Positions 1 through 64,000 of a DNA stretch of 64,000 nucleotides are shown here, piece after piece. The translations under genes and the position numbers were made by a program. Under the pieces are notes generated by a model. That model saw only the letters and a program-made list of their open reading frames with translations, did no database searches and was not told the origin of the DNA. Position 1 is the stretch's first letter; each line of letters opens with the position of its first letter. Source of the DNA: Candidatus Hydrogenedentota bacterium (GTDB taxonomy: Bacteria > Hydrogenedentota > Hydrogenedentia > Hydrogenedentales > Hydrogenedentaceae); contig JAOAHN010000072.1 in the NCBI GenBank assembly GCA_026415215.1, positions 2,899 to 66,898 of the forward strand. Reading direction: 5' to 3'.

Positions 1-1
1 A

Positions 2-88
2 TATTCAAAAAAGTTCTTAAAAAAACTTCAAGATCACATATCAAGTCTAATTCTCAAAGGATTAGATCTTTGGAGTGGTAATGTATGA
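2..88 (+). CDS. 3' end of an upstream gene, possibly a TetR/CerR-family regulator (partial)
   Basis: Frame 2 is open from the window edge (YSKKFLKKLQDHISSLILKGLDLWSGNV*). Its TGA overlaps the TolC ATG (ATGA at 85-88). The HI..LILKGL ending and position before an efflux operon resemble TetR-type C-termini. Confidence 0.35.
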   Translation, partial: YSKKFLKKLQDHISSLILKGLDLWSGNV

Positions 89-1521
89 AAATTTGTTTAT
101 TTAAGAAAAAACTTCTTTTCTTTAGACTTATATTTAAATATGGATATAGTCTTTTATTTCTGATTTTTCTATTATTAACCAACTGTGGGACCCTCAATGG
201 TAATACGAAGACCCTAAATAGCATCGATTCAGTATCAAAAGAAATTCAAACCAGGGGGGTGAGCTTGGAGGATGGAGAAAACACTTTATCCCTTGATGAT
301 TGTATTAGGATAGCTTTGAAAAATAATGTTCTAATTAGAACTGCAGAGGTCGAAAAAAAAATATCAAAGCTCGACAAAAATATTGCCTTTTCTAATTTTC
401 TCCCGCAGATAGTTGCTGAATATCAGTTAATAACTTATGATAGACAGCCAATGGTTTCATTATTAGGACCTTTTCCTGTCGCTATGCAAGATAAAACTAT
501 AAGAATGGCTGATATGAGTCTGCAAATGCCAATTTTCGCACCTGCAACTTGGTTTATTTATGATCTGAGGAAAAAGGGGGTGAGTATTTCTAACATTCTG
601 TATGAATACACTTGTCAAATGATTGCTTTTCAAACAACGGTGCTGTACTATCAATTATTACTTCTCTATAACTTGGAAAAAACATTAGAATTCCAATTGA
701 AATCTGTAGATGAATTGAAATCTCAGATTGAGTCATTTTATGAAGAAGGTCTAATAACTCAATCGCAATTAGAAAAAATTCTCCTTCTAAAACAACTGAG
801 AGAACATGACTTAAGTGTATGTAGGTATGAAATCCAGAATGCAAAAGGGAAATTAAACTCAGTGATGGGGATTTTTCCTACTGAAGATATTTCATTGAAA
901 TTTCAAGATCCCATATCCTTGCCCGAGGGAGATTTGGAAGATTGGATTTTGGAATGTTTAGAGAACCACCCACGATTAAAAATTGAAGAGAAAAAAATTG
1001 AGGTAGCAAGTGACCAGGTTAAACTTGCTATCTCTCAGTTTTTGCCTGTGTTAGGTGCTTTTTCCCAATGGCAATATACCTCAAATAGCTTTAATTTCTA
1101 TTCTCAATCAGTTATGAATGGTTTATTTGGAATGTTGACTGTTTTCAATGGTTTTAGAAACATTCAAGAGTATAAAAAAGCAAGACTAACTAAAGAAAAA
1201 ACTTTCATAGAATTAGAAAATACTGTTTTATCCCTCATAGTGGGGATTCTGAGCGCAAAGTCGAACCTGGATAAGGCTATTGAAGACATTAAACTCGCTG
1301 AGAAGGCGCTAATTTATCAAAAAGAATATTTTAGAGAAATCCAGGAGAAGTGGAATGAGGGAGTAGTTAGCGAGGTAGATTTGGTCTCTGCCAAAGCAGA
1401 GTTGGATATTGCCGAAATAAATTTAATGACTGCGAAGATTCAGGAACAGATTGCTCGTGCACTTGTTTGGAACTCTATAGGAAAAACATACAAAGGTAAT
1501 ATACTCACCTCAGTACCGTAA
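85..1521 (+). CDS. TolC-family outer membrane efflux protein (probable lipoprotein)
   Basis: LSLDDCIRIALKNN start motif, two OEP-like repeats (SNFLPQI / SQFLPVL), lipobox-like LLTNC; first gene of the OMF-MFP-RND triad. Confidence 0.9.
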   Translation: MKICLFKKKLLFFRLIFKYGYSLLFLIFLLLTNCGTLNGNTKTLNSIDSVSKEIQTRGVSLEDGENTLSLDDCIRIALKNNVLIRTAEVEKKISKLDKNIAFSNFLPQIVAEYQLITYDRQPMVSLLGPFPVAMQDKTIRMADMSLQMPIFAPATWFIYDLRKKGVSISNILYEYTCQMIAFQTTVLYYQLLLLYNLEKTLEFQLKSVDELKSQIESFYEEGLITQSQLEKILLLKQLREHDLSVCRYEIQNAKGKLNSVMGIFPTEDISLKFQDPISLPEGDLEDWILECLENHPRLKIEEKKIEVASDQVKLAISQFLPVLGAFSQWQYTSNSFNFYSQSVMNGLFGMLTVFNGFRNIQEYKKARLTKEKTFIELENTVLSLIVGILSAKSNLDKAIEDIKLAEKALIYQKEYFREIQEKWNEGVVSEVDLVSAKAELDIAEINLMTAKIQEQIARALVWNSIGKTYKGNILTSVP

Positions 1522-1539
1522 CAGTGGAGGTATAACTTT

Positions 1540-2730
1540 ATGAAATTTACTACTATAATGAATATCTACTTAATTCTAATCTTCATGCAAGTTTTTTGTT
1601 TTATCCAATTAGCTGGTTGTGATACTTCAAAAGCTCTTGCCCAGAAAGATAGTAAAGAAGAGGCTTTTCCTGTAAAAACTACCACCGTTTCGAAAAGAAC
1701 TTTCAAGAAGACCGTTCTCGTTCAAGGTAATATAGACACAAAAGAGCATGCTGTAGTATCGGCAAGGATTGACGGTGTTCTTACGGACTTATTTGTAGAT
1801 AAAGGTGACGAAGTTATTGCAAACCAAACACCTCTTTTCCAAGTGGACAAAGTTAAAGTAGAGCAGGCGCTTGGGATAGCGAAGCAAGACCTTGCAGTGG
1901 CTAAAGCGGGACTTAAACAGGCTGAGGCAAATCTTGCAAGTATGCAAGCCCAATTCGAAAAAGCAAAGGTAGATTATGAGAGGTTTCAAAGACTATATGA
2001 AAAGAAAGCAGTTTCGAAAGATGCTTTAGAATTGCAAGAGACAAGGTATAAGGCAACTAAAGCGGGATTAGAACATGCGGAGGCGTTGCTTCAACTTGCT
2101 CAGGAACAACTTAAGAAAGCAGAGTATGCGGTGAAAATAGCGGAGAAAACTTACTCAGACTCTTTGGTATATGCTCCAATATCGGGGAAGGTAAGTTATA
2201 AGTTTATAGAAAAGAATGAATTCGTTGGGGGAGGTAGACCTGTGCTAAAAATAGATAATCCTACAGTTCTCGAAGCATGTGCATTTCTCCCTGTTGAGGT
2301 TTACAGTTCAGTAGAGTTAAATAGAACTGTAGCAAAACTATATTTGTCTGGAAGAGAAATAGGAGATTTTCCTATTACATATAAGAGCCCAACAGTTTTG
2401 CCCACTCTGAGAACCTTCGAAGTAAAAGTGTTAATTACTAATCCTGTGCCTGAAATGATTCCAGGGACTATGATAGATGTTGAAGTAATTTTAGAAGAGA
2501 GGCAAAACTTAGGGGTTCCCAAGGAAAGCGTCGTCGCTACAACTACAGAGAAGTATGTTTTTAAGTCAGTAGATAATAAAGCTTTGAAAACTTTAATAGA
2601 AACAGGGTTTGAAACTGATGGCTGGGTTGAGGTTATTAGTGGAGAATTGAGGGAAGGTGATAAGGTGATTTCAATGGGACAAAATTTCATTAAGGATGGC
2701 CAAACTATACAGATTCTCTCAGAGGAGTAA
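1540..2730 (+). CDS. RND efflux periplasmic adaptor (membrane fusion protein)
   Basis: Lipoyl halves VSARIDG...VDKGDEV and VYAPISG flank a long alpha-hairpin; LAGC lipobox; C-terminal GELREGDKVI. Confidence 0.93.
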   Translation: MKFTTIMNIYLILIFMQVFCFIQLAGCDTSKALAQKDSKEEAFPVKTTTVSKRTFKKTVLVQGNIDTKEHAVVSARIDGVLTDLFVDKGDEVIANQTPLFQVDKVKVEQALGIAKQDLAVAKAGLKQAEANLASMQAQFEKAKVDYERFQRLYEKKAVSKDALELQETRYKATKAGLEHAEALLQLAQEQLKKAEYAVKIAEKTYSDSLVYAPISGKVSYKFIEKNEFVGGGRPVLKIDNPTVLEACAFLPVEVYSSVELNRTVAKLYLSGREIGDFPITYKSPTVLPTLRTFEVKVLITNPVPEMIPGTMIDVEVILEERQNLGVPKESVVATTTEKYVFKSVDNKALKTLIETGFETDGWVEVISGELREGDKVISMGQNFIKDGQTIQILSEE

Positions 2731-2736
2731 TTGATA

Positions 2737-5700
2737 ATGAGCCTTCCAGAATTATCGGTTCGAAGACCTGTAGCAATGTCCTGTCTTTTCATAGGATTGA
2801 CATTTTTAGGGATAGATGCCTATTTTCGGATGGGATTGGAGTTTTTTCCCAAGGTAGATGTTCCCTATGTTACCGTAGTTACTGTTTATCCGGGAGCAGG
2901 TCCAGAAGAGATAGAATCCGATATAGCAAGAAAGATTGAAGATGCGGTGGTTACCATAGACGGACTGAAACATGTTACTTCTACCTGTATGGAGAATGTA
3001 TGCCAAACACTGCTTGAATTTAATTTAAATGTTGATGTCGATGTTGCTGCATACGATGTCAGAGAGAAACTTGACTTAATTACTAACGAATTTCCCGAAG
3101 GCACAGAAAAACCAAAGGTTTTGAAGTTTGACATTAATGCGGTCCCGATTATAGATCTTGCCTTGACAGGAAATCTACCTGTAGAAGAAATTTATGATTA
3201 TGCCGACAACGAACTCAAGGATAAACTCACCACGATAGAGGGTGTGGCGAGTGTAGAACTAATTGGGGGCAATAAAAGGGAGGTGCATGTTTTATTAGAC
3301 AGAAAAAAACTTTCCGCGAGGGGATTAACCTCCTTAGACATAGTTGAGGCTATTCAAAAAGGAGTAAAGTTAATTCCTTCAGGAAGAGTAAAAGAGACTA
3401 AAACAGAGTATTCTGTCAAGTTCGATGCTGAGTATTCTCAGCTTGAAGCACTTGAATCACTGCCTTTGAAAGCTAAAGACGGGTCTCGATGTTATCTAAA
3501 GGATGTGGGGAAAATAGTGTTCTCATCCAAAGAACTTCGGCAAACTGCTTATATCGACACAAAACCTTGTGTGAACATAAGGGTGGTTAAGAAAGCAGAG
3601 GCAAATGCCTTAAGAGTCGTGAACGCAGTAAAATTGGCCGTGGAAAATATAAGGAAAACATTACCTGCGGAGTTAGACTTAATATGGGTTAATGACGACG
3701 GTTTGTTCATTCAATCTACAGTCGATAGCACAATATCAAATATATTCCAAGGAATTATCTTAACCGCCATAATCTTGTTTTTCTTCTTGTATAACTTCAG
3801 ATTAACTTTTATAGTAGGAATTACAATGCCCTTAACAATAATAATAGGGCTCTTTTTTATCAAATTGCTTGGATATACCCTTAATGTTAGTACTTTAATA
3901 TCACTTGGGCTTTCTGTAGGAATTCTTGTAACTAACTCCATAGTTGTTCTCGAAAGTATAATGTCAGAATTCGCCACAAGTAGAGACGCTAAAAATGCTG
4001 CTATCAATGGTGCAAACAAGGTTTTTATTGCTGTTCTCGCAAGCGCTGGCACTAATCTTGTAGTGCTTTTTCCCGTAGCTACTATGGGTTCCCAAGTCGG
4101 CTTATTTATGGCACCATTTGCTTGGACAATGATAATCGTTACAGCTGTGTCCTTATTCATTTCGTTTACTTTGACACCTCTTCTTGCCTCCATATTGTTA
4201 AAACCATCTAAAGAGGTTGGTTTTTTAGTTACTCTCGCTAATGCATTTGATACAGTGTTAGATAAAATTAAAAACGCCTATGAAAATATACTTAGGATTT
4301 TTGAGCAGAGGAAAACATTGGCGGTTATCTTCACAATTGTAGTAATAGGCATGTTTATCCATGCTTTTTTTCTGATACCTAAAGTTGGATTTGGTTTTTT
4401 TGAAGAACCTGATCGAGGTACTGTGATAGTAAGATTGGAGTACCCTACGAATTATAACTTAAACACTACCATTGAAAGAGTGAAAGAAGTAGAGAGTAAA
4501 TTAAGAGATTTACCGTATTTAAAACACATCTTATCTACGGTAGGCAAGGTTCAAGGAATCATAGGTCAAAGTTCAGAGGGAGTTTACCTCGCCCAAATAT
4601 TATTGGTGTTTGATGAGAAGACTAAAAGACCTGAATATTCTATTCATAGAATTAAGGACCTCGTTAGAGAAAGACTGAGAAAACATTTAGATTGTCAAAT
4701 TAGGGTAGGAACGCCAACTGCGGTTGGAGGCATGAGTGTTCCGATTGAATTAGAAATTTCTGGAGAAGATAGAGAAGAAATAAGAAAAATTACCACTACT
4801 ATTAAGGAACATGCTCACGAAGTGCCAGGGTTATTAGATGTTGATACAAGCATAAGGATAGGTAGACCCGAGATTAGAGTGTTGCCTAATAAACCTCTCC
4901 TAACTGACCTTAATATTCCACCCATAGTTGTTGGGATGCTTATGAGAGGAAATTTAGAAGGGATAACGGCGGGTGTGTTCAAGAAGAGTGGAAGGAGCTA
5001 CGATATAGTAGTGAAAATGGAAGAAGAATTGGGTAAAGAACAGGTAGAAAGTTTTCTACTTCCTGGCGCTCCAGGAATGCCAATTACGCTATCCTCCGTT
5101 GCAAAAATAGAAGAGAGCAAAGCCCCCGTGGCACTTTATAGAAAGAATAAGAAAAGGATAGAAAAGTTATTTGCAACTCTTGTCCCCGGAAAGCCTCTCG
5201 GAACAGCAGTAGATGAGCTTACTCAAATCATTCGAAAATATGTGGAACTTCCGCCCGGCTATGATTTTTACTACTTCGGTGAATACGAGGTGATGGTAGA
5301 AGCCCAAGTAGAGTTCGCGAGGGCAGGTATCATCGCCATTGTTTTGGTGATACTTACTTTGTCTGCCATCCTTGAGTCATTTAAACAACCTTTCTTTATA
5401 CTCGTAACTCTTCCACTTGGACTAATAGGGGTTATATGGGCACTGTATCTTACAGGTTATTCTCTTTCAATGTTCGTATTGCTTGGCTTGGTGATGTTAT
5501 CAGGAATAGTTGTTAACAATGCCATATTGATTATTGACAGACTGAATCAACTCGTTGCTTCCGGAGTACAGAGACATAAAGCAATGATTCAGTCAGCAAA
5601 GGAACAATTTAGACCAATACTTATGATTACTCTCGCAGCCATTGCAGGAATGCTTCCACTTGCTTTGGGTAGAGGTATAGGTAGTGAAATTAGAACTGAC

Positions 5701-5820
5701 TTAGGATTTGCAAGCATTGGGGGAATAGCAATAAGTGGACTTCTCACACTTGTAGTTATACCCATATTGTATGACTTATTCACAAGAGGCAAAATTGAAA
5801 AAAACCAGGATAATAAATAA
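2737..5820 (+). CDS. RND (AcrB/AcrD/AcrF family) transporter with non-canonical transmembrane relay residues
   Basis: SVRRPV start, YPGAGPEEIE, SFTLTPLL, FRPILM, about 1030 aa with 12-TM layout. GAGGAG SD at 2722-2727 favours ATG 2737. Confidence 0.95.
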   Translation: MSLPELSVRRPVAMSCLFIGLTFLGIDAYFRMGLEFFPKVDVPYVTVVTVYPGAGPEEIESDIARKIEDAVVTIDGLKHVTSTCMENVCQTLLEFNLNVDVDVAAYDVREKLDLITNEFPEGTEKPKVLKFDINAVPIIDLALTGNLPVEEIYDYADNELKDKLTTIEGVASVELIGGNKREVHVLLDRKKLSARGLTSLDIVEAIQKGVKLIPSGRVKETKTEYSVKFDAEYSQLEALESLPLKAKDGSRCYLKDVGKIVFSSKELRQTAYIDTKPCVNIRVVKKAEANALRVVNAVKLAVENIRKTLPAELDLIWVNDDGLFIQSTVDSTISNIFQGIILTAIILFFFLYNFRLTFIVGITMPLTIIIGLFFIKLLGYTLNVSTLISLGLSVGILVTNSIVVLESIMSEFATSRDAKNAAINGANKVFIAVLASAGTNLVVLFPVATMGSQVGLFMAPFAWTMIIVTAVSLFISFTLTPLLASILLKPSKEVGFLVTLANAFDTVLDKIKNAYENILRIFEQRKTLAVIFTIVVIGMFIHAFFLIPKVGFGFFEEPDRGTVIVRLEYPTNYNLNTTIERVKEVESKLRDLPYLKHILSTVGKVQGIIGQSSEGVYLAQILLVFDEKTKRPEYSIHRIKDLVRERLRKHLDCQIRVGTPTAVGGMSVPIELEISGEDREEIRKITTTIKEHAHEVPGLLDVDTSIRIGRPEIRVLPNKPLLTDLNIPPIVVGMLMRGNLEGITAGVFKKSGRSYDIVVKMEEELGKEQVESFLLPGAPGMPITLSSVAKIEESKAPVALYRKNKKRIEKLFATLVPGKPLGTAVDELTQIIRKYVELPPGYDFYYFGEYEVMVEAQVEFARAGIIAIVLVILTLSAILESFKQPFFILVTLPLGLIGVIWALYLTGYSLSMFVLLGLVMLSGIVVNNAILIIDRLNQLVASGVQRHKAMIQSAKEQFRPILMITLAAIAGMLPLALGRGIGSEIRTDLGFASIGGIAISGLLTLVVIPILYDLFTRGKIEKNQDNK

Positions 5821-7657
5821 TAGTGGTGCACTGTTCCGTAAAGTTAAACTTCTTCACAATATACTTTTTTTGGGGTATGCTTTATTCTCATTAAGTACTA
5901 ATTTTAATTCGTGGGGCGCCTCCGAGTTTCCGTCTTCTTGTTTTGGTAACATTTACAAGTGGAAGTCCTCCTCTAATGATTTGGTTATAACACCTTGTTT
6001 AGATTCGCAGGGGAAAACCTATTTCAAGATTAAACCCAAAGATGAATACTTAAATAAATGGAATCTCTTTTTTCTTCAAATTCCCCTGTCTCCGAATGAA
6101 ATTAAAGTGCTCAAATTGAGTATTCAAGTTAAGGCATATATGAGAATTTTAAAAATTAAAGATTCTATTGGTGCTGGTGTCTCTATTCATTTCCTAAATG
6201 CTCAAAATGAGAGAATTGAAACTATCGAAGAAAGACTTACGGAGCCAACAGAATTTTTCGTTCCTATTACCCTCTATTCCCAAATAACTCCAAATACTTC
6301 TACTTTGAGAATAGCTATATTTCTTCACCAAAGTGTCGAAGTAGAGGTATACGAACCACAAGTCTCTATCTTTCAAACTGAAGACAAAAATAGAGAAGTT
6401 TTAATAGAAGAACTTCCAAATAGAAAATACAAACTCATTGGTTTTGGAGTAGAAGACGATGGAAGATTTTATGATTCTCAAAATAGACAGTTAGGAGTAG
6501 ACAAAAAAGGAGAATTATTGCGGGTAAATAGGCTAAATCATTTAACCCCTCATTGGGTTAGAACATTTGTCTGGTTTAAGGAATGGTCTCCCAATGAGGA
6601 TGGAGAAACTTTTACATGGAATAGCGACGGTATATTAAGCTTATGCAAAACTCTTGAATATTACCAGAGCAACAAAATTCCAGTGAATCTTACCTGTGTT
6701 ACATGGGGTATGGAAAATCCTTGGGACAACCCAGAGGTTAGAATCAAAGAAATCATTGCCTTGCTCAAATATCTTAAAAAGGAAAAAAGGTTTACCTGTA
6801 TAAAATATTTTACTCTGACGAATGAACCCAACTATTTCTTTAATTCCAATAATAGATTTGAGAAATTTGTTGATTACCACTGTAAGCTTAGCATGGAGTT
6901 CAAGAAGAATAAATTAGATATAGAGTTAATAGGAAGTGATGACGCAATGGGAACCGATTGGTTCTGTAAGTGTCTATCAAGAAAGTCTTATCGCTCCTGT
7001 GTTGAACTATGGGCTTCTCACTTTTATTGGAATTACACTGTTGTTCCATACGCTAATCATCTATTTGAAGAAAGGATTAACCTTTTAAGGAAGCACTATA
7101 GGAATAGCCAACCATCATTCATTGTTACCGAATTCGGAATTACCGACTCGAGATTCCGGCCTCCATTTAATAATCCACTTATGCAAGAATTTGATGGTGC
7201 CCTATATACTGTATCAACCATAATAGATGGATTAAATGCCGGGGTAACCGGATTTAATATCTGGTGTCTTCAGGAAGTCGCTTATCCTGGAGGGAAGGAC
7301 GCTATTATGCGCATAGGTCTTTGGGGATATGCTGATAAAAATTGGCAGATATTCCCCGTTTACCATGCCCTGGCTATGTTTACAAGAAACACAAAGCCTG
7401 GAGATATGATAAATCCCCTTCATTCTTCTTCTCCAGAGTTGTTTAAATCTGTAAAGATTGGGGCAAATACCTTTTTCGCTAATATTGGAACCAAAGAGTT
7501 AATCCTAATACTTTCGAAATCTCGAGAGTATAAATTAGTATGGGTCTACGAAAGCTATCCTAATAATCTATATAAGTTAAAGAAGAAAAAAGTTGAGATT
7601 TCTAACGAAAAATCAATCCTTGTTCCTCCCCGAAGCTTCGGATATCTATCAGAGTGA
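5771..7657 (+). CDS. Secreted clan GH-A glycoside hydrolase (GH30/GH39/GH5-like) with N-terminal beta-sandwich/CBM-like domain
   Basis: Acid/base TNEP and nucleophile IVTEFG motifs; signal-like hydrophobic stretch. True start is uncertain (possibly CTG at 5831). Confidence 0.7.
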   Translation: MTYSQEAKLKKTRIINNSGALFRKVKLLHNILFLGYALFSLSTNFNSWGASEFPSSCFGNIYKWKSSSNDLVITPCLDSQGKTYFKIKPKDEYLNKWNLFFLQIPLSPNEIKVLKLSIQVKAYMRILKIKDSIGAGVSIHFLNAQNERIETIEERLTEPTEFFVPITLYSQITPNTSTLRIAIFLHQSVEVEVYEPQVSIFQTEDKNREVLIEELPNRKYKLIGFGVEDDGRFYDSQNRQLGVDKKGELLRVNRLNHLTPHWVRTFVWFKEWSPNEDGETFTWNSDGILSLCKTLEYYQSNKIPVNLTCVTWGMENPWDNPEVRIKEIIALLKYLKKEKRFTCIKYFTLTNEPNYFFNSNNRFEKFVDYHCKLSMEFKKNKLDIELIGSDDAMGTDWFCKCLSRKSYRSCVELWASHFYWNYTVVPYANHLFEERINLLRKHYRNSQPSFIVTEFGITDSRFRPPFNNPLMQEFDGALYTVSTIIDGLNAGVTGFNIWCLQEVAYPGGKDAIMRIGLWGYADKNWQIFPVYHALAMFTRNTKPGDMINPLHSSSPELFKSVKIGANTFFANIGTKELILILSKSREYKLVWVYESYPNNLYKLKKKKVEISNEKSILVPPRSFGYLSE

Positions 7658-7669
7658 AAATAGTAGTTT

Positions 7670-8746
7670 TTAGTCCAAAACTATGAGATTTTTCTCAAAA
7701 TTGGTTAAGATTTCACAACCCTCTTCTGTTATCACAACTGTATCTTCGATTCTTACTCCGCCCTTGCCAGGTAAGTAAATTCCCGGTTCTATAGTAACCA
7801 CTACTCCTGATTTTAAATTAGAATTGCTATCTTTGTTCAGGCGGGGAAGTTCGTGTATTTCTAATCCTACTCCGTGCCCTAATCCATGTCCAAAAAACAT
7901 CCCAAAACCTCTTTTTGCTATACACCTTCGTGCTTCGTAGTCTATTTCTTTACACGAAACATCATCCTTTAGAAATTTTAATGCATTTGATTGTGCCTCC
8001 TTGGTAATTTGATATATATTTTCAAACCATACTCCGGGAATTGCTCCAAAAACGAATGTTCGTGTTATATCAGAGTGGTAACCTTTGTAAACACATCCAC
8101 AATCAATCAATATTACATCTCCGGGTTTTAACTTATTGTCAGAAGGCTTGCCATGGGGAAGGGAAGACTTTGCTCCAAAAAGAACAATAGTATCGAATCC
8201 TATCGCCTCCGCACCGTTTAATTTAAATTGATATTCTATATATCCTGCAATTTCTCTTTCCGAAATACCTTCTCTCACTATTCCTAAGGCTTTCTCAAGG
8301 CTTGTGTAAGTAATCTCACAAGCTTTTTTAATGAGAGAAATCTCATTATTATCTTTTATCATTCTCATAGATGAGATATCATCATCTACTCTATAAATTT
8401 CAAAATCTTCACTTTTGAGTCTTTCATAAAACCTAAGATTAGTTTTCTCTGAAATAATGGCAAGTTTTTTTAACCTGGAGTCCTTTAAAAATGCTATAAC
8501 TTCCTCCTCTAAGTTTTTACTTACGATACGAATTGAAAAATTTCTAACCTCTGTATATACCTGTTCTTCGTAGCGGAAATCGGTAAATATCAAATTTCCA
8601 AAAGTCCCTATCACTAAACAAGAAGTGGAGCCAGTAAAGCCAGAAAAATATCTATTTTCTACGGCCGAAAAATTGACAAAAGCATCACACTTATTTTTCT
8701 GTAATATCTCTCTTAGTTTACTTAACCTACCATCAATAGAATTCAT
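7670..8746 (-). CDS. Xaa-Pro aminopeptidase/dipeptidase (M24B)
   Basis: DCG, SDITRT, HGLGHGVGLEIHE, TIEPG, RIED metal ligands; creatinase-type N-domain. Confidence 0.95.
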   Translation of the reverse strand: MNSIDGRLSKLREILQKNKCDAFVNFSAVENRYFSGFTGSTSCLVIGTFGNLIFTDFRYEEQVYTEVRNFSIRIVSKNLEEEVIAFLKDSRLKKLAIISEKTNLRFYERLKSEDFEIYRVDDDISSMRMIKDNNEISLIKKACEITYTSLEKALGIVREGISEREIAGYIEYQFKLNGAEAIGFDTIVLFGAKSSLPHGKPSDNKLKPGDVILIDCGCVYKGYHSDITRTFVFGAIPGVWFENIYQITKEAQSNALKFLKDDVSCKEIDYEARRCIAKRGFGMFFGHGLGHGVGLEIHELPRLNKDSNSNLKSGVVVTIEPGIYLPGKGGVRIEDTVVITEEGCEILTNFEKNLIVLD

Positions 8747-8756
8747 AACTACCCCT

Positions 8757-11648
8757 TCAAATACCCAATTTCTGTCTTTTTCTTATCAAATCTTCTACAT
8801 ATTTGCTACAATTTACCTCTTTCTCTTCTAATTCTGCGACTATATTTTTTTCATTCATTTCGCTGAAGGCTTTTTTTGCATCTTTTAAATGTTCTATGTA
8901 TTCATACCAGTAATAAGGCACATTCTTCCAATATTGGGCAGACATCTCTAAGTATTTTAGAGCCTCAAGAAGGTATTCTTTTTTCTTTTCATTACTTGGA
9001 CAATCATCCTTTACTCCTGTATACCACAGTGCCTTCCCATAGTTATAGTATGAATCACCGTGATAGGGATTTCTTCTAAGCGATTCTCTACTCCAGAGTA
9101 ACATCTTTTCCCTTGCTTCGTTTGTTAGATCCGGCTCATGAGCGTAAGACAAATGGATGTAGATAGACTTGTAATACTCTCCCAAGTAATTTGGCATATC
9201 ATCTTGTAGAGGAAATATTTTATCTATTCTTTCCAAAATTTCCCCATATTTGAAAAATCTCCGCTTCATAACTTGAATGAAATACCAAGGCTTTTTTACA
9301 AGCAAAATGCAATCTTCTGGGACAGGCTCACCCTCAGGTAATAAAATAGCTTTATTACTTCCATCCTTTTTAGGTACATATAAATCCCCGAAATCTTTTA
9401 ATCTATTCAAATCTACAAAAAAATACCTAAGAATCGTTCCGGAAATCTTGGGTTCTTTAGTTGTTTTACCAAGAGCAAAGTCTAATACCTCTGAAAAAAC
9501 AAAATTTATAGTTTTTATTACTAATTGTAATTCATGGTCTTTTCCAACATTTATAAAAGCCATTTTACTACGCACTAAGTCTCTAAAATATGGTGGAAAA
9601 ACTCCTATTGCAAAGAATATTAAAATTAATAGAAAAGTAGGTGTAATGTACTTGGATGTTATCCACAGAGATTCTTTCCTGTGTTCGGAGTTTGTTTTAA
9701 TAATATCTTCAAATTTTTCCTCTTCGCTTAAGAAAATACCTAACAGGACGACAAAATAAGTTACTAACGATGGATGAGAAAAATGTATATCCAGTCCAGC
9801 ATGAATTAGGAAAGCCAAAATCCCAATCCCTATGTAGAGTTTTTCAAAATTAATTTCATTTTTATTTGTAAACGCCTTTAATATTTTCATCAACACCAAT
9901 AGAATGAAAACGATAAATAATCCTCCGCCTAATATACCCGTTTCGCATAACATCTGCAAATAACCATTATGACACTCCTTTACATCTCCTGCTCCCAGAT
10001 ACTGATATTTGGGATATGCTAATCCGTAATTTCCAAGTCCTACTCCAGTTAAAAAGTTGTAGAAAAACATTGATAAGCCAACTTTCCAATAACTCCATCT
10101 TAATCTAAATGAAGACGGATCTCTTAGGTGGTTCCAGGTTACCTCCAATCCCTCTTCCAAAATCTGAGTGGATGGCATGGTATCTGATAAGTTAGCGGTT
10201 TTATTATCTCTCCTAATTTGTTCTTCAAAGTTGGACTGGGCTTTTGCTGTGCCAAATAAAATTAAGAGTATGGCTATGAAGCAAAGGGGAAAAAGTAACA
10301 CTATTTTTGGAGCTATACTAAAGTTATATTTTTTTATGGTAGTGATAATTCTCACTACAATAAATGCCATTACCGAAAGCATAATTGATAGCCAAGCACC
10401 CCTCGAGTAAGTCAACCATAAGGAAGAAGCTCCAAAGAAAAAACACATTCCTAAAATGGTAATTCTGATAAAAGATTTGCCTAAGTCATAGCCTTTTGTT
10501 ATAGAAATCCATGCAAAAACACCTGCAGGTAAAATAGCCAATAATATGCTAATTGCACCTGCAAGGATAAAGTCGATATCGCTTTTTATTTCCAGTGCAT
10601 ATGTTAGCGGGAACAGTTGAGTAATGAATAAAATCATAACTGCGGTTAACCACAAACCACCAGCTAAAAATATAACTTTTTTTTCCTTGCTTTTTTCCAA
10701 AGGAATTTTTTTATACTTGAAGGTCTCAAAGAAGTACTTAAGTTCACCTACGAGTTTTGAAAGGCACAGTGGGAGTATCAAAATGATAAACCCAGCGAGA
10801 GCATTTGGAAAAAGCATGGTTCCAAATGCCCTATTCATATTGAACCTGTATATAAGTTCCCTTGAGAGTTCAACTGTCCCAAAAAACTTAATACGAAGTG
10901 AGGGGTCTAACATTAAACTCTTTCTCAAGAACGGAAGTACATAATGGTAATGTAGAAAAGCGTACCAGGTTTGAAGTCCTAAAGTAATTAGAAGAGCCCA
11001 AACGAGAGTCTTTGATGACCAATTATTTTTAGCAATATTGTAGATGACTATAAGCAGTACAGTATATGAAATCCATAGCATTGCCGTCCTATAACTTCTT
11101 CCCACTTGATAAGAAAAAGGTAAGAGTAGCACTGATACAACCACAAAAATAGCAATCACAATTAAAATAGGATTATATTTTAGAGACTCTCTTCTTATAT
11201 ATGTATTAGTTACAAAAAAACATCCTACAATTGTAGCTCCCCACATAAAATATGCATTATCAGTTGGATAGGTGTAACCATCTAACCAACATCTCAGTAG
11301 ACAGAGTAAAGAAATGCTGATACAAGGATGGATGAGAGATAAACCTGTAATAAGCCATAGTCCTAACACTACTACCCCTATATCCAGGCTTCCAGGAGAG
11401 TATCTAATGTTAATATAATCGTAAAAGTAAGAGAGAATGAAGGGCTTTATCTGCTCTAAAATACCTAATTGCATTAGAATCAAAATAAAAAGTGCGCCTC
11501 CAAAAACTATAGCGATTTTCAGTAAGGTTTTTTTGAGTATCTTCTCTCCGAATAAGGGAAATGGTATTTCTGAGGTTTGTATCTCGGTTATTAATTTTGA
11601 GTGATCATCATCTGATTTTCTATTTTTTTTATTACTCCTGCGCGCCAT
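8757..11648 (-). CDS. Large O-antigen ligase / O-oligosaccharyltransferase-like (Wzy_C) membrane protein with C-terminal soluble TPR-like domain
   Basis: RAFGT..FPNALAG, TYSRGAW, R...W...GVGLGNY and HNGYLQMLCETG motifs; many TM segments; helical C-terminus (NPYHGDSYYNYGKAL). Confidence 0.8.
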   Translation of the reverse strand: MARRSNKKNRKSDDDHSKLITEIQTSEIPFPLFGEKILKKTLLKIAIVFGGALFILILMQLGILEQIKPFILSYFYDYINIRYSPGSLDIGVVVLGLWLITGLSLIHPCISISLLCLLRCWLDGYTYPTDNAYFMWGATIVGCFFVTNTYIRRESLKYNPILIVIAIFVVVSVLLLPFSYQVGRSYRTAMLWISYTVLLIVIYNIAKNNWSSKTLVWALLITLGLQTWYAFLHYHYVLPFLRKSLMLDPSLRIKFFGTVELSRELIYRFNMNRAFGTMLFPNALAGFIILILPLCLSKLVGELKYFFETFKYKKIPLEKSKEKKVIFLAGGLWLTAVMILFITQLFPLTYALEIKSDIDFILAGAISILLAILPAGVFAWISITKGYDLGKSFIRITILGMCFFFGASSLWLTYSRGAWLSIMLSVMAFIVVRIITTIKKYNFSIAPKIVLLFPLCFIAILLILFGTAKAQSNFEEQIRRDNKTANLSDTMPSTQILEEGLEVTWNHLRDPSSFRLRWSYWKVGLSMFFYNFLTGVGLGNYGLAYPKYQYLGAGDVKECHNGYLQMLCETGILGGGLFIVFILLVLMKILKAFTNKNEINFEKLYIGIGILAFLIHAGLDIHFSHPSLVTYFVVLLGIFLSEEEKFEDIIKTNSEHRKESLWITSKYITPTFLLILIFFAIGVFPPYFRDLVRSKMAFINVGKDHELQLVIKTINFVFSEVLDFALGKTTKEPKISGTILRYFFVDLNRLKDFGDLYVPKKDGSNKAILLPEGEPVPEDCILLVKKPWYFIQVMKRRFFKYGEILERIDKIFPLQDDMPNYLGEYYKSIYIHLSYAHEPDLTNEAREKMLLWSRESLRRNPYHGDSYYNYGKALWYTGVKDDCPSNEKKKEYLLEALKYLEMSAQYWKNVPYYWYEYIEHLKDAKKAFSEMNEKNIVAELEEKEVNCSKYVEDLIRKRQKLGI

Positions 11649-12771
11649 TTTTCCCTCTGTTAGCGTTCGTCATATTACCATTTTGAAGTACTCCCTTAGG
11701 AGCATTCATAAGTAGAACTATTAAAATGTAAATACCTAAAACTTGAATGAGTACAAGACCGCTTTGATAGAAATTTAACATAGGTAAAAACCAAGCACTG
11801 ATACCAACTATTATCCCTACTAACCATATAAATTCAACTGCTTGCTTGGGTGTCATTCCCAAGTCTACGAGTCTGTGTGAGAAATGTCTCTTGTCTCCAA
11901 CGAATATGGAGTGTCCACTTCTCCATCTAAGGTAAATAACACTAAAGGTATCAAATAGTGGAACACTTAGTATAACTACTGGCGCGAGTATAGCCACTCT
12001 TGAGGGTGTGCCTTCTAAGTGGTATGTTCCAATCACAGATATTGTTGAAAGAAAATATCCGCAGAACAGACTTCCCGCATCTCCCATAAATACTCTTGCT
12101 GGATTTATATTATGGAACAAAAAACCACCCACCGCACCTGCAAAGACCATTAGTAAAAATCTAATAAAAAACTCATCATAGGGCTGAACACAAAAGAAAA
12201 ATGACATAGCACAGATAAAGGAAATGCCTCCACAAAGTCCATCCATGTTATCAAGTAGATTGAGTGAGTTTGTAATTAGGACTATCCATCCCACCGTGAT
12301 GATGTAAGAAATAATCCAATGAGAGAGAAAGAACATTTCTATCTTAATCCCGCAAAATACCACAAGTGAGGCGGATAAAATCTGCCCCAATAGTTTAGTC
12401 CATGCGCCAAGGGTGAAGATATCATCTATGAGCCCAAGAAGAAAGATTATTCCACCACCAATAGAAACCCCTATAATCTTCTTAAAAGACCCCTGACCAA
12501 GAAAATCAACTGGGGAAGTCCCTCCTATCATTTCTCTGATAGTAGGAGAAATTTGGTATAGGAAAAAGAATAAAAGTATCAGAGCGTTGAAAGTAAGATA
12601 TATTCCCGCACCTCCAAGTAAGGGGGTAGGAGTTTTGTGAGACTTTCTTCCTTGAGGAACATCTAAAATATTGAACTTTAGAGCCAAGACTCTAAAGCCT
12701 TCCGTTAGGACTAAACTTAAGATAAATGAATTAAGCAAAGCAAAACCATATATAATGTATAGTGAATTCAT
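11632..12771 (-). CDS. Undecaprenyl-phosphate GlcNAc-1-phosphate transferase (WecA/TagO, MraY-like)
   Basis: RKSHKTPTPLLGG, GLIDD, NLLDNMDGL, FMGDAGS, DKRHFSHRL. Confidence 0.92.
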   Translation of the reverse strand: MNSLYIIYGFALLNSFILSLVLTEGFRVLALKFNILDVPQGRKSHKTPTPLLGGAGIYLTFNALILLFFFLYQISPTIREMIGGTSPVDFLGQGSFKKIIGVSIGGGIIFLLGLIDDIFTLGAWTKLLGQILSASLVVFCGIKIEMFFLSHWIISYIITVGWIVLITNSLNLLDNMDGLCGGISFICAMSFFFCVQPYDEFFIRFLLMVFAGAVGGFLFHNINPARVFMGDAGSLFCGYFLSTISVIGTYHLEGTPSRVAILAPVVILSVPLFDTFSVIYLRWRSGHSIFVGDKRHFSHRLVDLGMTPKQAVEFIWLVGIIVGISAWFLPMLNFYQSGLVLIQVLGIYILIVLLMNAPKGVLQNGNMTNANRGKNGAQE

Positions 12772-13871
12772 TGGTTCAAAGCCATCTTATATATTTCCAT
12801 CTCAAATTTGGAAGTCTTTTTTATATCAAACTCCCTTTGAACTCTCTCCTTAGCAATCTTACCCATTTCTTCCCTTATATCAGGATTTTTAATCAAAAAG
12901 TCTATGGCCTGAGCTAATTCCTTTGGGTTACCTGGTGTCACATTAATTCCTGTTATTCCATCTAAGTTTGCCCACTCTACGCCTGTGCCTAATTTAGTTG
13001 CTACTACTGGTTTCCCACAAGCATGTGCTTCTATTATAGAAATTCCAAACGCTTCGCTTCTCGCTATGGACGGGAAGACAAATAAAGCACATCCATAAAG
13101 ATAATATTTTAACTCATCATCTGGAAGAGAACCTACAAAAACTACATTTTTCAAACCTTCTTTTCTTTTCATATTTTCCAGTTTTTTTCTCTCGGGTCCA
13201 TCACCTCCAATTACTATAGGGATATCGATTTCCTTTGCACTTTCCAATAATATGTGAAGCCCCTTGTAATACCTATGGACACCACAAAAGAAGACAAATT
13301 CATCACTGTATTTATTTTTAACTTCTTTCACCTTCTGCTCATCCACCGCGGAAAAAAAGTCCACTTCGATTCCCAAAGGAACAACACGACATTTACTCTG
13401 AAATTCTCCAAGTAAATGAGAAGTTTGCTGATAAATTATACTTGTGGGTATTATAAACTTTGCTTCTCTCAATACTCGCTTAAAAAATGGCTTGTAAAGC
13501 ATCATAGGTATTCTTTGTCTCACTACATCACTGTGGTATCTAATAACATAAGGCACTTTCGATCTGTTTATCCAAACTGCAATTTCACCTATGGGATTAG
13601 GAGTATGAACCACAAAAATATCTGGTCGAAGTGTTTTGGAATAATACAAAAGCTGAGGAGAAATTGGTGCACTTAGGACTCTCATTACCTCCCCAGAGTA
13701 TATTACACGAATACCATCTATTTCTATTACTTTGGGACTCCATTTTTTACCACACACTAACACAGTAATTTCCGCCATCTCTTTTTGATACTTTGAAATT
13801 AGTGATAAATATTTCTCTATTCCCCCAACCACAGGTGGATAGAAATCTTTATATACATGACAAATGTGCAT
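12768..13871 (-). CDS. Glycosyltransferase family 4 (GT-B)
   Basis: HVYKDFYPPVVGGIE N-motif, YKG, EAFGISIIEA (Ex7E). Start placed at MHICH; track start at 13904 is a TTG. Confidence 0.93.
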   Translation of the reverse strand: MHICHVYKDFYPPVVGGIEKYLSLISKYQKEMAEITVLVCGKKWSPKVIEIDGIRVIYSGEVMRVLSAPISPQLLYYSKTLRPDIFVVHTPNPIGEIAVWINRSKVPYVIRYHSDVVRQRIPMMLYKPFFKRVLREAKFIIPTSIIYQQTSHLLGEFQSKCRVVPLGIEVDFFSAVDEQKVKEVKNKYSDEFVFFCGVHRYYKGLHILLESAKEIDIPIVIGGDGPERKKLENMKRKEGLKNVVFVGSLPDDELKYYLYGCALFVFPSIARSEAFGISIIEAHACGKPVVATKLGTGVEWANLDGITGINVTPGNPKELAQAIDFLIKNPDIREEMGKIAKERVQREFDIKKTSKFEMEIYKMALNQ

Positions 13872-13884
13872 ATCTCGGCACTTT

Positions 13885-15024
13885 TCAATTACTTCTATTA
13901 CCAAAAAATGGATTGGGATAAAATCTATATCTTTTTAGCTCTCCAGAAAGATATAACTTTACTGATGGTTGAAAAACCTGGTATAACTGACTACAATTGG
14001 CACATACTTCATTGAGTCTTCCTGAAATGTGTTGCCATCTTAAGTTTCTGTATCTTTTTGAAAGCCAAATATCTATGAAAGAATCTCTGTAGATGTTTCC
14101 CATATGAAGATGTTTGTAACCAAGAGCATAACAACAAGGCATAAAATCTCCGTTTGCAAGTATTGTTGGTCTTTCCCATAAATCGAGGCAAGTTAATATA
14201 CCCTCGAGAGGAGGTAGTGTTTTATCCAACCACTCAAAATCATGAGGGGGAACTATCTCAAATTCTTGTGATGAGAAAGAACGCATTATCGAAAGAATTT
14301 CTTTTTTCTCCTCCAAACTTAGTTTCGTAACACACTCATCAATAAGTCTTCTTCCATCTGGTGTTTTTTTTTGCTCTGGAATACCTTCAGTAATTAAATG
14401 TTGATAACATAACATCTCAGCACCGTGCTCTTTCAGAACCTTTGCCATATCAGGTATTTCTTCAATGGTGCTTCTAAAGAGTATGGCATGAACAGCAATA
14501 ATAGGGTACTTAGAGTTTTTCTCCCTTTTCACTTCTGCAAGCATTTTCATATTATTTAATACTCTCTCAAGGTCATAAGCCTTTCCTCCACGTCTTATCC
14601 ATTTGTATGTATTCGAACTAACAGTATCTAAAGATACTGCTATCTTGTTATGCTGGATTTCTACCAATTCTTCAGCTAAGTCACGGGTCAAAATGGTTAA
14701 ATTAGTATTGAAATATGTTTCTAAGTTTCTTTTTTTACAATGTCCTATTGCTTCTATTAAATTTCTATAGAGAAGTGGTTCTCCGAGCCCTTGAATATGA
14801 ACCCCCCTAAGAAATCCGTATTTATAAATCTCATCTACTATTTCCTTAAATCTTGTTATTTCAAGATCATGGTATTCTGTCATTTTCTCACAGCCATGAG
14901 GACACATTATACACTTAAGATTACACCTATTCGTCGGCTCTATTTGTAAAACCGTAGGATAAATTGTAGGATTAAATAAAGCCTTAATGATAGACCTCAT
15001 TCTTGCAGGTAAAAGGTACCACAT
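13885..15024 (-). CDS. Radical SAM protein with SPASM/twitch domain
   Basis: CNLKCIMC (CxxxCxxC), GLGEPLL, C-terminal C..LW...PCC...GNI...CANC. Confidence 0.92.
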   Translation of the reverse strand: MWYLLPARMRSIIKALFNPTIYPTVLQIEPTNRCNLKCIMCPHGCEKMTEYHDLEITRFKEIVDEIYKYGFLRGVHIQGLGEPLLYRNLIEAIGHCKKRNLETYFNTNLTILTRDLAEELVEIQHNKIAVSLDTVSSNTYKWIRRGGKAYDLERVLNNMKMLAEVKREKNSKYPIIAVHAILFRSTIEEIPDMAKVLKEHGAEMLCYQHLITEGIPEQKKTPDGRRLIDECVTKLSLEEKKEILSIMRSFSSQEFEIVPPHDFEWLDKTLPPLEGILTCLDLWERPTILANGDFMPCCYALGYKHLHMGNIYRDSFIDIWLSKRYRNLRWQHISGRLNEVCANCSQLYQVFQPSVKLYLSGELKRYRFYPNPFFGNRSN

Positions 15025-15096
15025 TTATATGCCTTTTTTGAGATTAATACAGAACAATTACATATAATATCAAAAAACTATTGAAATCTTTGGAGT

Positions 15097-16902
15097 GTGA
15101 GCTTGGGATTTATAGCTATTGAACTATTGCCATATAATATAAAATTTTTAGCTAAGAAAGGCGAAAATCTTCTTGAAATACTGAGAAAGAGTGGAGTTAA
15201 TTTGTCCTCCTCATGTGGTGGTCATGGAGTATGTGGAAAGTGCCTCGTAAAACTCTATGATTCGAATACATCAGAGTGGAAACTTGTAAATGCTTGCCAG
15301 GTGTCTGTAAATGAAAATGTAATTGTAGACTTATCACCTGCTACTATATTCTCTCTCTCCATAAATAATATAGGCACATTGAAAAAGGCTTACAATGTAG
15401 ATGGGACCTACAATTTAGAGCCAAATTTTAGAAAAAAAATTGTAAACTTATGTAAAAACATAGATTTTGATTATTTGTCTCAAATTTATAACTGCACTGA
15501 GTCTGAAAAAACTTCCTACAGATTTCTAAATAAACTATCTCATTCAGTTTTGAAAGACCAACTTTCAGGATGGGTTGTCTATAATTCCGAAAAATTAATA
15601 GATTGGTATTCTCTTGACACTACTACAACACTCGTTGGCTGTGCAATTGACATAGGGACTACAAATATCGCCATTGAAATTTTAAATTTAGAGACCGGGG
15701 AAACCTTATATCAAGGCTTTGATACAAATAGTCAAACAAGATTCGGCGACGATGTAATAAGCAGAATTTCCTATTCTTCTATCTCCGAAAAGAATCTTGA
15801 GGAATTAAAGAACTCTGTATTATCCACAGTTAACGGGTTAATAATTAAAGGGTTAAACACTCTCAGTATTAGCCCAGAATCAATTTATGAGATTGTATTA
15901 GCCGGAAATACTACTATGATTCATTTAATTTTAGGAATCTCCCCGAAATCGCTCGGAGAATTCCCCTTTCTTCCAATATTTACATCACCAATAACCCTTA
16001 AGACTTCAGATTTGGGAATAATAGCAAATTCTGATGCTGATATTTATATTCTTCCAGCAATCGGAAGTTTTGTAGGGGGTGACATCTCAGGGGGATTATT
16101 AGCATTAAATTTATTTGAGTGTGCTGAAAATTTTTTGTTTTTAGACCTTGGCACAAATGGGGAAATAGTTTTGGGGTGTAAAGGTAAATTTATAGCTACA
16201 TCTACTGCCACTGGTCCAGCATTTGAGGGCGGAAGAATCAGCTGTGGAATGCGTGCAGATGATGGAGCCATCGACCACATATTTCTATCGAATGAGGACA
16301 TCTCATTTTCAGTTATAGGTGATTCCATTCCCAAAGGAATCTGTGGTAGTGGAGTAATAGAACTTGTGTGTTTATTGCTCGAGTTGAAATTATTAGATCC
16401 AACTGGCAAATTTATGGTGAGTTCCGTCTCTCAAAGTATCCCCCAAAAAATCCTTGAGAGATTTAAGATAAAAAATGAGGAAGCTATATTTATAGTGTAT
16501 GAAGGTGGAGTAAATGATAGAGAAATCTTCCTATCTGCAAAAGACATAAGGCAGGTTCAACTGGCATGTGGAGCAATTAAATGCGGAGTTAAGATGTTAT
16601 TATCCTATGCAGGAATTTCATCTGCAGACCTCGACACAGTATACATAGCAGGAAATTTTGGAAATTACATACATCCTAAATATTTGTCAAGATTAGGTAT
16701 AGTTCCATCTACTATATTTCATGAAAAAATCCATATAGTAGGAAACACAAGTCTTTTGGGAGCAAAAATTGCTTTATTAGATATGAAAAAAAGAAAATTA
16801 GTTGAGAAAAGTGTTGGCTCTATTAAACACATTGATCTTGCAACTCTACCTAACTTTGAGGAAGAGTTTGCCTTTTCTATGTTCTTTCCAGATGCTCAGT
16901 AA
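15097..16902 (+). CDS. ASKHA-domain [2Fe-2S] reductive activator of corrinoid proteins (RACo/DUF4445 family)
   Basis: CGGHGVCGKC...AC ferredoxin domain; DIGTT, FGDDVISRI, FVGGD, DLGTNGE, GPAFEG, GICGSG, AGNFG. Confidence 0.92.
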   Translation: MSLGFIAIELLPYNIKFLAKKGENLLEILRKSGVNLSSSCGGHGVCGKCLVKLYDSNTSEWKLVNACQVSVNENVIVDLSPATIFSLSINNIGTLKKAYNVDGTYNLEPNFRKKIVNLCKNIDFDYLSQIYNCTESEKTSYRFLNKLSHSVLKDQLSGWVVYNSEKLIDWYSLDTTTTLVGCAIDIGTTNIAIEILNLETGETLYQGFDTNSQTRFGDDVISRISYSSISEKNLEELKNSVLSTVNGLIIKGLNTLSISPESIYEIVLAGNTTMIHLILGISPKSLGEFPFLPIFTSPITLKTSDLGIIANSDADIYILPAIGSFVGGDISGGLLALNLFECAENFLFLDLGTNGEIVLGCKGKFIATSTATGPAFEGGRISCGMRADDGAIDHIFLSNEDISFSVIGDSIPKGICGSGVIELVCLLLELKLLDPTGKFMVSSVSQSIPQKILERFKIKNEEAIFIVYEGGVNDREIFLSAKDIRQVQLACGAIKCGVKMLLSYAGISSADLDTVYIAGNFGNYIHPKYLSRLGIVPSTIFHEKIHIVGNTSLLGAKIALLDMKKRKLVEKSVGSIKHIDLATLPNFEEEFAFSMFFPDAQ

Positions 16903-18070
16903 ATTCAATAATTTTTTCTAATCCCTCTTTGAAGTCGGCGGAAACAGTCAAGAGACTAATAACTAAGAAGTTATCTTCTGGAAACCGAAAAGTTGATCCT
17001 GGATAGACATGGACCCCCATACTTTTTAGTAGTTTCACTGCAAATTGTTCGCTACCTATATTATGAGAATATCTTAAAATCAAGTACCACCCCCCTTCGG
17101 GCTTTAGTGTACTCAAAGTAGATGTATTTCCAAGCCTATTTAGTGCATATTCTAAGTTACTCGTCAGTCTTTCCATTATGCTCTCATTTATTTTACCCCT
17201 CATCTGAAACAAACTCTCTAAACCTACTTGCACAGGCGTATTCACCGATAGATATGTATCACAAATAATCTCTAATGCCTCACATATTTGAGTTCTAACT
17301 TTATTAGGTAAGAAGGCTAAAATCCACGCCAACTTTAGTTGGGGAAGTGCAAGCGTTTTAGATATACCATTGAGAGTAAAAACGGGCACACTGTCTGAAT
17401 GCAGAAGGGGAACAGGCTTTTCACTATTAAAAACAAATTCCCTAAAAACTTCATCTACTATCAAACAAAGACCGTTTTCTTCACAGAGCTTTATTAGGTT
17501 TTCCCCTTCTGCTTTGCTAAGAATTGTGCCCGTGGGATTATTAGGTTGGACAAAAAAGATACCTTTTGTGCGTGAGTCTAACCTTTGGTAAATACTTTCG
17601 ATATCTAATCTCCATTCACCCTTTGAGTTTAATTTTAGGCTGAAATCTTCAATCTCAACATTTTCCAATTTCGCTATAAAATCTAATAGAGGATAAGAAG
17701 GTGCAGGGACAAGTATTTTGTCTCCCGGATTGCAGATAAGCTTTAATAAATATGAATATCCCTCAGATGTCCCTGAAACTAAAAAAATATCCTCAGCAGA
17801 TACTTTGTATCCCTTTTCTGAGTAATATTTTGCTATTACTGCTCTTGCTGAGTATAGACCCTTAGGGTTAGGTCTGTATTCAAAGATTTGAGGAGATGTG
17901 ATAGCGTGAACTATCTCCTCTGTGAGATATTCTATTTTCGCTTGAGTAGGATTAGAGATAGTTAAGTCAATAATGTTTACTCCTTCCTCTAACAATTTGT
18001 TGTATGTAGTAGCAAGAATGTTTAACTCTCCCGAAAGTTCGTAACTTGAAAACTTATCGGATAAAAACAT
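16877..18070 (-). CDS. PLP-dependent class I/II aminotransferase
   Basis: DLTISNPT, PNNPTG, VDEVF, GISK (PLP lysine). Start placed at MFLS (18070). Confidence 0.9.
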   Translation of the reverse strand: MFLSDKFSSYELSGELNILATTYNKLLEEGVNIIDLTISNPTQAKIEYLTEEIVHAITSPQIFEYRPNPKGLYSARAVIAKYYSEKGYKVSAEDIFLVSGTSEGYSYLLKLICNPGDKILVPAPSYPLLDFIAKLENVEIEDFSLKLNSKGEWRLDIESIYQRLDSRTKGIFFVQPNNPTGTILSKAEGENLIKLCEENGLCLIVDEVFREFVFNSEKPVPLLHSDSVPVFTLNGISKTLALPQLKLAWILAFLPNKVRTQICEALEIICDTYLSVNTPVQVGLESLFQMRGKINESIMERLTSNLEYALNRLGNTSTLSTLKPEGGWYLILRYSHNIGSEQFAVKLLKSMGVHVYPGSTFRFPEDNFLVISLLTVSADFKEGLEKIIEFTEHLERT

Positions 18071-18109
18071 ATTTTTATCTCCAGAACCTGAAAAATTAAA
18101 GGACAAAAT

Positions 18110-19594
18110 ATGGTAAAAATCATACCAAAACTTGCGGGTGCCAGTGTTATATGGCGAAGAGGACGAAAGGATTCTTTAAGGGATATAGAAGTATTAATGA
18201 TAAAAAGGACTCGTACTTTGACATTTCTTCCGGGGCATCATGCTTTTCCCGGTGGAAGTTTAGAAGATATAGATGACCCAGCAATAGTTGTTGGAGAACA
18301 AACCCAAGAAGTTAAGAGAGCTCTTGTTACAGCTCTCAGAGAAACTTTTGAAGAAACAGGGTATTTTCCTTTCCCCAAAGAATTAATTAGATGTATTCCC
18401 GAGTCCCTACAGAATAAAGACATTTCTTCATCTAAAACATTTTATGATTTATTAAAATCGAGTTCAATCGTCTTGGACATTAAAAGTTACCCTTTCACAG
18501 GACCTTGGATTACACCTCCAGGATATCCTCTAAGATTCAAGACCTATTTCTTCTTTGTAGAATGGAAAGAGGACTATATGGTTTTCGACATACAAAGTCC
18601 TAAAGAGGTTGAATCTATAGAATGGTATAAACCTTCTAATGCTCTGGAAAAATGGCATAAAGGAGAAATTTCTTTATCAACTCCGGTTGCTTACATTTTA
18701 GAACACCTGAACTCATTCCAAGTCGAAATTGCTATATCAGAATTAAAAGTAATACCCTGGGCTGATGAAAAATACTCATACTTTCATCCTCGTGCAGGAG
18801 TACATATATTCCCCCTACCATCTCCTAAAGAAACTTTCTTTAGCCATGTAAACTGTGTAGTTATAGGGGGAAAAGAATTAATAATAATCGACCCGGGTGC
18901 AGGAGATACCGAAAGTGTTCGAGAACTGTTATACTGGTTACAACACCTTGCAGAGTTAGGGGCAACATTTATAGGCGTTACATATACCCATCCTCACGAG
19001 GATCATGCAGGCTCAGTTGAGTTGATTTCAAGATGTTTAAAAATTCCTATTCTTCATCATGGAAAAATGCAAAAAACTTCTGAAACCTTTTTTACCATTA
19101 AATTAGATAAAGATGAGTTACCTTGGTCAATTTGTGTTATACCTACTCCGGGTCATATACCGGACCATTACTCGTTTTATGAACTCACTACTAAAACCCT
19201 TGTTGCAGGCGATATGGTTAGCGCTGAAGGACCGGTGGTTATAAATACAGACGAAGGTGGGGATATGGCTATATATATGGAGTCTCTAAAACTTCTTTCA
19301 GAATTAGAGGTGGATTTGTTAATTCCAGGACATGGAGTTCCATTTTTCTTTATGAGAGGTAACCAGGTCATTCATAACCTCATAGAACATCGCAAGCGAA
19401 GAGAAGAAAAGATACTCAAAGCCTTAAAAAATGGTGTTTCTTCCATCAGGGAACTTCTTTCTCAAGTGTACGACGACATACCACAAGAGAGAATTGAATT
19501 AGCCAAACAACAATTAAAGGCACACCTTATTCTTCTGAAGAATAAAGGTGTGCCTCTCAATCTTATATATGAGGACTCCGAAGAGTGGTTTTGA
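18110..19594 (+). CDS. NUDIX hydrolase - metallo-beta-lactamase (LACTB2-like) fusion protein
   Basis: FPGG...ALRETFEETG Nudix box, WITP; THPHEDHAG, TPGH, AGD, PGHG MBL motifs; winged-helix-like tail (HRKRREEKIL...VYDD). Confidence 0.88.
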   Translation: MVKIIPKLAGASVIWRRGRKDSLRDIEVLMIKRTRTLTFLPGHHAFPGGSLEDIDDPAIVVGEQTQEVKRALVTALRETFEETGYFPFPKELIRCIPESLQNKDISSSKTFYDLLKSSSIVLDIKSYPFTGPWITPPGYPLRFKTYFFFVEWKEDYMVFDIQSPKEVESIEWYKPSNALEKWHKGEISLSTPVAYILEHLNSFQVEIAISELKVIPWADEKYSYFHPRAGVHIFPLPSPKETFFSHVNCVVIGGKELIIIDPGAGDTESVRELLYWLQHLAELGATFIGVTYTHPHEDHAGSVELISRCLKIPILHHGKMQKTSETFFTIKLDKDELPWSICVIPTPGHIPDHYSFYELTTKTLVAGDMVSAEGPVVINTDEGGDMAIYMESLKLLSELEVDLLIPGHGVPFFFMRGNQVIHNLIEHRKRREEKILKALKNGVSSIRELLSQVYDDIPQERIELAKQQLKAHLILLKNKGVPLNLIYEDSEEWF

Positions 19595-19596
19595 TT

Positions 19597-20094
19597 TCAT
19601 CCCCTTTTAACCATTAAGTCAAGATCCTCAAGTAATGCTTGTAAATCTTCTTCATGCATGACCTCGTCTTGTAGAATCTGAAGTACCATATTGTAAGTCA
19701 CAGGGTCTCCCTCTTTCGTTTCCTTCAACAAAGCATTGTAAACTTGAATTGCACACTGTTCTCCCTTAATATTTTGCTCCAGAAGAACCCGCACATAAGG
19801 ATCCTCAGGTGGGTCGTATCCACAATTAGTCATTTCATACCACTTTTTAGGACTCAATACAGGCGTTCCACCTAATTGAATTATCCTTTGAGCAAGCATA
19901 TCCGCATGTCTTAGTTCATCTCCCGCATGTTGAAATAATTCAGCCATGACTGCCTCTTTCATAGGCCCCTTAGCTACCTTAGCACCTAACCAATATTGAT
20001 AATACGCAAACCATTCATCCGCATAAGCTTTGTTAAGTAATTCAAGTAGATAATCTAATTTCATGTTTACTATTTCTCTTCCCTTGCTACCCAT
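19597..20094 (-). CDS. DPS-like ferritin-family protein (DPSL/thioferritin type)
   Basis: ADEW.AYYQYW, DELRHAD, GEQCAI, DEVMHE di-iron ligands plus Cys pair (NCGY, EQCAI); AGGAGG SD. Confidence 0.9.
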   Translation of the reverse strand: MGSKGREIVNMKLDYLLELLNKAYADEWFAYYQYWLGAKVAKGPMKEAVMAELFQHAGDELRHADMLAQRIIQLGGTPVLSPKKWYEMTNCGYDPPEDPYVRVLLEQNIKGEQCAIQVYNALLKETKEGDPVTYNMVLQILQDEVMHEEDLQALLEDLDLMVKRG

Positions 20095-20173
20095 TGGATT
20101 TTCCTCCTATCAATGTATTAAGTTTTTGGATCCGTGCTCAATATATAATATTTAATTAAAAAGGCTATTTCAA

Positions 20174-20698
20174 ATGAACGGGAAAATAGGTGTTATAAGT
20201 GATACACACGGAAATTCAAAACTAATGATTCAGGTATGTGACTTCCTAATTTGTAAGATTGAGGTTTCTGAAATATTTCATTTAGGGGACAATTTTGAGG
20301 ACTACAGGTTCCTAAAAGACATGGGATTTCCAGTGTCAGGAGTGCCAGGACTTTGGGACGAGGAGTTTAGGGATAATGTCACTCCTAAGGTATTGATAAA
20401 AAACTTTGCGAATAAAAAATTCATTTTCGCCCATGCAAAGTTCTTAATTGAAAGGCTTTCCAGAGAAGATTTAGATGTATGGTGTTACGGACATACTCAC
20501 AAACCTAAAATTTTGGTAGAGAATGGCAAAGTATACTTTAATCCAGGGCATTTAAAGAGGGATTCAGATAGGGGAGTTCTTGCAAGTTACGGGGTGATTA
20601 ATTTTTCAAATACTGCTATAGAATTCAAAGTATTAGACATTGAAAATAGTGTTATCCAATCGTTAAACTATTCATTGGGCACCATTACGAAAAATTAA
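20174..20698 (+). CDS. YfcE-like metallophosphoesterase
   Basis: SDTH, HLGD, AH, GHTH, NPG motifs; the usual GN motif appears as PGL. Confidence 0.85.
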   Translation: MNGKIGVISDTHGNSKLMIQVCDFLICKIEVSEIFHLGDNFEDYRFLKDMGFPVSGVPGLWDEEFRDNVTPKVLIKNFANKKFIFAHAKFLIERLSREDLDVWCYGHTHKPKILVENGKVYFNPGHLKRDSDRGVLASYGVINFSNTAIEFKVLDIENSVIQSLNYSLGTITKN

Positions 20699-20733
20699 AC
20701 TGGAACTGATAAACTTTAACTGAGGAGAGGTCT

Positions 20734-23406
20734 ATGTTTGGCAAGAATCTGAATTTTAGTGTGTTTATTCCATTCTTGTTATTTGCTACACATCTATATG
20801 CTCAATCACCATTCATTCCTGAAAACTTGAGAGTTGAATACCTCCAAAATCCTATAGGCATTGATACAAAGATACCGAGATTTAGCTGGGTAGTACCACA
20901 AAAGGGGTACAATGTCTCTCAAAAAGGCTATCAAATCCAAATATCTAAGTCTTTAGAAAAACTTTTAGAAGGAAATCCTGATGTATGGGATAGTGGTTGG
21001 GTAGAGAATCCTGAAAATGTTCACATCGAGTATTCAGGTCCAAATTTAGAAAGCTTCACAAGATATTATTGGCGTGTTAGGATCAAGTATAACGATGATG
21101 AAAAAACTCGTTTTAGTGAGCCCGCATACTTTGAAACGGCATTTTTGAATCCTCAAGACGAAATGAAAGCAAAATGGATTCGTCATCCTCAAAAAGATGA
21201 AGTACCAGAAAAATACGAGATGAGGGAAGAATGGAATTACAAGCGAATTTCGCCCCTCCTGAGAAAAACTTTTGAAGTACAAAAAGAGGTTAAAAGTGCC
21301 CGAGCTTATGTTACAGGTTTGGGATATTTTGAGTTGAGGATTAATGGTCAAAAAGTAGGAGATAACCTATTGGAGCCAGCTAATACTGTTCACGAAAAAA
21401 GGACTCTATATCTAACTTATGATGTGTCACAACTCCTCAAAAAAGGCAAAAATGCAGTGGGGATAATGTTAGGTCATGGATGGTGGCATAAGACTTGCGG
21501 AGCATGGTTAGAAATCCACATTAAATACGAGGATGATTCAACTGAAAAAATACTTACTGACGAAACTTGGAAAGCGAGCACGGGACCAATAGTTAGTGAG
21601 AGTCTTTACCATGGGGAAACTTACGACGCTCGGTTAGAAAAAAAAGGTTGGGACACACCCGATTATGATGATACAGATTGGTCATCAGTAGTCCCATTCG
21701 AGTATATTCCCAAGATCATGCAGGCTCAGGTAATGCCTCCTATAAAAGTTGTTGAGGTTAAGAAACCAGTGAAAATAAATAAACTCGATGCAAATACTTA
21801 CATAGTTGATTTTGGACAGAATTTAACCGGAGTAGTAAAAATAATAGCTGAGGGACCGAAGGGAACCGAAATAAAGATTCGTCACGCAGAGTTACTTTAT
21901 CCTGACGGTAGATTAAATGTAGAAAACATTAGAAGTGCAAAGGTTACAGATGTATATGTATTAAAAGGAAAGGGAGAGGAGGTATACATACCAAGATTTA
22001 CTCAACATGGTTTCAGGTATGCGGAAGTAACCGGTTATCCGGGGGAATTAACTCCAGAGAAAATCGAAGCCCAAGTTTTCCATACCGCATTTCAAAGAGT
22101 AGGGCATTTTGAATGTGATAATCCACTCTTAAATAAAATTAGGGATATTGTGCTTTGGAGTATTAGAGGAAACAATATGAGTATACCTACAGATTGCCCC
22201 CAAAGAGATGAAAGAATGGGTTGGATGGGAGATGCTCACCTTGCCGCCGAAGCAACCATTATGAATTTTGATGCCGCAGCTTATTATCAAAAATGGTTGT
22301 GGGATATCGCAGATTCGCAAAGCCCTGAAGGATATGTCCCTGACACATGCCCTAAAGCGATTTGGGGCGAACAAAAGGGCTCTCCACCTTGGGCCATTGC
22401 TTATCCCCTTATTGTGTGGTATTCATGGAGATACTATCAAAATAAGAGAGTGGTAGAACTCCACTATGATAACCTCGTTAAATGGTTCAAATCAATGGAA
22501 AGAGATGAAAAAGATGGTCTAATGGAATATTGTCACTACGGAGATTGGGTAGCATTGGAAAAAACTCCAATGGAGCCAATTGGAACTGGATGCTATTACT
22601 GGACTGCTTGCGTATTAGAAGAACTTGCTAAAGTTCTCGGTAAAGCTGATGATGTCCAATACTTTTCTGCGAAGAAACAAAAAGTGGCAGATGCCTACAA
22701 TAATAAGTATTTTGACAAAGAAAAAGGTTATTACAATGAAGGCTCGCAATTTGCCCAAATCTTTCCTCTATTTTTAGGCATTGCCCAAGGTGAATACAAA
22801 CAGAAAGCTTTACAAAAACTTATTTACGAAATTGAGGAGAATAGGAAAGCGCATCTTTATTGTGGAATTCTCGGTGCTAAGTATGTATATGATGTCCTCA
22901 CTGATGCCAATAGAGCAGATCTTCTGTACAAAATAGTACTACAAAAAGATTTCCCAAGCTATGGATATATGATAGAACTGGGTGCTACTACATTGTGGGA
23001 ACTTTGGGAATATAAGACGGGCCCAGAAATGAACTCCCATAATCATCAGATGTTTGGAAGTGTGTTAGACTGGTTCTTCGGAGGAATTGCTGGTATTAAT
23101 AGACTTCCGGAGCCAGGTTACAGATATATTACTATTTCACCTAAGCCATGGGAAGGGCCTCTAAACTATGCCCAAGCCTATATTGAAACGGTGAGAGGTA
23201 AGGTTCTTTCGAGATGGGACAAAAACCCAGATGGTTCTTTATCAATGGTGATAATTGTGCCTTCAAACTCGAGGGCTAAGATAATAGTTCCCAAAAAAGC
23301 GAATATGACCGTAACTTCGGAACCATCTTTAGAACCTTTAGCCAAGGAGGAGCTTCAAGAAATCTTCGAGGTGGGCTCAGGCACTTATAAATTCATAGTT
23401 AAGTAA
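20734..23406 (+). CDS. Alpha-L-rhamnosidase (GH78), secreted
   Basis: Signal peptide, PRFSW, DFGQN, PTDCPQRDERMGW, ATTLWE, NSHNH. Confidence 0.95.
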   Translation: MFGKNLNFSVFIPFLLFATHLYAQSPFIPENLRVEYLQNPIGIDTKIPRFSWVVPQKGYNVSQKGYQIQISKSLEKLLEGNPDVWDSGWVENPENVHIEYSGPNLESFTRYYWRVRIKYNDDEKTRFSEPAYFETAFLNPQDEMKAKWIRHPQKDEVPEKYEMREEWNYKRISPLLRKTFEVQKEVKSARAYVTGLGYFELRINGQKVGDNLLEPANTVHEKRTLYLTYDVSQLLKKGKNAVGIMLGHGWWHKTCGAWLEIHIKYEDDSTEKILTDETWKASTGPIVSESLYHGETYDARLEKKGWDTPDYDDTDWSSVVPFEYIPKIMQAQVMPPIKVVEVKKPVKINKLDANTYIVDFGQNLTGVVKIIAEGPKGTEIKIRHAELLYPDGRLNVENIRSAKVTDVYVLKGKGEEVYIPRFTQHGFRYAEVTGYPGELTPEKIEAQVFHTAFQRVGHFECDNPLLNKIRDIVLWSIRGNNMSIPTDCPQRDERMGWMGDAHLAAEATIMNFDAAAYYQKWLWDIADSQSPEGYVPDTCPKAIWGEQKGSPPWAIAYPLIVWYSWRYYQNKRVVELHYDNLVKWFKSMERDEKDGLMEYCHYGDWVALEKTPMEPIGTGCYYWTACVLEELAKVLGKADDVQYFSAKKQKVADAYNNKYFDKEKGYYNEGSQFAQIFPLFLGIAQGEYKQKALQKLIYEIEENRKAHLYCGILGAKYVYDVLTDANRADLLYKIVLQKDFPSYGYMIELGATTLWELWEYKTGPEMNSHNHQMFGSVLDWFFGGIAGINRLPEPGYRYITISPKPWEGPLNYAQAYIETVRGKVLSRWDKNPDGSLSMVIIVPSNSRAKIIVPKKANMTVTSEPSLEPLAKEELQEIFEVGSGTYKFIVK

Positions 23407-23418
23407 AACTAATTTGAC

Positions 23419-24363
23419 TTGATGCACATTAAGAGAGAAAAGAAAATAGAGTGTAATACCGCAAAAAACATTTTGTTGATAAAATGGGAGGAATACATTA
23501 CAACAATGGCGTCAAACCTTTCATTGCTTCAATCTCTACATCCAGATGCAATTCATGATATTAGGGTAACCTCCAGGAGAACTCGTGCTCTCTTTTCTGA
23601 ATTAAAAACATTTTTTCACTTCCCGGAGGAATTAATTTCCACTGCAAAAACAATTACTCGTTTATTGGGAAAAAGGAGAGAACTCGATGTAATAAAAGAA
23701 CTCGCTTTAAAGTTATTTCCCGGAGACTCTTTATTTACAGTTCACTTCTGTAATTTTATAGATAAAAAAAGGGAACTCGAATACAAAAACTGCATCAAAG
23801 CTGTTGAGTTAGTAGAAAGGGCAATAGAATTTAGTAGAGTAGTTCCGGATCTACCCCAGGTTGGAGAGTGCTGTTATGTAGATTTTCTATATCAAAGAGT
23901 ATTGAAATTACTTAATCAACTTACTAAAGTTAGAAAGAAGGTGAAGAAAATTGTCCAAAAAGAGGAACTTATAAGTGAAGAGCTTCATCTCATTAGAATA
24001 AGTCTCAAAAAAATACGATATTCCTTCGAAATTTCAAGTGTCCTAATTAGCGGAATTAAACAATTCATACCCAAAATAAAAGAGGTTCAAGAGACGCTTG
24101 GAGAGTGGAACGATAATAGGGTACTACTAAACTATTTCAAGGACTTTTTAAGTTTTAATCCTTCCATTTCTGATACTTATATTGATGAATTAAATAAAAA
24201 TCTACAGATTATAGACAATAAAATTAAAGAAAAAGTTAACGAGATTTGCACATTAGTTAATAAAAATTTCAAAAAGCAGTATCTAAATGATTTATGGGAG
24301 GACACTCTTAAAGAAGGAAAGGAAATCAAATGCTGTATTAAAAAGGGGAAAACATATGAATGA
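23419..24363 (+). CDS. CHAD-domain (polyphosphate-binding) protein
   Basis: IHDIRVTSRRTR, LGKRRELDV, LHLIRISLKKIRY..E, QETLGEWND. Confidence 0.88.
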   Translation: MMHIKREKKIECNTAKNILLIKWEEYITTMASNLSLLQSLHPDAIHDIRVTSRRTRALFSELKTFFHFPEELISTAKTITRLLGKRRELDVIKELALKLFPGDSLFTVHFCNFIDKKRELEYKNCIKAVELVERAIEFSRVVPDLPQVGECCYVDFLYQRVLKLLNQLTKVRKKVKKIVQKEELISEELHLIRISLKKIRYSFEISSVLISGIKQFIPKIKEVQETLGEWNDNRVLLNYFKDFLSFNPSISDTYIDELNKNLQIIDNKIKEKVNEICTLVNKNFKKQYLNDLWEDTLKEGKEIKCCIKKGKTYE

Positions 24364-25216
24364 TTTCTGGCAAAAAATAGAAAGGAATGAAGATTTACCT
24401 ACCTTACCAGTTGTAATGGCAAAGCTCATAGAAACTATAAATGATGATAGGTCTTCCGCCTCTGATGTCAAGAAAACCATGGAAAAAGACCCTGCAATAT
24501 CAGCAAGGGTGCTAAAATTAGCAAATTCTGCTTTTTATGGCCTTCGACATAGAGTAGACAATCTTCAAAGAGCCATTGTTATCCTTGGATTTGAGACTGT
24601 TAGAATGTTGGCGTTAAGCACTACTGTACTTGATTTATTCACTACCAAATCACAATTAGCTTTTAGTCCCAAAGACTTTTGGTTGCATTCCCTTGGCTCT
24701 GCAAAGTCAGCACAGCTATTAGCTCAAAAGATTAACTCTGCCTCATCTCCAGAAACCCTATTTACAGCTGGACTCCTTCACGATATAGGCAAATACTGCA
24801 TTGCTCTTACATTTAAAAATGAGTACAAAAATTTGGTAGAAAAAGCGAGCACACAAAAAATTCAGATTAGAAAGTTAGAAAAGGAATATTTAGGACATAC
24901 ATATATTGAGGTTAACCAGTGGCTTGCACAAAAATGGCATTTTCCAGAAACCTTGTGGTATCCTCTCGTATACCATAATACTCCAGATTCTTCCGATAAC
25001 AAATATCCACTCGAATCCTGGATAATTCAAATTTCAAGCGAAATAGCTCGTGCTAATAATTTTGGTTATGCAGGTGATTTTAATCACATTGATATAAAAG
25101 TTACTCCGCTGTTTGCTAACCGCCTAAATGAACTCATTATTAATGAAGCTTCTAATTCCCTCGGTGCTTTTTTGAAAGAAGCAGAAGACTTTTTGTCCGA
25201 GTTCCGTGTGACTTAA
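24356..25216 (+). CDS. Stand-alone HDOD domain protein
   Basis: LPTLP, DPAISARVLKLANSAFY, AIVILG, FWLHS, GLLHDIGK, WHFP. ATG 24356 follows an AAGGGG SD and overlaps the CHAD end. Confidence 0.92.
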   Translation: MNDFWQKIERNEDLPTLPVVMAKLIETINDDRSSASDVKKTMEKDPAISARVLKLANSAFYGLRHRVDNLQRAIVILGFETVRMLALSTTVLDLFTTKSQLAFSPKDFWLHSLGSAKSAQLLAQKINSASSPETLFTAGLLHDIGKYCIALTFKNEYKNLVEKASTQKIQIRKLEKEYLGHTYIEVNQWLAQKWHFPETLWYPLVYHNTPDSSDNKYPLESWIIQISSEIARANNFGYAGDFNHIDIKVTPLFANRLNELIINEASNSLGAFLKEAEDFLSEFRVT

Positions 25217-25240
25217 ACTAAAAGGGAGGTAATCATAGCT

Positions 25241-28024
25241 GTGTTCATTTTATTAGATAATAGTGGAAATGTATTAAAAGCCGATGAACACTTTTACCAT
25301 TTTCTTCAATCTTCTAAAATAACTAACTCCGAAAAGACTCCTATTAACTACTATCATCTAATTTTTCCACATGACCGTAAACGATTTTTAAATTCATTTA
25401 GCACTACAAAAAAACTAAAACAATCTATAGTAGTCTACAGGCTGAATGATTCATCTCATTCTTGGTGCCTACAAATAAATCTTCCCTTGTTTGAAAATCC
25501 AATATCTGAAGGCAAGGGCACAGTATTGTGTGATGTACTCCTGCTAAATTATCACAAACCAGGATTTTCTAGTTTAGCAGAAGGAATATTTCATCCGCTC
25601 TTTCCCAATTTTAAAAACCACGGATTAGTTATCTCATATAATGATGTAATTATCTACGCAAATGAAGTTGCTTCTGATATCTTGGGGCTCACCCAAAGTC
25701 AAATACTGGCTCTTTCCCCAAAAAGCATTTTTGCCTTGCCTGTTTCTAATACCTCAAAAAGCAGTTTAGTTGAAGTAAATCCTCCCTCTGGGTCAAAAAA
25801 ATGGGTGTATCTTAACAATTTTTTGGTTGAAACAATAGAGGGAAAACTACATTACTATATATTTCGCGACTACACTTATCAAATAAATCTCGAAGAAGAG
25901 TTAAAAATTTTCAAGTATATCGTTGACCACGCAGGCATGGAATTTTATCTTTTAGATCCACAGGGCAATTTTGTATATGTTAACGAAGCCTCCGCAAAAA
26001 GCTTAGGTTATGACCTTGCTTATTTCAAGAAGCTCAGTGTACCCCAAATAGACATTCTCTACACGCCGGAAAAATTTAAACATCATTTTGAAGTTCTAAA
26101 AAAGGGAGAAAACTCTCCTTTCATCACTATCCACAAACACAAAGATGGAAGATACATCTTTAAGCAAGTAAAGTCAGTTTACTTGAAGATTGGTGATAAA
26201 GAATATGTCTATGGGTTCGGAGAGGATATAACTGAGAAGAAAAGAATTAAAGAATTTCTGGATAGAGAGCACACTTATTCCCGTATTCTTATTCAAATTG
26301 CCAAAAGCACTCTGAGAAGTTCAAATGAGGTGATCTCAGAGCTATTAAAAAATGCATTGGAATTGACTGACTCTGACTATATTTCCTTAATAAGTGGCTA
26401 TTTAGAAGAGACCCCTATAATAGAAACACCCATCACCTACAGACATACAACTTCGTACGGGAGAGATAATCTATCAGATCTCTTGCACCAATTTATATTA
26501 GACCTGGAACAGAAGTATTTAAATGAAATCCCTATTTCAGACCCTAACTTCCCTTTCCAATTTAGATACGACTTTTCAGACCTCCAAGGTAAGCCTATAC
26601 AAGTTTTCTCTGCGATTGTGCCCATAAAAAATAAGGATTTCGTCTCAGATCTCTTGGTAATGTTCAGGAAAGATAGGGAATTCTCTCAAGATGAACTCGA
26701 GCAATTCTTTTTCTTCGCTAATTCGGCAAGTGACATAGTCAGAAGATTCCAAGCAGAGGAGAATCTTAGAAAAAAAGAAAAAATTTTAGAAGCCGTTTCT
26801 AAATGTTCAACAATCTTGTTACGCGCTTCTGACTGGCAAGATGAGATTAAAACTGTAGTTGCTGAACTTGGTAATGCCACAGGTGTTAGCCGTTGCTATA
26901 TATTTAAGAATAAAATTTCTTCCGTAGGCACTATATTAACTGACCAGTTATATGAATGGTGTGCTCCATTAATTACTCCACAAATAGATAATCCAGCATT
27001 ACAAAATTTCGACTATGTAGCAAATGGATACAAAAGATGGATTGATGTATTATCTCTAAAACAACCTATTTTCGGGTGTGTAAAGGATTTCCCAGAAGAA
27101 GAACGAGAGCTTTTGTTTGCTCAAGATATAAAGTCAATCGCAGTTGTACCAATTTTTGTGTTTGATAACTGGTGGGGGCTTATAGGGTTTGATGAATGCC
27201 ACGAGGAAAAACGGTGGACATCTTCTGAGATTCACGCCCTGAGTATAGCTGCAAAAATGATTGGGTCTGTAATAGAAAGACAACATATTCAGAATATCAT
27301 AGATGAGCAAAAGAAAAGGCTCGAATCAATTGAAAAATTAACATCCCTTGGACTTGTGGCAAGTGGAATCGCACACGAGATTAACAATCCGCTTGCTACT
27401 ATTTCTTTAGGAGTTCAGAATCTAATTCCATTAATTGAAGAGTTAAATGAACAATTAAATCTTAAAACAGAGTGTTTAAATATATTAGAAAAAATAAAGA
27501 GAAATATAGATCGAATAGAAAAAATAGTTAAAGGTGTAAAAGTCTTTGCCCGATCTAAAGTAGACCTTAAATTTGAGTCATATTCATTAGAAAAGATTAT
27601 CAAAGAAGCGGTGGAAATAGTTCATAACAGGTTGACATCTAATAAAATTAATCTTACTGTTTCAGAAATTAAGAAAAATGTGAAAATTGAGGTTATTCCC
27701 TCTTTGTTCGTTCAAGTGATTGTTAATTTATTAAACAATGCTATAGACGCAGTTGAAAATGTTCCAGAACCTAATATTTCTATCCAAATATCTGAAACAA
27801 GAGAAGTTGTTTCCATAAATGTGTTAGATAACGGAATGGGTGTTCCAGATGACTTACTAAGTAGGATAACTGAGCCATTTTTTACTACAAAGTCGAACGA
27901 TAGCAGGTTGGGTCTCGGTTTAGCTATTTCAAAGGCTATCTTAGACATCCATGGCGGAAAAATAGAGTGTGTATCCCGTAGAGGAGATACAAGGTTCACA
28001 GTCATTATGAAGAAAGTCATATAA
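25241..28024 (+). CDS. Cytoplasmic PAS/GAF sensor histidine kinase
   Basis: PAS (YVNEA...LGY...HKDG), GAF (KSIAVVPI...WWGLIGFD), H-box AHEINNPL, N-box NLLNNAIDA, DNGMG, PFFTTK, LGLGL; GTG start after GGGAGG. Confidence 0.92.
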   Translation: MFILLDNSGNVLKADEHFYHFLQSSKITNSEKTPINYYHLIFPHDRKRFLNSFSTTKKLKQSIVVYRLNDSSHSWCLQINLPLFENPISEGKGTVLCDVLLLNYHKPGFSSLAEGIFHPLFPNFKNHGLVISYNDVIIYANEVASDILGLTQSQILALSPKSIFALPVSNTSKSSLVEVNPPSGSKKWVYLNNFLVETIEGKLHYYIFRDYTYQINLEEELKIFKYIVDHAGMEFYLLDPQGNFVYVNEASAKSLGYDLAYFKKLSVPQIDILYTPEKFKHHFEVLKKGENSPFITIHKHKDGRYIFKQVKSVYLKIGDKEYVYGFGEDITEKKRIKEFLDREHTYSRILIQIAKSTLRSSNEVISELLKNALELTDSDYISLISGYLEETPIIETPITYRHTTSYGRDNLSDLLHQFILDLEQKYLNEIPISDPNFPFQFRYDFSDLQGKPIQVFSAIVPIKNKDFVSDLLVMFRKDREFSQDELEQFFFFANSASDIVRRFQAEENLRKKEKILEAVSKCSTILLRASDWQDEIKTVVAELGNATGVSRCYIFKNKISSVGTILTDQLYEWCAPLITPQIDNPALQNFDYVANGYKRWIDVLSLKQPIFGCVKDFPEEERELLFAQDIKSIAVVPIFVFDNWWGLIGFDECHEEKRWTSSEIHALSIAAKMIGSVIERQHIQNIIDEQKKRLESIEKLTSLGLVASGIAHEINNPLATISLGVQNLIPLIEELNEQLNLKTECLNILEKIKRNIDRIEKIVKGVKVFARSKVDLKFESYSLEKIIKEAVEIVHNRLTSNKINLTVSEIKKNVKIEVIPSLFVQVIVNLLNNAIDAVENVPEPNISIQISETREVVSINVLDNGMGVPDDLLSRITEPFFTTKSNDSRLGLGLAISKAILDIHGGKIECVSRRGDTRFTVIMKKVI

Positions 28025-28025
28025 G

Positions 28026-28757
28026 ATGTCGAAAAATCAAAAAAAAGTAGAAGTTTGGATTGTAGAAGATGAGATTGACCTGAGTGAAATGTTAGCACTG
28101 AGTCTAAGGAACAATGGTTGTGAAGTAATAGAATTTTCTAATTCTGAGAAATTTCTGGAAGTTTTTGAATTGAGGAAACCTCCAAATGTAGTAATCACTG
28201 ATATAAGATTTCCATTTGGACCAAATGGGAGAGACTTGTTAAAGGCTATTAAAAGTAAAGATGTTTTCAGTCCCTCAGTAATAATTGTAACCGCTTATGA
28301 AGACTACCCCATTGAAACTTTGTATAATGAAGGAGCAGAATCTATTTTTATAAAACCCTTTGACCTTCAGGAGATAGGGTTTACAGTAAATAGATTGGCT
28401 CTGCCCTTAAGAGAGAGAATTACTACTGAACCTACTGAGTTTTTCCAACACTTTTCTTCTTCAAAAATTGTTAACAACTGTGATGTTGGGGATTATATGT
28501 TTGGAAGGGGAGGGATGTGCATTAAAACTAATCAGCGACTATTTATGAACGAAATTGTCAATTTTACAATTAGTATTAGAGAATTAGATAATATCAATGT
28601 AGAAGTTATAGGTATCGTAAGATGGGAAAATATCTATTCCCAAATACCTGAATATGGAATAGAAATAATTAAACTTACACCACCTGACCCTTATTTAGAG
28701 TTAGTTGAAAAAACACATCCATTGGCATATATACCTAATATAACTATAAACTCGTAA
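28026..28757 (+). CDS. Response regulator receiver with C-terminal PilZ-like beta-barrel
   Basis: VEDE, TDIRFP, TAY, KPF; C-terminal GRGGMCI...GIVRW...YGIEI. Confidence 0.85.
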   Translation: MSKNQKKVEVWIVEDEIDLSEMLALSLRNNGCEVIEFSNSEKFLEVFELRKPPNVVITDIRFPFGPNGRDLLKAIKSKDVFSPSVIIVTAYEDYPIETLYNEGAESIFIKPFDLQEIGFTVNRLALPLRERITTEPTEFFQHFSSSKIVNNCDVGDYMFGRGGMCIKTNQRLFMNEIVNFTISIRELDNINVEVIGIVRWENIYSQIPEYGIEIIKLTPPDPYLELVEKTHPLAYIPNITINS

Positions 28758-28773
28758 ATTAAGGAGAAGATAG

Positions 28774-29376
28774 ATGACTAAATTTCTACATTGCATATTA
28801 CTACTTGCATTAGTTTTGTCCTCTTCAATTTACTGGTGTGGGTGTCAGACATATGGAGAAGCAGCAGGTTTAGGTGCTGCAGTAGGTAGTGTTGCCGGTG
28901 CAGTAATAGGACATCAGTCAGGTCATGCATTAGAGGGCGCAGCAGTAGGAGCAGTGCTCGGTGGTTTAGCCGGGTTGGTAGCACACGACATAAAAGTGAG
29001 GCAAGCTAAGTCTGCCCAACAAACCGCAGCTGAATACAATTATCAGGCATCTCAAGGAGAAAAACTGCTCTTCGAGAGAGCGGAAGTTTTACCACCTACT
29101 ACCACTCCAGGTAATATGATAGAGTCTACAATACAGTACGCTCTGCTGGGTACAGGGTCCGGTGTTCAAGTCACAGAAAGTAGAACACTTGTAAAAGGAA
29201 ATCAAGTTATCGCAGAACTTTCCACATCTACTATGACAAGAACTGATGGAACCTGGGTTAGCAGTCAGCAATTTAGACTTCCTCCTAACTTAACCCCAGG
29301 AGAATACTCTATTCTGACCAGGGTTACTACTCGTTTATCATCTATCTCAGGAAGTGCAAGTTTTATAGTAAATTAG
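28774..29376 (+). CDS. Glycine-zipper lipoprotein with C-terminal beta-sandwich domain
   Basis: Signal peptide with GC; GAAVGSVAGAVIG / GAAVGAVLGGLAG zipper. Confidence 0.75.
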   Translation: MTKFLHCILLLALVLSSSIYWCGCQTYGEAAGLGAAVGSVAGAVIGHQSGHALEGAAVGAVLGGLAGLVAHDIKVRQAKSAQQTAAEYNYQASQGEKLLFERAEVLPPTTTPGNMIESTIQYALLGTGSGVQVTESRTLVKGNQVIAELSTSTMTRTDGTWVSSQQFRLPPNLTPGEYSILTRVTTRLSSISGSASFIVN

Positions 29377-29377
29377 A

Positions 29378-30694
29378 ATGCTCAAGGTGATGCAAAGGAT
29401 AACAATACTTATATTAACCTATTTACTTTTTTCAACAATGTTAACTTCCTCAGTAAATTCTGAGATACTTGCGGGCTCATCAAAAATTTCCATAAATCCA
29501 TTTCCTCAGGGACTAAATGTTCAATTAGGAGGTTATGGTGAAAGAGCAGGTAAGCCTGCGGAAGGAGTTCATGATACAACTTACGCCAAGGCACTTGTTC
29601 TCCATGATCCTTATAAAAATCAGTATCTTTTTATTATAACAGCAGATATTTGTCATATACCCTGGAGTGTAGTAAAACATACGGTAGCAAAAGCAAAATT
29701 ACCTTATCTAAACGAAGATAACCTTGTAATAATGGCATCTCACACCCATGCGGGACTTGAGGGAATGTCTCTGGATGAAAGAAATATTCTTCAAAACCAG
29801 CATATAGGTATATTTGACCCTAAGATGCTCGAATTTATCACATCTCAGCTTGCAATTCTAATTAAAGATTCATTAAAAGAATTACATCCAGTCACTTTTT
29901 CTTCCAAAGCTGTGGAGGTGGTGGGCTTAAACAAAAACAGACGAAATGATAAAAAGCCCGTAGACTCCACGCTAAATATATTGAGGTTCGATCGTAATGG
30001 TGCCCCATGGGTTATATTCGTCAACTATACCGCTCACGAAACTATTATGACTCCTAAAGAAATGCTTCTATCAGCTGGATATCCAGGTATTATTCAAAGG
30101 ATAGTAGAAGCATTCTATCCCGGTTCCACTTGTATGTTTTCCAACGGTGCAGAGGGAGATGTTGCCCCCGCAGGATATTCGGGAAGCTCTGCCTGGGAGA
30201 AAATGGAAAACTATGGAATTGCCCTCTCAAAAGTTACATTAGAAGCTTTAGAATCCATGAGTACTAACCCCATAACTTCCTTTAATCACGAAGTTTTATG
30301 GGTAGAACTTCCCCCGAAAGAACTTGCTCCTGATTTTCTCAAAATTGCAGGTGATGAATATAGAGTTCCTGAAGAAGTAGCAAGAAGTGTCATAAGTCAA
30401 CTTTTTCCTGATAAGGCACCTATTCATGGTATTAGGATCAATAGTTCCGCTATTATAACTTTTCCCGGAGAGCCTATTTCTGCAATAGGTTTAGCAGTTA
30501 AACAAAGAATGCGAGAGAAGAACATAGAACACCCGGTAGTGGTATCTCTTACAAATGACTTAATAGGCTATATACTTACAGAGGAAGAATACTCCAATAG
30601 TGGATACGAAGTTACCGCTTCCTTTTATGGCTCCCAACTTGGCGCCCTAATCACTCAATCTGCTTATACTTTAATAGATAAATTAGCAGATTAA
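29378..30694 (+). CDS. Neutral/alkaline ceramidase-family amidohydrolase, secreted
   Basis: LGGYG.R, GVHD, ASHTHAG, NYTAH, GAEGDV, FPGEP, GYILT...GYE. Confidence 0.85.
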   Translation: MLKVMQRITILILTYLLFSTMLTSSVNSEILAGSSKISINPFPQGLNVQLGGYGERAGKPAEGVHDTTYAKALVLHDPYKNQYLFIITADICHIPWSVVKHTVAKAKLPYLNEDNLVIMASHTHAGLEGMSLDERNILQNQHIGIFDPKMLEFITSQLAILIKDSLKELHPVTFSSKAVEVVGLNKNRRNDKKPVDSTLNILRFDRNGAPWVIFVNYTAHETIMTPKEMLLSAGYPGIIQRIVEAFYPGSTCMFSNGAEGDVAPAGYSGSSAWEKMENYGIALSKVTLEALESMSTNPITSFNHEVLWVELPPKELAPDFLKIAGDEYRVPEEVARSVISQLFPDKAPIHGIRINSSAIITFPGEPISAIGLAVKQRMREKNIEHPVVVSLTNDLIGYILTEEEYSNSGYEVTASFYGSQLGALITQSAYTLIDKLAD

Positions 30695-30730
30695 TAGCAG
30701 TCCTTACTATATTGAAGAATCCATCTTTTT

Positions 30731-31822
30731 CTATCCGTGGCTTTTCACAAAGTCCTCCATAAATTTACTAAGTGCCAGGCACCCTTCATACGGCATAGCA
30801 TTATAAATTGAAGCTCTGCAACCTCCTACAGATCTATGCCCCTTCAAACCATGCAGACCTTCAGCAGTAGCCTTTTCTAAAAACTCCTTCTCTAAGCTCT
30901 CCGACGGAAGTCTGAAAGTGATGTTCATCCTCGAACGAGATGTTTTTTCTGCATGCCCTAAATAAAATTCACTATACTTATCGATTACATCATATATAAC
31001 TTGGGCTTTCTTCTTGTTAATCTCCTCTATTTTTTCAAGTCCCCCTACGCTATTCAAAACCCAATCCAGGACAAGCGATATTATGTAGATATTCCATGTG
31101 GAGGGCGTATTGTATAGAGAATTATTCTCTACCATTACTTTATAGTCAAGCAAAGAGGGTAATCCATTTGGGACTCGTTCAAGTAAATCTTCCCTTATTA
31201 TGACTACTGCTGTGCCAGAGGGGCCTATGTTCTTCTGTGCTCCTGCATATATCAGTGCGTACTTAGTTATATCTATGGGTCTGGATAAGAAATCTGAAGA
31301 TGCATCACAGAAAAGAGGTTTGTCACCGACTTCAGGTTCCTCAAAAAATTCAATACCTTGAATTGTCTCATTGGAGGTAAAATGAACATACTTTGCATCT
31401 GGGGATAGTCTCAACTCCTCTGATTTAGGAATCCTTCTATAATTTTCACCTTTTCCTGACCATACTTCTACCACCTCACCATGCTTTTTAGCCTCACCCA
31501 TTGCCTTGGATGCCCACGAACCCGTGTTAATATAGTCTGCTTTTCCTCCATTCAGAAAATTCATTGCTATCATCGAAAACTGTAGCGTAGCACCTCCGGG
31601 GGTAAAAATAATACTATAATTCCTTGGAAGGTTTAAGAGTTTTCTCAGAGAATCTTTTGCTGATTCTAAAATTTTCTCAAAAACTTTTGATCTATGACTT
31701 ATTTCCATTATAGAAGCACCTGCACCGGGGTATACCAACAGCTCTTCTTGTGCTTTCTGTAGAACTGGTTCTGGCAAAACTGACGGTCCTGCAGAAAAGT
31801 TAAATACGCGCCCTGGTAACAT
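30731..31822 (-). CDS. serC: Phosphoserine aminotransferase
   Basis: NFSAGP, EISHRS, NETIQG, GAQKN, YNTP, KGHRSVGGCRASIYNA. Confidence 0.98.
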   Translation of the reverse strand: MLPGRVFNFSAGPSVLPEPVLQKAQEELLVYPGAGASIMEISHRSKVFEKILESAKDSLRKLLNLPRNYSIIFTPGGATLQFSMIAMNFLNGGKADYINTGSWASKAMGEAKKHGEVVEVWSGKGENYRRIPKSEELRLSPDAKYVHFTSNETIQGIEFFEEPEVGDKPLFCDASSDFLSRPIDITKYALIYAGAQKNIGPSGTAVVIIREDLLERVPNGLPSLLDYKVMVENNSLYNTPSTWNIYIISLVLDWVLNSVGGLEKIEEINKKKAQVIYDVIDKYSEFYLGHAEKTSRSRMNITFRLPSESLEKEFLEKATAEGLHGLKGHRSVGGCRASIYNAMPYEGCLALSKFMEDFVKSHG

Positions 31823-31877
31823 ATTATTTCTCCTCTGGCTATGATTAAAATAAAAAATAAAAACTATAATTCTTCTA

Positions 31878-31886
31878 ATTTTAACA
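31878..31886 (-). promoter_or_regulatory. Candidate extended -10 element for serC
   Basis: Minus strand reads TGtTAAAAT about 55 nt upstream of the serC ATG. Confidence 0.35.
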
Positions 31887-32006
31887 TATTGCCTATATCA
31901 AAATAAAACTTATCATCAAAAAGAGATTTACTTCAAATCAACCTTCAAAAAATCAATCTTTTATATGCTTTCGTTAATATTGGATATCTTAATTATTTAC
32001 ACAGGT

Positions 32007-32024
32007 TTGTGAATCATATCACAA
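32007..32024. promoter_or_regulatory. Palindromic operator, CRP- or Rex-type
   Basis: TTGTGA-ATCATA-TCACAA: perfect CRP core TGTGA-N6-TCACA and one mismatch from Rex TTGTGAA-N4-TTCACAA; lies in the largest intergenic gap. Confidence 0.6.
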
Positions 32025-32076
32025 GTTTAAATTACTATCATCCTCGTTATTTATATATACTACTAATATTGCATGC

Positions 32077-33219
32077 CTAATAATGACATTTCTTCGCTTC
32101 GTCTGCATAGGCTCTAATTAATTCTAAATTCGCATCAAAAAAGTGGTCAGAAGGTGAGAGAATGTATCCTCCTCCTTCCCCAGCTTCTTCAAAACACTTT
32201 CTCACAGCCTTGCGCGTGTCTTCGGAAGAACAACCAATAAAATAATGATATTGATCAAAACCACCTATTAGACACACTTTATCTCCTACTCTCTTTTTCA
32301 CTTCCCTAAGATTTACATCTCCTCCCATTTCTGTTGGAGTCAGAGTTTCAATTGCATCCGGCCCCATCGATACTATCAAATCCAATATTGGCATCATACC
32401 TCCACAGGTGTGGTAAACAATCTTTTGACTTTGCTTATGGATTTCTTCAATTAGCACTGAATCATACGGTGCTACAAATTTCTCAAATACAGAAGGTGAT
32501 ATGACAGTAGATGATGCATCACCTCCTCCCAATTCCAAAATATCATATTTAGCACCTTTTAAGGACTTTATTGTTACTAATTTCCTTTCTCTCAATATCG
32601 ATAAAAATTCATGAACCCATATAGGGTCATAAAAAGTTTCCAGTATTAGATTCTCTATTCCATACATACATGCCGCATCTTGCCAACAACCGGGTTGACC
32701 AAATACATCGAAACAAGGCATTACAGTGCCTCTTACAAGTCCTCTTTCCCCAAACTCTTCTGCAAACTTATTCACTAAATCCACATCGTAAACTGGCTTG
32801 GTAATGTATTCTAATAAATTTATATCTGATTTTTTCTTAATGGGTCTTTCCAATAGCCATACTGTGTGTTTATTAAACTTTCGCACACAACTTAGGTTAC
32901 CTTTGGGGGTTATTATATTCACCCTTTCTATTGGAAAACCTTCCTCGTACCCTAAGTTCTCTCTTTCTACCCGCCACGAATCAGAAATTATGAATTGATT
33001 ATCTCTACTCCAGTATTCTCCAAGACTAAAGTTTGGTTTTATCGGCATAGTCCACAGTATAGGGTCTAATCCAAAATAATCAAAAAACGATTGTTCATCG
33101 ATTCCGTTCATATATGTGTCCAAAAAATACTTCATTAAGTGATGGGTAGTTACAGGTAGACGGTCGGGTTTTCCTCTGGAGAGAGCTGTTAGAAATCTCC
33201 GTTTTGCAGTCCACTCCAT
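32077..33219 (-). CDS. Uroporphyrinogen decarboxylase / MtaA-CmuA-like family protein
   Basis: MEWTAKRRF...PDRLP, ISPSVFEKFVAPY, YHTCGG, CLIGGFD, GGYILSP. Confidence 0.85.
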   Translation of the reverse strand: MEWTAKRRFLTALSRGKPDRLPVTTHHLMKYFLDTYMNGIDEQSFFDYFGLDPILWTMPIKPNFSLGEYWSRDNQFIISDSWRVERENLGYEEGFPIERVNIITPKGNLSCVRKFNKHTVWLLERPIKKKSDINLLEYITKPVYDVDLVNKFAEEFGERGLVRGTVMPCFDVFGQPGCWQDAACMYGIENLILETFYDPIWVHEFLSILRERKLVTIKSLKGAKYDILELGGGDASSTVISPSVFEKFVAPYDSVLIEEIHKQSQKIVYHTCGGMMPILDLIVSMGPDAIETLTPTEMGGDVNLREVKKRVGDKVCLIGGFDQYHYFIGCSSEDTRKAVRKCFEEAGEGGGYILSPSDHFFDANLELIRAYADEAKKCHY

Positions 33220-33343
33220 ACTAATTAATCTCGTAGAATTGATCTTGATTTAATCTCTGTTTAAGTGTTTTTTCAAATTTTAATATAATAATTGACAATA
33301 CTTTTGCTATACAAAAATAACTAAGAATTTACTTTTACCATAA

Positions 33344-33922
33344 ATGGACGAATTCTTACAATATAAGAGAGAACCGGTTCCTTATACTCCTCAAGAACCT
33401 TACTACCTGGGACTTAATATAGATGAACTCCCACCTATAAGGAGAAATCCTATCTACATAATCTTAGATAACCTTAGAAGTGCCTACAATGTAGGTTCAA
33501 TTTTTAGAACAGGCGATGCTGGAGCAGTCGAGCACATATACTTATGTGGAATGTCTGCTCACCCACCACACCGAAAGATAGAAAAAACAGCCCTCGGTGC
33601 TCATGAATATGTTCCATGGAGTTATTTCGAACGCACTAAAGATTGCGTTATGTTGTTAAAAAGTAAAGGGATTCCTGTGGTTGCGATAGAGATTACCCAA
33701 AGTTCAAAATCACTGTTTGACTATACTTGGCAAAAACCAATAGCTATTGTGTTAGGCAATGAAGTTGTCGGTGTTCAGGAAAAAGTATTGAAAATCGTTG
33801 ACGATGTAGTCAGGATTCCTATGTTTGGGTACAAAAATACAATAAATGTTGCCACTACTTTCGGTATTATACTTTATGACATTCTTAGAAAGTGGAACGA
33901 TCCTACTTTTCAGAATAGATAG
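33344..33922 (+). CDS. TrmH/SpoU-family RNA 2'-O-methyltransferase
   Basis: LDNLRSAYNVGSIFRT, KTALGA, LGNE, IPMFG.K..INV. Confidence 0.93.
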   Translation: MDEFLQYKREPVPYTPQEPYYLGLNIDELPPIRRNPIYIILDNLRSAYNVGSIFRTGDAGAVEHIYLCGMSAHPPHRKIEKTALGAHEYVPWSYFERTKDCVMLLKSKGIPVVAIEITQSSKSLFDYTWQKPIAIVLGNEVVGVQEKVLKIVDDVVRIPMFGYKNTINVATTFGIILYDILRKWNDPTFQNR

Positions 33923-33957
33923 CTACTATATAATTAATCTATTCATAAATTTCTTAA

Positions 33958-34956
33958 CTACACTTTGTTCCGCTTTATTTTGACCTTTTTTTGTGCTTTC
34001 GCTGATTCGTACGCATATACGGTAACTTCGACCGAACGGACTCCATCTACACCGGTAGAAAGCGGATCTCTTTTTTCTTCAATGGAATGAACGAAATCTT
34101 CAATTAAGGCAAGGTCTGGATTTTCTCCCCAAAAAGCCCATTCCGCTTTCATTACAGCATCGGAATAAACATTTAACTTTTGGTTAAATGCATCTACATA
34201 TAAAACTCCCTTAGTGCCCACTATCTCCATAGTTACATCACCCCAAGTAGGAAAGCTCTTGGGCCTGCTCCAACTTGCTATGTGAGACACTTGAATTTCG
34301 TCTTCCATTTCTAATTGCAATACGCCTATGTCGTCAGTATCGAAAACACCTTTGTGCATTTGATTACCCAAATCACAATATACCCATTCGAATTCCTTAT
34401 TTAACATCCATCTTAGCACATCTACAACATGTACTGTATGGTCCATAGTTGCGCCTCCCCCTGAAAGCGAGACTTCTGAAAACCATCCTCCTGGATAAGT
34501 CCCATTGTTAGTGCATGAAATTGCAAGTATGGTCCCTAATTTTCCACTACCAATATAGTCCCTTGCCCTCTCAATAGCCGGAATGAATCTACAAGGAAAT
34601 GCGATCCCTAATCCCACTTTTTCTCTTCTACAGGTATTTACCATCGATATAGAATCTTCAATCGTAGTAGCCAATGGTTTTTCACATAATATCCATTTCT
34701 TTGCAGAAGCACACTCTTCCACCATACGCTTGTGATTGGCATTTTCAGATGTAATGATTACTCCATCAATTGGAAGTCCTAAAAAATCATCCAGATTCTC
34801 AACAAACCTGGTGTTATATTTTTCACTGGCCTCTTTACCCCTGTTTTTATCATCATCCCAAATTGCGGTAAGTTCAACCCCCGGTAGTGAATTTACACAA
34901 TGAGCATAGCTATATGCATGAAGATGTGCAAAACTCATTATTCCTATCCTAATCAT
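33958..34956 (-). CDS. Gfo/Idh/MocA oxidoreductase
   Basis: IGIMSFAHLH, CEKPLA, GGGATMDHTVH. Confidence 0.92.
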   Translation of the reverse strand: MIRIGIMSFAHLHAYSYAHCVNSLPGVELTAIWDDDKNRGKEASEKYNTRFVENLDDFLGLPIDGVIITSENANHKRMVEECASAKKWILCEKPLATTIEDSISMVNTCRREKVGLGIAFPCRFIPAIERARDYIGSGKLGTILAISCTNNGTYPGGWFSEVSLSGGGATMDHTVHVVDVLRWMLNKEFEWVYCDLGNQMHKGVFDTDDIGVLQLEMEDEIQVSHIASWSRPKSFPTWGDVTMEIVGTKGVLYVDAFNQKLNVYSDAVMKAEWAFWGENPDLALIEDFVHSIEEKRDPLSTGVDGVRSVEVTVYAYESAKAQKKVKIKRNKV

Positions 34957-34982
34957 AATACTTTCTCCTCTTATTAAGAACT

Positions 34983-35957
34983 TTACAACTTTATTACTTG
35001 TTTAAGCACTGAAGATTTAATACACGCACTCGCTATCTCAACAGCCTTAAGGCCATCGTATAGATTTACTCTTGGTTGCTCATCTTTTTCAATCCAACCT
35101 AAGAAATCTTCCCACTCCCTTTCATAAGGACTCTTTCTTACAGGACTTTCAGGTATGATTGTTCCTTGTGAAGCTTCTTTTTTTCGCAGTTGTATATCAA
35201 TTGGTCCTTCCATGTTGTCGTAGTAAATTAATCCTCCACTACCACACACTTCCACTTTCACTCTAAAGCCTACCGCATGAGCCCAGGTGCCTATAACTAG
35301 CCCAAGAACACCGTTCTTCATCCTAATTGTAACCTGAGAGTAGTCTAAAGGCGGTCTATTAAGTTTCGTAAGATTTTGACAAAACACATAATCAACTTCA
35401 CCAAACACATATCTAAGCCAGTCGAAGTCATGTATCATACAATCAAGTGTTACTCCTCCACTCTTTTCAAAATCCTGAAACCATTTTTTTACACCACTTG
35501 GAGATGCCCCACCCCTATACATCTTTATAAATCCGACTTCTCCTATCTTACCGAGAGTAATTTGTTCACGAATAGCCTCAAACTCATGAAAGTATCTAAC
35601 TACATGTCCCACAAAAACCTTAGCTGAACTATTTTCAGCCTTTCTAACAATCTTGGCACATTCTTCTGTTGTTCTACAGAGAGGTTTTTCGCAAAAAACA
35701 TGCTTACCTTTTGCTATAGCCCGGTCCAAAGCAGGATAGTGATATGGTGTGGGCGTTGCTATTACTACCAAATCTACTTTAGGGTCATCAATTAGATCTT
35801 CCCAACTACTTGATACTTTCGCTCCGACCTCTTTGGCAAAGGATTTTCCAGCTTTTCCGATTTCATCAAAACATTTGCTAACTTTCAACCCAAGATTTTG
35901 GGCACATTTGGCATGAAGCTTTCCCATTGTTCCACAGCCAATTATTCCTACATTCAT
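34983..35957 (-). CDS. Gfo/Idh/MocA oxidoreductase
   Basis: GCGTMG, CEKPL, GHVVRYF, SGGVTLDCMIHDFD. True start is MNVG at 35957 with AAGGAG SD; the track extension runs through the tRNA. Confidence 0.92.
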   Translation of the reverse strand: MNVGIIGCGTMGKLHAKCAQNLGLKVSKCFDEIGKAGKSFAKEVGAKVSSSWEDLIDDPKVDLVVIATPTPYHYPALDRAIAKGKHVFCEKPLCRTTEECAKIVRKAENSSAKVFVGHVVRYFHEFEAIREQITLGKIGEVGFIKMYRGGASPSGVKKWFQDFEKSGGVTLDCMIHDFDWLRYVFGEVDYVFCQNLTKLNRPPLDYSQVTIRMKNGVLGLVIGTWAHAVGFRVKVEVCGSGGLIYYDNMEGPIDIQLRKKEASQGTIIPESPVRKSPYEREWEDFLGWIEKDEQPRVNLYDGLKAVEIASACIKSSVLKQVIKL

Positions 35958-35983
35958 ATACCGGCTCCTTTTAAAAATAAATT

Positions 35984-36067
35984 TGGCGGAGGGTGAGGGA
36001 CTCGAACCCTCAAGCCCGAAGGCGCCGGTTTTCAAGACCGGTGGATTATCAATTATCCTAACCCTCC
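35984..36067 (-). tRNA. tRNA-Ser: tRNA-Ser (anticodon UGA), CCA encoded
   Basis: Minus strand folds as GGAGGGT TA GGAT-AATTGATA-ATCC A CCGGT-CTTGAAA-ACCGG C GCC-TTCG-GGC TT GAGGG-TTCGAGT-CCCTC ACCCTCC G CCA; G73, class II variable arm. Confidence 0.93.
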
Positions 36068-36090
36068 GCTTCTTTACTTTATATGAATAA

Positions 36091-36119
36091 TTTATATCAA
36101 AACGAGAATCTATTTTCAA
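36091..36119 (-). promoter_or_regulatory. Sigma70-type promoter for tRNA-Ser and downstream oxidoreductases
   Basis: Minus strand TTGAAA - 17 nt - TATAAA with extended TG, 23 nt upstream of tRNA +1. Confidence 0.65.
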
Positions 36120-36130
36120 ATAATTTAACG

Positions 36131-36433
36131 CTAATCATTTACTCTCGTGATATCATCTATTATTTCTTCAATGTCTTCTATTTTTACTTCACTATACCAT
36201 GTTCCTTCTGGAAAAACCATGATATTTGGACCATAAGAACATTTACCTAAGCAACCCGCTTTAGATACTCTGATCACATCACTTAAGTTGCTTTCTCTAA
36301 CTTTATCCCTTAGCCTTGTCAGTATCTCATCCCCATTTTTTCTTCCACAACAGGGCTTTGTCAAATCTTCTTTTATATTCGTGCACACTAAAACCATCTT
36401 TTTATAAGGCACCGAATTTTTGTTCATAATCAA
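36131..36433 (-). CDS. Thioredoxin-like [2Fe-2S] ferredoxin
   Basis: VCTN...CC...GCLGKC..GP..V.PEG.WY; AGGAGG SD (start TTG 36433 or ATG 36427). Confidence 0.9.
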   Translation of the reverse strand: MIMNKNSVPYKKMVLVCTNIKEDLTKPCCGRKNGDEILTRLRDKVRESNLSDVIRVSKAGCLGKCSYGPNIMVFPEGTWYSEVKIEDIEEIIDDITRVND

Positions 36434-36491
36434 TTTAACCTCCTCTGTTTGATTAGAGTAAAATTATACTACTTTTCTGAGGCTTCTTGAG

Positions 36492-37493
36492 ATGAGAGTA
36501 ATGGCGCTATATCAACAATCCGATATACACTCCAAACCACTGAGGAGTGAAGAATGGGAATTACCAGAGCCATTAGATAATGAAATACTTGTTAGAGTGC
36601 AAGCCTGTGGAATTTGTAGAACTGATTTACACATAATAGAAGGGGACCTTCCCCTCGTGAAGACTCCTATAATACCAGGTCATCAAGTAATAGGAGTGGC
36701 AGTAAAAGTGGGGAAGAACTGCACCAAAATAAAGCCCGGCAACAAGGTAGGCATAGCCTGGCTAAGAAAAACCTGTGGAAACTGCAATTTCTGCAATAAC
36801 GGACTTGAAAATCTTTGTGAAGGGAGTATATACACTGGATACCACGAACACGGAGGTTATGCGGAATTTACATTAGTTAAGGAAGCCTATTCTTACTTGC
36901 TTCCAGATAATATAGATGATATTAAATCAGCCCCTCTCTTATGTGCTGGTATTATAGGCTATCGAGCTTGGAAAAAAACAAAACTCAATTCCGGAAAAGT
37001 ACTTGCTATATACGGCTTTGGTGCATCTGCGCATATCATCACTCAGATTGCTAAGTCCAAAGGTGTTGTCGTATTAGTTGTAAGCCGAGCTAAAAATCAT
37101 CAGCAACTTGCTAAGGAACTCGGGGCAGACTGGGTAGGGGAGAGTCCTAAAGATTTTCCACTTCTTCCACATTCTTCAATAATCTTTGCTCCAAATGGAG
37201 AAATAGTCCCTCTTGCTCTTCAATACCTTCAGAAAGGAGGAAGATTAGTTTTGGCAGGCATTTACATGTCCGATATTCCCCCACTAATCTATGAAAAACA
37301 CCTCTTTTATGAAAAAGAAATAATTTCTGTTACCTCTAATACGCGTGAAGATGGCATTGAACTTCTTAAAGAAGCGTTTGAAATTCCCGTGGAGGTCCAT
37401 GTAGAGTGTGCACCTTTATCAGAAGCAAATGAGTTATTACTAAAATTAAAAGAAGGTAAAATAAACGGTAGTGGTGTGCTTGTAATGAGTTAG
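36492..37493 (+). CDS. Zinc-dependent alcohol dehydrogenase family protein
   Basis: CGICRTD, PGHQ, CGNCNFC...C, PLLCAG, GFGASA. Confidence 0.93.
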   Translation: MRVMALYQQSDIHSKPLRSEEWELPEPLDNEILVRVQACGICRTDLHIIEGDLPLVKTPIIPGHQVIGVAVKVGKNCTKIKPGNKVGIAWLRKTCGNCNFCNNGLENLCEGSIYTGYHEHGGYAEFTLVKEAYSYLLPDNIDDIKSAPLLCAGIIGYRAWKKTKLNSGKVLAIYGFGASAHIITQIAKSKGVVVLVVSRAKNHQQLAKELGADWVGESPKDFPLLPHSSIIFAPNGEIVPLALQYLQKGGRLVLAGIYMSDIPPLIYEKHLFYEKEIISVTSNTREDGIELLKEAFEIPVEVHVECAPLSEANELLLKLKEGKINGSGVLVMS

Positions 37494-37543
37494 CTTAGTT
37501 AATAAAATATGAAATAATTATTACAACTATAAGGGAACCATTT

Positions 37544-39013
37544 ATGAACAAAAAAACTTACCGATTTCTTGCTTTTGACTTAGGAGCTGAAAGTGGTAGA
37601 GCGGTTCTCGGCGTGTTAAGTAACCACAAGATAGAACTGAAAGTAATCCACCGATTTAGAACTGAAGGACTAATTATGCTTGGTACACGCCAATGGGATC
37701 TTGCACGGATTTACGAAGAAATCTGCAACGGTTTAAGAAAATGTGCTCAAGAATACACATCGGATCTTGATGGGATAGGTGTAGATACATGGGGTGTAGA
37801 TTTCGGACTACTCGCTGAAGATGGAACGGTAATTTCAAACCCTGTTCATTATAGAGATAAACGGACCCAAGGAATAATGGAATACGCATTTTCTATATTT
37901 CCCAAAGAGGAAATATATAAAATAACGGGCATTCAATTTCTACCTTTTAATACTCTTTACCAACTCATCAGTTTAATAAGGAACAATTCTCCTCTTTTAA
38001 AGATAGCGGATTCTTTACTATTGATGGGAGACTTGTTTGGTTACTTACTTAGTGGAGTTCGTTCGTGTGAGTATACGAATGCATCCACCACTCAAATGCT
38101 CGATGCTTATAACAAAAATTGGAGCAAAACGCTTGTAGAAAAATTCAACATCCCATCTAATATATTGCAAAAAATTTCTCCCCCCGGTAATATATTGGGA
38201 GGTATCCTTCCAGAAGTAGCACATATAACAGGCATCTCCCCGGAAACCCCAATTATTTCTCCTGCTACTCACGATACCGCATGTGCAGTTTGTGCTGTTC
38301 CAGTAAAGGATACATCAGAACCATGGGCATATCTCTCAAGTGGCACCTGGTCTCTGTTAGGAACAGAGTTGAGAGAACCGAAAATTACACCAGACACTAT
38401 GGAGTATGGGTTTACTAATGAGGGAGGAGTCGGTAATAAAATTAGATTTTTGAAAAATATTTTCGGATTATGGTTAGTTCAAGAATGCAGAAGAATCTGG
38501 GAAAGACAGGGAGAATCCTTTACATACGAAGACCTTACAAAAGAAGCTGAATCTGCAAAACCTTTTAAAGCAATTATTCCTGTCAATGATCCTCGTCTTT
38601 TGGCTCCTGAAAATATGCCCCATACAATTCAAAGAATATGTGAAGAGTTAGGATACCCAGTCCCACAGACTAAGGGAGAGATTGTAAGATGTGCTTTAGA
38701 AAGCCTTGCTCTCAATTATCGTCAAACATTGAGGTCTCTCAACAAAATACTTGCAACTGAGATAAAAAAACTCCACATAGTGGGTGGGGGCACTCAAAAC
38801 AAGTTACTCTGTCAAATGACAGCGGATGCTTGTAATATACCAGTACACGCAGGACCTGTAGAAGCCACAGTTATGGGTAATATTGCTGTTCAGGCTATGG
38901 CAGTAGGGGCTATAAAATCCTTAGAGGAAGTAAGAGAAGTAGTGTCAAACTCCACCGAACTAACAACTTATCTACCGCAAAACACATCTCCTTGGGACAA
39001 ATGGGATTACTAA
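37544..39013 (+). CDS. rhaB: Rhamnulokinase (FGGY family)
   Basis: DLGAESGR, DTWGVDF, HYRD.RT, TGIQFLPFNTLYQL, HDTA, SSGTWSL, TNEGG, GPVEAT. Confidence 0.9.
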   Translation: MNKKTYRFLAFDLGAESGRAVLGVLSNHKIELKVIHRFRTEGLIMLGTRQWDLARIYEEICNGLRKCAQEYTSDLDGIGVDTWGVDFGLLAEDGTVISNPVHYRDKRTQGIMEYAFSIFPKEEIYKITGIQFLPFNTLYQLISLIRNNSPLLKIADSLLLMGDLFGYLLSGVRSCEYTNASTTQMLDAYNKNWSKTLVEKFNIPSNILQKISPPGNILGGILPEVAHITGISPETPIISPATHDTACAVCAVPVKDTSEPWAYLSSGTWSLLGTELREPKITPDTMEYGFTNEGGVGNKIRFLKNIFGLWLVQECRRIWERQGESFTYEDLTKEAESAKPFKAIIPVNDPRLLAPENMPHTIQRICEELGYPVPQTKGEIVRCALESLALNYRQTLRSLNKILATEIKKLHIVGGGTQNKLLCQMTADACNIPVHAGPVEATVMGNIAVQAMAVGAIKSLEEVREVVSNSTELTTYLPQNTSPWDKWDY

Positions 39014-39029
39014 TAACACTGTTCTGGTA

Positions 39030-40634
39030 ATGATTAGAAACCGTATATTATATTTACTCTTTTACTTTTCTCCACTATCGCTATTTATTATATCCTGCAG
39101 TGAGAACTCCTTTTCACCCTATAACAACCTCAGGATAGGAAATGGGGCAGAGGTTCAAGACTTAGACCCATCAATAGTATCTGGTGTTACTGAACACCGC
39201 GTTCTTTCTGCCCTATTTGAAGGGCTCGTTTCTCTCGACCCAAAAACCCTCAACCCCATACCCGGAGTTGCAGAAAGTTGGGAAATTTCGAACAATAACC
39301 TATTATATACATTCAAAATAAGAAAGAACGCATTTTGGTCCAATGGAGAACCTCTTACAGCTAATGACTTTGTAAGTTCCTGGAAGAGAATCCTAACACC
39401 ATCTCTATCCGCAGAATATGCTTATCTATTGTTTTGTTTGAAAAATGCAAAAGCATTCTATGAAAAAAAGATTCAAAACTTTGATGAAGTCGGAGTAAAG
39501 GCTATTGATGACTATACTTTACAAGTAGAATTGGAGTATCCCACTCTATATTTTCTAACAATGCAATCCCATAATATTTGGTTCCCAGTACATCTGCCTA
39601 CTTTAGAGAAGTTTGGTGACCCCTATACAAGGTCTAACAAATGGACACGCAGTGGTAACCATGTTAGTAATGGTGCATATAGGCTCGTAAAGTGGATTCC
39701 AAATAAAATTGTCCTTCTCGAAAAAAACCCATATTATTGGAACAAAGAATCTGTTCGTATCCACCTATTATCTTTTTACCCTATAGACAACCAGCTTACC
39801 GAGGAAAGATTGTTTAGAACTTCCTACCTTGACCTTACAAGTACAGTTCCACTTAAAAAAATAGACTTCTACAAAAATAACAGGCCGGGCAACCTACTTT
39901 TGTTTCCCTATGTAGGGGTTTATTATTACCGCATCAATGTTACAAAACCACCTCTGAACAACCCCTACATAAGAAAAGCATTATCCTTATCAATCGACAG
40001 AAAAAAAATCACTGAATTCATTCTAAGAGGAGGAGAACAACCGGCATACCACTATGTTCCTCCAGGATTAGGAGATTATAAGCCCCCTCAAATTCTTGAA
40101 TATAACCCAATATTAGCTAAACAATTACTATCACAAGCGGGTATCCCAGATGGAAAATCTCTCCCACCAATTGAAATACTTTTTAACACATCTGAGGCTC
40201 ACAAAACAATTGCTGAAGCTGTCCAAAGAATGTGGAAAGAAAATCTGGGAATAGATGTAAGACTTTTAAATCAAGACTGGAAAGTTTATCTTGTTTCTAT
40301 GAACCAACTTGACTACCAAGTTGCCCGATCCGCCTGGATCGCGGATTTTCTCGACCCCATAAACTTTCTGGAATGCTTTCTCAGTTATAGCGGTAATAAT
40401 CGCACTGGTTGGAATAATCCAGAATTCGACAAAAAGATAGAGTTAGCTTATCGTGAGGCAAATTCACAAGAAAGACTGAAGTTACTTGAGGAAGCAGAAA
40501 AGATACTACTCGAAGAACTACCCATTATTCCTATATACTTCTACACTCAAAAAATGCTTATATCGGAAAGAGTTGTTAATTTCCAGCCAAATGTCTTGGG
40601 ATATATTAGGTGGCAAGATTTAGGACTCCGTTAA
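39030..40634 (+). CDS. oppA: Peptide ABC transporter substrate-binding lipoprotein
   Basis: IISC lipobox, LDP, LFEGL, PGVAESW, WSNGEP.TA.DF, SNGAY, WIADF.DP. Confidence 0.93.
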   Translation: MIRNRILYLLFYFSPLSLFIISCSENSFSPYNNLRIGNGAEVQDLDPSIVSGVTEHRVLSALFEGLVSLDPKTLNPIPGVAESWEISNNNLLYTFKIRKNAFWSNGEPLTANDFVSSWKRILTPSLSAEYAYLLFCLKNAKAFYEKKIQNFDEVGVKAIDDYTLQVELEYPTLYFLTMQSHNIWFPVHLPTLEKFGDPYTRSNKWTRSGNHVSNGAYRLVKWIPNKIVLLEKNPYYWNKESVRIHLLSFYPIDNQLTEERLFRTSYLDLTSTVPLKKIDFYKNNRPGNLLLFPYVGVYYYRINVTKPPLNNPYIRKALSLSIDRKKITEFILRGGEQPAYHYVPPGLGDYKPPQILEYNPILAKQLLSQAGIPDGKSLPPIEILFNTSEAHKTIAEAVQRMWKENLGIDVRLLNQDWKVYLVSMNQLDYQVARSAWIADFLDPINFLECFLSYSGNNRTGWNNPEFDKKIELAYREANSQERLKLLEEAEKILLEELPIIPIYFYTQKMLISERVVNFQPNVLGYIRWQDLGLR

Positions 40635-40637
40635 CTA

Positions 40638-41555
40638 ATGAGGAAATACATTGTAAAGAAAGTTTTACTTTTTATCCCCGCTATATTCACAATCATTACA
40701 ATAACCTTCTTTTTTATTCGCCTCGCTCCCGGGGGACCCTTTGATAAAGATAAGAATGTTCCCCCTGAAGTTCTGCAAAACTTAGAACGATACTACCATC
40801 TTGATGAACCTCTGTGGAAACAATATATAAGGTATATTACCAATGTGCTGAAATTAGACTTGGGCCCTTCATTTCGGAAACCCTCATATTCTGTAAGAGA
40901 ATGGATTGTTTTGAGACTCCCTGTCTCAATAGAACTCGGTATTTACGCACTAACTTTTGCATTATCAATCGGAATATTATGCGGTTTCGTGTCCGCACTA
41001 AAACAAAATACCTGGGTAAGCTCATTAATCATTTCTCTCGGGATAATTGGAATCTGTATACCCAATTTTGTCTCTGGACCATTACTCGCACTATTCTTTG
41101 GTATTAAGTTAGACCTCTTGCCGATAGCGGGATGGGATTTACCCCAACAGAAAATTCTTCCTTCTCTTGCTTTAGGATTTATATATTCTGCATATATATT
41201 AAGAATCTTCCACTCCAGCTTAACAGAGGTTTTGAATAAGGAATACATCCGAACAGCTAAAGCAAAAGGATTGTCCCAATCCAGAATACTAATAGTCCAC
41301 GCATCGAAAGGAGCCCTTCAACCAGTTGTTTCATTTTTAGGTCCCGCAGGGGCAAACCTACTAACTGGCTCTTTTGTCATAGAAACTATTTTCCACATTC
41401 CTGGATTAGGAAGAGAATTTGTAGAGGCTACATTTAATAGAGACTACACGATGATTATGGGAATAGTGATTGTTTACGCAGTCTTAATTCTAATATTTAA
41501 TTTAACAGTAGACATCATTCAAGGATGGCTTGACCCTCGAATATCGTATGACTGA
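40638..41555 (+). CDS. oppB: Peptide ABC transporter permease
   Basis: APGGPF, LGPS, YIRTAKAKGL (EAA loop), RDY, LDPRI. Confidence 0.93.
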   Translation: MRKYIVKKVLLFIPAIFTIITITFFFIRLAPGGPFDKDKNVPPEVLQNLERYYHLDEPLWKQYIRYITNVLKLDLGPSFRKPSYSVREWIVLRLPVSIELGIYALTFALSIGILCGFVSALKQNTWVSSLIISLGIIGICIPNFVSGPLLALFFGIKLDLLPIAGWDLPQQKILPSLALGFIYSAYILRIFHSSLTEVLNKEYIRTAKAKGLSQSRILIVHASKGALQPVVSFLGPAGANLLTGSFVIETIFHIPGLGREFVEATFNRDYTMIMGIVIVYAVLILIFNLTVDIIQGWLDPRISYD

Positions 41556-41558
41556 GTT

Positions 41559-42380
41559 ATGATAAAGAATATGCTGAAAATAAACAATAAAGGAAAACTA
41601 TCTGCATCACTTATATTTGCCGTTTTAATTTTCTCTTTCCTTTTACCACATATAATGGATCTTTCCATTGAGAGACAAGATATAGAGCTCGGGGCTGTAA
41701 GACCATCCTTTGAACATCTCTTCGGAACAGACATTCTCGGTCGAGATTTGTTAGCCAGAGTCTTATACGGAATAAAAGTTTCTTTCTGGATTGGTCTCTC
41801 AGCTACAGCTGTAGCATTGATAATAGGAGTAACCTATGGATGTATATCGGGTTATTTCGGTGGATGGGTAGATATATTAATGATGTATATTATAGATACA
41901 CTGTATACTATTCCCTTCTCCATGTTCGTAGTAATTTTGATGGCCCTCTTCGGAAGGAATTTCTATCTACTATTCCTTGCAATAGGTGCGGTGGAATGGT
42001 TAACAATGGCAAGAATCGTAAGAGGGAGAGTTCTATCTATCAAACAACAAGATTTTATAGCATCAGGAAAAGTATTAGGATTCTCAAACACCCGTATCCT
42101 TATAAAACACATATTGCCTAATACCTTGGGTATAGTAATCGTTTATGGAAGTCTTACAATCCCTCAAGTAATTTTATTAGAAGCTTTTTTGAGTTTTCTC
42201 GGTTTAGGAGTTCAACCACCTATGTGTTCTTTGGGTTCACTCATCAGAGAAGGTGTCGAAGTAATGGAAGAATACCCCTGGCTACTTATTATCCCTTCAG
42301 TTGTGTTTATATCCATTCTCTTCTTACTAAATATACTTGGAGACGCATTAAAGGAGCTACTTCCTGAGTCAAAAACATAA
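41559..42380 (+). CDS. oppC: Peptide ABC transporter permease
   Basis: FGTDILGRD, ARIVRG, HILPN, EAFLSFLGLG, GDAL. Confidence 0.93.
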   Translation: MIKNMLKINNKGKLSASLIFAVLIFSFLLPHIMDLSIERQDIELGAVRPSFEHLFGTDILGRDLLARVLYGIKVSFWIGLSATAVALIIGVTYGCISGYFGGWVDILMMYIIDTLYTIPFSMFVVILMALFGRNFYLLFLAIGAVEWLTMARIVRGRVLSIKQQDFIASGKVLGFSNTRILIKHILPNTLGIVIVYGSLTIPQVILLEAFLSFLGLGVQPPMCSLGSLIREGVEVMEEYPWLLIIPSVVFISILFLLNILGDALKELLPESKT

Positions 42381-42385
42381 TCCTT

Positions 42386-42394
42386 TGATATAAT
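42386..42394 (+). promoter_or_regulatory. Candidate extended -10 promoter for the 42457 gene
   Basis: TGaTATAAT about 60 nt upstream of the ATG. Confidence 0.4.
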
Positions 42395-42456
42395 TTTACA
42401 TGTGCTAATAGTTTATTATGTTCAAAGGGATTTTTAGATAATTAAGTCATTCGGAG

Positions 42457-43101
42457 ATGTTTATCAGGAATACTAATATAATAGACAATCCTTATACTTA
42501 CTATAGACTCGACCCTGGTGAACCCGGTGTGGCACCTCCTACTCCTGCATCCCAAAGTGCTTTTACAGTATTCGCTCAGGAATCGAGAAATAGAAATCGC
42601 CTACAATCAGAAGCTATATTAGAAGGTAAAGATATTATCTTTGTGAACACTGAGTACAAAGTAAGAAAAAATGGATCGTTTGTTACTATTGTGGGAGGCA
42701 CTACTACAGTAGTTAGTAGGGAGAAAGATAATACAGTGAGTAGGGATATTGACGACTCTCAGAGTCCCACTTCTAATTATTTACAAATAGAAAATGGAGA
42801 TGAACTCCGACTCAATATCCTCAAAGCGGAAGAGCAAAGACTAATGGTAGAAAAATCTACTCTAAAGAATAAACTTAATACATCAACAGTCGAGCAGAGA
42901 AAGAAAATAGAAAAAAGAATCGATGAAATAGATGAAAAACTTAAAATTATTAGGAATGACATAATTAAGGAAAAACAAAGGTTGCAAAGCTCATCTAAAT
43001 CTTTTTCTTCACCACCTACTTATGTAAATTTAAAAAATCCACAGGCTTATTTCAGAAAGACTTATGTCATTACACCCTTAATACTTGCCCTTTACGGGTA
43101 A
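42457..43101 (+). CDS. Hypothetical protein with YRLDPGEPG N-domain and C-terminal coiled coil
   Basis: 214-aa ORF filling the gap, GGAG before ATG; heptad-rich C-terminal half. Confidence 0.75.
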   Translation: MFIRNTNIIDNPYTYYRLDPGEPGVAPPTPASQSAFTVFAQESRNRNRLQSEAILEGKDIIFVNTEYKVRKNGSFVTIVGGTTTVVSREKDNTVSRDIDDSQSPTSNYLQIENGDELRLNILKAEEQRLMVEKSTLKNKLNTSTVEQRKKIEKRIDEIDEKLKIIRNDIIKEKQRLQSSSKSFSSPPTYVNLKNPQAYFRKTYVITPLILALYG

Positions 43102-43125
43102 CTATATTTTTGAACTTTCTAAAGT

Positions 43126-43821
43126 ATGAAAAAAATAGAAATTTCAAGGACAAGAGTAGAAATTGCTACAGAAGAAATCAAACTGATTCTTTCTCCTACT
43201 ACCGGATTTTTAGAATCAATCATTTCTGTTCCGTTCAATTTTGACTGGATAGGGAAGCCGTCTTTGCCTGTTCAGATAAAAATAGATAAAAGAGATGCTT
43301 TTCAAAATATTACGGATATTTATTTTGTTGAAATATACGAAGAAGATTCCGCAAATATCTTACAAACCATTGTTGGAAAAGATGGAAGATTAAATATTAA
43401 ATTTACCATTTTCTCAGATCTACCAGTAATTATCATTGACTCCGAACTGCTTGTTACAGAAAATCTTATGACTAACATTGCTTACTACCCACTTCAGTTC
43501 GAATTAAACAATAACATCCAAACCACTAAGTTAGAGTTAAAAACACTAATAAAAAAACATCATTATGCAAGTTTTGCTAATCAATTGGCTTTGTGCTTTT
43601 TCCACGATGTAGAATCCTCAATTGACATAGTTAATTCTAAAAGAGTAGTGATTATTCCAAAGTTTACATTTTCTCTCGAAAATGGAAGAAAAATTAAACT
43701 GCCATTTTCTTATATTTCATCCCCTCCTATAAAAGAATCATATTCAATCGACTGTCTGCACTCAAAAGTAGTAAATAAATACCAAAGTCATTTGAGAAGA
43801 TTGAAAGATAAGCAATATTAG
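43126..43821 (+). CDS. Hypothetical protein, beta-rich
   Basis: 231-aa ORF with operon-like spacing; no recognised motif. Confidence 0.65.
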   Translation: MKKIEISRTRVEIATEEIKLILSPTTGFLESIISVPFNFDWIGKPSLPVQIKIDKRDAFQNITDIYFVEIYEEDSANILQTIVGKDGRLNIKFTIFSDLPVIIIDSELLVTENLMTNIAYYPLQFELNNNIQTTKLELKTLIKKHHYASFANQLALCFFHDVESSIDIVNSKRVVIIPKFTFSLENGRKIKLPFSYISSPPIKESYSIDCLHSKVVNKYQSHLRRLKDKQY

Positions 43822-43828
43822 AATCAAT

Positions 43829-44983
43829 ATGGCAAGAGTAGAAATCACTTCCATTGCTAATGGAGGATATGGTATAGGTAGGTATAATGGCAAGGTTATA
43901 TTTATACCATTTTCCTACCCTGGCGATATAGTTGAAGTGAGTATCTCTTACGAAAAGAAAAACTACATTTGGGGAAATATCCAAGAAATAGTAACACCAT
44001 CAAAGTTCAGAATCTCTCCCTTATGTCCATACATGGGAATTTGTGGCGGGTGCATGTGGGGTTGTGTAGATTACACATCCCAAATAATGTGGAAGAAATC
44101 TTTGGTCGAAAGCACATTCCAGAATTTTCTTAATTACCTCCACGAAATTAATATATCTATAGATGAAACTTCGATTTATAATTATCGAACAAGGGTTAAA
44201 CTCCACAGTAACGGAAAAACATTAGGCTTTTACAAATTTCACTCCCATGATGTAGTAGAAGTATCAAAATGTATACTATTGCACGAAAAAATTATTAAAA
44301 TAACAAATGAAATCAAAAATATTCCCCGCCTTGCTGAAATAATTTTAACTGTCAATCCCTTTGGAGAGGAGAGTTTGATATACACAAATATAAAGATTCA
44401 AACCATTAAAAATAAATATAAAGAAATATATAACTATAAAAACGATTTTGCTTCCAGAAAATACTTTTTGGTAGATGGAGTTCCCATCGTAAACGGCTCT
44501 TTTTCTCAGAATTCTCTTATTTTAAACAAACTACTAATTAACAAAGTTAGAGAATATTTAAACTGCAAAAATGGAAAAGTTCTTGATCTTTATTGCGGTT
44601 CAGGTAACCTCACTATTAATCTACCTTCCTCAAGCTTTGAAATTACAGGGGTAGATATCGACCCGTTTGCCATTGAGCTTGCGCGTAAATATTCATCGTT
44701 CGATTACAAAGTAGGAAGTGAACTATTAATGAAAAAAATTATATTAGACTCTAACTGGGACGCTATAATTCTTGATCCCCCAAGAGAGGGCGCCAAGAAT
44801 CTAATAGAAGCTCTTAAACTTGCGTGCACCAAAAAAATAATTTATGTTTCCTGTAATTATATTACCCAGTGTAGAGACCTAAAACCTCTTTTAATGGGTG
44901 GGTGGAAGCTCGAAAAAGTTTCAATAGTAGACCTTTTCCCTCACACCCCCCATATTGAAACTGTAGTTCTTTTAACTCGCTAA
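43829..44983 (+). CDS. rlmD: 23S rRNA m5U methyltransferase (RlmD/TrmA family) with TRAM domain
   Basis: TRAM, CPYMGICGGC Fe-S motif, YR.R, FSQN, DLYCGSG, DPPR, YVSC, HIE. Confidence 0.88.
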   Translation: MARVEITSIANGGYGIGRYNGKVIFIPFSYPGDIVEVSISYEKKNYIWGNIQEIVTPSKFRISPLCPYMGICGGCMWGCVDYTSQIMWKKSLVESTFQNFLNYLHEINISIDETSIYNYRTRVKLHSNGKTLGFYKFHSHDVVEVSKCILLHEKIIKITNEIKNIPRLAEIILTVNPFGEESLIYTNIKIQTIKNKYKEIYNYKNDFASRKYFLVDGVPIVNGSFSQNSLILNKLLINKVREYLNCKNGKVLDLYCGSGNLTINLPSSSFEITGVDIDPFAIELARKYSSFDYKVGSELLMKKIILDSNWDAIILDPPREGAKNLIEALKLACTKKIIYVSCNYITQCRDLKPLLMGGWKLEKVSIVDLFPHTPHIETVVLLTR

Positions 44984-45056
44984 ACTACTAATTTTTTTCA
45001 CTGATAAAAATTTGCTCTCCGCTCGAATCTTAGAGAAGGTTATATTTTTTTAACTT

Positions 45057-45503
45057 TTACTCTTTTTGCGTTCCTATCAACCCGTCTATAACAAGTTTCT
45101 TACCGTCCCACATCCCCGTCTTTATCATCCCCATAACCATAATTTCTATAACACCATCATCGTAAACTCTATACTCCGCTACTATCCCCTCTGGTGAAAC
45201 TTTTTTCACTATACCTCCTTTTATAAGTACTCTGTCTACATCAAAAAACTCCATATCAAATTCTTCAAATTTCCATTTCGTTCCAATCAATGTTTTATGT
45301 AAATGATTTTCAATGTTTTTTATTTTATCCCTACTCGCTTCTAATTCAGGCTTACCTGTGTACGCACCAGCTGAAGGTATCAAAGATTCTGGAAAAACTT
45401 CCTCTGATTTTCTATTTTCTTTACAACCTACAATAATACCAATGCAACCGAATAAAATACAGAGAGATTTTACAACTTTCTGAATTACCTTCATTTGCTT
45501 CAT
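45057..45503 (-). CDS. Hypothetical lipoprotein
   Basis: IIVGC lipobox; AAGGGA SD; follows hemW by 6 nt. Confidence 0.7.
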   Translation of the reverse strand: MKQMKVIQKVVKSLCILFGCIGIIVGCKENRKSEEVFPESLIPSAGAYTGKPELEASRDKIKNIENHLHKTLIGTKWKFEEFDMEFFDVDRVLIKGGIVKKVSPEGIVAEYRVYDDGVIEIMVMGMIKTGMWDGKKLVIDGLIGTQKE

Positions 45504-45509
45504 CCCTTG

Positions 45510-46667
45510 CTAAAGAATTTCTAAACCTATTTCATTATTTAGGTAAAAGCCTCTCATCGTAGGGAAAATAGTGCCATTTCTGACACTTACCAACTTATTT
45601 TTACGGAGTTTATTCAACTTCTCTCCAAAATCTTCCCATATTGATGACCCAAATCTATCATAATAATACCTTTCAGAGATTCCACTCTTAAGCCTAAAGT
45701 GTTGGAGCAAGGTTTCTTTTTTGATTATATCAATGTTAAGACTATCAATTTCTGATTTTTTCCCAGGGGCACTAATGTATGCATCTAACTCTTTCGGATT
45801 ACCGCACCGATATGGGGGAACAAACGAATATGCTCCGGCACCAAGACCTATATAAGGTTCGTTTCTCCAATATATCAGGTTATGCCTACACTTTTTATTT
45901 CTCTTTGAGAAGTTAGAAATCTCATAATGGCTATAACCCTCAAAAGTAAGAACTTTGTGAGTCAGTTTGTAAAGTTTCAAATTAAGCTCCTCATCAACTT
46001 CATGAGCACCCTCCACTCTCCACAATGGAGTAGTTTCTTCAATCGTAAGACAATATGTGGAAATATGTGGTGGATTAAATCTCAATGCAGTTCTCAGGTT
46101 TTCATTCCAATCATCTATGGTTCCACCTCTTACTCCATATATCAAGTCCAGACTCCAATTATCGAAAATTTTTCCTACCCATTCACATATTAACTTCGCC
46201 TTAGAAGAGTTATGTCTTCGCCCTAAATACTCCAACTCCCTATCTGAAAATGACTGCACTCCTACACTAATCCTATTTACACCTAATTTTTTAATATCAC
46301 TAAGCCACTCAAAGTTAACATCCTCTGGGTTAATCTCTACCGTAACCTCAATTTCACCACAGAGACTAAAAGAATATTTGATGCTATCTAATATATGTTC
46401 TATCTGTGTTGGTTTAAGTAATGATGGGCTTCCTCCTCCAAAATATATACTTTTAACTGGTATCCCGTATTCATTTTCACCTAATTCTGATTTCACCGCT
46501 TCTATGTATTCCTTCGGAACACTGCCAGTAATTGGTATGCTAAAAAAGTCACAGTATCCGCATTTCTTTTTACAAAAGGGTATATGTACATACAGTCCTA
46601 TAGGAGTATTTTTCAATAATTTACTTGAGAGCAAATCAGAAGTTGAAATTATACCTTGCAATTCCAT
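45510..46667 (-). CDS. hemW: Radical SAM heme chaperone HemW
   Basis: YVHIPFCKKKCGYCDF, YFGGG, NRISVGVQSF, YEISN, HNLIYW (HNxxYW). Confidence 0.9.
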   Translation of the reverse strand: MELQGIISTSDLLSSKLLKNTPIGLYVHIPFCKKKCGYCDFFSIPITGSVPKEYIEAVKSELGENEYGIPVKSIYFGGGSPSLLKPTQIEHILDSIKYSFSLCGEIEVTVEINPEDVNFEWLSDIKKLGVNRISVGVQSFSDRELEYLGRRHNSSKAKLICEWVGKIFDNWSLDLIYGVRGGTIDDWNENLRTALRFNPPHISTYCLTIEETTPLWRVEGAHEVDEELNLKLYKLTHKVLTFEGYSHYEISNFSKRNKKCRHNLIYWRNEPYIGLGAGAYSFVPPYRCGNPKELDAYISAPGKKSEIDSLNIDIIKKETLLQHFRLKSGISERYYYDRFGSSIWEDFGEKLNKLRKNKLVSVRNGTIFPTMRGFYLNNEIGLEIL

Positions 46668-46745
46668 AAGCCTAAGCTTTTACAAGTTTGAGCACACTAA
46701 AGTATATTATATATATTATCTCTGCCATCTTAAGTTTCCTATCAA

Positions 46746-47933
46746 ATGGAGAAAAATATGAACATAAGTGCAGAAATTATTACTATAGGGACCGAGCTTC
46801 TCCTTGGTTCTACTATTGACACAAATTCAATATATCTTGTTGAAAAACTTTCAGAAATTGGGATAGATGTATATAGGAAAGCATCAGTCGGTGACAACCA
46901 GAAAAGAATAGTCCAAATTATTCTTGAATCAATAACCCGTTGTGATGTAGTTATTTGTACTGGAGGATTAGGCCCTACAGTTGACGACCTTACAAGGGAA
47001 AGTGTGGCGGAAGCTACAAATAGCCCTCTAATATTTTATCCAGAAGTATATGAAAAAATCTTTGAACGGTTCCAGCAAAGAAAAATTAAAATTTCAGAAA
47101 ATAATAAAAAGCAAGCTACCTTTCCTGAAGGTTCAATTATAATACCTAATCCTATAGGAACTGCCCCTGGATTCATAAAAGAGTATGAGTCAAAATTTAT
47201 AATATGTCTCCCGGGAGTTCCTTTTGAACTTAAGCCAATGGTAGAAAACACCGTTATTCCTTTTCTGTCATCTAAATTTCCCTCTTCAAATAAACTTTAC
47301 ATTAAGTTCTTAAAAGTCTATGGTTTAGGAGAATCGAGGATAGACCATCATTTAGGAGAGTTGTTATACTCCTCAGACCCCACTTTAGGACTCTTAGCTT
47401 CTCCGGAGTGTGTGAAAATCCGCATAGCCACTAAATCTGATTCTCCAAGCGTTGCAAAACAGAAACTCGATGATATGGAAGCAAAAATAAAGCAAAGGCT
47501 ACCCAATATAGTGCTTCCAGGGGATGACTACTCCCTTGAGAAAGAGATTGATAAGCTTTTACTACAAATCGATAGGAAACTTATTATTGTGGATTGCTCT
47601 ACGGGAGGAATGATTACCTTTAGATTAACTCAAGCAAATTCAGCTTCATTCTTAATCGGATCAGTTATCTCTACACAAATATTTCATGATAACCCTCAGA
47701 TTTGGATTGACATTGCAAAAAAACATATGCTACAATTTCCTTTTGCATATGTTATAGTGCTCCACCCAGATATTGAAAATAAAGAAACAGTAGCAAGGAT
47801 ACTAACCATAGACAGTGAAGAAGCTTATAAAATTCCCTTCTTAGGAACGGAAGAAAAAGATAGGATAAGGATATCTGTTTTTGCGATAGAGTTATTTAGA
47901 AGGAGATTACAAAATATCACGGTTAATCTATAA
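46746..47933 (+). CDS. cinA: CinA-like protein (COG1058 pyrophosphatase domain plus degenerate PncC domain)
   Basis: GTELLLG..DTN, VGD, GGLGPTVDDLT, GTAPG, LPGVPFE, GLGES; C-terminal DCSTGG remnant. Confidence 0.88.
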   Translation: MEKNMNISAEIITIGTELLLGSTIDTNSIYLVEKLSEIGIDVYRKASVGDNQKRIVQIILESITRCDVVICTGGLGPTVDDLTRESVAEATNSPLIFYPEVYEKIFERFQQRKIKISENNKKQATFPEGSIIIPNPIGTAPGFIKEYESKFIICLPGVPFELKPMVENTVIPFLSSKFPSSNKLYIKFLKVYGLGESRIDHHLGELLYSSDPTLGLLASPECVKIRIATKSDSPSVAKQKLDDMEAKIKQRLPNIVLPGDDYSLEKEIDKLLLQIDRKLIIVDCSTGGMITFRLTQANSASFLIGSVISTQIFHDNPQIWIDIAKKHMLQFPFAYVIVLHPDIENKETVARILTIDSEEAYKIPFLGTEEKDRIRISVFAIELFRRRLQNITVNL

Positions 47934-47947
47934 TTTGTTTTAATAAC

Positions 47948-47968
47948 TAACTCCTACAGAAGGAGTTA
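47948..47968 (+). promoter_or_regulatory. 8-bp hairpin sequestering the rlpA Shine-Dalgarno
   Basis: TAACTCCT-ACAGA-AGGAGTTA perfect inverted repeat ending 3 nt before the ATG. Confidence 0.55.
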
Positions 47969-47971
47969 CAC

Positions 47972-48358
47972 ATGTTTTCGATGTTAGCACTTTTGATACT
48001 TTCTTCACAACCCCTTCAGCCATGCATAGAGGGTATAGCATCATACTACACTGTAAAAACCACGAGTAAAATAACCGCATCAGGAGAAACTCTAATTGAC
48101 CATGGTTATACTTGTGCAATGCCTTTTGGAAAGTTTGGTGATTATTATTTAATTGTAAACGAAGCCAATGGAAAAGCTGTCATTTGTCGTCTTAATGATA
48201 GAGGCCCCTTTGTTAAAGGGAGAGTTGTTGACCTTACATTTACTGCAATGAGGGCTCTTGATAAAAAGAAAGGCCTCATACGGGTAAAAATCTATCATTT
48301 AGGAAGTGGTCCATTTAAAACTGGCCCTATAAACTTTTCCCCTCTTTCTAAAAATTAG
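47972..48358 (+). CDS. rlpA: RlpA-family lytic transglycosylase (DPBB only, no SPOR)
   Basis: GIASYY, TASGE, NDRGPF..GRVVDL. Confidence 0.9.
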   Translation: MFSMLALLILSSQPLQPCIEGIASYYTVKTTSKITASGETLIDHGYTCAMPFGKFGDYYLIVNEANGKAVICRLNDRGPFVKGRVVDLTFTAMRALDKKKGLIRVKIYHLGSGPFKTGPINFSPLSKN

Positions 48359-48424
48359 GTCTTCTTTTCCTATAACTCTAACTCTATTGTGCCTCTTTAC
48401 TATTTGTAAAACAGATTTTTAATT

Positions 48425-51400
48425 TTACACCTGTTTTACCCTTATTCTAAGTTCCTCTCCCTCTATCGAAGTCTGTTCTCCTCCATCTGACAGTGAATCG
48501 GTCTCGTATATATATATCTTATTCGCTAAAACTTCCCTCGCAATCATATCACTGAATTCTGTTAAAGCTCCTTTAAGTTTTCCTGATGGTGAAAACAACT
48601 CTAACTGTATTCGGGCATCATAAGGAAGCTGCATCTTCTTCCTAATTTCTTGGATTTCCCTAATAGCATCCCTTACCCAACCTTCTTTTTTCAGCTCCTC
48701 AGTTATGGCAGTAGTAAGAATTACTACCATATTCTTACCTTGAGAAGCGGTAAATCCCTCTTTGGGTATGAGTTTTAAACTTAACTCCTCCTCAGAGAGG
48801 CTTATTTTCTCTCCCTGCAAATCTACTTCTATCCTACCTTTGTTAACTAATTCATGATAAATTTTTCCCCCTTCTAAGGTTCCTAAAGCCTTTGCCAATT
48901 CTTTAACTTTATTTCCAAGCTTGGGCCCCAATAACTTGTAATTAGGCTTCAACTCGTAATCTACATAAAGATGAGGTTCTTCGGAAAACTCTATTTCTTT
49001 GATATTAAGCTCCTCCTTAATAATATCTAAATACGAACTCAATTTTTCCTTAACCTCAGGTAAAGAGACTACTATCTCACATTTCGCTAAAGGTTGTCTC
49101 ACTTTTATATTAGCCAGTCTACGAGCACTTAAACCTAAAGTCACCGCTTCTCTCGCTAACGCCATATTTTCTATTAATTTATAGTCTATTTCACCCTCAT
49201 CCACCTTTGGATAAGTTGCTAAATGAACACTTTCTGCAGACCCTGGATATGGTTTTCTCAAATTTTGCCATGTAATTTCAGTAAAAAATGGAACAAAAGG
49301 AGCTGCAACTCTTGCCAAATTAATCAAGCATTCGTAAAGCGTCCAATAGGCATCTGCTTTGTTCTTTGACCATCCCCCCTCCCAAAATCTTGGTCTACTC
49401 CGTCTTACATACCAATTAGACAATCCTTCAAGAAAATCAGAAATCGCTCTCGCAGCAGGATAAATATCATATTCATCAAGATATTTTCTTACCTGATATA
49501 TCATCTTATTCATCTCATAAAGAATCCATCTATCAAGTTCACTCCTTTCTTCCCAGGGTCTATAAGATTTAACAGGTTCTTCTGACTCAACAACATCTTT
49601 TTCACTTATAGCTTCGGGGGTAGGAGATAAAGCTTGAAGAATCCTTAGAGGTGCTCCCTCAGCTGTAAAACCATCAAGATTAGCATATATAACAAAAAAG
49701 CTATAGACATTATACCACCTTATTAGTAAATCACTTTGCAGTTCCTCTATTAACTTTTCTTGAAACCGTGTAGTTGTAGTAGGAGAATTCTTTGCAACAA
49801 AACTCCATCTCAATGCATCTGCACTATATTTCTCGAAAATGTAATCCGGTTCCTTATAGTTTTTCAGTCTTTTAGACAATTTATAACCATCCTCACCTTG
49901 TATATGTCCCAAACACACACAGCTTTTGAATGGATGAGGATAAGGTTTCTCACCGGCAAATAACATTGTACTTATTGACAGTAAAGCATAGAACCACCCT
50001 CTTGTTTGGTCTATGGCTTCACTTATGAAATCAGCCGGAAAGTTTTCTAAAAATCTTTCTTTGGAACCAGGCAAATGTGGATACCCCCACTGAGCAAAGG
50101 GCATACATCCTGCATCAAACCAACAATCAATTACCTCAGGCACTCTTCTCATCCTTGCGTTCGGGTCTTTAGGACTCTGATATGTAATTGCGTCGATGTA
50201 TGGTTTGTGAACTTTCAAGTGCTCATTTAGGTTCGGATTTTCTTTCTTTGCCTTTTCCCAAACCTCCAACCCTTCTATCCCTGGCTTTGAAAGTAACTCA
50301 TTATAAGATGAAATACATTCCATATAGCCAGTTTTTTCACAAACCCATATCGGTAGAGGAGTTCCCCAAAACCTTTCCCGAGATAAAGCCCAGTCAACAT
50401 TATTTTCTAAGAAATTCCCAAATCTGCCTTCCTTTATGTGTTCAGGCTGCCAAAAAATATTACTATTGTTTTTAAGAAACTCTTCTATAAATGCTGATGT
50501 TTTGATAAACCAACTTTGCCTCGCATATTGAATCAGAGGTTCATCTTCTGCACGAGGACAAAAGGGATATGCATGTCTAAACTGCTCGTGCTTGAGTAAA
50601 AAACCTTTTTCTTTCAGTATTCTAATTATTGCCTTATCCGCATCTTTACAGAACTTTCCAGCTAAAGGTTCACCAGAGTACGGGTCTTTGTCCTTTACTC
50701 TCTCATCAAGAGTCCCGTCAGGTTTAACAAAACATAGGAAACCCACTCCCTTTTCTTTACAAACCTTGTAGTCATCTTCTCCAAAAGCAGGGGCAATGTG
50801 AACAAGGCCCGTACCTGTTTCAATATCCACAAAGTCGCCATCAATGACAATCCAATGTTTATCTGAGACTCCTTCGCCCTCTATTTTCTTAGGAATGTCA
50901 TATTTGAATAGAGGTTCGTATGATAATCCTATCAATTCTTTACCATTGAAAGTTTTTTCTATTTTAATGTTTTCTCCAAGGATTGACTTAGCTACCCCTC
51001 CTGCAACGATTACCCATTCAGATTCCTCACTTTTTTCTACTCTTGCTAATACATATTCTATTTCTGGCCCCACACAGACAGCACAATTACTCAAAAGTGT
51101 CCACGGAGTAGTTGTCCATATTAATAAACTTGCTTTTGCATCCTCAGGTAGCCCTATCCGTTTCTTACTTTCTCCAGTCAAGGGAAATCTAACTGTAACT
51201 GCAGGATCGTCTATGTCTCTGTATCCTTCTCCAACTTCGCCAGCGGACAAAGCCGTCCCACCTTGAGGCCACCACCATACTACCTTATAACCTCTATATA
51301 ACAATCCTTTATCAAATAATTGTTTTAGTGCCCACCACACACTTTCTACATAGGACTGATGATATGTAACATAAGCTTGCTCAAGATCCACCCAAAAACC

Positions 51401-51838
51401 TATACGCTCAGTCATTTCCTCCCACTCTTTTTGATATTTAAATACTGACTCTATACACGCTCTATTGAAAGCTTCTACTCCATACTTTTCTATACCAGTT
51501 TTGCCATCCTCAAATATACCCAATGTCTTTGCTACTTCTATCTCTACTGGAAGGCCATGCGTATCCCAACCCGCTTTTCTCTCGCAGTAATAACCATCCA
51601 TAGTCTTATACCGTGGAAATATGTCTTTTATAGTACGCGTGAGGCAATGACCCGGATGAGGTAACCCATTAGCTGTGGGTGGACCCTCGTAAAAAACAAA
51701 CTTTGGAGAACCTTTTCTTTGTTCAAGACTCTTTTTATATATTTTCTTCTCTTTCCAAAATTTTAGTATCTCTTTTTCAGCTTGTGAAAAGTTAAATTGT
51801 GAAGAAGGTGTTACAGGGTCAAATACCTGTTTTTTCAT
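48425..51838 (-). CDS. ileS: Isoleucyl-tRNA synthetase, type 2
   Basis: FYEGPPTANGLPHPGH, GWDTHGLP, WTTTPWTL, DWALSRERFWGTP, DQTRGWF, KLSKR, SNWYVRRSR; type-2 C-terminus without zinc finger. Start MKKQ after AGGAG. Confidence 0.97.
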   Translation of the reverse strand: MKKQVFDPVTPSSQFNFSQAEKEILKFWKEKKIYKKSLEQRKGSPKFVFYEGPPTANGLPHPGHCLTRTIKDIFPRYKTMDGYYCERKAGWDTHGLPVEIEVAKTLGIFEDGKTGIEKYGVEAFNRACIESVFKYQKEWEEMTERIGFWVDLEQAYVTYHQSYVESVWWALKQLFDKGLLYRGYKVVWWWPQGGTALSAGEVGEGYRDIDDPAVTVRFPLTGESKKRIGLPEDAKASLLIWTTTPWTLLSNCAVCVGPEIEYVLARVEKSEESEWVIVAGGVAKSILGENIKIEKTFNGKELIGLSYEPLFKYDIPKKIEGEGVSDKHWIVIDGDFVDIETGTGLVHIAPAFGEDDYKVCKEKGVGFLCFVKPDGTLDERVKDKDPYSGEPLAGKFCKDADKAIIRILKEKGFLLKHEQFRHAYPFCPRAEDEPLIQYARQSWFIKTSAFIEEFLKNNSNIFWQPEHIKEGRFGNFLENNVDWALSRERFWGTPLPIWVCEKTGYMECISSYNELLSKPGIEGLEVWEKAKKENPNLNEHLKVHKPYIDAITYQSPKDPNARMRRVPEVIDCWFDAGCMPFAQWGYPHLPGSKERFLENFPADFISEAIDQTRGWFYALLSISTMLFAGEKPYPHPFKSCVCLGHIQGEDGYKLSKRLKNYKEPDYIFEKYSADALRWSFVAKNSPTTTTRFQEKLIEELQSDLLIRWYNVYSFFVIYANLDGFTAEGAPLRILQALSPTPEAISEKDVVESEEPVKSYRPWEERSELDRWILYEMNKMIYQVRKYLDEYDIYPAARAISDFLEGLSNWYVRRSRPRFWEGGWSKNKADAYWTLYECLINLARVAAPFVPFFTEITWQNLRKPYPGSAESVHLATYPKVDEGEIDYKLIENMALAREAVTLGLSARRLANIKVRQPLAKCEIVVSLPEVKEKLSSYLDIIKEELNIKEIEFSEEPHLYVDYELKPNYKLLGPKLGNKVKELAKALGTLEGGKIYHELVNKGRIEVDLQGEKISLSEEELSLKLIPKEGFTASQGKNMVVILTTAITEELKKEGWVRDAIREIQEIRKKMQLPYDARIQLELFSPSGKLKGALTEFSDMIAREVLANKIYIYETDSLSDGGEQTSIEGEELRIRVKQV

Positions 51839-51952
51839 CTTATTGCTCCTGCTGGTTAGAGAAAGAAATACTTTAAATATGCACAAATTCCAAGGTAGAA
51901 ATGGAAATTATAATACCAGAAAAAATACTTTCATATCTATTATATGAACTTA

Positions 51953-53626
51953 CTATTGTGTTCCTTTCTGATATTCCTCATACAACCTAAATACATCTTT
52001 AGGAATCTGCCTCTTGTAATTATCAATTTCCAACTTTAGTTCGGGATTCAGAAATACAGCGGTATCTAAATAACATACTGCGGGTTTCCATAGCTTTTGC
52101 GAAATAAATTGTTTTGCTTCTTCTATATAAATACGACTTAACCCCTTTTTGACAGATTCATAATTGAAATAATTATATCCACATAGATTGTAGTTTTTAA
52201 ATATTGGAAAAATTTTTTCCTTGACTATTTTTGGCTCAATGAAATCTGAACGAGTTCCCCACAAATCGGTCCAGTACAACCTTCCATCATATCCCGCACA
52301 CAAAGCGTACCATCCTAAATTCTTCCACAAGGCAATTTTATGCCATTTTCCGTTTTGATAAATAGGTGCAAATATCATAAGTAAATATATAAATATAAAT
52401 CCTACTGTCCCTATTATTCTGAGTATAAATATTTTCCCTGCAATACTATTGATGACAGGCAGTCTAACTTCTTTCTCTTTTATATAAAAATTAGCCAGGC
52501 CTATTAATCCACACCAGAATAGCATACTTGTAGTAATATACCGAGAGGACAGTGCTTGTCCAACGCCTAATCCCGCTCTCCCATAGGTAATTACTAACCC
52601 ACTTAAGGTAGAAAAGAGAATCAAAGATATCCAAAAGAAAAACTTCTCTCTTCCCTTACTAATTCCAATATTATTGTTCTCATCCCTTTTAACCGCACAC
52701 TTATATGAGAGAAATGCTAAAACAGCAAGTCCCACCAATCCAATAATACCAAAGAGATATGCATACCATTTGGGAGTAACAACTTCAGGGCCATGCCACG
52801 GAGGAGCAGTGAAAAATGCATTAAGTGTCCCCCCAATAAAAAGCAAAAAGTATAAAATGTAGTTGCCAATGCTTGCCTTACTTCCTAAGGTGGATATTCC
52901 CGGTTTTGAATATCCACTAAAGTAAGTAAATACTACAACAATTCCAAGGAAAACCCAGATCAGAACCGGCAAAAAATTCTGCCTTTTCTTCAAAAATATT
53001 TTGGAAAAAATTATAGGAAGCGCAGAAAACCATGCTAATAGGCCACCTGCATAGGAAAAAGTGGAAATAAACGCTAAAATTACCGCTAAATAATAGCTTA
53101 TCCGATTAAACCCATTTTTTGAAAGCAAATAAAAACATCCAACTGCTGATGCATTGCTCATATACACCATCATTTGTAGTCCCCACACCCAATTCTCCAT
53201 TTGGTTCCAACTAAATATAAGTAAAGATAGGAGAGAGAAAGTTATGAAGTCTATAGTGCTTAATCCTTTTCCACACTCTACTGTATTATTAGAATTTTTC
53301 ACTTGGGAAACTAATATAGTGAAAACTATAACACTCATAAACACACTCGAGTAAAGTATAAGCAACTCATTCCAGTTACTAATCCAAGCAGTAAATAATG
53401 TCCATATTCTTGGGAAGACAGGTCTATGGTCATTTTGAAAAAATAATAAATCAGATAAATTCAAAGAACCGTTGAGTAGCTTTGAATAAAGTGGCACATA
53501 TAAAATTTCGTCCCAGTAAGGAAACCTATATCCATATCTATATATCAAAATTATCAAAGTTGCAAGCGGAAGAAAAATCAAAGAAAAAGAGAAAAGATAC
53601 TCCACTCGTTTTTTCAAGTACTCCAT
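51953..53626 (-). CDS. Polytopic membrane protein, GT-C-like glycosyltransferase candidate
   Basis: PYWDE after TM1, QNDHR, QMENW, GR..G..ALSSRY; about 11-12 TMs. Confidence 0.6.
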   Translation of the reverse strand: MEYLKKRVEYLFSFSLIFLPLATLIILIYRYGYRFPYWDEILYVPLYSKLLNGSLNLSDLLFFQNDHRPVFPRIWTLFTAWISNWNELLILYSSVFMSVIVFTILVSQVKNSNNTVECGKGLSTIDFITFSLLSLLIFSWNQMENWVWGLQMMVYMSNASAVGCFYLLSKNGFNRISYYLAVILAFISTFSYAGGLLAWFSALPIIFSKIFLKKRQNFLPVLIWVFLGIVVVFTYFSGYSKPGISTLGSKASIGNYILYFLLFIGGTLNAFFTAPPWHGPEVVTPKWYAYLFGIIGLVGLAVLAFLSYKCAVKRDENNNIGISKGREKFFFWISLILFSTLSGLVITYGRAGLGVGQALSSRYITTSMLFWCGLIGLANFYIKEKEVRLPVINSIAGKIFILRIIGTVGFIFIYLLMIFAPIYQNGKWHKIALWKNLGWYALCAGYDGRLYWTDLWGTRSDFIEPKIVKEKIFPIFKNYNLCGYNYFNYESVKKGLSRIYIEEAKQFISQKLWKPAVCYLDTAVFLNPELKLEIDNYKRQIPKDVFRLYEEYQKGTQ

Positions 53627-53692
53627 CCTTTACTCCTATTTTTTTCATTAGTTTTTAATGATTCACCATTTTACTATAAAAAAAGGCTATGT

Positions 53693-53722
53693 TTGCACTA
53701 TTTTTATATCGTTTGCTATCAT
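53693..53722 (+). promoter_or_regulatory. Sigma70-type promoter for the hpf-hprK-PTS operon
   Basis: TTGCAC - 18 nt - TATCAT with extended TG. Confidence 0.55.
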
Positions 53723-53777
53723 TTCATACGATAAATAATAAATAATATTTAAGGAGAACAGTTGGAGGTATTCAAGA

Positions 53778-54347
53778 ATGAATGTGAGTATCGCTGGAAA
53801 ACACATGGAAATGTCAGATGCATTAAAATCTTACATTGAGAACGGATTAAAAAAACTCGAACACTACTTCGATAGGATAGTTGATGCCAATGTAGTGTTA
53901 ACTGTTGAAAAACATCGTCACATCTGCGAAGTAAACTTAAATGTTAACGGGTTTAGAATTCACGCTAAGGAATCCTCTACAGACATGTATGCTTCTGTGG
54001 ACACAGTTATTGACAAGTTAGAAAAACAAATTAAGAAGTTTAAGGATAAACTGAAAAATCATAAACCCAGACACAGGGAAGAAACTAAATCATATAAACA
54101 TCTAATCATAGAAGTTAAAGAAGAAACGACTAAGCCAGAGTCCAAAGAAGAGATACCCATTGTATCACATGAAATTATCCACAGAGAGCATATAACTCTT
54201 AAGCCTATGACTGTAGAAGAAGCTTTGATGCAGATCCAGCTTTTAGAAGAGCCTTTTCTCGTATTCATAAATGCTGAGACATCCCAAGTGAATGTAATTT
54301 ACCCAAGAGGAGATTGTACCTTCGGATTAATAGAACCCCAGTTTTAG
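53778..54347 (+). CDS. hpf: Ribosome hibernation promoting factor, long form
   Basis: S30AE domain (DMYASVD...LEKQIKK) plus C-terminal KPMTVEEA...F.N....VNVIY; GGAGGT SD. Confidence 0.95.
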   Translation: MNVSIAGKHMEMSDALKSYIENGLKKLEHYFDRIVDANVVLTVEKHRHICEVNLNVNGFRIHAKESSTDMYASVDTVIDKLEKQIKKFKDKLKNHKPRHREETKSYKHLIIEVKEETTKPESKEEIPIVSHEIIHREHITLKPMTVEEALMQIQLLEEPFLVFINAETSQVNVIYPRGDCTFGLIEPQF

Positions 54348-54381
54348 TGCCATCTTTATTTAATTTAAGGCATACAACCTA

Positions 54382-55377
54382 ATGGAAAAAAGCAAATTAG
54401 CACCTTACTTAGGTGATAAGCCCAATAAAATATCTTCTCTCCCTGTGGCTGAAATTTTCAAAGACCCCATATGCAATGAACTCAATCTAAAACTTATAGC
54501 AGGTTTTCAAGGAACTAATAGGAAAATCTACACTGCGGACATTAACAGACCAGGATTAGCACTAACAGGATATCTCGAGTACTTTGCCAATGACCGAATC
54601 CAAGTAATGGGAAATACAGAAATAAACTACCTCAGAAAACTCACCTCTTCTAATGTTGAAGCAAGGTTAGTCTCTATATTTTCTTTTGAGGTTCCAGCCT
54701 TTTTACTTTCGCGGGGTCTTGAACCGCCTCAAGTATTTTTAGATGTGTGTAACAGACATGGAGTCCCAGTTATACAATCTACTCTAAGCACCGACCAGGT
54801 AATTAGCAGGGTAATCCTATACCTCGCAGAAAAATTCTCTCCGAAAGCCACCATACATGGAACTGCGGTAGATTGCTTCGGTGTAGGAGTGTTACTTGTA
54901 GGGAAATCAGGTGTAGGCAAAAGCGAAACAGCGCTTGAACTGGTTGAAAGAGGTCATAGGTTGGTAGGAGACGATGTTATAGTCCTTAAAAAGGCGATTG
55001 AAGAAGCTATCATTATGGAGCCTAATCCAGAGTTCGAACACTATATGCATATAAGAGGAATTGGTATGGTAGATGTATTCGCAGTATATGGAGCAGGCCA
55101 TATTCGTAGAAAAAAAGAATTAGGCTTAATAGTAGAACTTGTAGAAACAAAAAGAAGGGGGGCTATTGACAATTTAGATGAATTACTCAAGGGTTGGCCT
55201 AATGAAAACTTGCTTGATGTAAAAATTCCTTTCCTGAGAATTCCAGTAGGTCCTGGAAGAAATACTGCAGTAATCGTAGAGTCCGCTGCACTCAAGTGCA
55301 GATTAAAAGAATTAGGAATAGACATTGATAAAGTTTTTGCGGAAAAGTCCATTGGAAGGATGTTGAACAATAGCTAA
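54382..55377 (+). CDS. hprK: HPr(Ser) kinase/phosphorylase
   Basis: NRPGLAL.G, IHG, GKSGVGKSE, LVGDD, IRGIG, PGRN. Confidence 0.95.
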   Translation: MEKSKLAPYLGDKPNKISSLPVAEIFKDPICNELNLKLIAGFQGTNRKIYTADINRPGLALTGYLEYFANDRIQVMGNTEINYLRKLTSSNVEARLVSIFSFEVPAFLLSRGLEPPQVFLDVCNRHGVPVIQSTLSTDQVISRVILYLAEKFSPKATIHGTAVDCFGVGVLLVGKSGVGKSETALELVERGHRLVGDDVIVLKKAIEEAIIMEPNPEFEHYMHIRGIGMVDVFAVYGAGHIRRKKELGLIVELVETKRRGAIDNLDELLKGWPNENLLDVKIPFLRIPVGPGRNTAVIVESAALKCRLKELGIDIDKVFAEKSIGRMLNNS

Positions 55378-55403
55378 CCTAAAATTTAGTTTCAGGAAAT
55401 ATT

Positions 55404-57560
55404 ATGAACACTTCCAAAAAAATGAATTTAATATTTGCTCTTCATTCACATCAACCTGTGGGCAATTTTAACTTTGTCTTTGAAGAAGCGTATCAAAAAG
55501 CATATCTTCCTTTTCTACAAGTTTTGATGGACTTTCCACAGATTAAGATCGCTCTTCATATATCAGGACCAATATGGGATTGGCTCGATGAAAATCACCC
55601 TGAGTTCTACGATCTGATAAAAAAATTATTGCACAAAAAACAGATTGAACTTATGGGAGGCGGGTATTACGAGCCACTTCTATGCACGCTTTCTGAAGAT
55701 GATGCCATAGGTCAAATCGAATATATGAAAAATTTTATAAAAGACAGATTCGGTGTAGAGCCTAAAGGAGTATGGATTACTGAGAGAGTGTGGGAGCCCT
55801 ATTACCCTAAAATTTTATCCTTAGCGGGGGTTGAGTATACCGCTGTAGATGATACTCATTTTCTAACAGCAGGAGTTAATAAAAATGATTTATTTGGATA
55901 CTACATTACGGAACATGAAGGGTATGTGATAAAAATTTTCCCTATACTTGAAAAACTTAGGTATACCATCCCCTTTCATCCAGTAAGGGAAACTATTGAT
56001 TATCTTAAGGGTATATACTTGAATGTAGGAAAAAACTGTGCAGTCTTTCATGATGATGGGGAAAAATTCGGTATTTGGCCTGGGACACATAATAGTGTAT
56101 ATAAGGAAAAGTGGTTATTTAACTTCTTCAGTGCTATCATTCAAGAATCTTCTTGGCTAACTGTATCTACCTATTCCGAATATATGTCTAACAATCCTCC
56201 TTTAGGAAGGGTATATCTTCCATGTGCTTCATATCACGAGATGATGGAATGGGTATTACCTACTGATATGCAAAAAGAATATATGAGACTTAAAAAAGAG
56301 TTTCAACAATCGCCTGAGATTTGGGAAAAAGTCTCTAACTTTTTCAGAGGTGGGTTCTGGAGAGGTTTTCTCACCAAGTATCCAGAAAGTAACAATATGC
56401 AAAAAAGGATGATAAAATTAAGTAAGAGGTTTAAACAAGTATCCCAGAAAAAGCCTAATCATCCATTGATTAAAGAAGCTCAAAAAACTCTTTACCAATC
56501 TCAATGTAATTGTGGTTATTGGCATGGCGTTTTTGGAGGGTTGTACCTTAACCATATTCGAACTGCAGTGTATCAGAAAATAATCGAAACAGAAAATATC
56601 TTAGACAAAATAGATGAGATTCCTCAGAACTGGATTTCTACACAGGTTACTGATTTCAACTGCGATGGGAATCAGGAAATAATATTTGAAACAAAAAACG
56701 CATCTTTCTTCTTCAGCCCTTCTAATGGAGGAACATTACTTGAACTTGACTTCAAACCTAAGACATTTAATTTATTAAATGTAATCTCGAGAAAAAAAGA
56801 AGCTTACCATGACGATCTCTTAAGACAAGACCTTTCCCACCAACTCGAGGAAGAGGGACATAAAAGTATCCATGAACTGGTAAAGGCAAAAGAAAAAAAT
56901 CTTCACGAGTATCTTTTTTACGACTCCTATTTAAGATATTCCATGCGCGACCACTTCTTCCCAATGAATATAAACATAGAACATTTATACAAGAATACAT
57001 ACGATGAGTGGTGGCAAAACTGTGATAAAAACTATGATTATAAAACTGATATCGACCACATACTATTCGAATCTGTGGGCGAAGTTTCAGTCCCTCCATA
57101 TTCGTGGACTGTGAAAATTACCAAAAGATTTCATCTCGAGTCATGCCCAGATGAAAATGTATTACATTTTTCAGTACAATATGGCATTGAAAATTTATCA
57201 GAAGGGACATTCCAAGGCTATTTCGGATGTGAGTGGTGTTTTAATTTTCTCACGGGCTCATCAGAGGACCGTTATATCTATTTTCATAATAGAAATGTGC
57301 AGAAAAAGGTGGGAGATCTTGTAGACCTATATGGAACTAACAAGCTCTCTTTAATAGATGAATGGCAAAAGATTAAGGTTAACTTTAATTTCTCCGAGGA
57401 CGCAAGAGTTTTCAACTTTCCTCTGGAGACAGTTAGTCAGTCTGAAAATGGGCAAGAGAGGATATACCAAGGAAATGTAGTAATTATATGTTGGCAAAAG
57501 GAATTTGATCCCAAATCTGTGAAAACATTAAACATAAAGGTGTCCGTAGAAACTATTTAA
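55404..57560 (+). CDS. GH57 4-alpha-glucanotransferase/alpha-amylase (DUF1925/DUF1926 type)
   Basis: HSHQP, GGGYYEP, WITERVWEP, DDGEKFG, QCNCGYWHGVFGGLY, TVSQSE.G....YQG. Confidence 0.93.
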   Translation: MNTSKKMNLIFALHSHQPVGNFNFVFEEAYQKAYLPFLQVLMDFPQIKIALHISGPIWDWLDENHPEFYDLIKKLLHKKQIELMGGGYYEPLLCTLSEDDAIGQIEYMKNFIKDRFGVEPKGVWITERVWEPYYPKILSLAGVEYTAVDDTHFLTAGVNKNDLFGYYITEHEGYVIKIFPILEKLRYTIPFHPVRETIDYLKGIYLNVGKNCAVFHDDGEKFGIWPGTHNSVYKEKWLFNFFSAIIQESSWLTVSTYSEYMSNNPPLGRVYLPCASYHEMMEWVLPTDMQKEYMRLKKEFQQSPEIWEKVSNFFRGGFWRGFLTKYPESNNMQKRMIKLSKRFKQVSQKKPNHPLIKEAQKTLYQSQCNCGYWHGVFGGLYLNHIRTAVYQKIIETENILDKIDEIPQNWISTQVTDFNCDGNQEIIFETKNASFFFSPSNGGTLLELDFKPKTFNLLNVISRKKEAYHDDLLRQDLSHQLEEEGHKSIHELVKAKEKNLHEYLFYDSYLRYSMRDHFFPMNINIEHLYKNTYDEWWQNCDKNYDYKTDIDHILFESVGEVSVPPYSWTVKITKRFHLESCPDENVLHFSVQYGIENLSEGTFQGYFGCEWCFNFLTGSSEDRYIYFHNRNVQKKVGDLVDLYGTNKLSLIDEWQKIKVNFNFSEDARVFNFPLETVSQSENGQERIYQGNVVIICWQKEFDPKSVKTLNIKVSVETI

Positions 57561-57847
57561 TGAAATCAGCTATGCGCAGTGAAATAAGCAAGAAATTGGT
57601 AGTCGTAAATCAATTAGGAATTCATGCTCGTCCTGCTGCTGTAATAGTTAAAGCTATGCAAAAATATGACGCACATGTATACCTAATATATAATGGACAT
57701 AGGCGAAATGCAAAAAGTGTTCTTCAAGTACTTAGTTTAGGTGCACCAAAAGACGCTGAGATCACTGCGGTAGCAAGTGGGCCAGATGCAGAGTCGGCAA
57801 TCGAAGAACTTTCCAAGATCTTTGAAGGTGGTTTCGGAGAAGAATAA
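57560..57847 (+). CDS. ptsH: Phosphocarrier protein HPr
   Basis: GIHARPA (His15), NAKS (Ser46). Confidence 0.95.
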   Translation: MKSAMRSEISKKLVVVNQLGIHARPAAVIVKAMQKYDAHVYLIYNGHRRNAKSVLQVLSLGAPKDAEITAVASGPDAESAIEELSKIFEGGFGEE

Positions 57848-59592
57848 TGGAAAAAAAATTTCAGGGTATTCCCGTATCCCCAGGAATAGCATGGGGTAGA
57901 GTTTTAATTTATGACACCGGAAAGCTTGAAGTTCCCAAATACAGGATAAAAAGCCCAAAAGAAGAGATTGAAAGACTTAAAGAAGCAGTTCATGCTACAA
58001 AAGAAGAATTAAGTTCTTTATATAAGAAAACTCTTGAAAACATCGGAAAAACTCATGCAAGTATTTTAGAAGTTCACTTGATGCTCCTTGATGACCAAAC
58101 AATCTTTGAGGAGGTCAATACAAGAATAAGTTCTGAACATATCAATTCTGAAGCGATTTTATTTGAACTCTCAAAAAAATATGCAGAGGAGCTAAAAAAT
58201 GCAGATAACCCCATAAATCAAGAACGAACTGCAGATCTGATAGATGTTATCGATAGAATTATTAGAAACCTAACCCAGCAAAAAAGGCCCGACTTAGATT
58301 CTATTAAAAATCCAATAATTCTATTATCACAGGATCTTCCTCCCTCAGAAGCTTCCAAGTTAAAGAACGACAAGATTCTTGCACTTGCATTGGAAAAAGG
58401 GAGTGCCACTTCACATGCTGCTATATTAGCCAAGTCCTTGAAAATTCCTACAGTTGTGGGAATAGTTAACCTATTTGATTCTTACCTACACCCAATTAAA
58501 GGTGCCGCGGTAGATGCAATAGAAGGCAACATATATGTAAATCCTACCTCTGAAACTATTAGCAAGTTGAGATACAAAAAAAACAAACTGAAAAAAACAT
58601 TTAGTTTTTATGAAAAAAGACTTCTATCCCTACCTTCCTCCACGGTAGATAAAGTTAATATCTCTGTATTTGCCAATATAGAGTTCCCTAATGAAGTTGA
58701 TGATAATATAAAACACTTAGCAGCAGGCATAGGCTTATATCGAACCGAATACTTATTCTTAGATAAGGTCGATTTACCTTCAGAAGATGAACAATATGAA
58801 GAGTATATAAAGGTTGCAAAAAAAATACATCCATTACCCGTAACTCTAAGAACAATAGATATTGGAGGTGATAAACTTTCTTCATACTCCAAAATTTTTA
58901 ATGAACAAAATCCTCAACTCGGATGCAGAGCTGTAAGATTTTGTTTAAGCAACATTAATTTTTTCAAAACTCAGCTTAGAGCTATTCTTAGAGCGAGTAT
59001 TGTAGGTAATGTTAAAATTATGTTCCCAATGATAAGTAGCGTTGATGAACTCCGTCAAGTTAAAAAAATCCTTGAAGAGGCGAAATCAGAGCTTGACCAT
59101 AGAAACATCCCATATAACAAAAACATACAGGTAGGGATAATGATTGAAGTTCCTTCCGCCGTTATAATAGCAGACGACCTCGCCAAAGAATGTGATTTTT
59201 TTAGTATAGGTACAAATGATCTTATCCAATACTCCTTAGCAGTAGACCGAAATAACTATCATATTGCCCACCTATATGAACCTGCACACCCCGCTATTTT
59301 AAGGATGCTAAAAAACATTATTGAATCTGCAGAAAAAGCTAATATCCAATGCAGTGTTTGTGGAGAAATGGCAAGCGATCCTTTATTTACTGAGTTTTTC
59401 ATCGGCATTGGGCTAAGAAATTTCAGCATGTCTGCAGTCTCAATCCCCCAGATTAGAACACTTATTACCGCTATTAATTACATGGAAGCCAAAGAGTTTG
59501 CAGAAAAAGTTCTTCGTCTCCCTACAGCGACTGAGGCTAAAGAAACTCTCAAAGAAAGGCTGAAAAAATATAAATCTGTTATTTCAGCCTAA
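57847..59592 (+). CDS. ptsI: PTS enzyme I
   Basis: TSHAAIL, GLYRTE, RTIDIGGDK, NPQLGCR, SIGTNDLIQY, VCGEMA. Confidence 0.97.
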   Translation: MEKKFQGIPVSPGIAWGRVLIYDTGKLEVPKYRIKSPKEEIERLKEAVHATKEELSSLYKKTLENIGKTHASILEVHLMLLDDQTIFEEVNTRISSEHINSEAILFELSKKYAEELKNADNPINQERTADLIDVIDRIIRNLTQQKRPDLDSIKNPIILLSQDLPPSEASKLKNDKILALALEKGSATSHAAILAKSLKIPTVVGIVNLFDSYLHPIKGAAVDAIEGNIYVNPTSETISKLRYKKNKLKKTFSFYEKRLLSLPSSTVDKVNISVFANIEFPNEVDDNIKHLAAGIGLYRTEYLFLDKVDLPSEDEQYEEYIKVAKKIHPLPVTLRTIDIGGDKLSSYSKIFNEQNPQLGCRAVRFCLSNINFFKTQLRAILRASIVGNVKIMFPMISSVDELRQVKKILEEAKSELDHRNIPYNKNIQVGIMIEVPSAVIIADDLAKECDFFSIGTNDLIQYSLAVDRNNYHIAHLYEPAHPAILRMLKNIIESAEKANIQCSVCGEMASDPLFTEFFIGIGLRNFSMSAVSIPQIRTLITAINYMEAKEFAEKVLRLPTATEAKETLKERLKKYKSVISA

Positions 59593-59601
59593 GATCAGAC
59601 T

Positions 59602-60780
59602 ATGGCTAAAGAAACTAACAAAGAAGCAAAAACAATAACCATATTGGGTTCAACAGGTTCCATAGGAAAAAGTGCCCTCGAGATTATAAGAGCTTGTCCA
59701 AATAAATTTAAGGTATACGGATTAGCAACTCACTCAAATTTTGATGAAATTGTAAAGCAGATAATAGAGTTCCGACCTCAATGTGTAGGTGTTTATGATG
59801 AAGAAATAGCTAAGAAAATTACTCTAAAATTTCCACACCTAAAAGTATTTTCAGGTAAAAATGGAATTATTGAGTTAGCTACAAAAAAGGTAGATGTTTT
59901 ACTCTGTGCTATTGTTGGGGCTAGTGGACTACATCCATTACTGAAAGGAATAGAGTATAACAAAAATATTGCAATAGCAAATAAAGAGCCTATAGTTATG
60001 GCTGGGGGTTTAATAACATCTAAAGCAAAAAAATATTTTTCGACTCTAATTCCGGTTGACAGTGAACATAGCGCAATTTTTCAGTGTCTAATCGGAAATA
60101 AAACAGAATATCTTCATAGAATCTTTATTACTGCTTCCGGTGGTCCATTCTACAATAGACCCATCAAAGAACTTGAATTGGTTACACCGGAGGAGGCTGT
60201 AAATCATCCAAAGTGGAAGATGGGAAAAAAAATTAGTATTGATTCTGCCACCCTAATGAATAAAGGTTTAGAGATTATCGAGGCTATGTGGCTTTTTGAT
60301 TTACAGGAATCCCAAATTGAGGTATTGATTCATCCCCAAAGTGTCGTTCACGGATTAGTAGAGTTCAAAGATGGAAGTATTCTTGCCCAACTTGGTCCAA
60401 CAGATATGAAAATCCCAATAATGTTCTCATTTACATATCCTGAAAGAGCCCCAGTCGCTCTAAAAAAACTCGACATACGCACACTCTCAAACCTCACTTT
60501 TAGTATCCCTGACTTCAAAAAGTTCCCATGCATCAAAATAGCAAAAGAGGTAGCTAAAATCGGAGGGGTTGCTCCCTCTATCCTAAATGCATCTAACGAA
60601 ATTGCAGTACAAGCTTTTTGTGAAAGAAAAATAAAATTTACTCAAATATATGAGGTAGTAGAAAAGACTCTCAATTCTTTTAATTTCTCAAGTTATCAAT
60701 ATGACTTAGATACTATACTCGAAGTAGACAATTTAGCCAGGATAAAATCATTAGAAATAGTCGAAAAGATTTCACACTAA
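59602..60780 (+). CDS. dxr: 1-deoxy-D-xylulose-5-phosphate reductoisomerase
   Basis: GSTGSIG, ANKE, PVDSEHSAIFQ, TASGGPF, HP.W.MG.KI..DSATLMNKGLE. Confidence 0.98.
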   Translation: MAKETNKEAKTITILGSTGSIGKSALEIIRACPNKFKVYGLATHSNFDEIVKQIIEFRPQCVGVYDEEIAKKITLKFPHLKVFSGKNGIIELATKKVDVLLCAIVGASGLHPLLKGIEYNKNIAIANKEPIVMAGGLITSKAKKYFSTLIPVDSEHSAIFQCLIGNKTEYLHRIFITASGGPFYNRPIKELELVTPEEAVNHPKWKMGKKISIDSATLMNKGLEIIEAMWLFDLQESQIEVLIHPQSVVHGLVEFKDGSILAQLGPTDMKIPIMFSFTYPERAPVALKKLDIRTLSNLTFSIPDFKKFPCIKIAKEVAKIGGVAPSILNASNEIAVQAFCERKIKFTQIYEVVEKTLNSFNFSSYQYDLDTILEVDNLARIKSLEIVEKISH

Positions 60781-60795
60781 AAGAGGGATATACAA

Positions 60796-62490
60796 ATGCT
60801 GTTCAGCATTATCGTTTTTATTGCCGTTTTAAGCTTATTAGTATTTGTCCACGAATTAGGCCATTTCATTTCTGGAAAACTCTGTAATATCTATATTGAC
60901 CAATTTAGCATAGGTATGCCTCCGAGATTGTTCGGAGTAAGAATAGGTGAGACTGACTACTGCATAGGTGCTTTACCAATAGGCGGATATGTTAAGATGG
61001 CCGGCCAAGAGGACATACCACTTGACGATGCTGAAAGAGAGAGAGAATATGGACATGTTCCTCCTGAAAGGTGGTTTAGAAATAGACCCCTTTGGCAAAG
61101 GTACATAGTAGTTATAAGCGGACCGTTAATGAACTTTGTGCTTGCAATATTTATCTACACAATTCTTGTTTCTAAAGGAACTTACCTACCGGAGATGGAA
61201 TTAGAAGCAAGGGTAGGGAAAATAGAAGAAAATAGTCCTGCTCAAAAAGCTTATGTGTATCAGTACATAGAAGGAGTAACCCAGAAAAATAAATATTCTT
61301 CTACTCAAAACCTAACAGGGTGGAAAACAGGGGATCGAATTATAACTATAAATGGAAGAAAAATAGAAAAGTTTTCTGACATTTTTTTAGGTGCAGCAAT
61401 AGGTGGAACAGAAAAAGAACACACTGTAATACTTGAAAGAACTAATCCAGACGGAACTACCCAAAAACTTATTTCCTTCTTGAGACCGGAGATAATTGGT
61501 GATAGTGAAGTCCCGAGATATGGTATAACACCATTTTATTCTGCTCTAATAGAAGAAGTACTACCTGGAATGCCAGCGGAAAAAGCGGGTTTGCAAAAAG
61601 GGGATATTATTCTATGTGCAAATAATACCGTAGTGGACAGGGTAACTTTTGTTGAACTGACCGAAAAAACTCCACCAGATAAGCCAATGCAACTCATAGT
61701 TATGAGAAATAATGAAAGAATCTACATAGAACTAACACCAACTTCGGTTGGTAGATTAAAGGGTCTCTCCCTCAAAGAAGTTACTTTAAGTAAAGGTTCT
61801 AAAGGATTACAAATTGCAGATATTTCTGAGGAAATACAAACTAAAACAGGATTAAGAAGAAAAGATATAATAACTAAAATAAACGGTAAAGAATTCTCAA
61901 TTGAGGACCTTCGGGCGTATGAAATAAATCATCCAGGAGAAACTTTAGAACTTGAAGTATATCGTCCTCCCGTTTTATTAGGTCTTTTAGAATCTTCTTC
62001 CTATCTTGTTGCAAAAATCTCCTTAGAAAAAGTTAATGCAATAGGAGTAACCCTTGGGGAGAGACTTATAAAAGTAGACTATCCACCCTCACAATGGATT
62101 CCAGAGGCACTTAAAAGAAGCTATGCAGACCTAAAACAAACTATTTTAATCCTCAGAGGTCTAATTGTAGGTAGCGTAAGTCCCAAAGTCCTTGGTGGAC
62201 CAATAATGATTTTCGATGCCACTTCTAAAGCAGCAAGTATGGGTATTACTTGGCTTCTTAACTTAATTGCATTAATTAGCGTAAATCTTGCAGTAGTCAA
62301 TCTCTTACCAATACCTGTTCTTGACGGAAGTCTTGTTCTACTATTAACTATAGAGGGTATCAGAAGAAAACCATTATCTCCAAAGTTACAGGAAAGATTT
62401 CAACAAATAGGTATTGCTATAATACTAATGCTCTTAGTGCTTGTAAGTTGGAATGATATTAGACGAATTTTAACCGATATTCTTCCCTGA
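60796..62490 (+). CDS. rseP: RIP metalloprotease RseP
   Basis: HELGH, PIGGYVKM, GPLMN, PDZ repeats, NLLPIPVLDG. Confidence 0.96.
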   Translation: MLFSIIVFIAVLSLLVFVHELGHFISGKLCNIYIDQFSIGMPPRLFGVRIGETDYCIGALPIGGYVKMAGQEDIPLDDAEREREYGHVPPERWFRNRPLWQRYIVVISGPLMNFVLAIFIYTILVSKGTYLPEMELEARVGKIEENSPAQKAYVYQYIEGVTQKNKYSSTQNLTGWKTGDRIITINGRKIEKFSDIFLGAAIGGTEKEHTVILERTNPDGTTQKLISFLRPEIIGDSEVPRYGITPFYSALIEEVLPGMPAEKAGLQKGDIILCANNTVVDRVTFVELTEKTPPDKPMQLIVMRNNERIYIELTPTSVGRLKGLSLKEVTLSKGSKGLQIADISEEIQTKTGLRRKDIITKINGKEFSIEDLRAYEINHPGETLELEVYRPPVLLGLLESSSYLVAKISLEKVNAIGVTLGERLIKVDYPPSQWIPEALKRSYADLKQTILILRGLIVGSVSPKVLGGPIMIFDATSKAASMGITWLLNLIALISVNLAVVNLLPIPVLDGSLVLLLTIEGIRRKPLSPKLQERFQQIGIAIILMLLVLVSWNDIRRILTDILP

Positions 62491-62522
62491 GGACACTAAG
62501 TAATTACCAAGGAATCACTAAT

Positions 62523-63833
62523 ATGGGTGCAATTACTTGTAAATTTGGCGGGACTTCACTTGCTGATGGAGAGTGCATCAAAAAAGTTGCAGATATCGTC
62601 CATTCTTCTCCAGATAGAAAATACATAGTTCCCTCTGCCCCAGGGAAAAGACACCCTAATGATAAAAAAATTACTGACTTGTTAATCCTATGGCATAGTA
62701 TAGCAAAAGAAGGGCTTGATTCATCCGAACCTGAGAAGATTATTAGAGAACGATTTAGATCCATAGTAGCTGAATTAAAAATAGAGCTCGATATAGATTC
62801 AGAAATAGACGAAATAGCAAATAGTGCTACCTTATATGAAACCCCCGACTTCATGGCATCTCGAGGGGAGTATCTAAATGGTAAAATTATAGCAAAATAT
62901 CTCAACGCCACATTCATAGACCCTGGAAAATACATCCTATTTGATGAGACCGGTAATCTCGACCCCAAGACATACAACATTTTAGGAGAAAAACTTCAAG
63001 GATCAGGTCTATTTGTAGTGCCGGGATTTTACGGTAGTATGCCGGATGGTAGCATAAAGACCTTCCCCAGAGGAGGGAGTGATATAACAGGGTCAATCGT
63101 GGCTAGAGCTACAAAATCAGTTTTATATGAGAATTGGACTGATGTCGATGGCTTTTGCATGGCTGATCCTAAGATAGTCCCTAACCCTAAAAAGATTGAA
63201 GAGATCACATACCAAGAATTGAGAGAGCTTTCTTATATGGGAGCTACAGTTCTTCATGACGAATCTATTTTCCCAGTAATGGAATTTGGAATTCCCATAC
63301 ACATCAAGAACACTCACAATCCTTCTGCTCCGGGAACACTCATAGTAAAAAATAGGGTTCCCAAGGGACCTGTATGTGGAATAGCCGGTATGGGTGGATT
63401 CAGCATGATAAATATTGAAAAAACCTTCATGAACAAGGAGAGAGGATTTGGGTTAAAAGTTCTCTCTGTGCTTGATGAGTATGATGTGAGGTGGGAACAT
63501 ATGCCCACAGGCATTGATACCCTATCTATCATCATAAGAAATAATGAACTTGGGAGCAAAGGTCCTTTAATTGTAGAGTCGCTGAAAAAAAGATGCGATA
63601 CACAAGATGTGTACCTTATTAGAGGCCTTGCCATGATTGCCACTGTAGGTTTAGGTATGAATCACCACATTGGTGTTGCTGCAAGATTGTTCACAGCTTT
63701 AGCTAACGCTGGGGTAAATGTAAGGGTAATAGACCAGGGCTCTTCAGAAATGAATATCCTTGTAGGTGTAGAAGAATCAGACCTCGAAAAATCTATTAGA
63801 GCTATCTATGAGGCCTTTGTAGATTGGGAGTAA
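62523..63833 (+). CDS. lysC: Aspartate kinase
   Basis: KFGGTS, SAPG, SRGE, RGGSDITG, WTDVDG, two ACT domains. Confidence 0.95.
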   Translation: MGAITCKFGGTSLADGECIKKVADIVHSSPDRKYIVPSAPGKRHPNDKKITDLLILWHSIAKEGLDSSEPEKIIRERFRSIVAELKIELDIDSEIDEIANSATLYETPDFMASRGEYLNGKIIAKYLNATFIDPGKYILFDETGNLDPKTYNILGEKLQGSGLFVVPGFYGSMPDGSIKTFPRGGSDITGSIVARATKSVLYENWTDVDGFCMADPKIVPNPKKIEEITYQELRELSYMGATVLHDESIFPVMEFGIPIHIKNTHNPSAPGTLIVKNRVPKGPVCGIAGMGGFSMINIEKTFMNKERGFGLKVLSVLDEYDVRWEHMPTGIDTLSIIIRNNELGSKGPLIVESLKKRCDTQDVYLIRGLAMIATVGLGMNHHIGVAARLFTALANAGVNVRVIDQGSSEMNILVGVEESDLEKSIRAIYEAFVDWE

Positions 63834-63896
63834 CTACACCATAACATTTTGTCCCATTAGTTTGAAATATAAGTCCATAAAAGAAGGGGAATTTTT

Positions 63897-64000
63897 ATGC
63901 GAAGAACAAAGATCATTTGTACTATGGGTCCATCTACTGAGGACATTAGCGTTATCAAATCTATAGTTCAAGCAGGAATGAACATTGCAAGACTTAATCT
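63897..64000 (+). CDS. pyk: Pyruvate kinase (5' partial)
   Basis: [14 protein letters not shown]...AGMNIARLN, not in the ORF track; AAGGGG SD. Confidence 0.93.

Follow-up and report, generated by a model that had tools for sequence, protein, structure and literature searches.

A clade of AcrB-fold RND permeases without the proton-relay aspartates, and a conserved Asn/Thr cluster as a candidate sodium site

How might an RND permease be powered when all five residues of the AcrB proton relay are missing from it? The question is raised by an operon at the beginning of the window, the 64,000-nucleotide stretch of Hydrogenedentota DNA analyzed here, the host of which is probably Candidatus Hydrogenedens. 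Its genes are arranged in the order tetR-omf-mfp-rnd:

1 to 88, forward strand: 3′-end of tetR (TetR family, TetR_N + CecR_C), the start of which lies upstream of the window on contig C116
85 to 1521, forward strand: outer membrane factor (OMF) of the TolC family, 478 aa (PF02321, E 3e-43; TIGR01844, E 3.8e-24, under the cut-off)
1540 to 2730, forward strand: RND periplasmic adaptor (MFP), 396 aa (TIGR01730, 137.9 bits, cut-off 94.9)
2737 to 5820, forward strand: RND permease of AcrB fold, 1027 aa (PF00873, 705.8 bits)

The tetR stop and the OMF start overlap in the sequence ATGA, and the permease ORF, with an in-frame TTG at 2731, contains no internal stops. The initial annotation had described a full-length, frameshift-free gene with its own TolC and MFP and no second RND subunit nearby; this is borne out, since the OMF and MFP are both real by profile and tblastn found no other RND gene in the window. 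The permease matches PF00873 (AcrB/AcrD/AcrF) over residues 5–1015 (cut-off 28), and misses the NCBIfam subfamily cut-offs, the best score being 623.7 for NF033617 (1250 needed), with 414.4 for TIGR00915 (940.35 needed). Its AF2 model (pLDDT 79.9; residues 36–134 of low confidence) contains 12 transmembrane helices and two periplasmic domains, and compares with AcrD/AcrB at a TM-score of approximately 0.80 (Foldseek E 3e-55). Annotation pipelines label such genes as ordinary HAE1 efflux permeases, and the operon is likely to encode a working tripartite exporter; among 20 phylum loci of the clade described below, an MFP gene is present at all 20 and an OMF gene at 12. Any promoter or operator signal upstream of tetR was no better than chance, and no conserved signaling or energizing neighbor was found around the clade loci. 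An Atlas search returned generic RND clusters only, and no description of the clade was found in the open-access papers searched. Contigs from one public hot-spring DNA run carry identical TM4 and TM10 codons and unchanged TM11 motif residues, with no indels; this run is possibly the source sample, and the agreement is thus not independent.

Alignment with E. coli K-12 AcrB places T399, N400, N927, Q957, and I964 of the permease opposite D407, D408, K940, R971, and T978, respectively, which confirms the five substitutions and their codons as first annotated (Q957, 5605–5607; I964, 5626–5628). Four AcrB residues are kept, E414 as E406, N941 as N928, E947 as D934, and R973 as R959, and AcrB V448/L449 are replaced by the polar pair T439/N440. 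In the available excerpt of PMC8749003, AcrB L449 and I445 are described as lining the relay cavity. A helix listing reveals neither acidic nor basic residues in the mid-membrane portions of TM4, TM5, TM10, and TM11. None of the AcrB Phe pocket residues (F136, F178, F610, F615, F617, and F628) has a Phe opposite it, in a porter alignment which is unsure at approximately 21% identity. The relevant membrane positions, with their conservation among Asp-less homologs, are as follows:

3931 to 3936, forward strand: T399 N400 in TM4 (AcrB D407, D408); N400 near-invariant across the clade, T399 variable
3952 to 3954, forward strand: E406 at the cytoplasmic end of TM4 (AcrB E414), acid kept; E in 90/91 Asp-less rows
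4042 to 4056, forward strand: S436-A-G-T439-N440 in TM5 (AcrB I445 to L449); clade signature T439/N440, predicted cation ligand pair
5515 to 5520, forward strand: N927 N928 in TM10 (AcrB K940, N941); N in 89/91 and 85/91 Asp-less rows
5536 to 5538, forward strand: D934 at the cytoplasmic end of TM10 (AcrB E947), acid kept; D/E in 89/91 Asp-less rows
5605 to 5640, forward strand: TM11 Q957 (R971), R959 (R973, kept), I964 (T978), and A967/A968; positions partnering D407, relaxed or lost in the clade

Both aspartates are missing in 121/121 rows made up of the query and 120 homologs of 56–90% identity, and 87 of 88 Asp-less proteins fall into one clade spread over 11 named phyla. Six of six same-genus orthologs exhibit a pS of approximately 0.8 (saturated) and a pN of 0.17–0.21 overall, falling to 0.07–0.10 in the four core helices. 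Judged from these sequences the permease is a member of a real subfamily under purifying selection, as the initial annotation had proposed checking. Decay or assembly error was excluded by the homologs, by a pN far below pS, by the occurrence of the motif in 58/135 phylum genomes, and by the public-run contigs; a decayed or mis-assembled gene is accordingly an extremely improbable explanation.

Conservation was compared between 91 Asp-less rows (median pairwise identity 36%) and 168 Asp-bearing rows. In the former, few columns anywhere in the protein are as conserved as T439 (0.99) and N400, N440, and N927 (0.98 each). Position 439 is T in 90/91, and position 440 is N in 89/91 versus 10/168 Asp-bearing rows. 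Position 399 is mixed (T54/S11/A11/N11/M2/V1). The R971 position reads K39/R33/Q9/E7/T2/A1 and the T978 position T27/I24/A21/S15/V3/M1, where Asp-bearing rows possess R in 167/168 and T in 166/168; given this mixture, both positions appear to have been released rather than fixed. No compensating acid has been gained at any mid-membrane column, so that the buried carboxylate for which the initial annotation proposed a check was not found at the level of sequence; mid-membrane acids are absent in 84/91 rows and sporadic in seven, and bases are absent in 91/91.

The concerted TN/NN/Q/I pattern of the initial annotation does not hold: besides the relaxation at Q957 and I964, Asn at 408 and 940 occurs together with an intact D407 in 83/168 Asp-bearing rows, including two paralogs in the host genome. 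Because D408N/K940N are common in relatives that retain D407, loss of the relay was stepwise. These DN-type permeases (D407 only, with TM5 S-T-x-T-T; e.g., the pair on host contig C34) share N408 and N940 with the clade, but unlike it keep D407, R971, T978, and a TM11 Thr pair, and they are not its direct sister on the trees; no solved structure of the type was among the PDB matches listed. A 102-row tree requires a single change for the loss of Asp. A 255-row tree requires four, with two D407 rows within the clade and one protein (P0237) representing a separate loss, and a strict single origin was rejected on this basis. Direct descent from the DN/STLTT group was also rejected, as wider sampling gives other nearest kin, namely DD+Asp440, DN+Asn440, and DS+His440 proteins at a node without resolution; position 440 in the nearest sister groups is thus Asp, Asn, or His.

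We tentatively favor, at rather less than an even chance, the reading that the permease may be a Na+-coupled exporter. T439/N440 (TM5) and N927 (TM10), aided by N400, S436, and main-chain carbonyls, would coordinate a single Na+ between the transmembrane repeats in the manner of site I of Dispatched. In favor of this reading stand the conservation of the neutral polar cluster, the location of position 440 at the relay cavity, the DISP1 comparison, the sodium machinery of the host and its co-occurrence with the motif across the phylum, the VexEF precedent, and the stand-alone operon. The ion would enter from the periplasm and exit past E406/D934, its passage driving the movement of repeat against repeat that protonation performs in AcrB, so that the porter domain cycles; the substrate, going by family, may be an amphiphile sensed by TetR. 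An ion site at TN/NN had been proposed initially: N400 and N927 stand as near-invariant, but T399 is less fit because it is variable in the clade, and the site is better placed, on conservation, at T439/N440 with N927 and N400.

The model for this site is DISP1, in which, according to the available excerpt of bioRxiv 2020.09.05.284026, the Na+ ligands are D1049 and T613/T614 (site I), D571 and T1087/T1088 (site II), and D572 and T610/S611 (site III). As described there, DISP1 tolerates single D to N changes, whereas the form with all three aspartates replaced by Asn lacks Na+ density and is inactive, and the prokaryotic RNDs which its authors aligned are stated to be without these ligands. The spacing of the DISP1 TM5 ligands fits 436/437/439/440 of the permease in a putative register picked after the conservation had been seen. 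Under this putative register, all three mapped positions of site I are oxygen donors in 90/91 Asp-less, 81/83 DN-type, and 3/62 DD-type rows; the corresponding counts for site II are 6/91, 80/83, and 6/62. No DISP1 or PTCH1 rows were among the matches listed in PDB sequence searches. Comparisons with fragment models gave an rmsd of 4–5 Å with chain jumps, and in the comparison with PTCH1 (Z 7.0, rmsd 4.8) the end of TM5 fell one turn from its expected place. By range offset, PTCH1 E1095 occupies a T399/N927-type position. PTCH1 may also possess Asn at the position equivalent to T614, to which the reading gives no weight. By analogy, that each DISP1 site holds a carboxylate and the clade none counts against Na+ coupling. 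A tripartite precedent is VexEF, reportedly Na+-dependent in the excerpt of PMC8875612.

The host encodes NqrA-F (Na+-NQR). Its ATPase rings are of Na+ type: the V-type K ring displays the ligand pattern T/Q/Y, Q, and E and its F-type c ring E, E-S, and Y, the Na+ ligand pattern being taken from PMC2359735; OadB was not found in this genome (93.6% complete). Across well-assembled genomes of the phylum, NqrA is present in 46/47 with the motif versus 36/47 without it, kinship not being accounted for. Motif-bearing Planctomycetota (4/201 genomes, one of them the seed) possess NqrB/RnfD in 4/4 cases against 92/201 overall, too few to count. Among 15 host genomes of other lineages, NqrB/RnfD is missing from four, the c rings of which carry no Na+ ligands; OadB is missing as well from two of these four.

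This absence of a Na+ pump marker in some hosts is consistent with an uncoupled pump, in which the trimer would cycle thermally or upon substrate binding, a periplasmic or outer-leaflet compound would pass downhill via the OMF, and the Asn/Thr cluster would just join the repeats. The chargeless core of the clade, the loss of Na+ from triple-Asn DISP1, and the excerpt of PMC8427324, where MmpL7 is described as transporting without a relay, point the same way. We nonetheless consider it unlikely: invariance of buried Asn/Thr at approximately 36% identity would seem to exceed the usual needs of packing, and ungated cycling is not the default since AcrB relay mutants lose export entirely (PMC8277102). 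Proton-type c rings in four host genomes would suit a pump which is still proton-driven, with water or hydronium held by Asn/Thr handing protons to E406 and D934, both of which are near-invariant in the clade. However, the two acids are just as conserved in ordinary RNDs (E in 163/168 and D/E in 152/168 Asp-bearing rows), where they give D407/D408 mutants no rescue (PMC8277102), and R971 and T978 have been released, making this reading quite unlikely.

Energy might instead be supplied by an Asp-bearing RND encoded elsewhere, the permease being the passive subunit of a mixed trimer. Candidate partners exist in all 135 phylum genomes and in 10/10 other host genomes examined; the host itself has RND genes on contigs C34 (the tandem pair), C35, C32, and C52, with D407 kept in all three whose TM4 is readable. 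The arrangement of the genes speaks against such a trimer, since the operon has its own MFP and a co-operonic second RND occurs at 0/20 phylum loci and 0/26 other Asp-less loci (one of the latter has a canonical pump upstream in a separate operon), compared with two RND genes at 25/51 Asp-bearing loci. The partner types differ as well, genome G146 encoding only DD-type and G148 only DN-type permeases, in assemblies which are perhaps incomplete. We regard a mixed trimer as distinctly improbable. In NSS transporters a carboxylate is replaced by Cl-, and the small, neutral residues (T/S/A/N) nearly always found at position 399 might likewise accommodate an anion; alternatively, the protein might be an importer, sensor, or scaffold. 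Another coupling or a role outside export is improbable too: the operon is built like any other TetR-controlled efflux operon, no conserved signaling or energizing neighbor was found, and the import or signaling role first suggested drew no positive evidence.

What is new, on the alignments, is the near-invariant set T439/N440, N927, and N400 and its mapping, by a putative register, onto Dispatched Na+ site I. If true, use of Na+ via a neutral polar cluster would be a new way to power RND pumps. With its AcrB fold and no acids, a large clade under selection offers a natural experiment on how the porter domain is driven from the membrane: it implies that an ion can be coupled at a neutral site or, failing that, that the machine is able to work uncoupled. 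The TM5/TM11 pattern would let Na+ coupling be told from H+ coupling by sequence, a rule checkable with few point mutants. The broader proposal, that this multi-phylum tripartite family uses Na+ via a carboxylate-free Asn/Thr site and, with the much larger DN-type group, carries sites equivalent in bacteria to the sodium sites of Dispatched and Patched, is more doubtful. If it is true, Na+ coupling in bacterial RNDs would therefore be widespread and readable from TM5/TM11, not a Vibrio oddity, with a bearing on how Na+ use by Patched and Dispatched arose.

With the HAE-1 proton antiporters (E. coli AcrB, AcrD, and MdtF; P. aeruginosa MexB) the permease shares its fold and the MFP/OMF/TetR operon; from AcrB, approximately 21% identical, it differs in lacking D407, D408, K940, R971, and T978. 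Its best PDB sequence match is E. coli MdtB/MdtC (9LYQ; E 1.2e-94), a tandem pair which keeps DD/K/R/T, whereas the permease stands alone. The nearest named gene found among plasmid records, rhizobial NolG (Ensifer canadensis pT173b; approximately 31% BLAST identity), also keeps DD, K, R, and T, unlike the permease. In the HME group (CusA/CzcA), CusA D405/E939 lie opposite T399/N927, and the permease scored 336.6 with TIGR00914 against a cut-off of 701.45. Mycobacterial MmpL7 resembles it as a member of the RND superfamily in which the TM4/TM10 relay is missing (PMC8427324, excerpt), but belongs to the MmpL family, with Ala/Ala and Pro/Tyr at the site, in one lineage, and has no tripartite operon. 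V. cholerae VexF, a tripartite RND reported in the excerpt of PMC8875612 to be Na+-dependent, is likened by description and not by sequence. The Na+-using eukaryotic RNDs DISP1 and PTCH1 have, in the text available, hydroxyl and amide ligands on TM4, TM5, and TM10 with spacing like that of the permease under the putative register; both belong to another family, without MFP or OMF, and DISP1 holds a carboxylate at each site, where the permease is acid-free at T399, N400, and N927.

The RND permease is encoded by a stop-free reading frame of 1027 residues with a full-length match to PF00873, and it is preceded by OMF and MFP genes.

Beginning just outside the window, its end overlapping the OMF start: TetR gene, C-terminal domain of the CecR type
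85-1521: OMF gene
1540-2730: MFP gene
2737-5820, + strand: RND permease gene

Alignment with AcrB, MdtB, MdtC and CusA of E. coli (from the K-12 record) places T399, N400, N927, Q957 and I964 of the query at AcrB D407, D408, K940, R971 and T978, respectively. AcrB E414, N941, E947 and R973 are retained, and N440 corresponds to AcrB L449. The relay residues are the same in contigs of one hot-spring DNA run, which may be the source sample; the AF2 model supports the fold and helix limits only. Since most close homologues are labelled Candidatus Hydrogenedens (the closest is labelled WOR-3) and the downstream gene order is common to a Hydrogenedens locus, the host probably belongs to this genus. 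Directly 3′ of the pump lies a 628-residue reading frame (5771-7657, + strand), syntenic in locus L001 and lacking any Pfam or NCBIfam match; its Atlas neighbours, a lead only, are carbohydrate-binding and glycoside-hydrolase clusters.

The initial annotation had recognized that aspartates kept in close homologues would point to strain-specific decay. Across the query and its top 120 homologues (identity 56-90%), positions 407 and 408 are never Asp (0/121 rows), and 940 is Asn in 121/121. The degenerate TM4 pattern matches 58 of 135 phylum genomes, and the reversed pattern two. Compared with six same-genus orthologues, the gene has a saturated pS of approximately 0.8; its pN is 0.17-0.21 for the whole protein and drops to 0.07-0.10 within the four core helices. 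A wider set of 268 rows, skewed towards the query and towards the pattern used to find the named loci, combined 150 representatives (50% clustering), RND reading frames of >600 residues from 77 named loci and 12 close homologues (out of the 120), to which the query and three paralogues were added. All four core segments are present in 259 rows, 91 without a TM4 aspartate (Asp-less) and 168 with one. In a 102-row tree with the motif columns left out, all 27 Asp-less rows, spanning 11 NCBI-named phyla, fall on one branch (SH 100). In a 255-row tree, 87 of the 88 Asp-less rows group within an 89-member clade (SH 99), which includes two D407 proteins, with one separate Asp loss outside; in a 47-row IQ-TREE run the clade has an SH-aLRT of 85. 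The Asp-less permeases are a clade rather than a product of decay, and we give a decayed gene almost no credence.

Several variants were observed. One clade member (L011:1571-4745) is broken into two overlapping frames near 2540-2584; permeases P0123, P0124 and P0145 (Asp-less, about 1470 residues) are extended at the C-terminus by a long stretch that may be a fused OMF; and at L024:7041-10001 OMF and MFP are fused into one reading frame. A Cys pair on the PN1 hairpin (C84-C89; window 2986-3003), likely a periplasmic disulfide, is found in 116/120 close homologues, 29/91 clade rows and 0/168 Asp-bearing rows.

The T/N/N/Q/I replacement, initially annotated as a candidate clade-wide pattern under purifying selection, is true of the query; the clade and the selection (pN far below pS) hold, but Q957 and I964 are not clade-wide, the R971 and T978 positions varying. 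Arg occupies the former in 167/168 Asp-bearing versus 33/91 Asp-less rows, and Thr the latter in 166/168 versus 27/91. These partners of D407 were released once it was lost, which fits a loss of proton coupling. Because N408 and N940 are common beside an intact D407 (83 rows), also in several of the nearest relatives, which combine D407 with N408, N940 and N440, D407 was probably the last to be lost. No mid-membrane column of the 91 Asp-less rows has gained an acid, 84 rows being acid-free, and a mid-membrane base is absent from all 91. E406 and D934, at cytoplasmic helix ends, are conserved as in ordinary pumps. T439, N440, N400 and N927 are each conserved at 0.98-0.99 in these rows, whose median pairwise identity is 36%. 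AcrB L449 lines the D407/D408/K940 cavity in an inhibitor complex, according to an excerpt of PMC8749003; position 440 is Asp, Asn or His in sister groups. One such group (P0160, P0165, P0168, P0173, P0186, P0187 and kin) possesses D407/D408, mostly K940, and a third Asp, which lies in TM5 where AcrB has L449, with an extra TM10 Asp upstream of the Lys in four rows of the group. Another rewired core, in P0131, P0150 and P0156, has T-D in TM4 and, in two, His at 440.

The Na+ sites described for DISP1 (Dispatched, a eukaryotic RND relative) in the part of bioRxiv 2020.09.05.284026 consulted comprise D1049 with T613/T614 (I), D571 with T1087/T1088 (II) and D572 with T610/S611 (III). Their TM5 spacing agrees with query positions 436, 437, 439 and 440, a register chosen after conservation was seen; the TM11 pair was set at 967/968 by internal symmetry. 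With this post hoc register, site I is complete in 90/91 Asp-less, 81/83 DN-type (D407 only, with N408) and 3/62 DD-type (both aspartates) rows, site II in 6/91, 80/83 and 6/62, and site III in 34/91, 60/83 and 30/62, respectively. So read, DN-type pumps therefore resemble DISP1 at sites I and II and DD-type pumps at neither, whereas the Asp-less clade retains site I only. In DN-type rows (e.g. loci L014, L057, L068; host contig C34) Thr is nearly invariant at 437, 439, 440, 964, 967 and 968, which is the DISP1 ligand pattern, and D407-only RNDs may constitute a large Na+-coupled group.

NqrA-F are encoded by the host, as are two rotor rings (c/K) bearing ligands of the Na+ type, the pattern being that excerpted from PMC2359735. 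Contigs C15, C42 and C139 of the host genome (G000) carry the complete nqr operon, the V/A-type ATPase to which the Na+-type K ring belongs, and the F-type c subunit, which is of the N-ATPase type. In the 94 phylum genomes with a completeness of 90% or more, NqrA occurs in 46/47 with the motif versus 36/47 without (Fisher p 0.004, kin not being independent; two weak matches scored negative and five unlisted negatives assigned by elimination); across all 135 the figures are 54/58 and 54/77. The single such motif-bearing genome without NqrA has OadB and a Na+-type ring. Eleven of the 15 hosts from other lineages have NqrB/RnfD; Rnf complexes are able to work with either Na+ or H+.

The anomaly of the Asp-less core is solid; its mechanism is a prediction. 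We tentatively favor a Na+-coupled exporter, at somewhat less than even odds, in which coupling would proceed through the carboxylate-free, site I-like core. Carboxylate-free Na+ sites are known in LeuT-fold carriers. The near-universal site I under that register and the Na+ bioenergetics of the host and its phylum argue for this; against it, triple-Asn DISP1 binds no Na+ and is inactive (same preprint, in part), the register was picked after the data were seen, a fragment fold comparison on PTCH1 (Z 7.0, rmsd 4.8) left the TM5 end one turn off its expected position, and the remaining 4/15 other-lineage hosts, two without OadB, have c rings without Na+ ligands. Uncoupled export is unlikely, residual proton coupling more so, and other roles follow. 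Slightly less probable still is an Asp-bearing RND partner in trans: such RNDs exist in every one of the 135 phylum genomes and in 10 further hosts, but the type available varies from host to host, and a second RND is absent from 20/20 phylum loci and, as a co-operonic gene, from 26/26 Asp-less loci among the named loci (at one of them, a distinct operon upstream encodes a canonical pump), versus two RND genes in 25/51 Asp-bearing loci. In the 20 phylum loci MFP is adjacent in 20 and OMF in 12, with a TetR match in 19, directly upstream in 18; no other neighbor recurs in the loci compared. The many clade operons without an adjacent OMF gene (L161, L162, L164, L165, L170, L172, L173, L005-L010) must borrow one or do without.

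The query is a PF00873 member but lacks the relay of AcrB/MexB-type antiporters, the tandem genes of MdtBC and the motif of CusA/CzcA, and falls under every NCBIfam cut-off. NolG, the nearest named gene found, keeps the full relay, unlike the query. No description of the Asp-less clade was found in the open-access literature; VexEF, reported to be Na+-dependent (review PMC8875612, in part), and MmpL7, an RND whose relay is missing (PMC8427324, in part), offer partial precedents.
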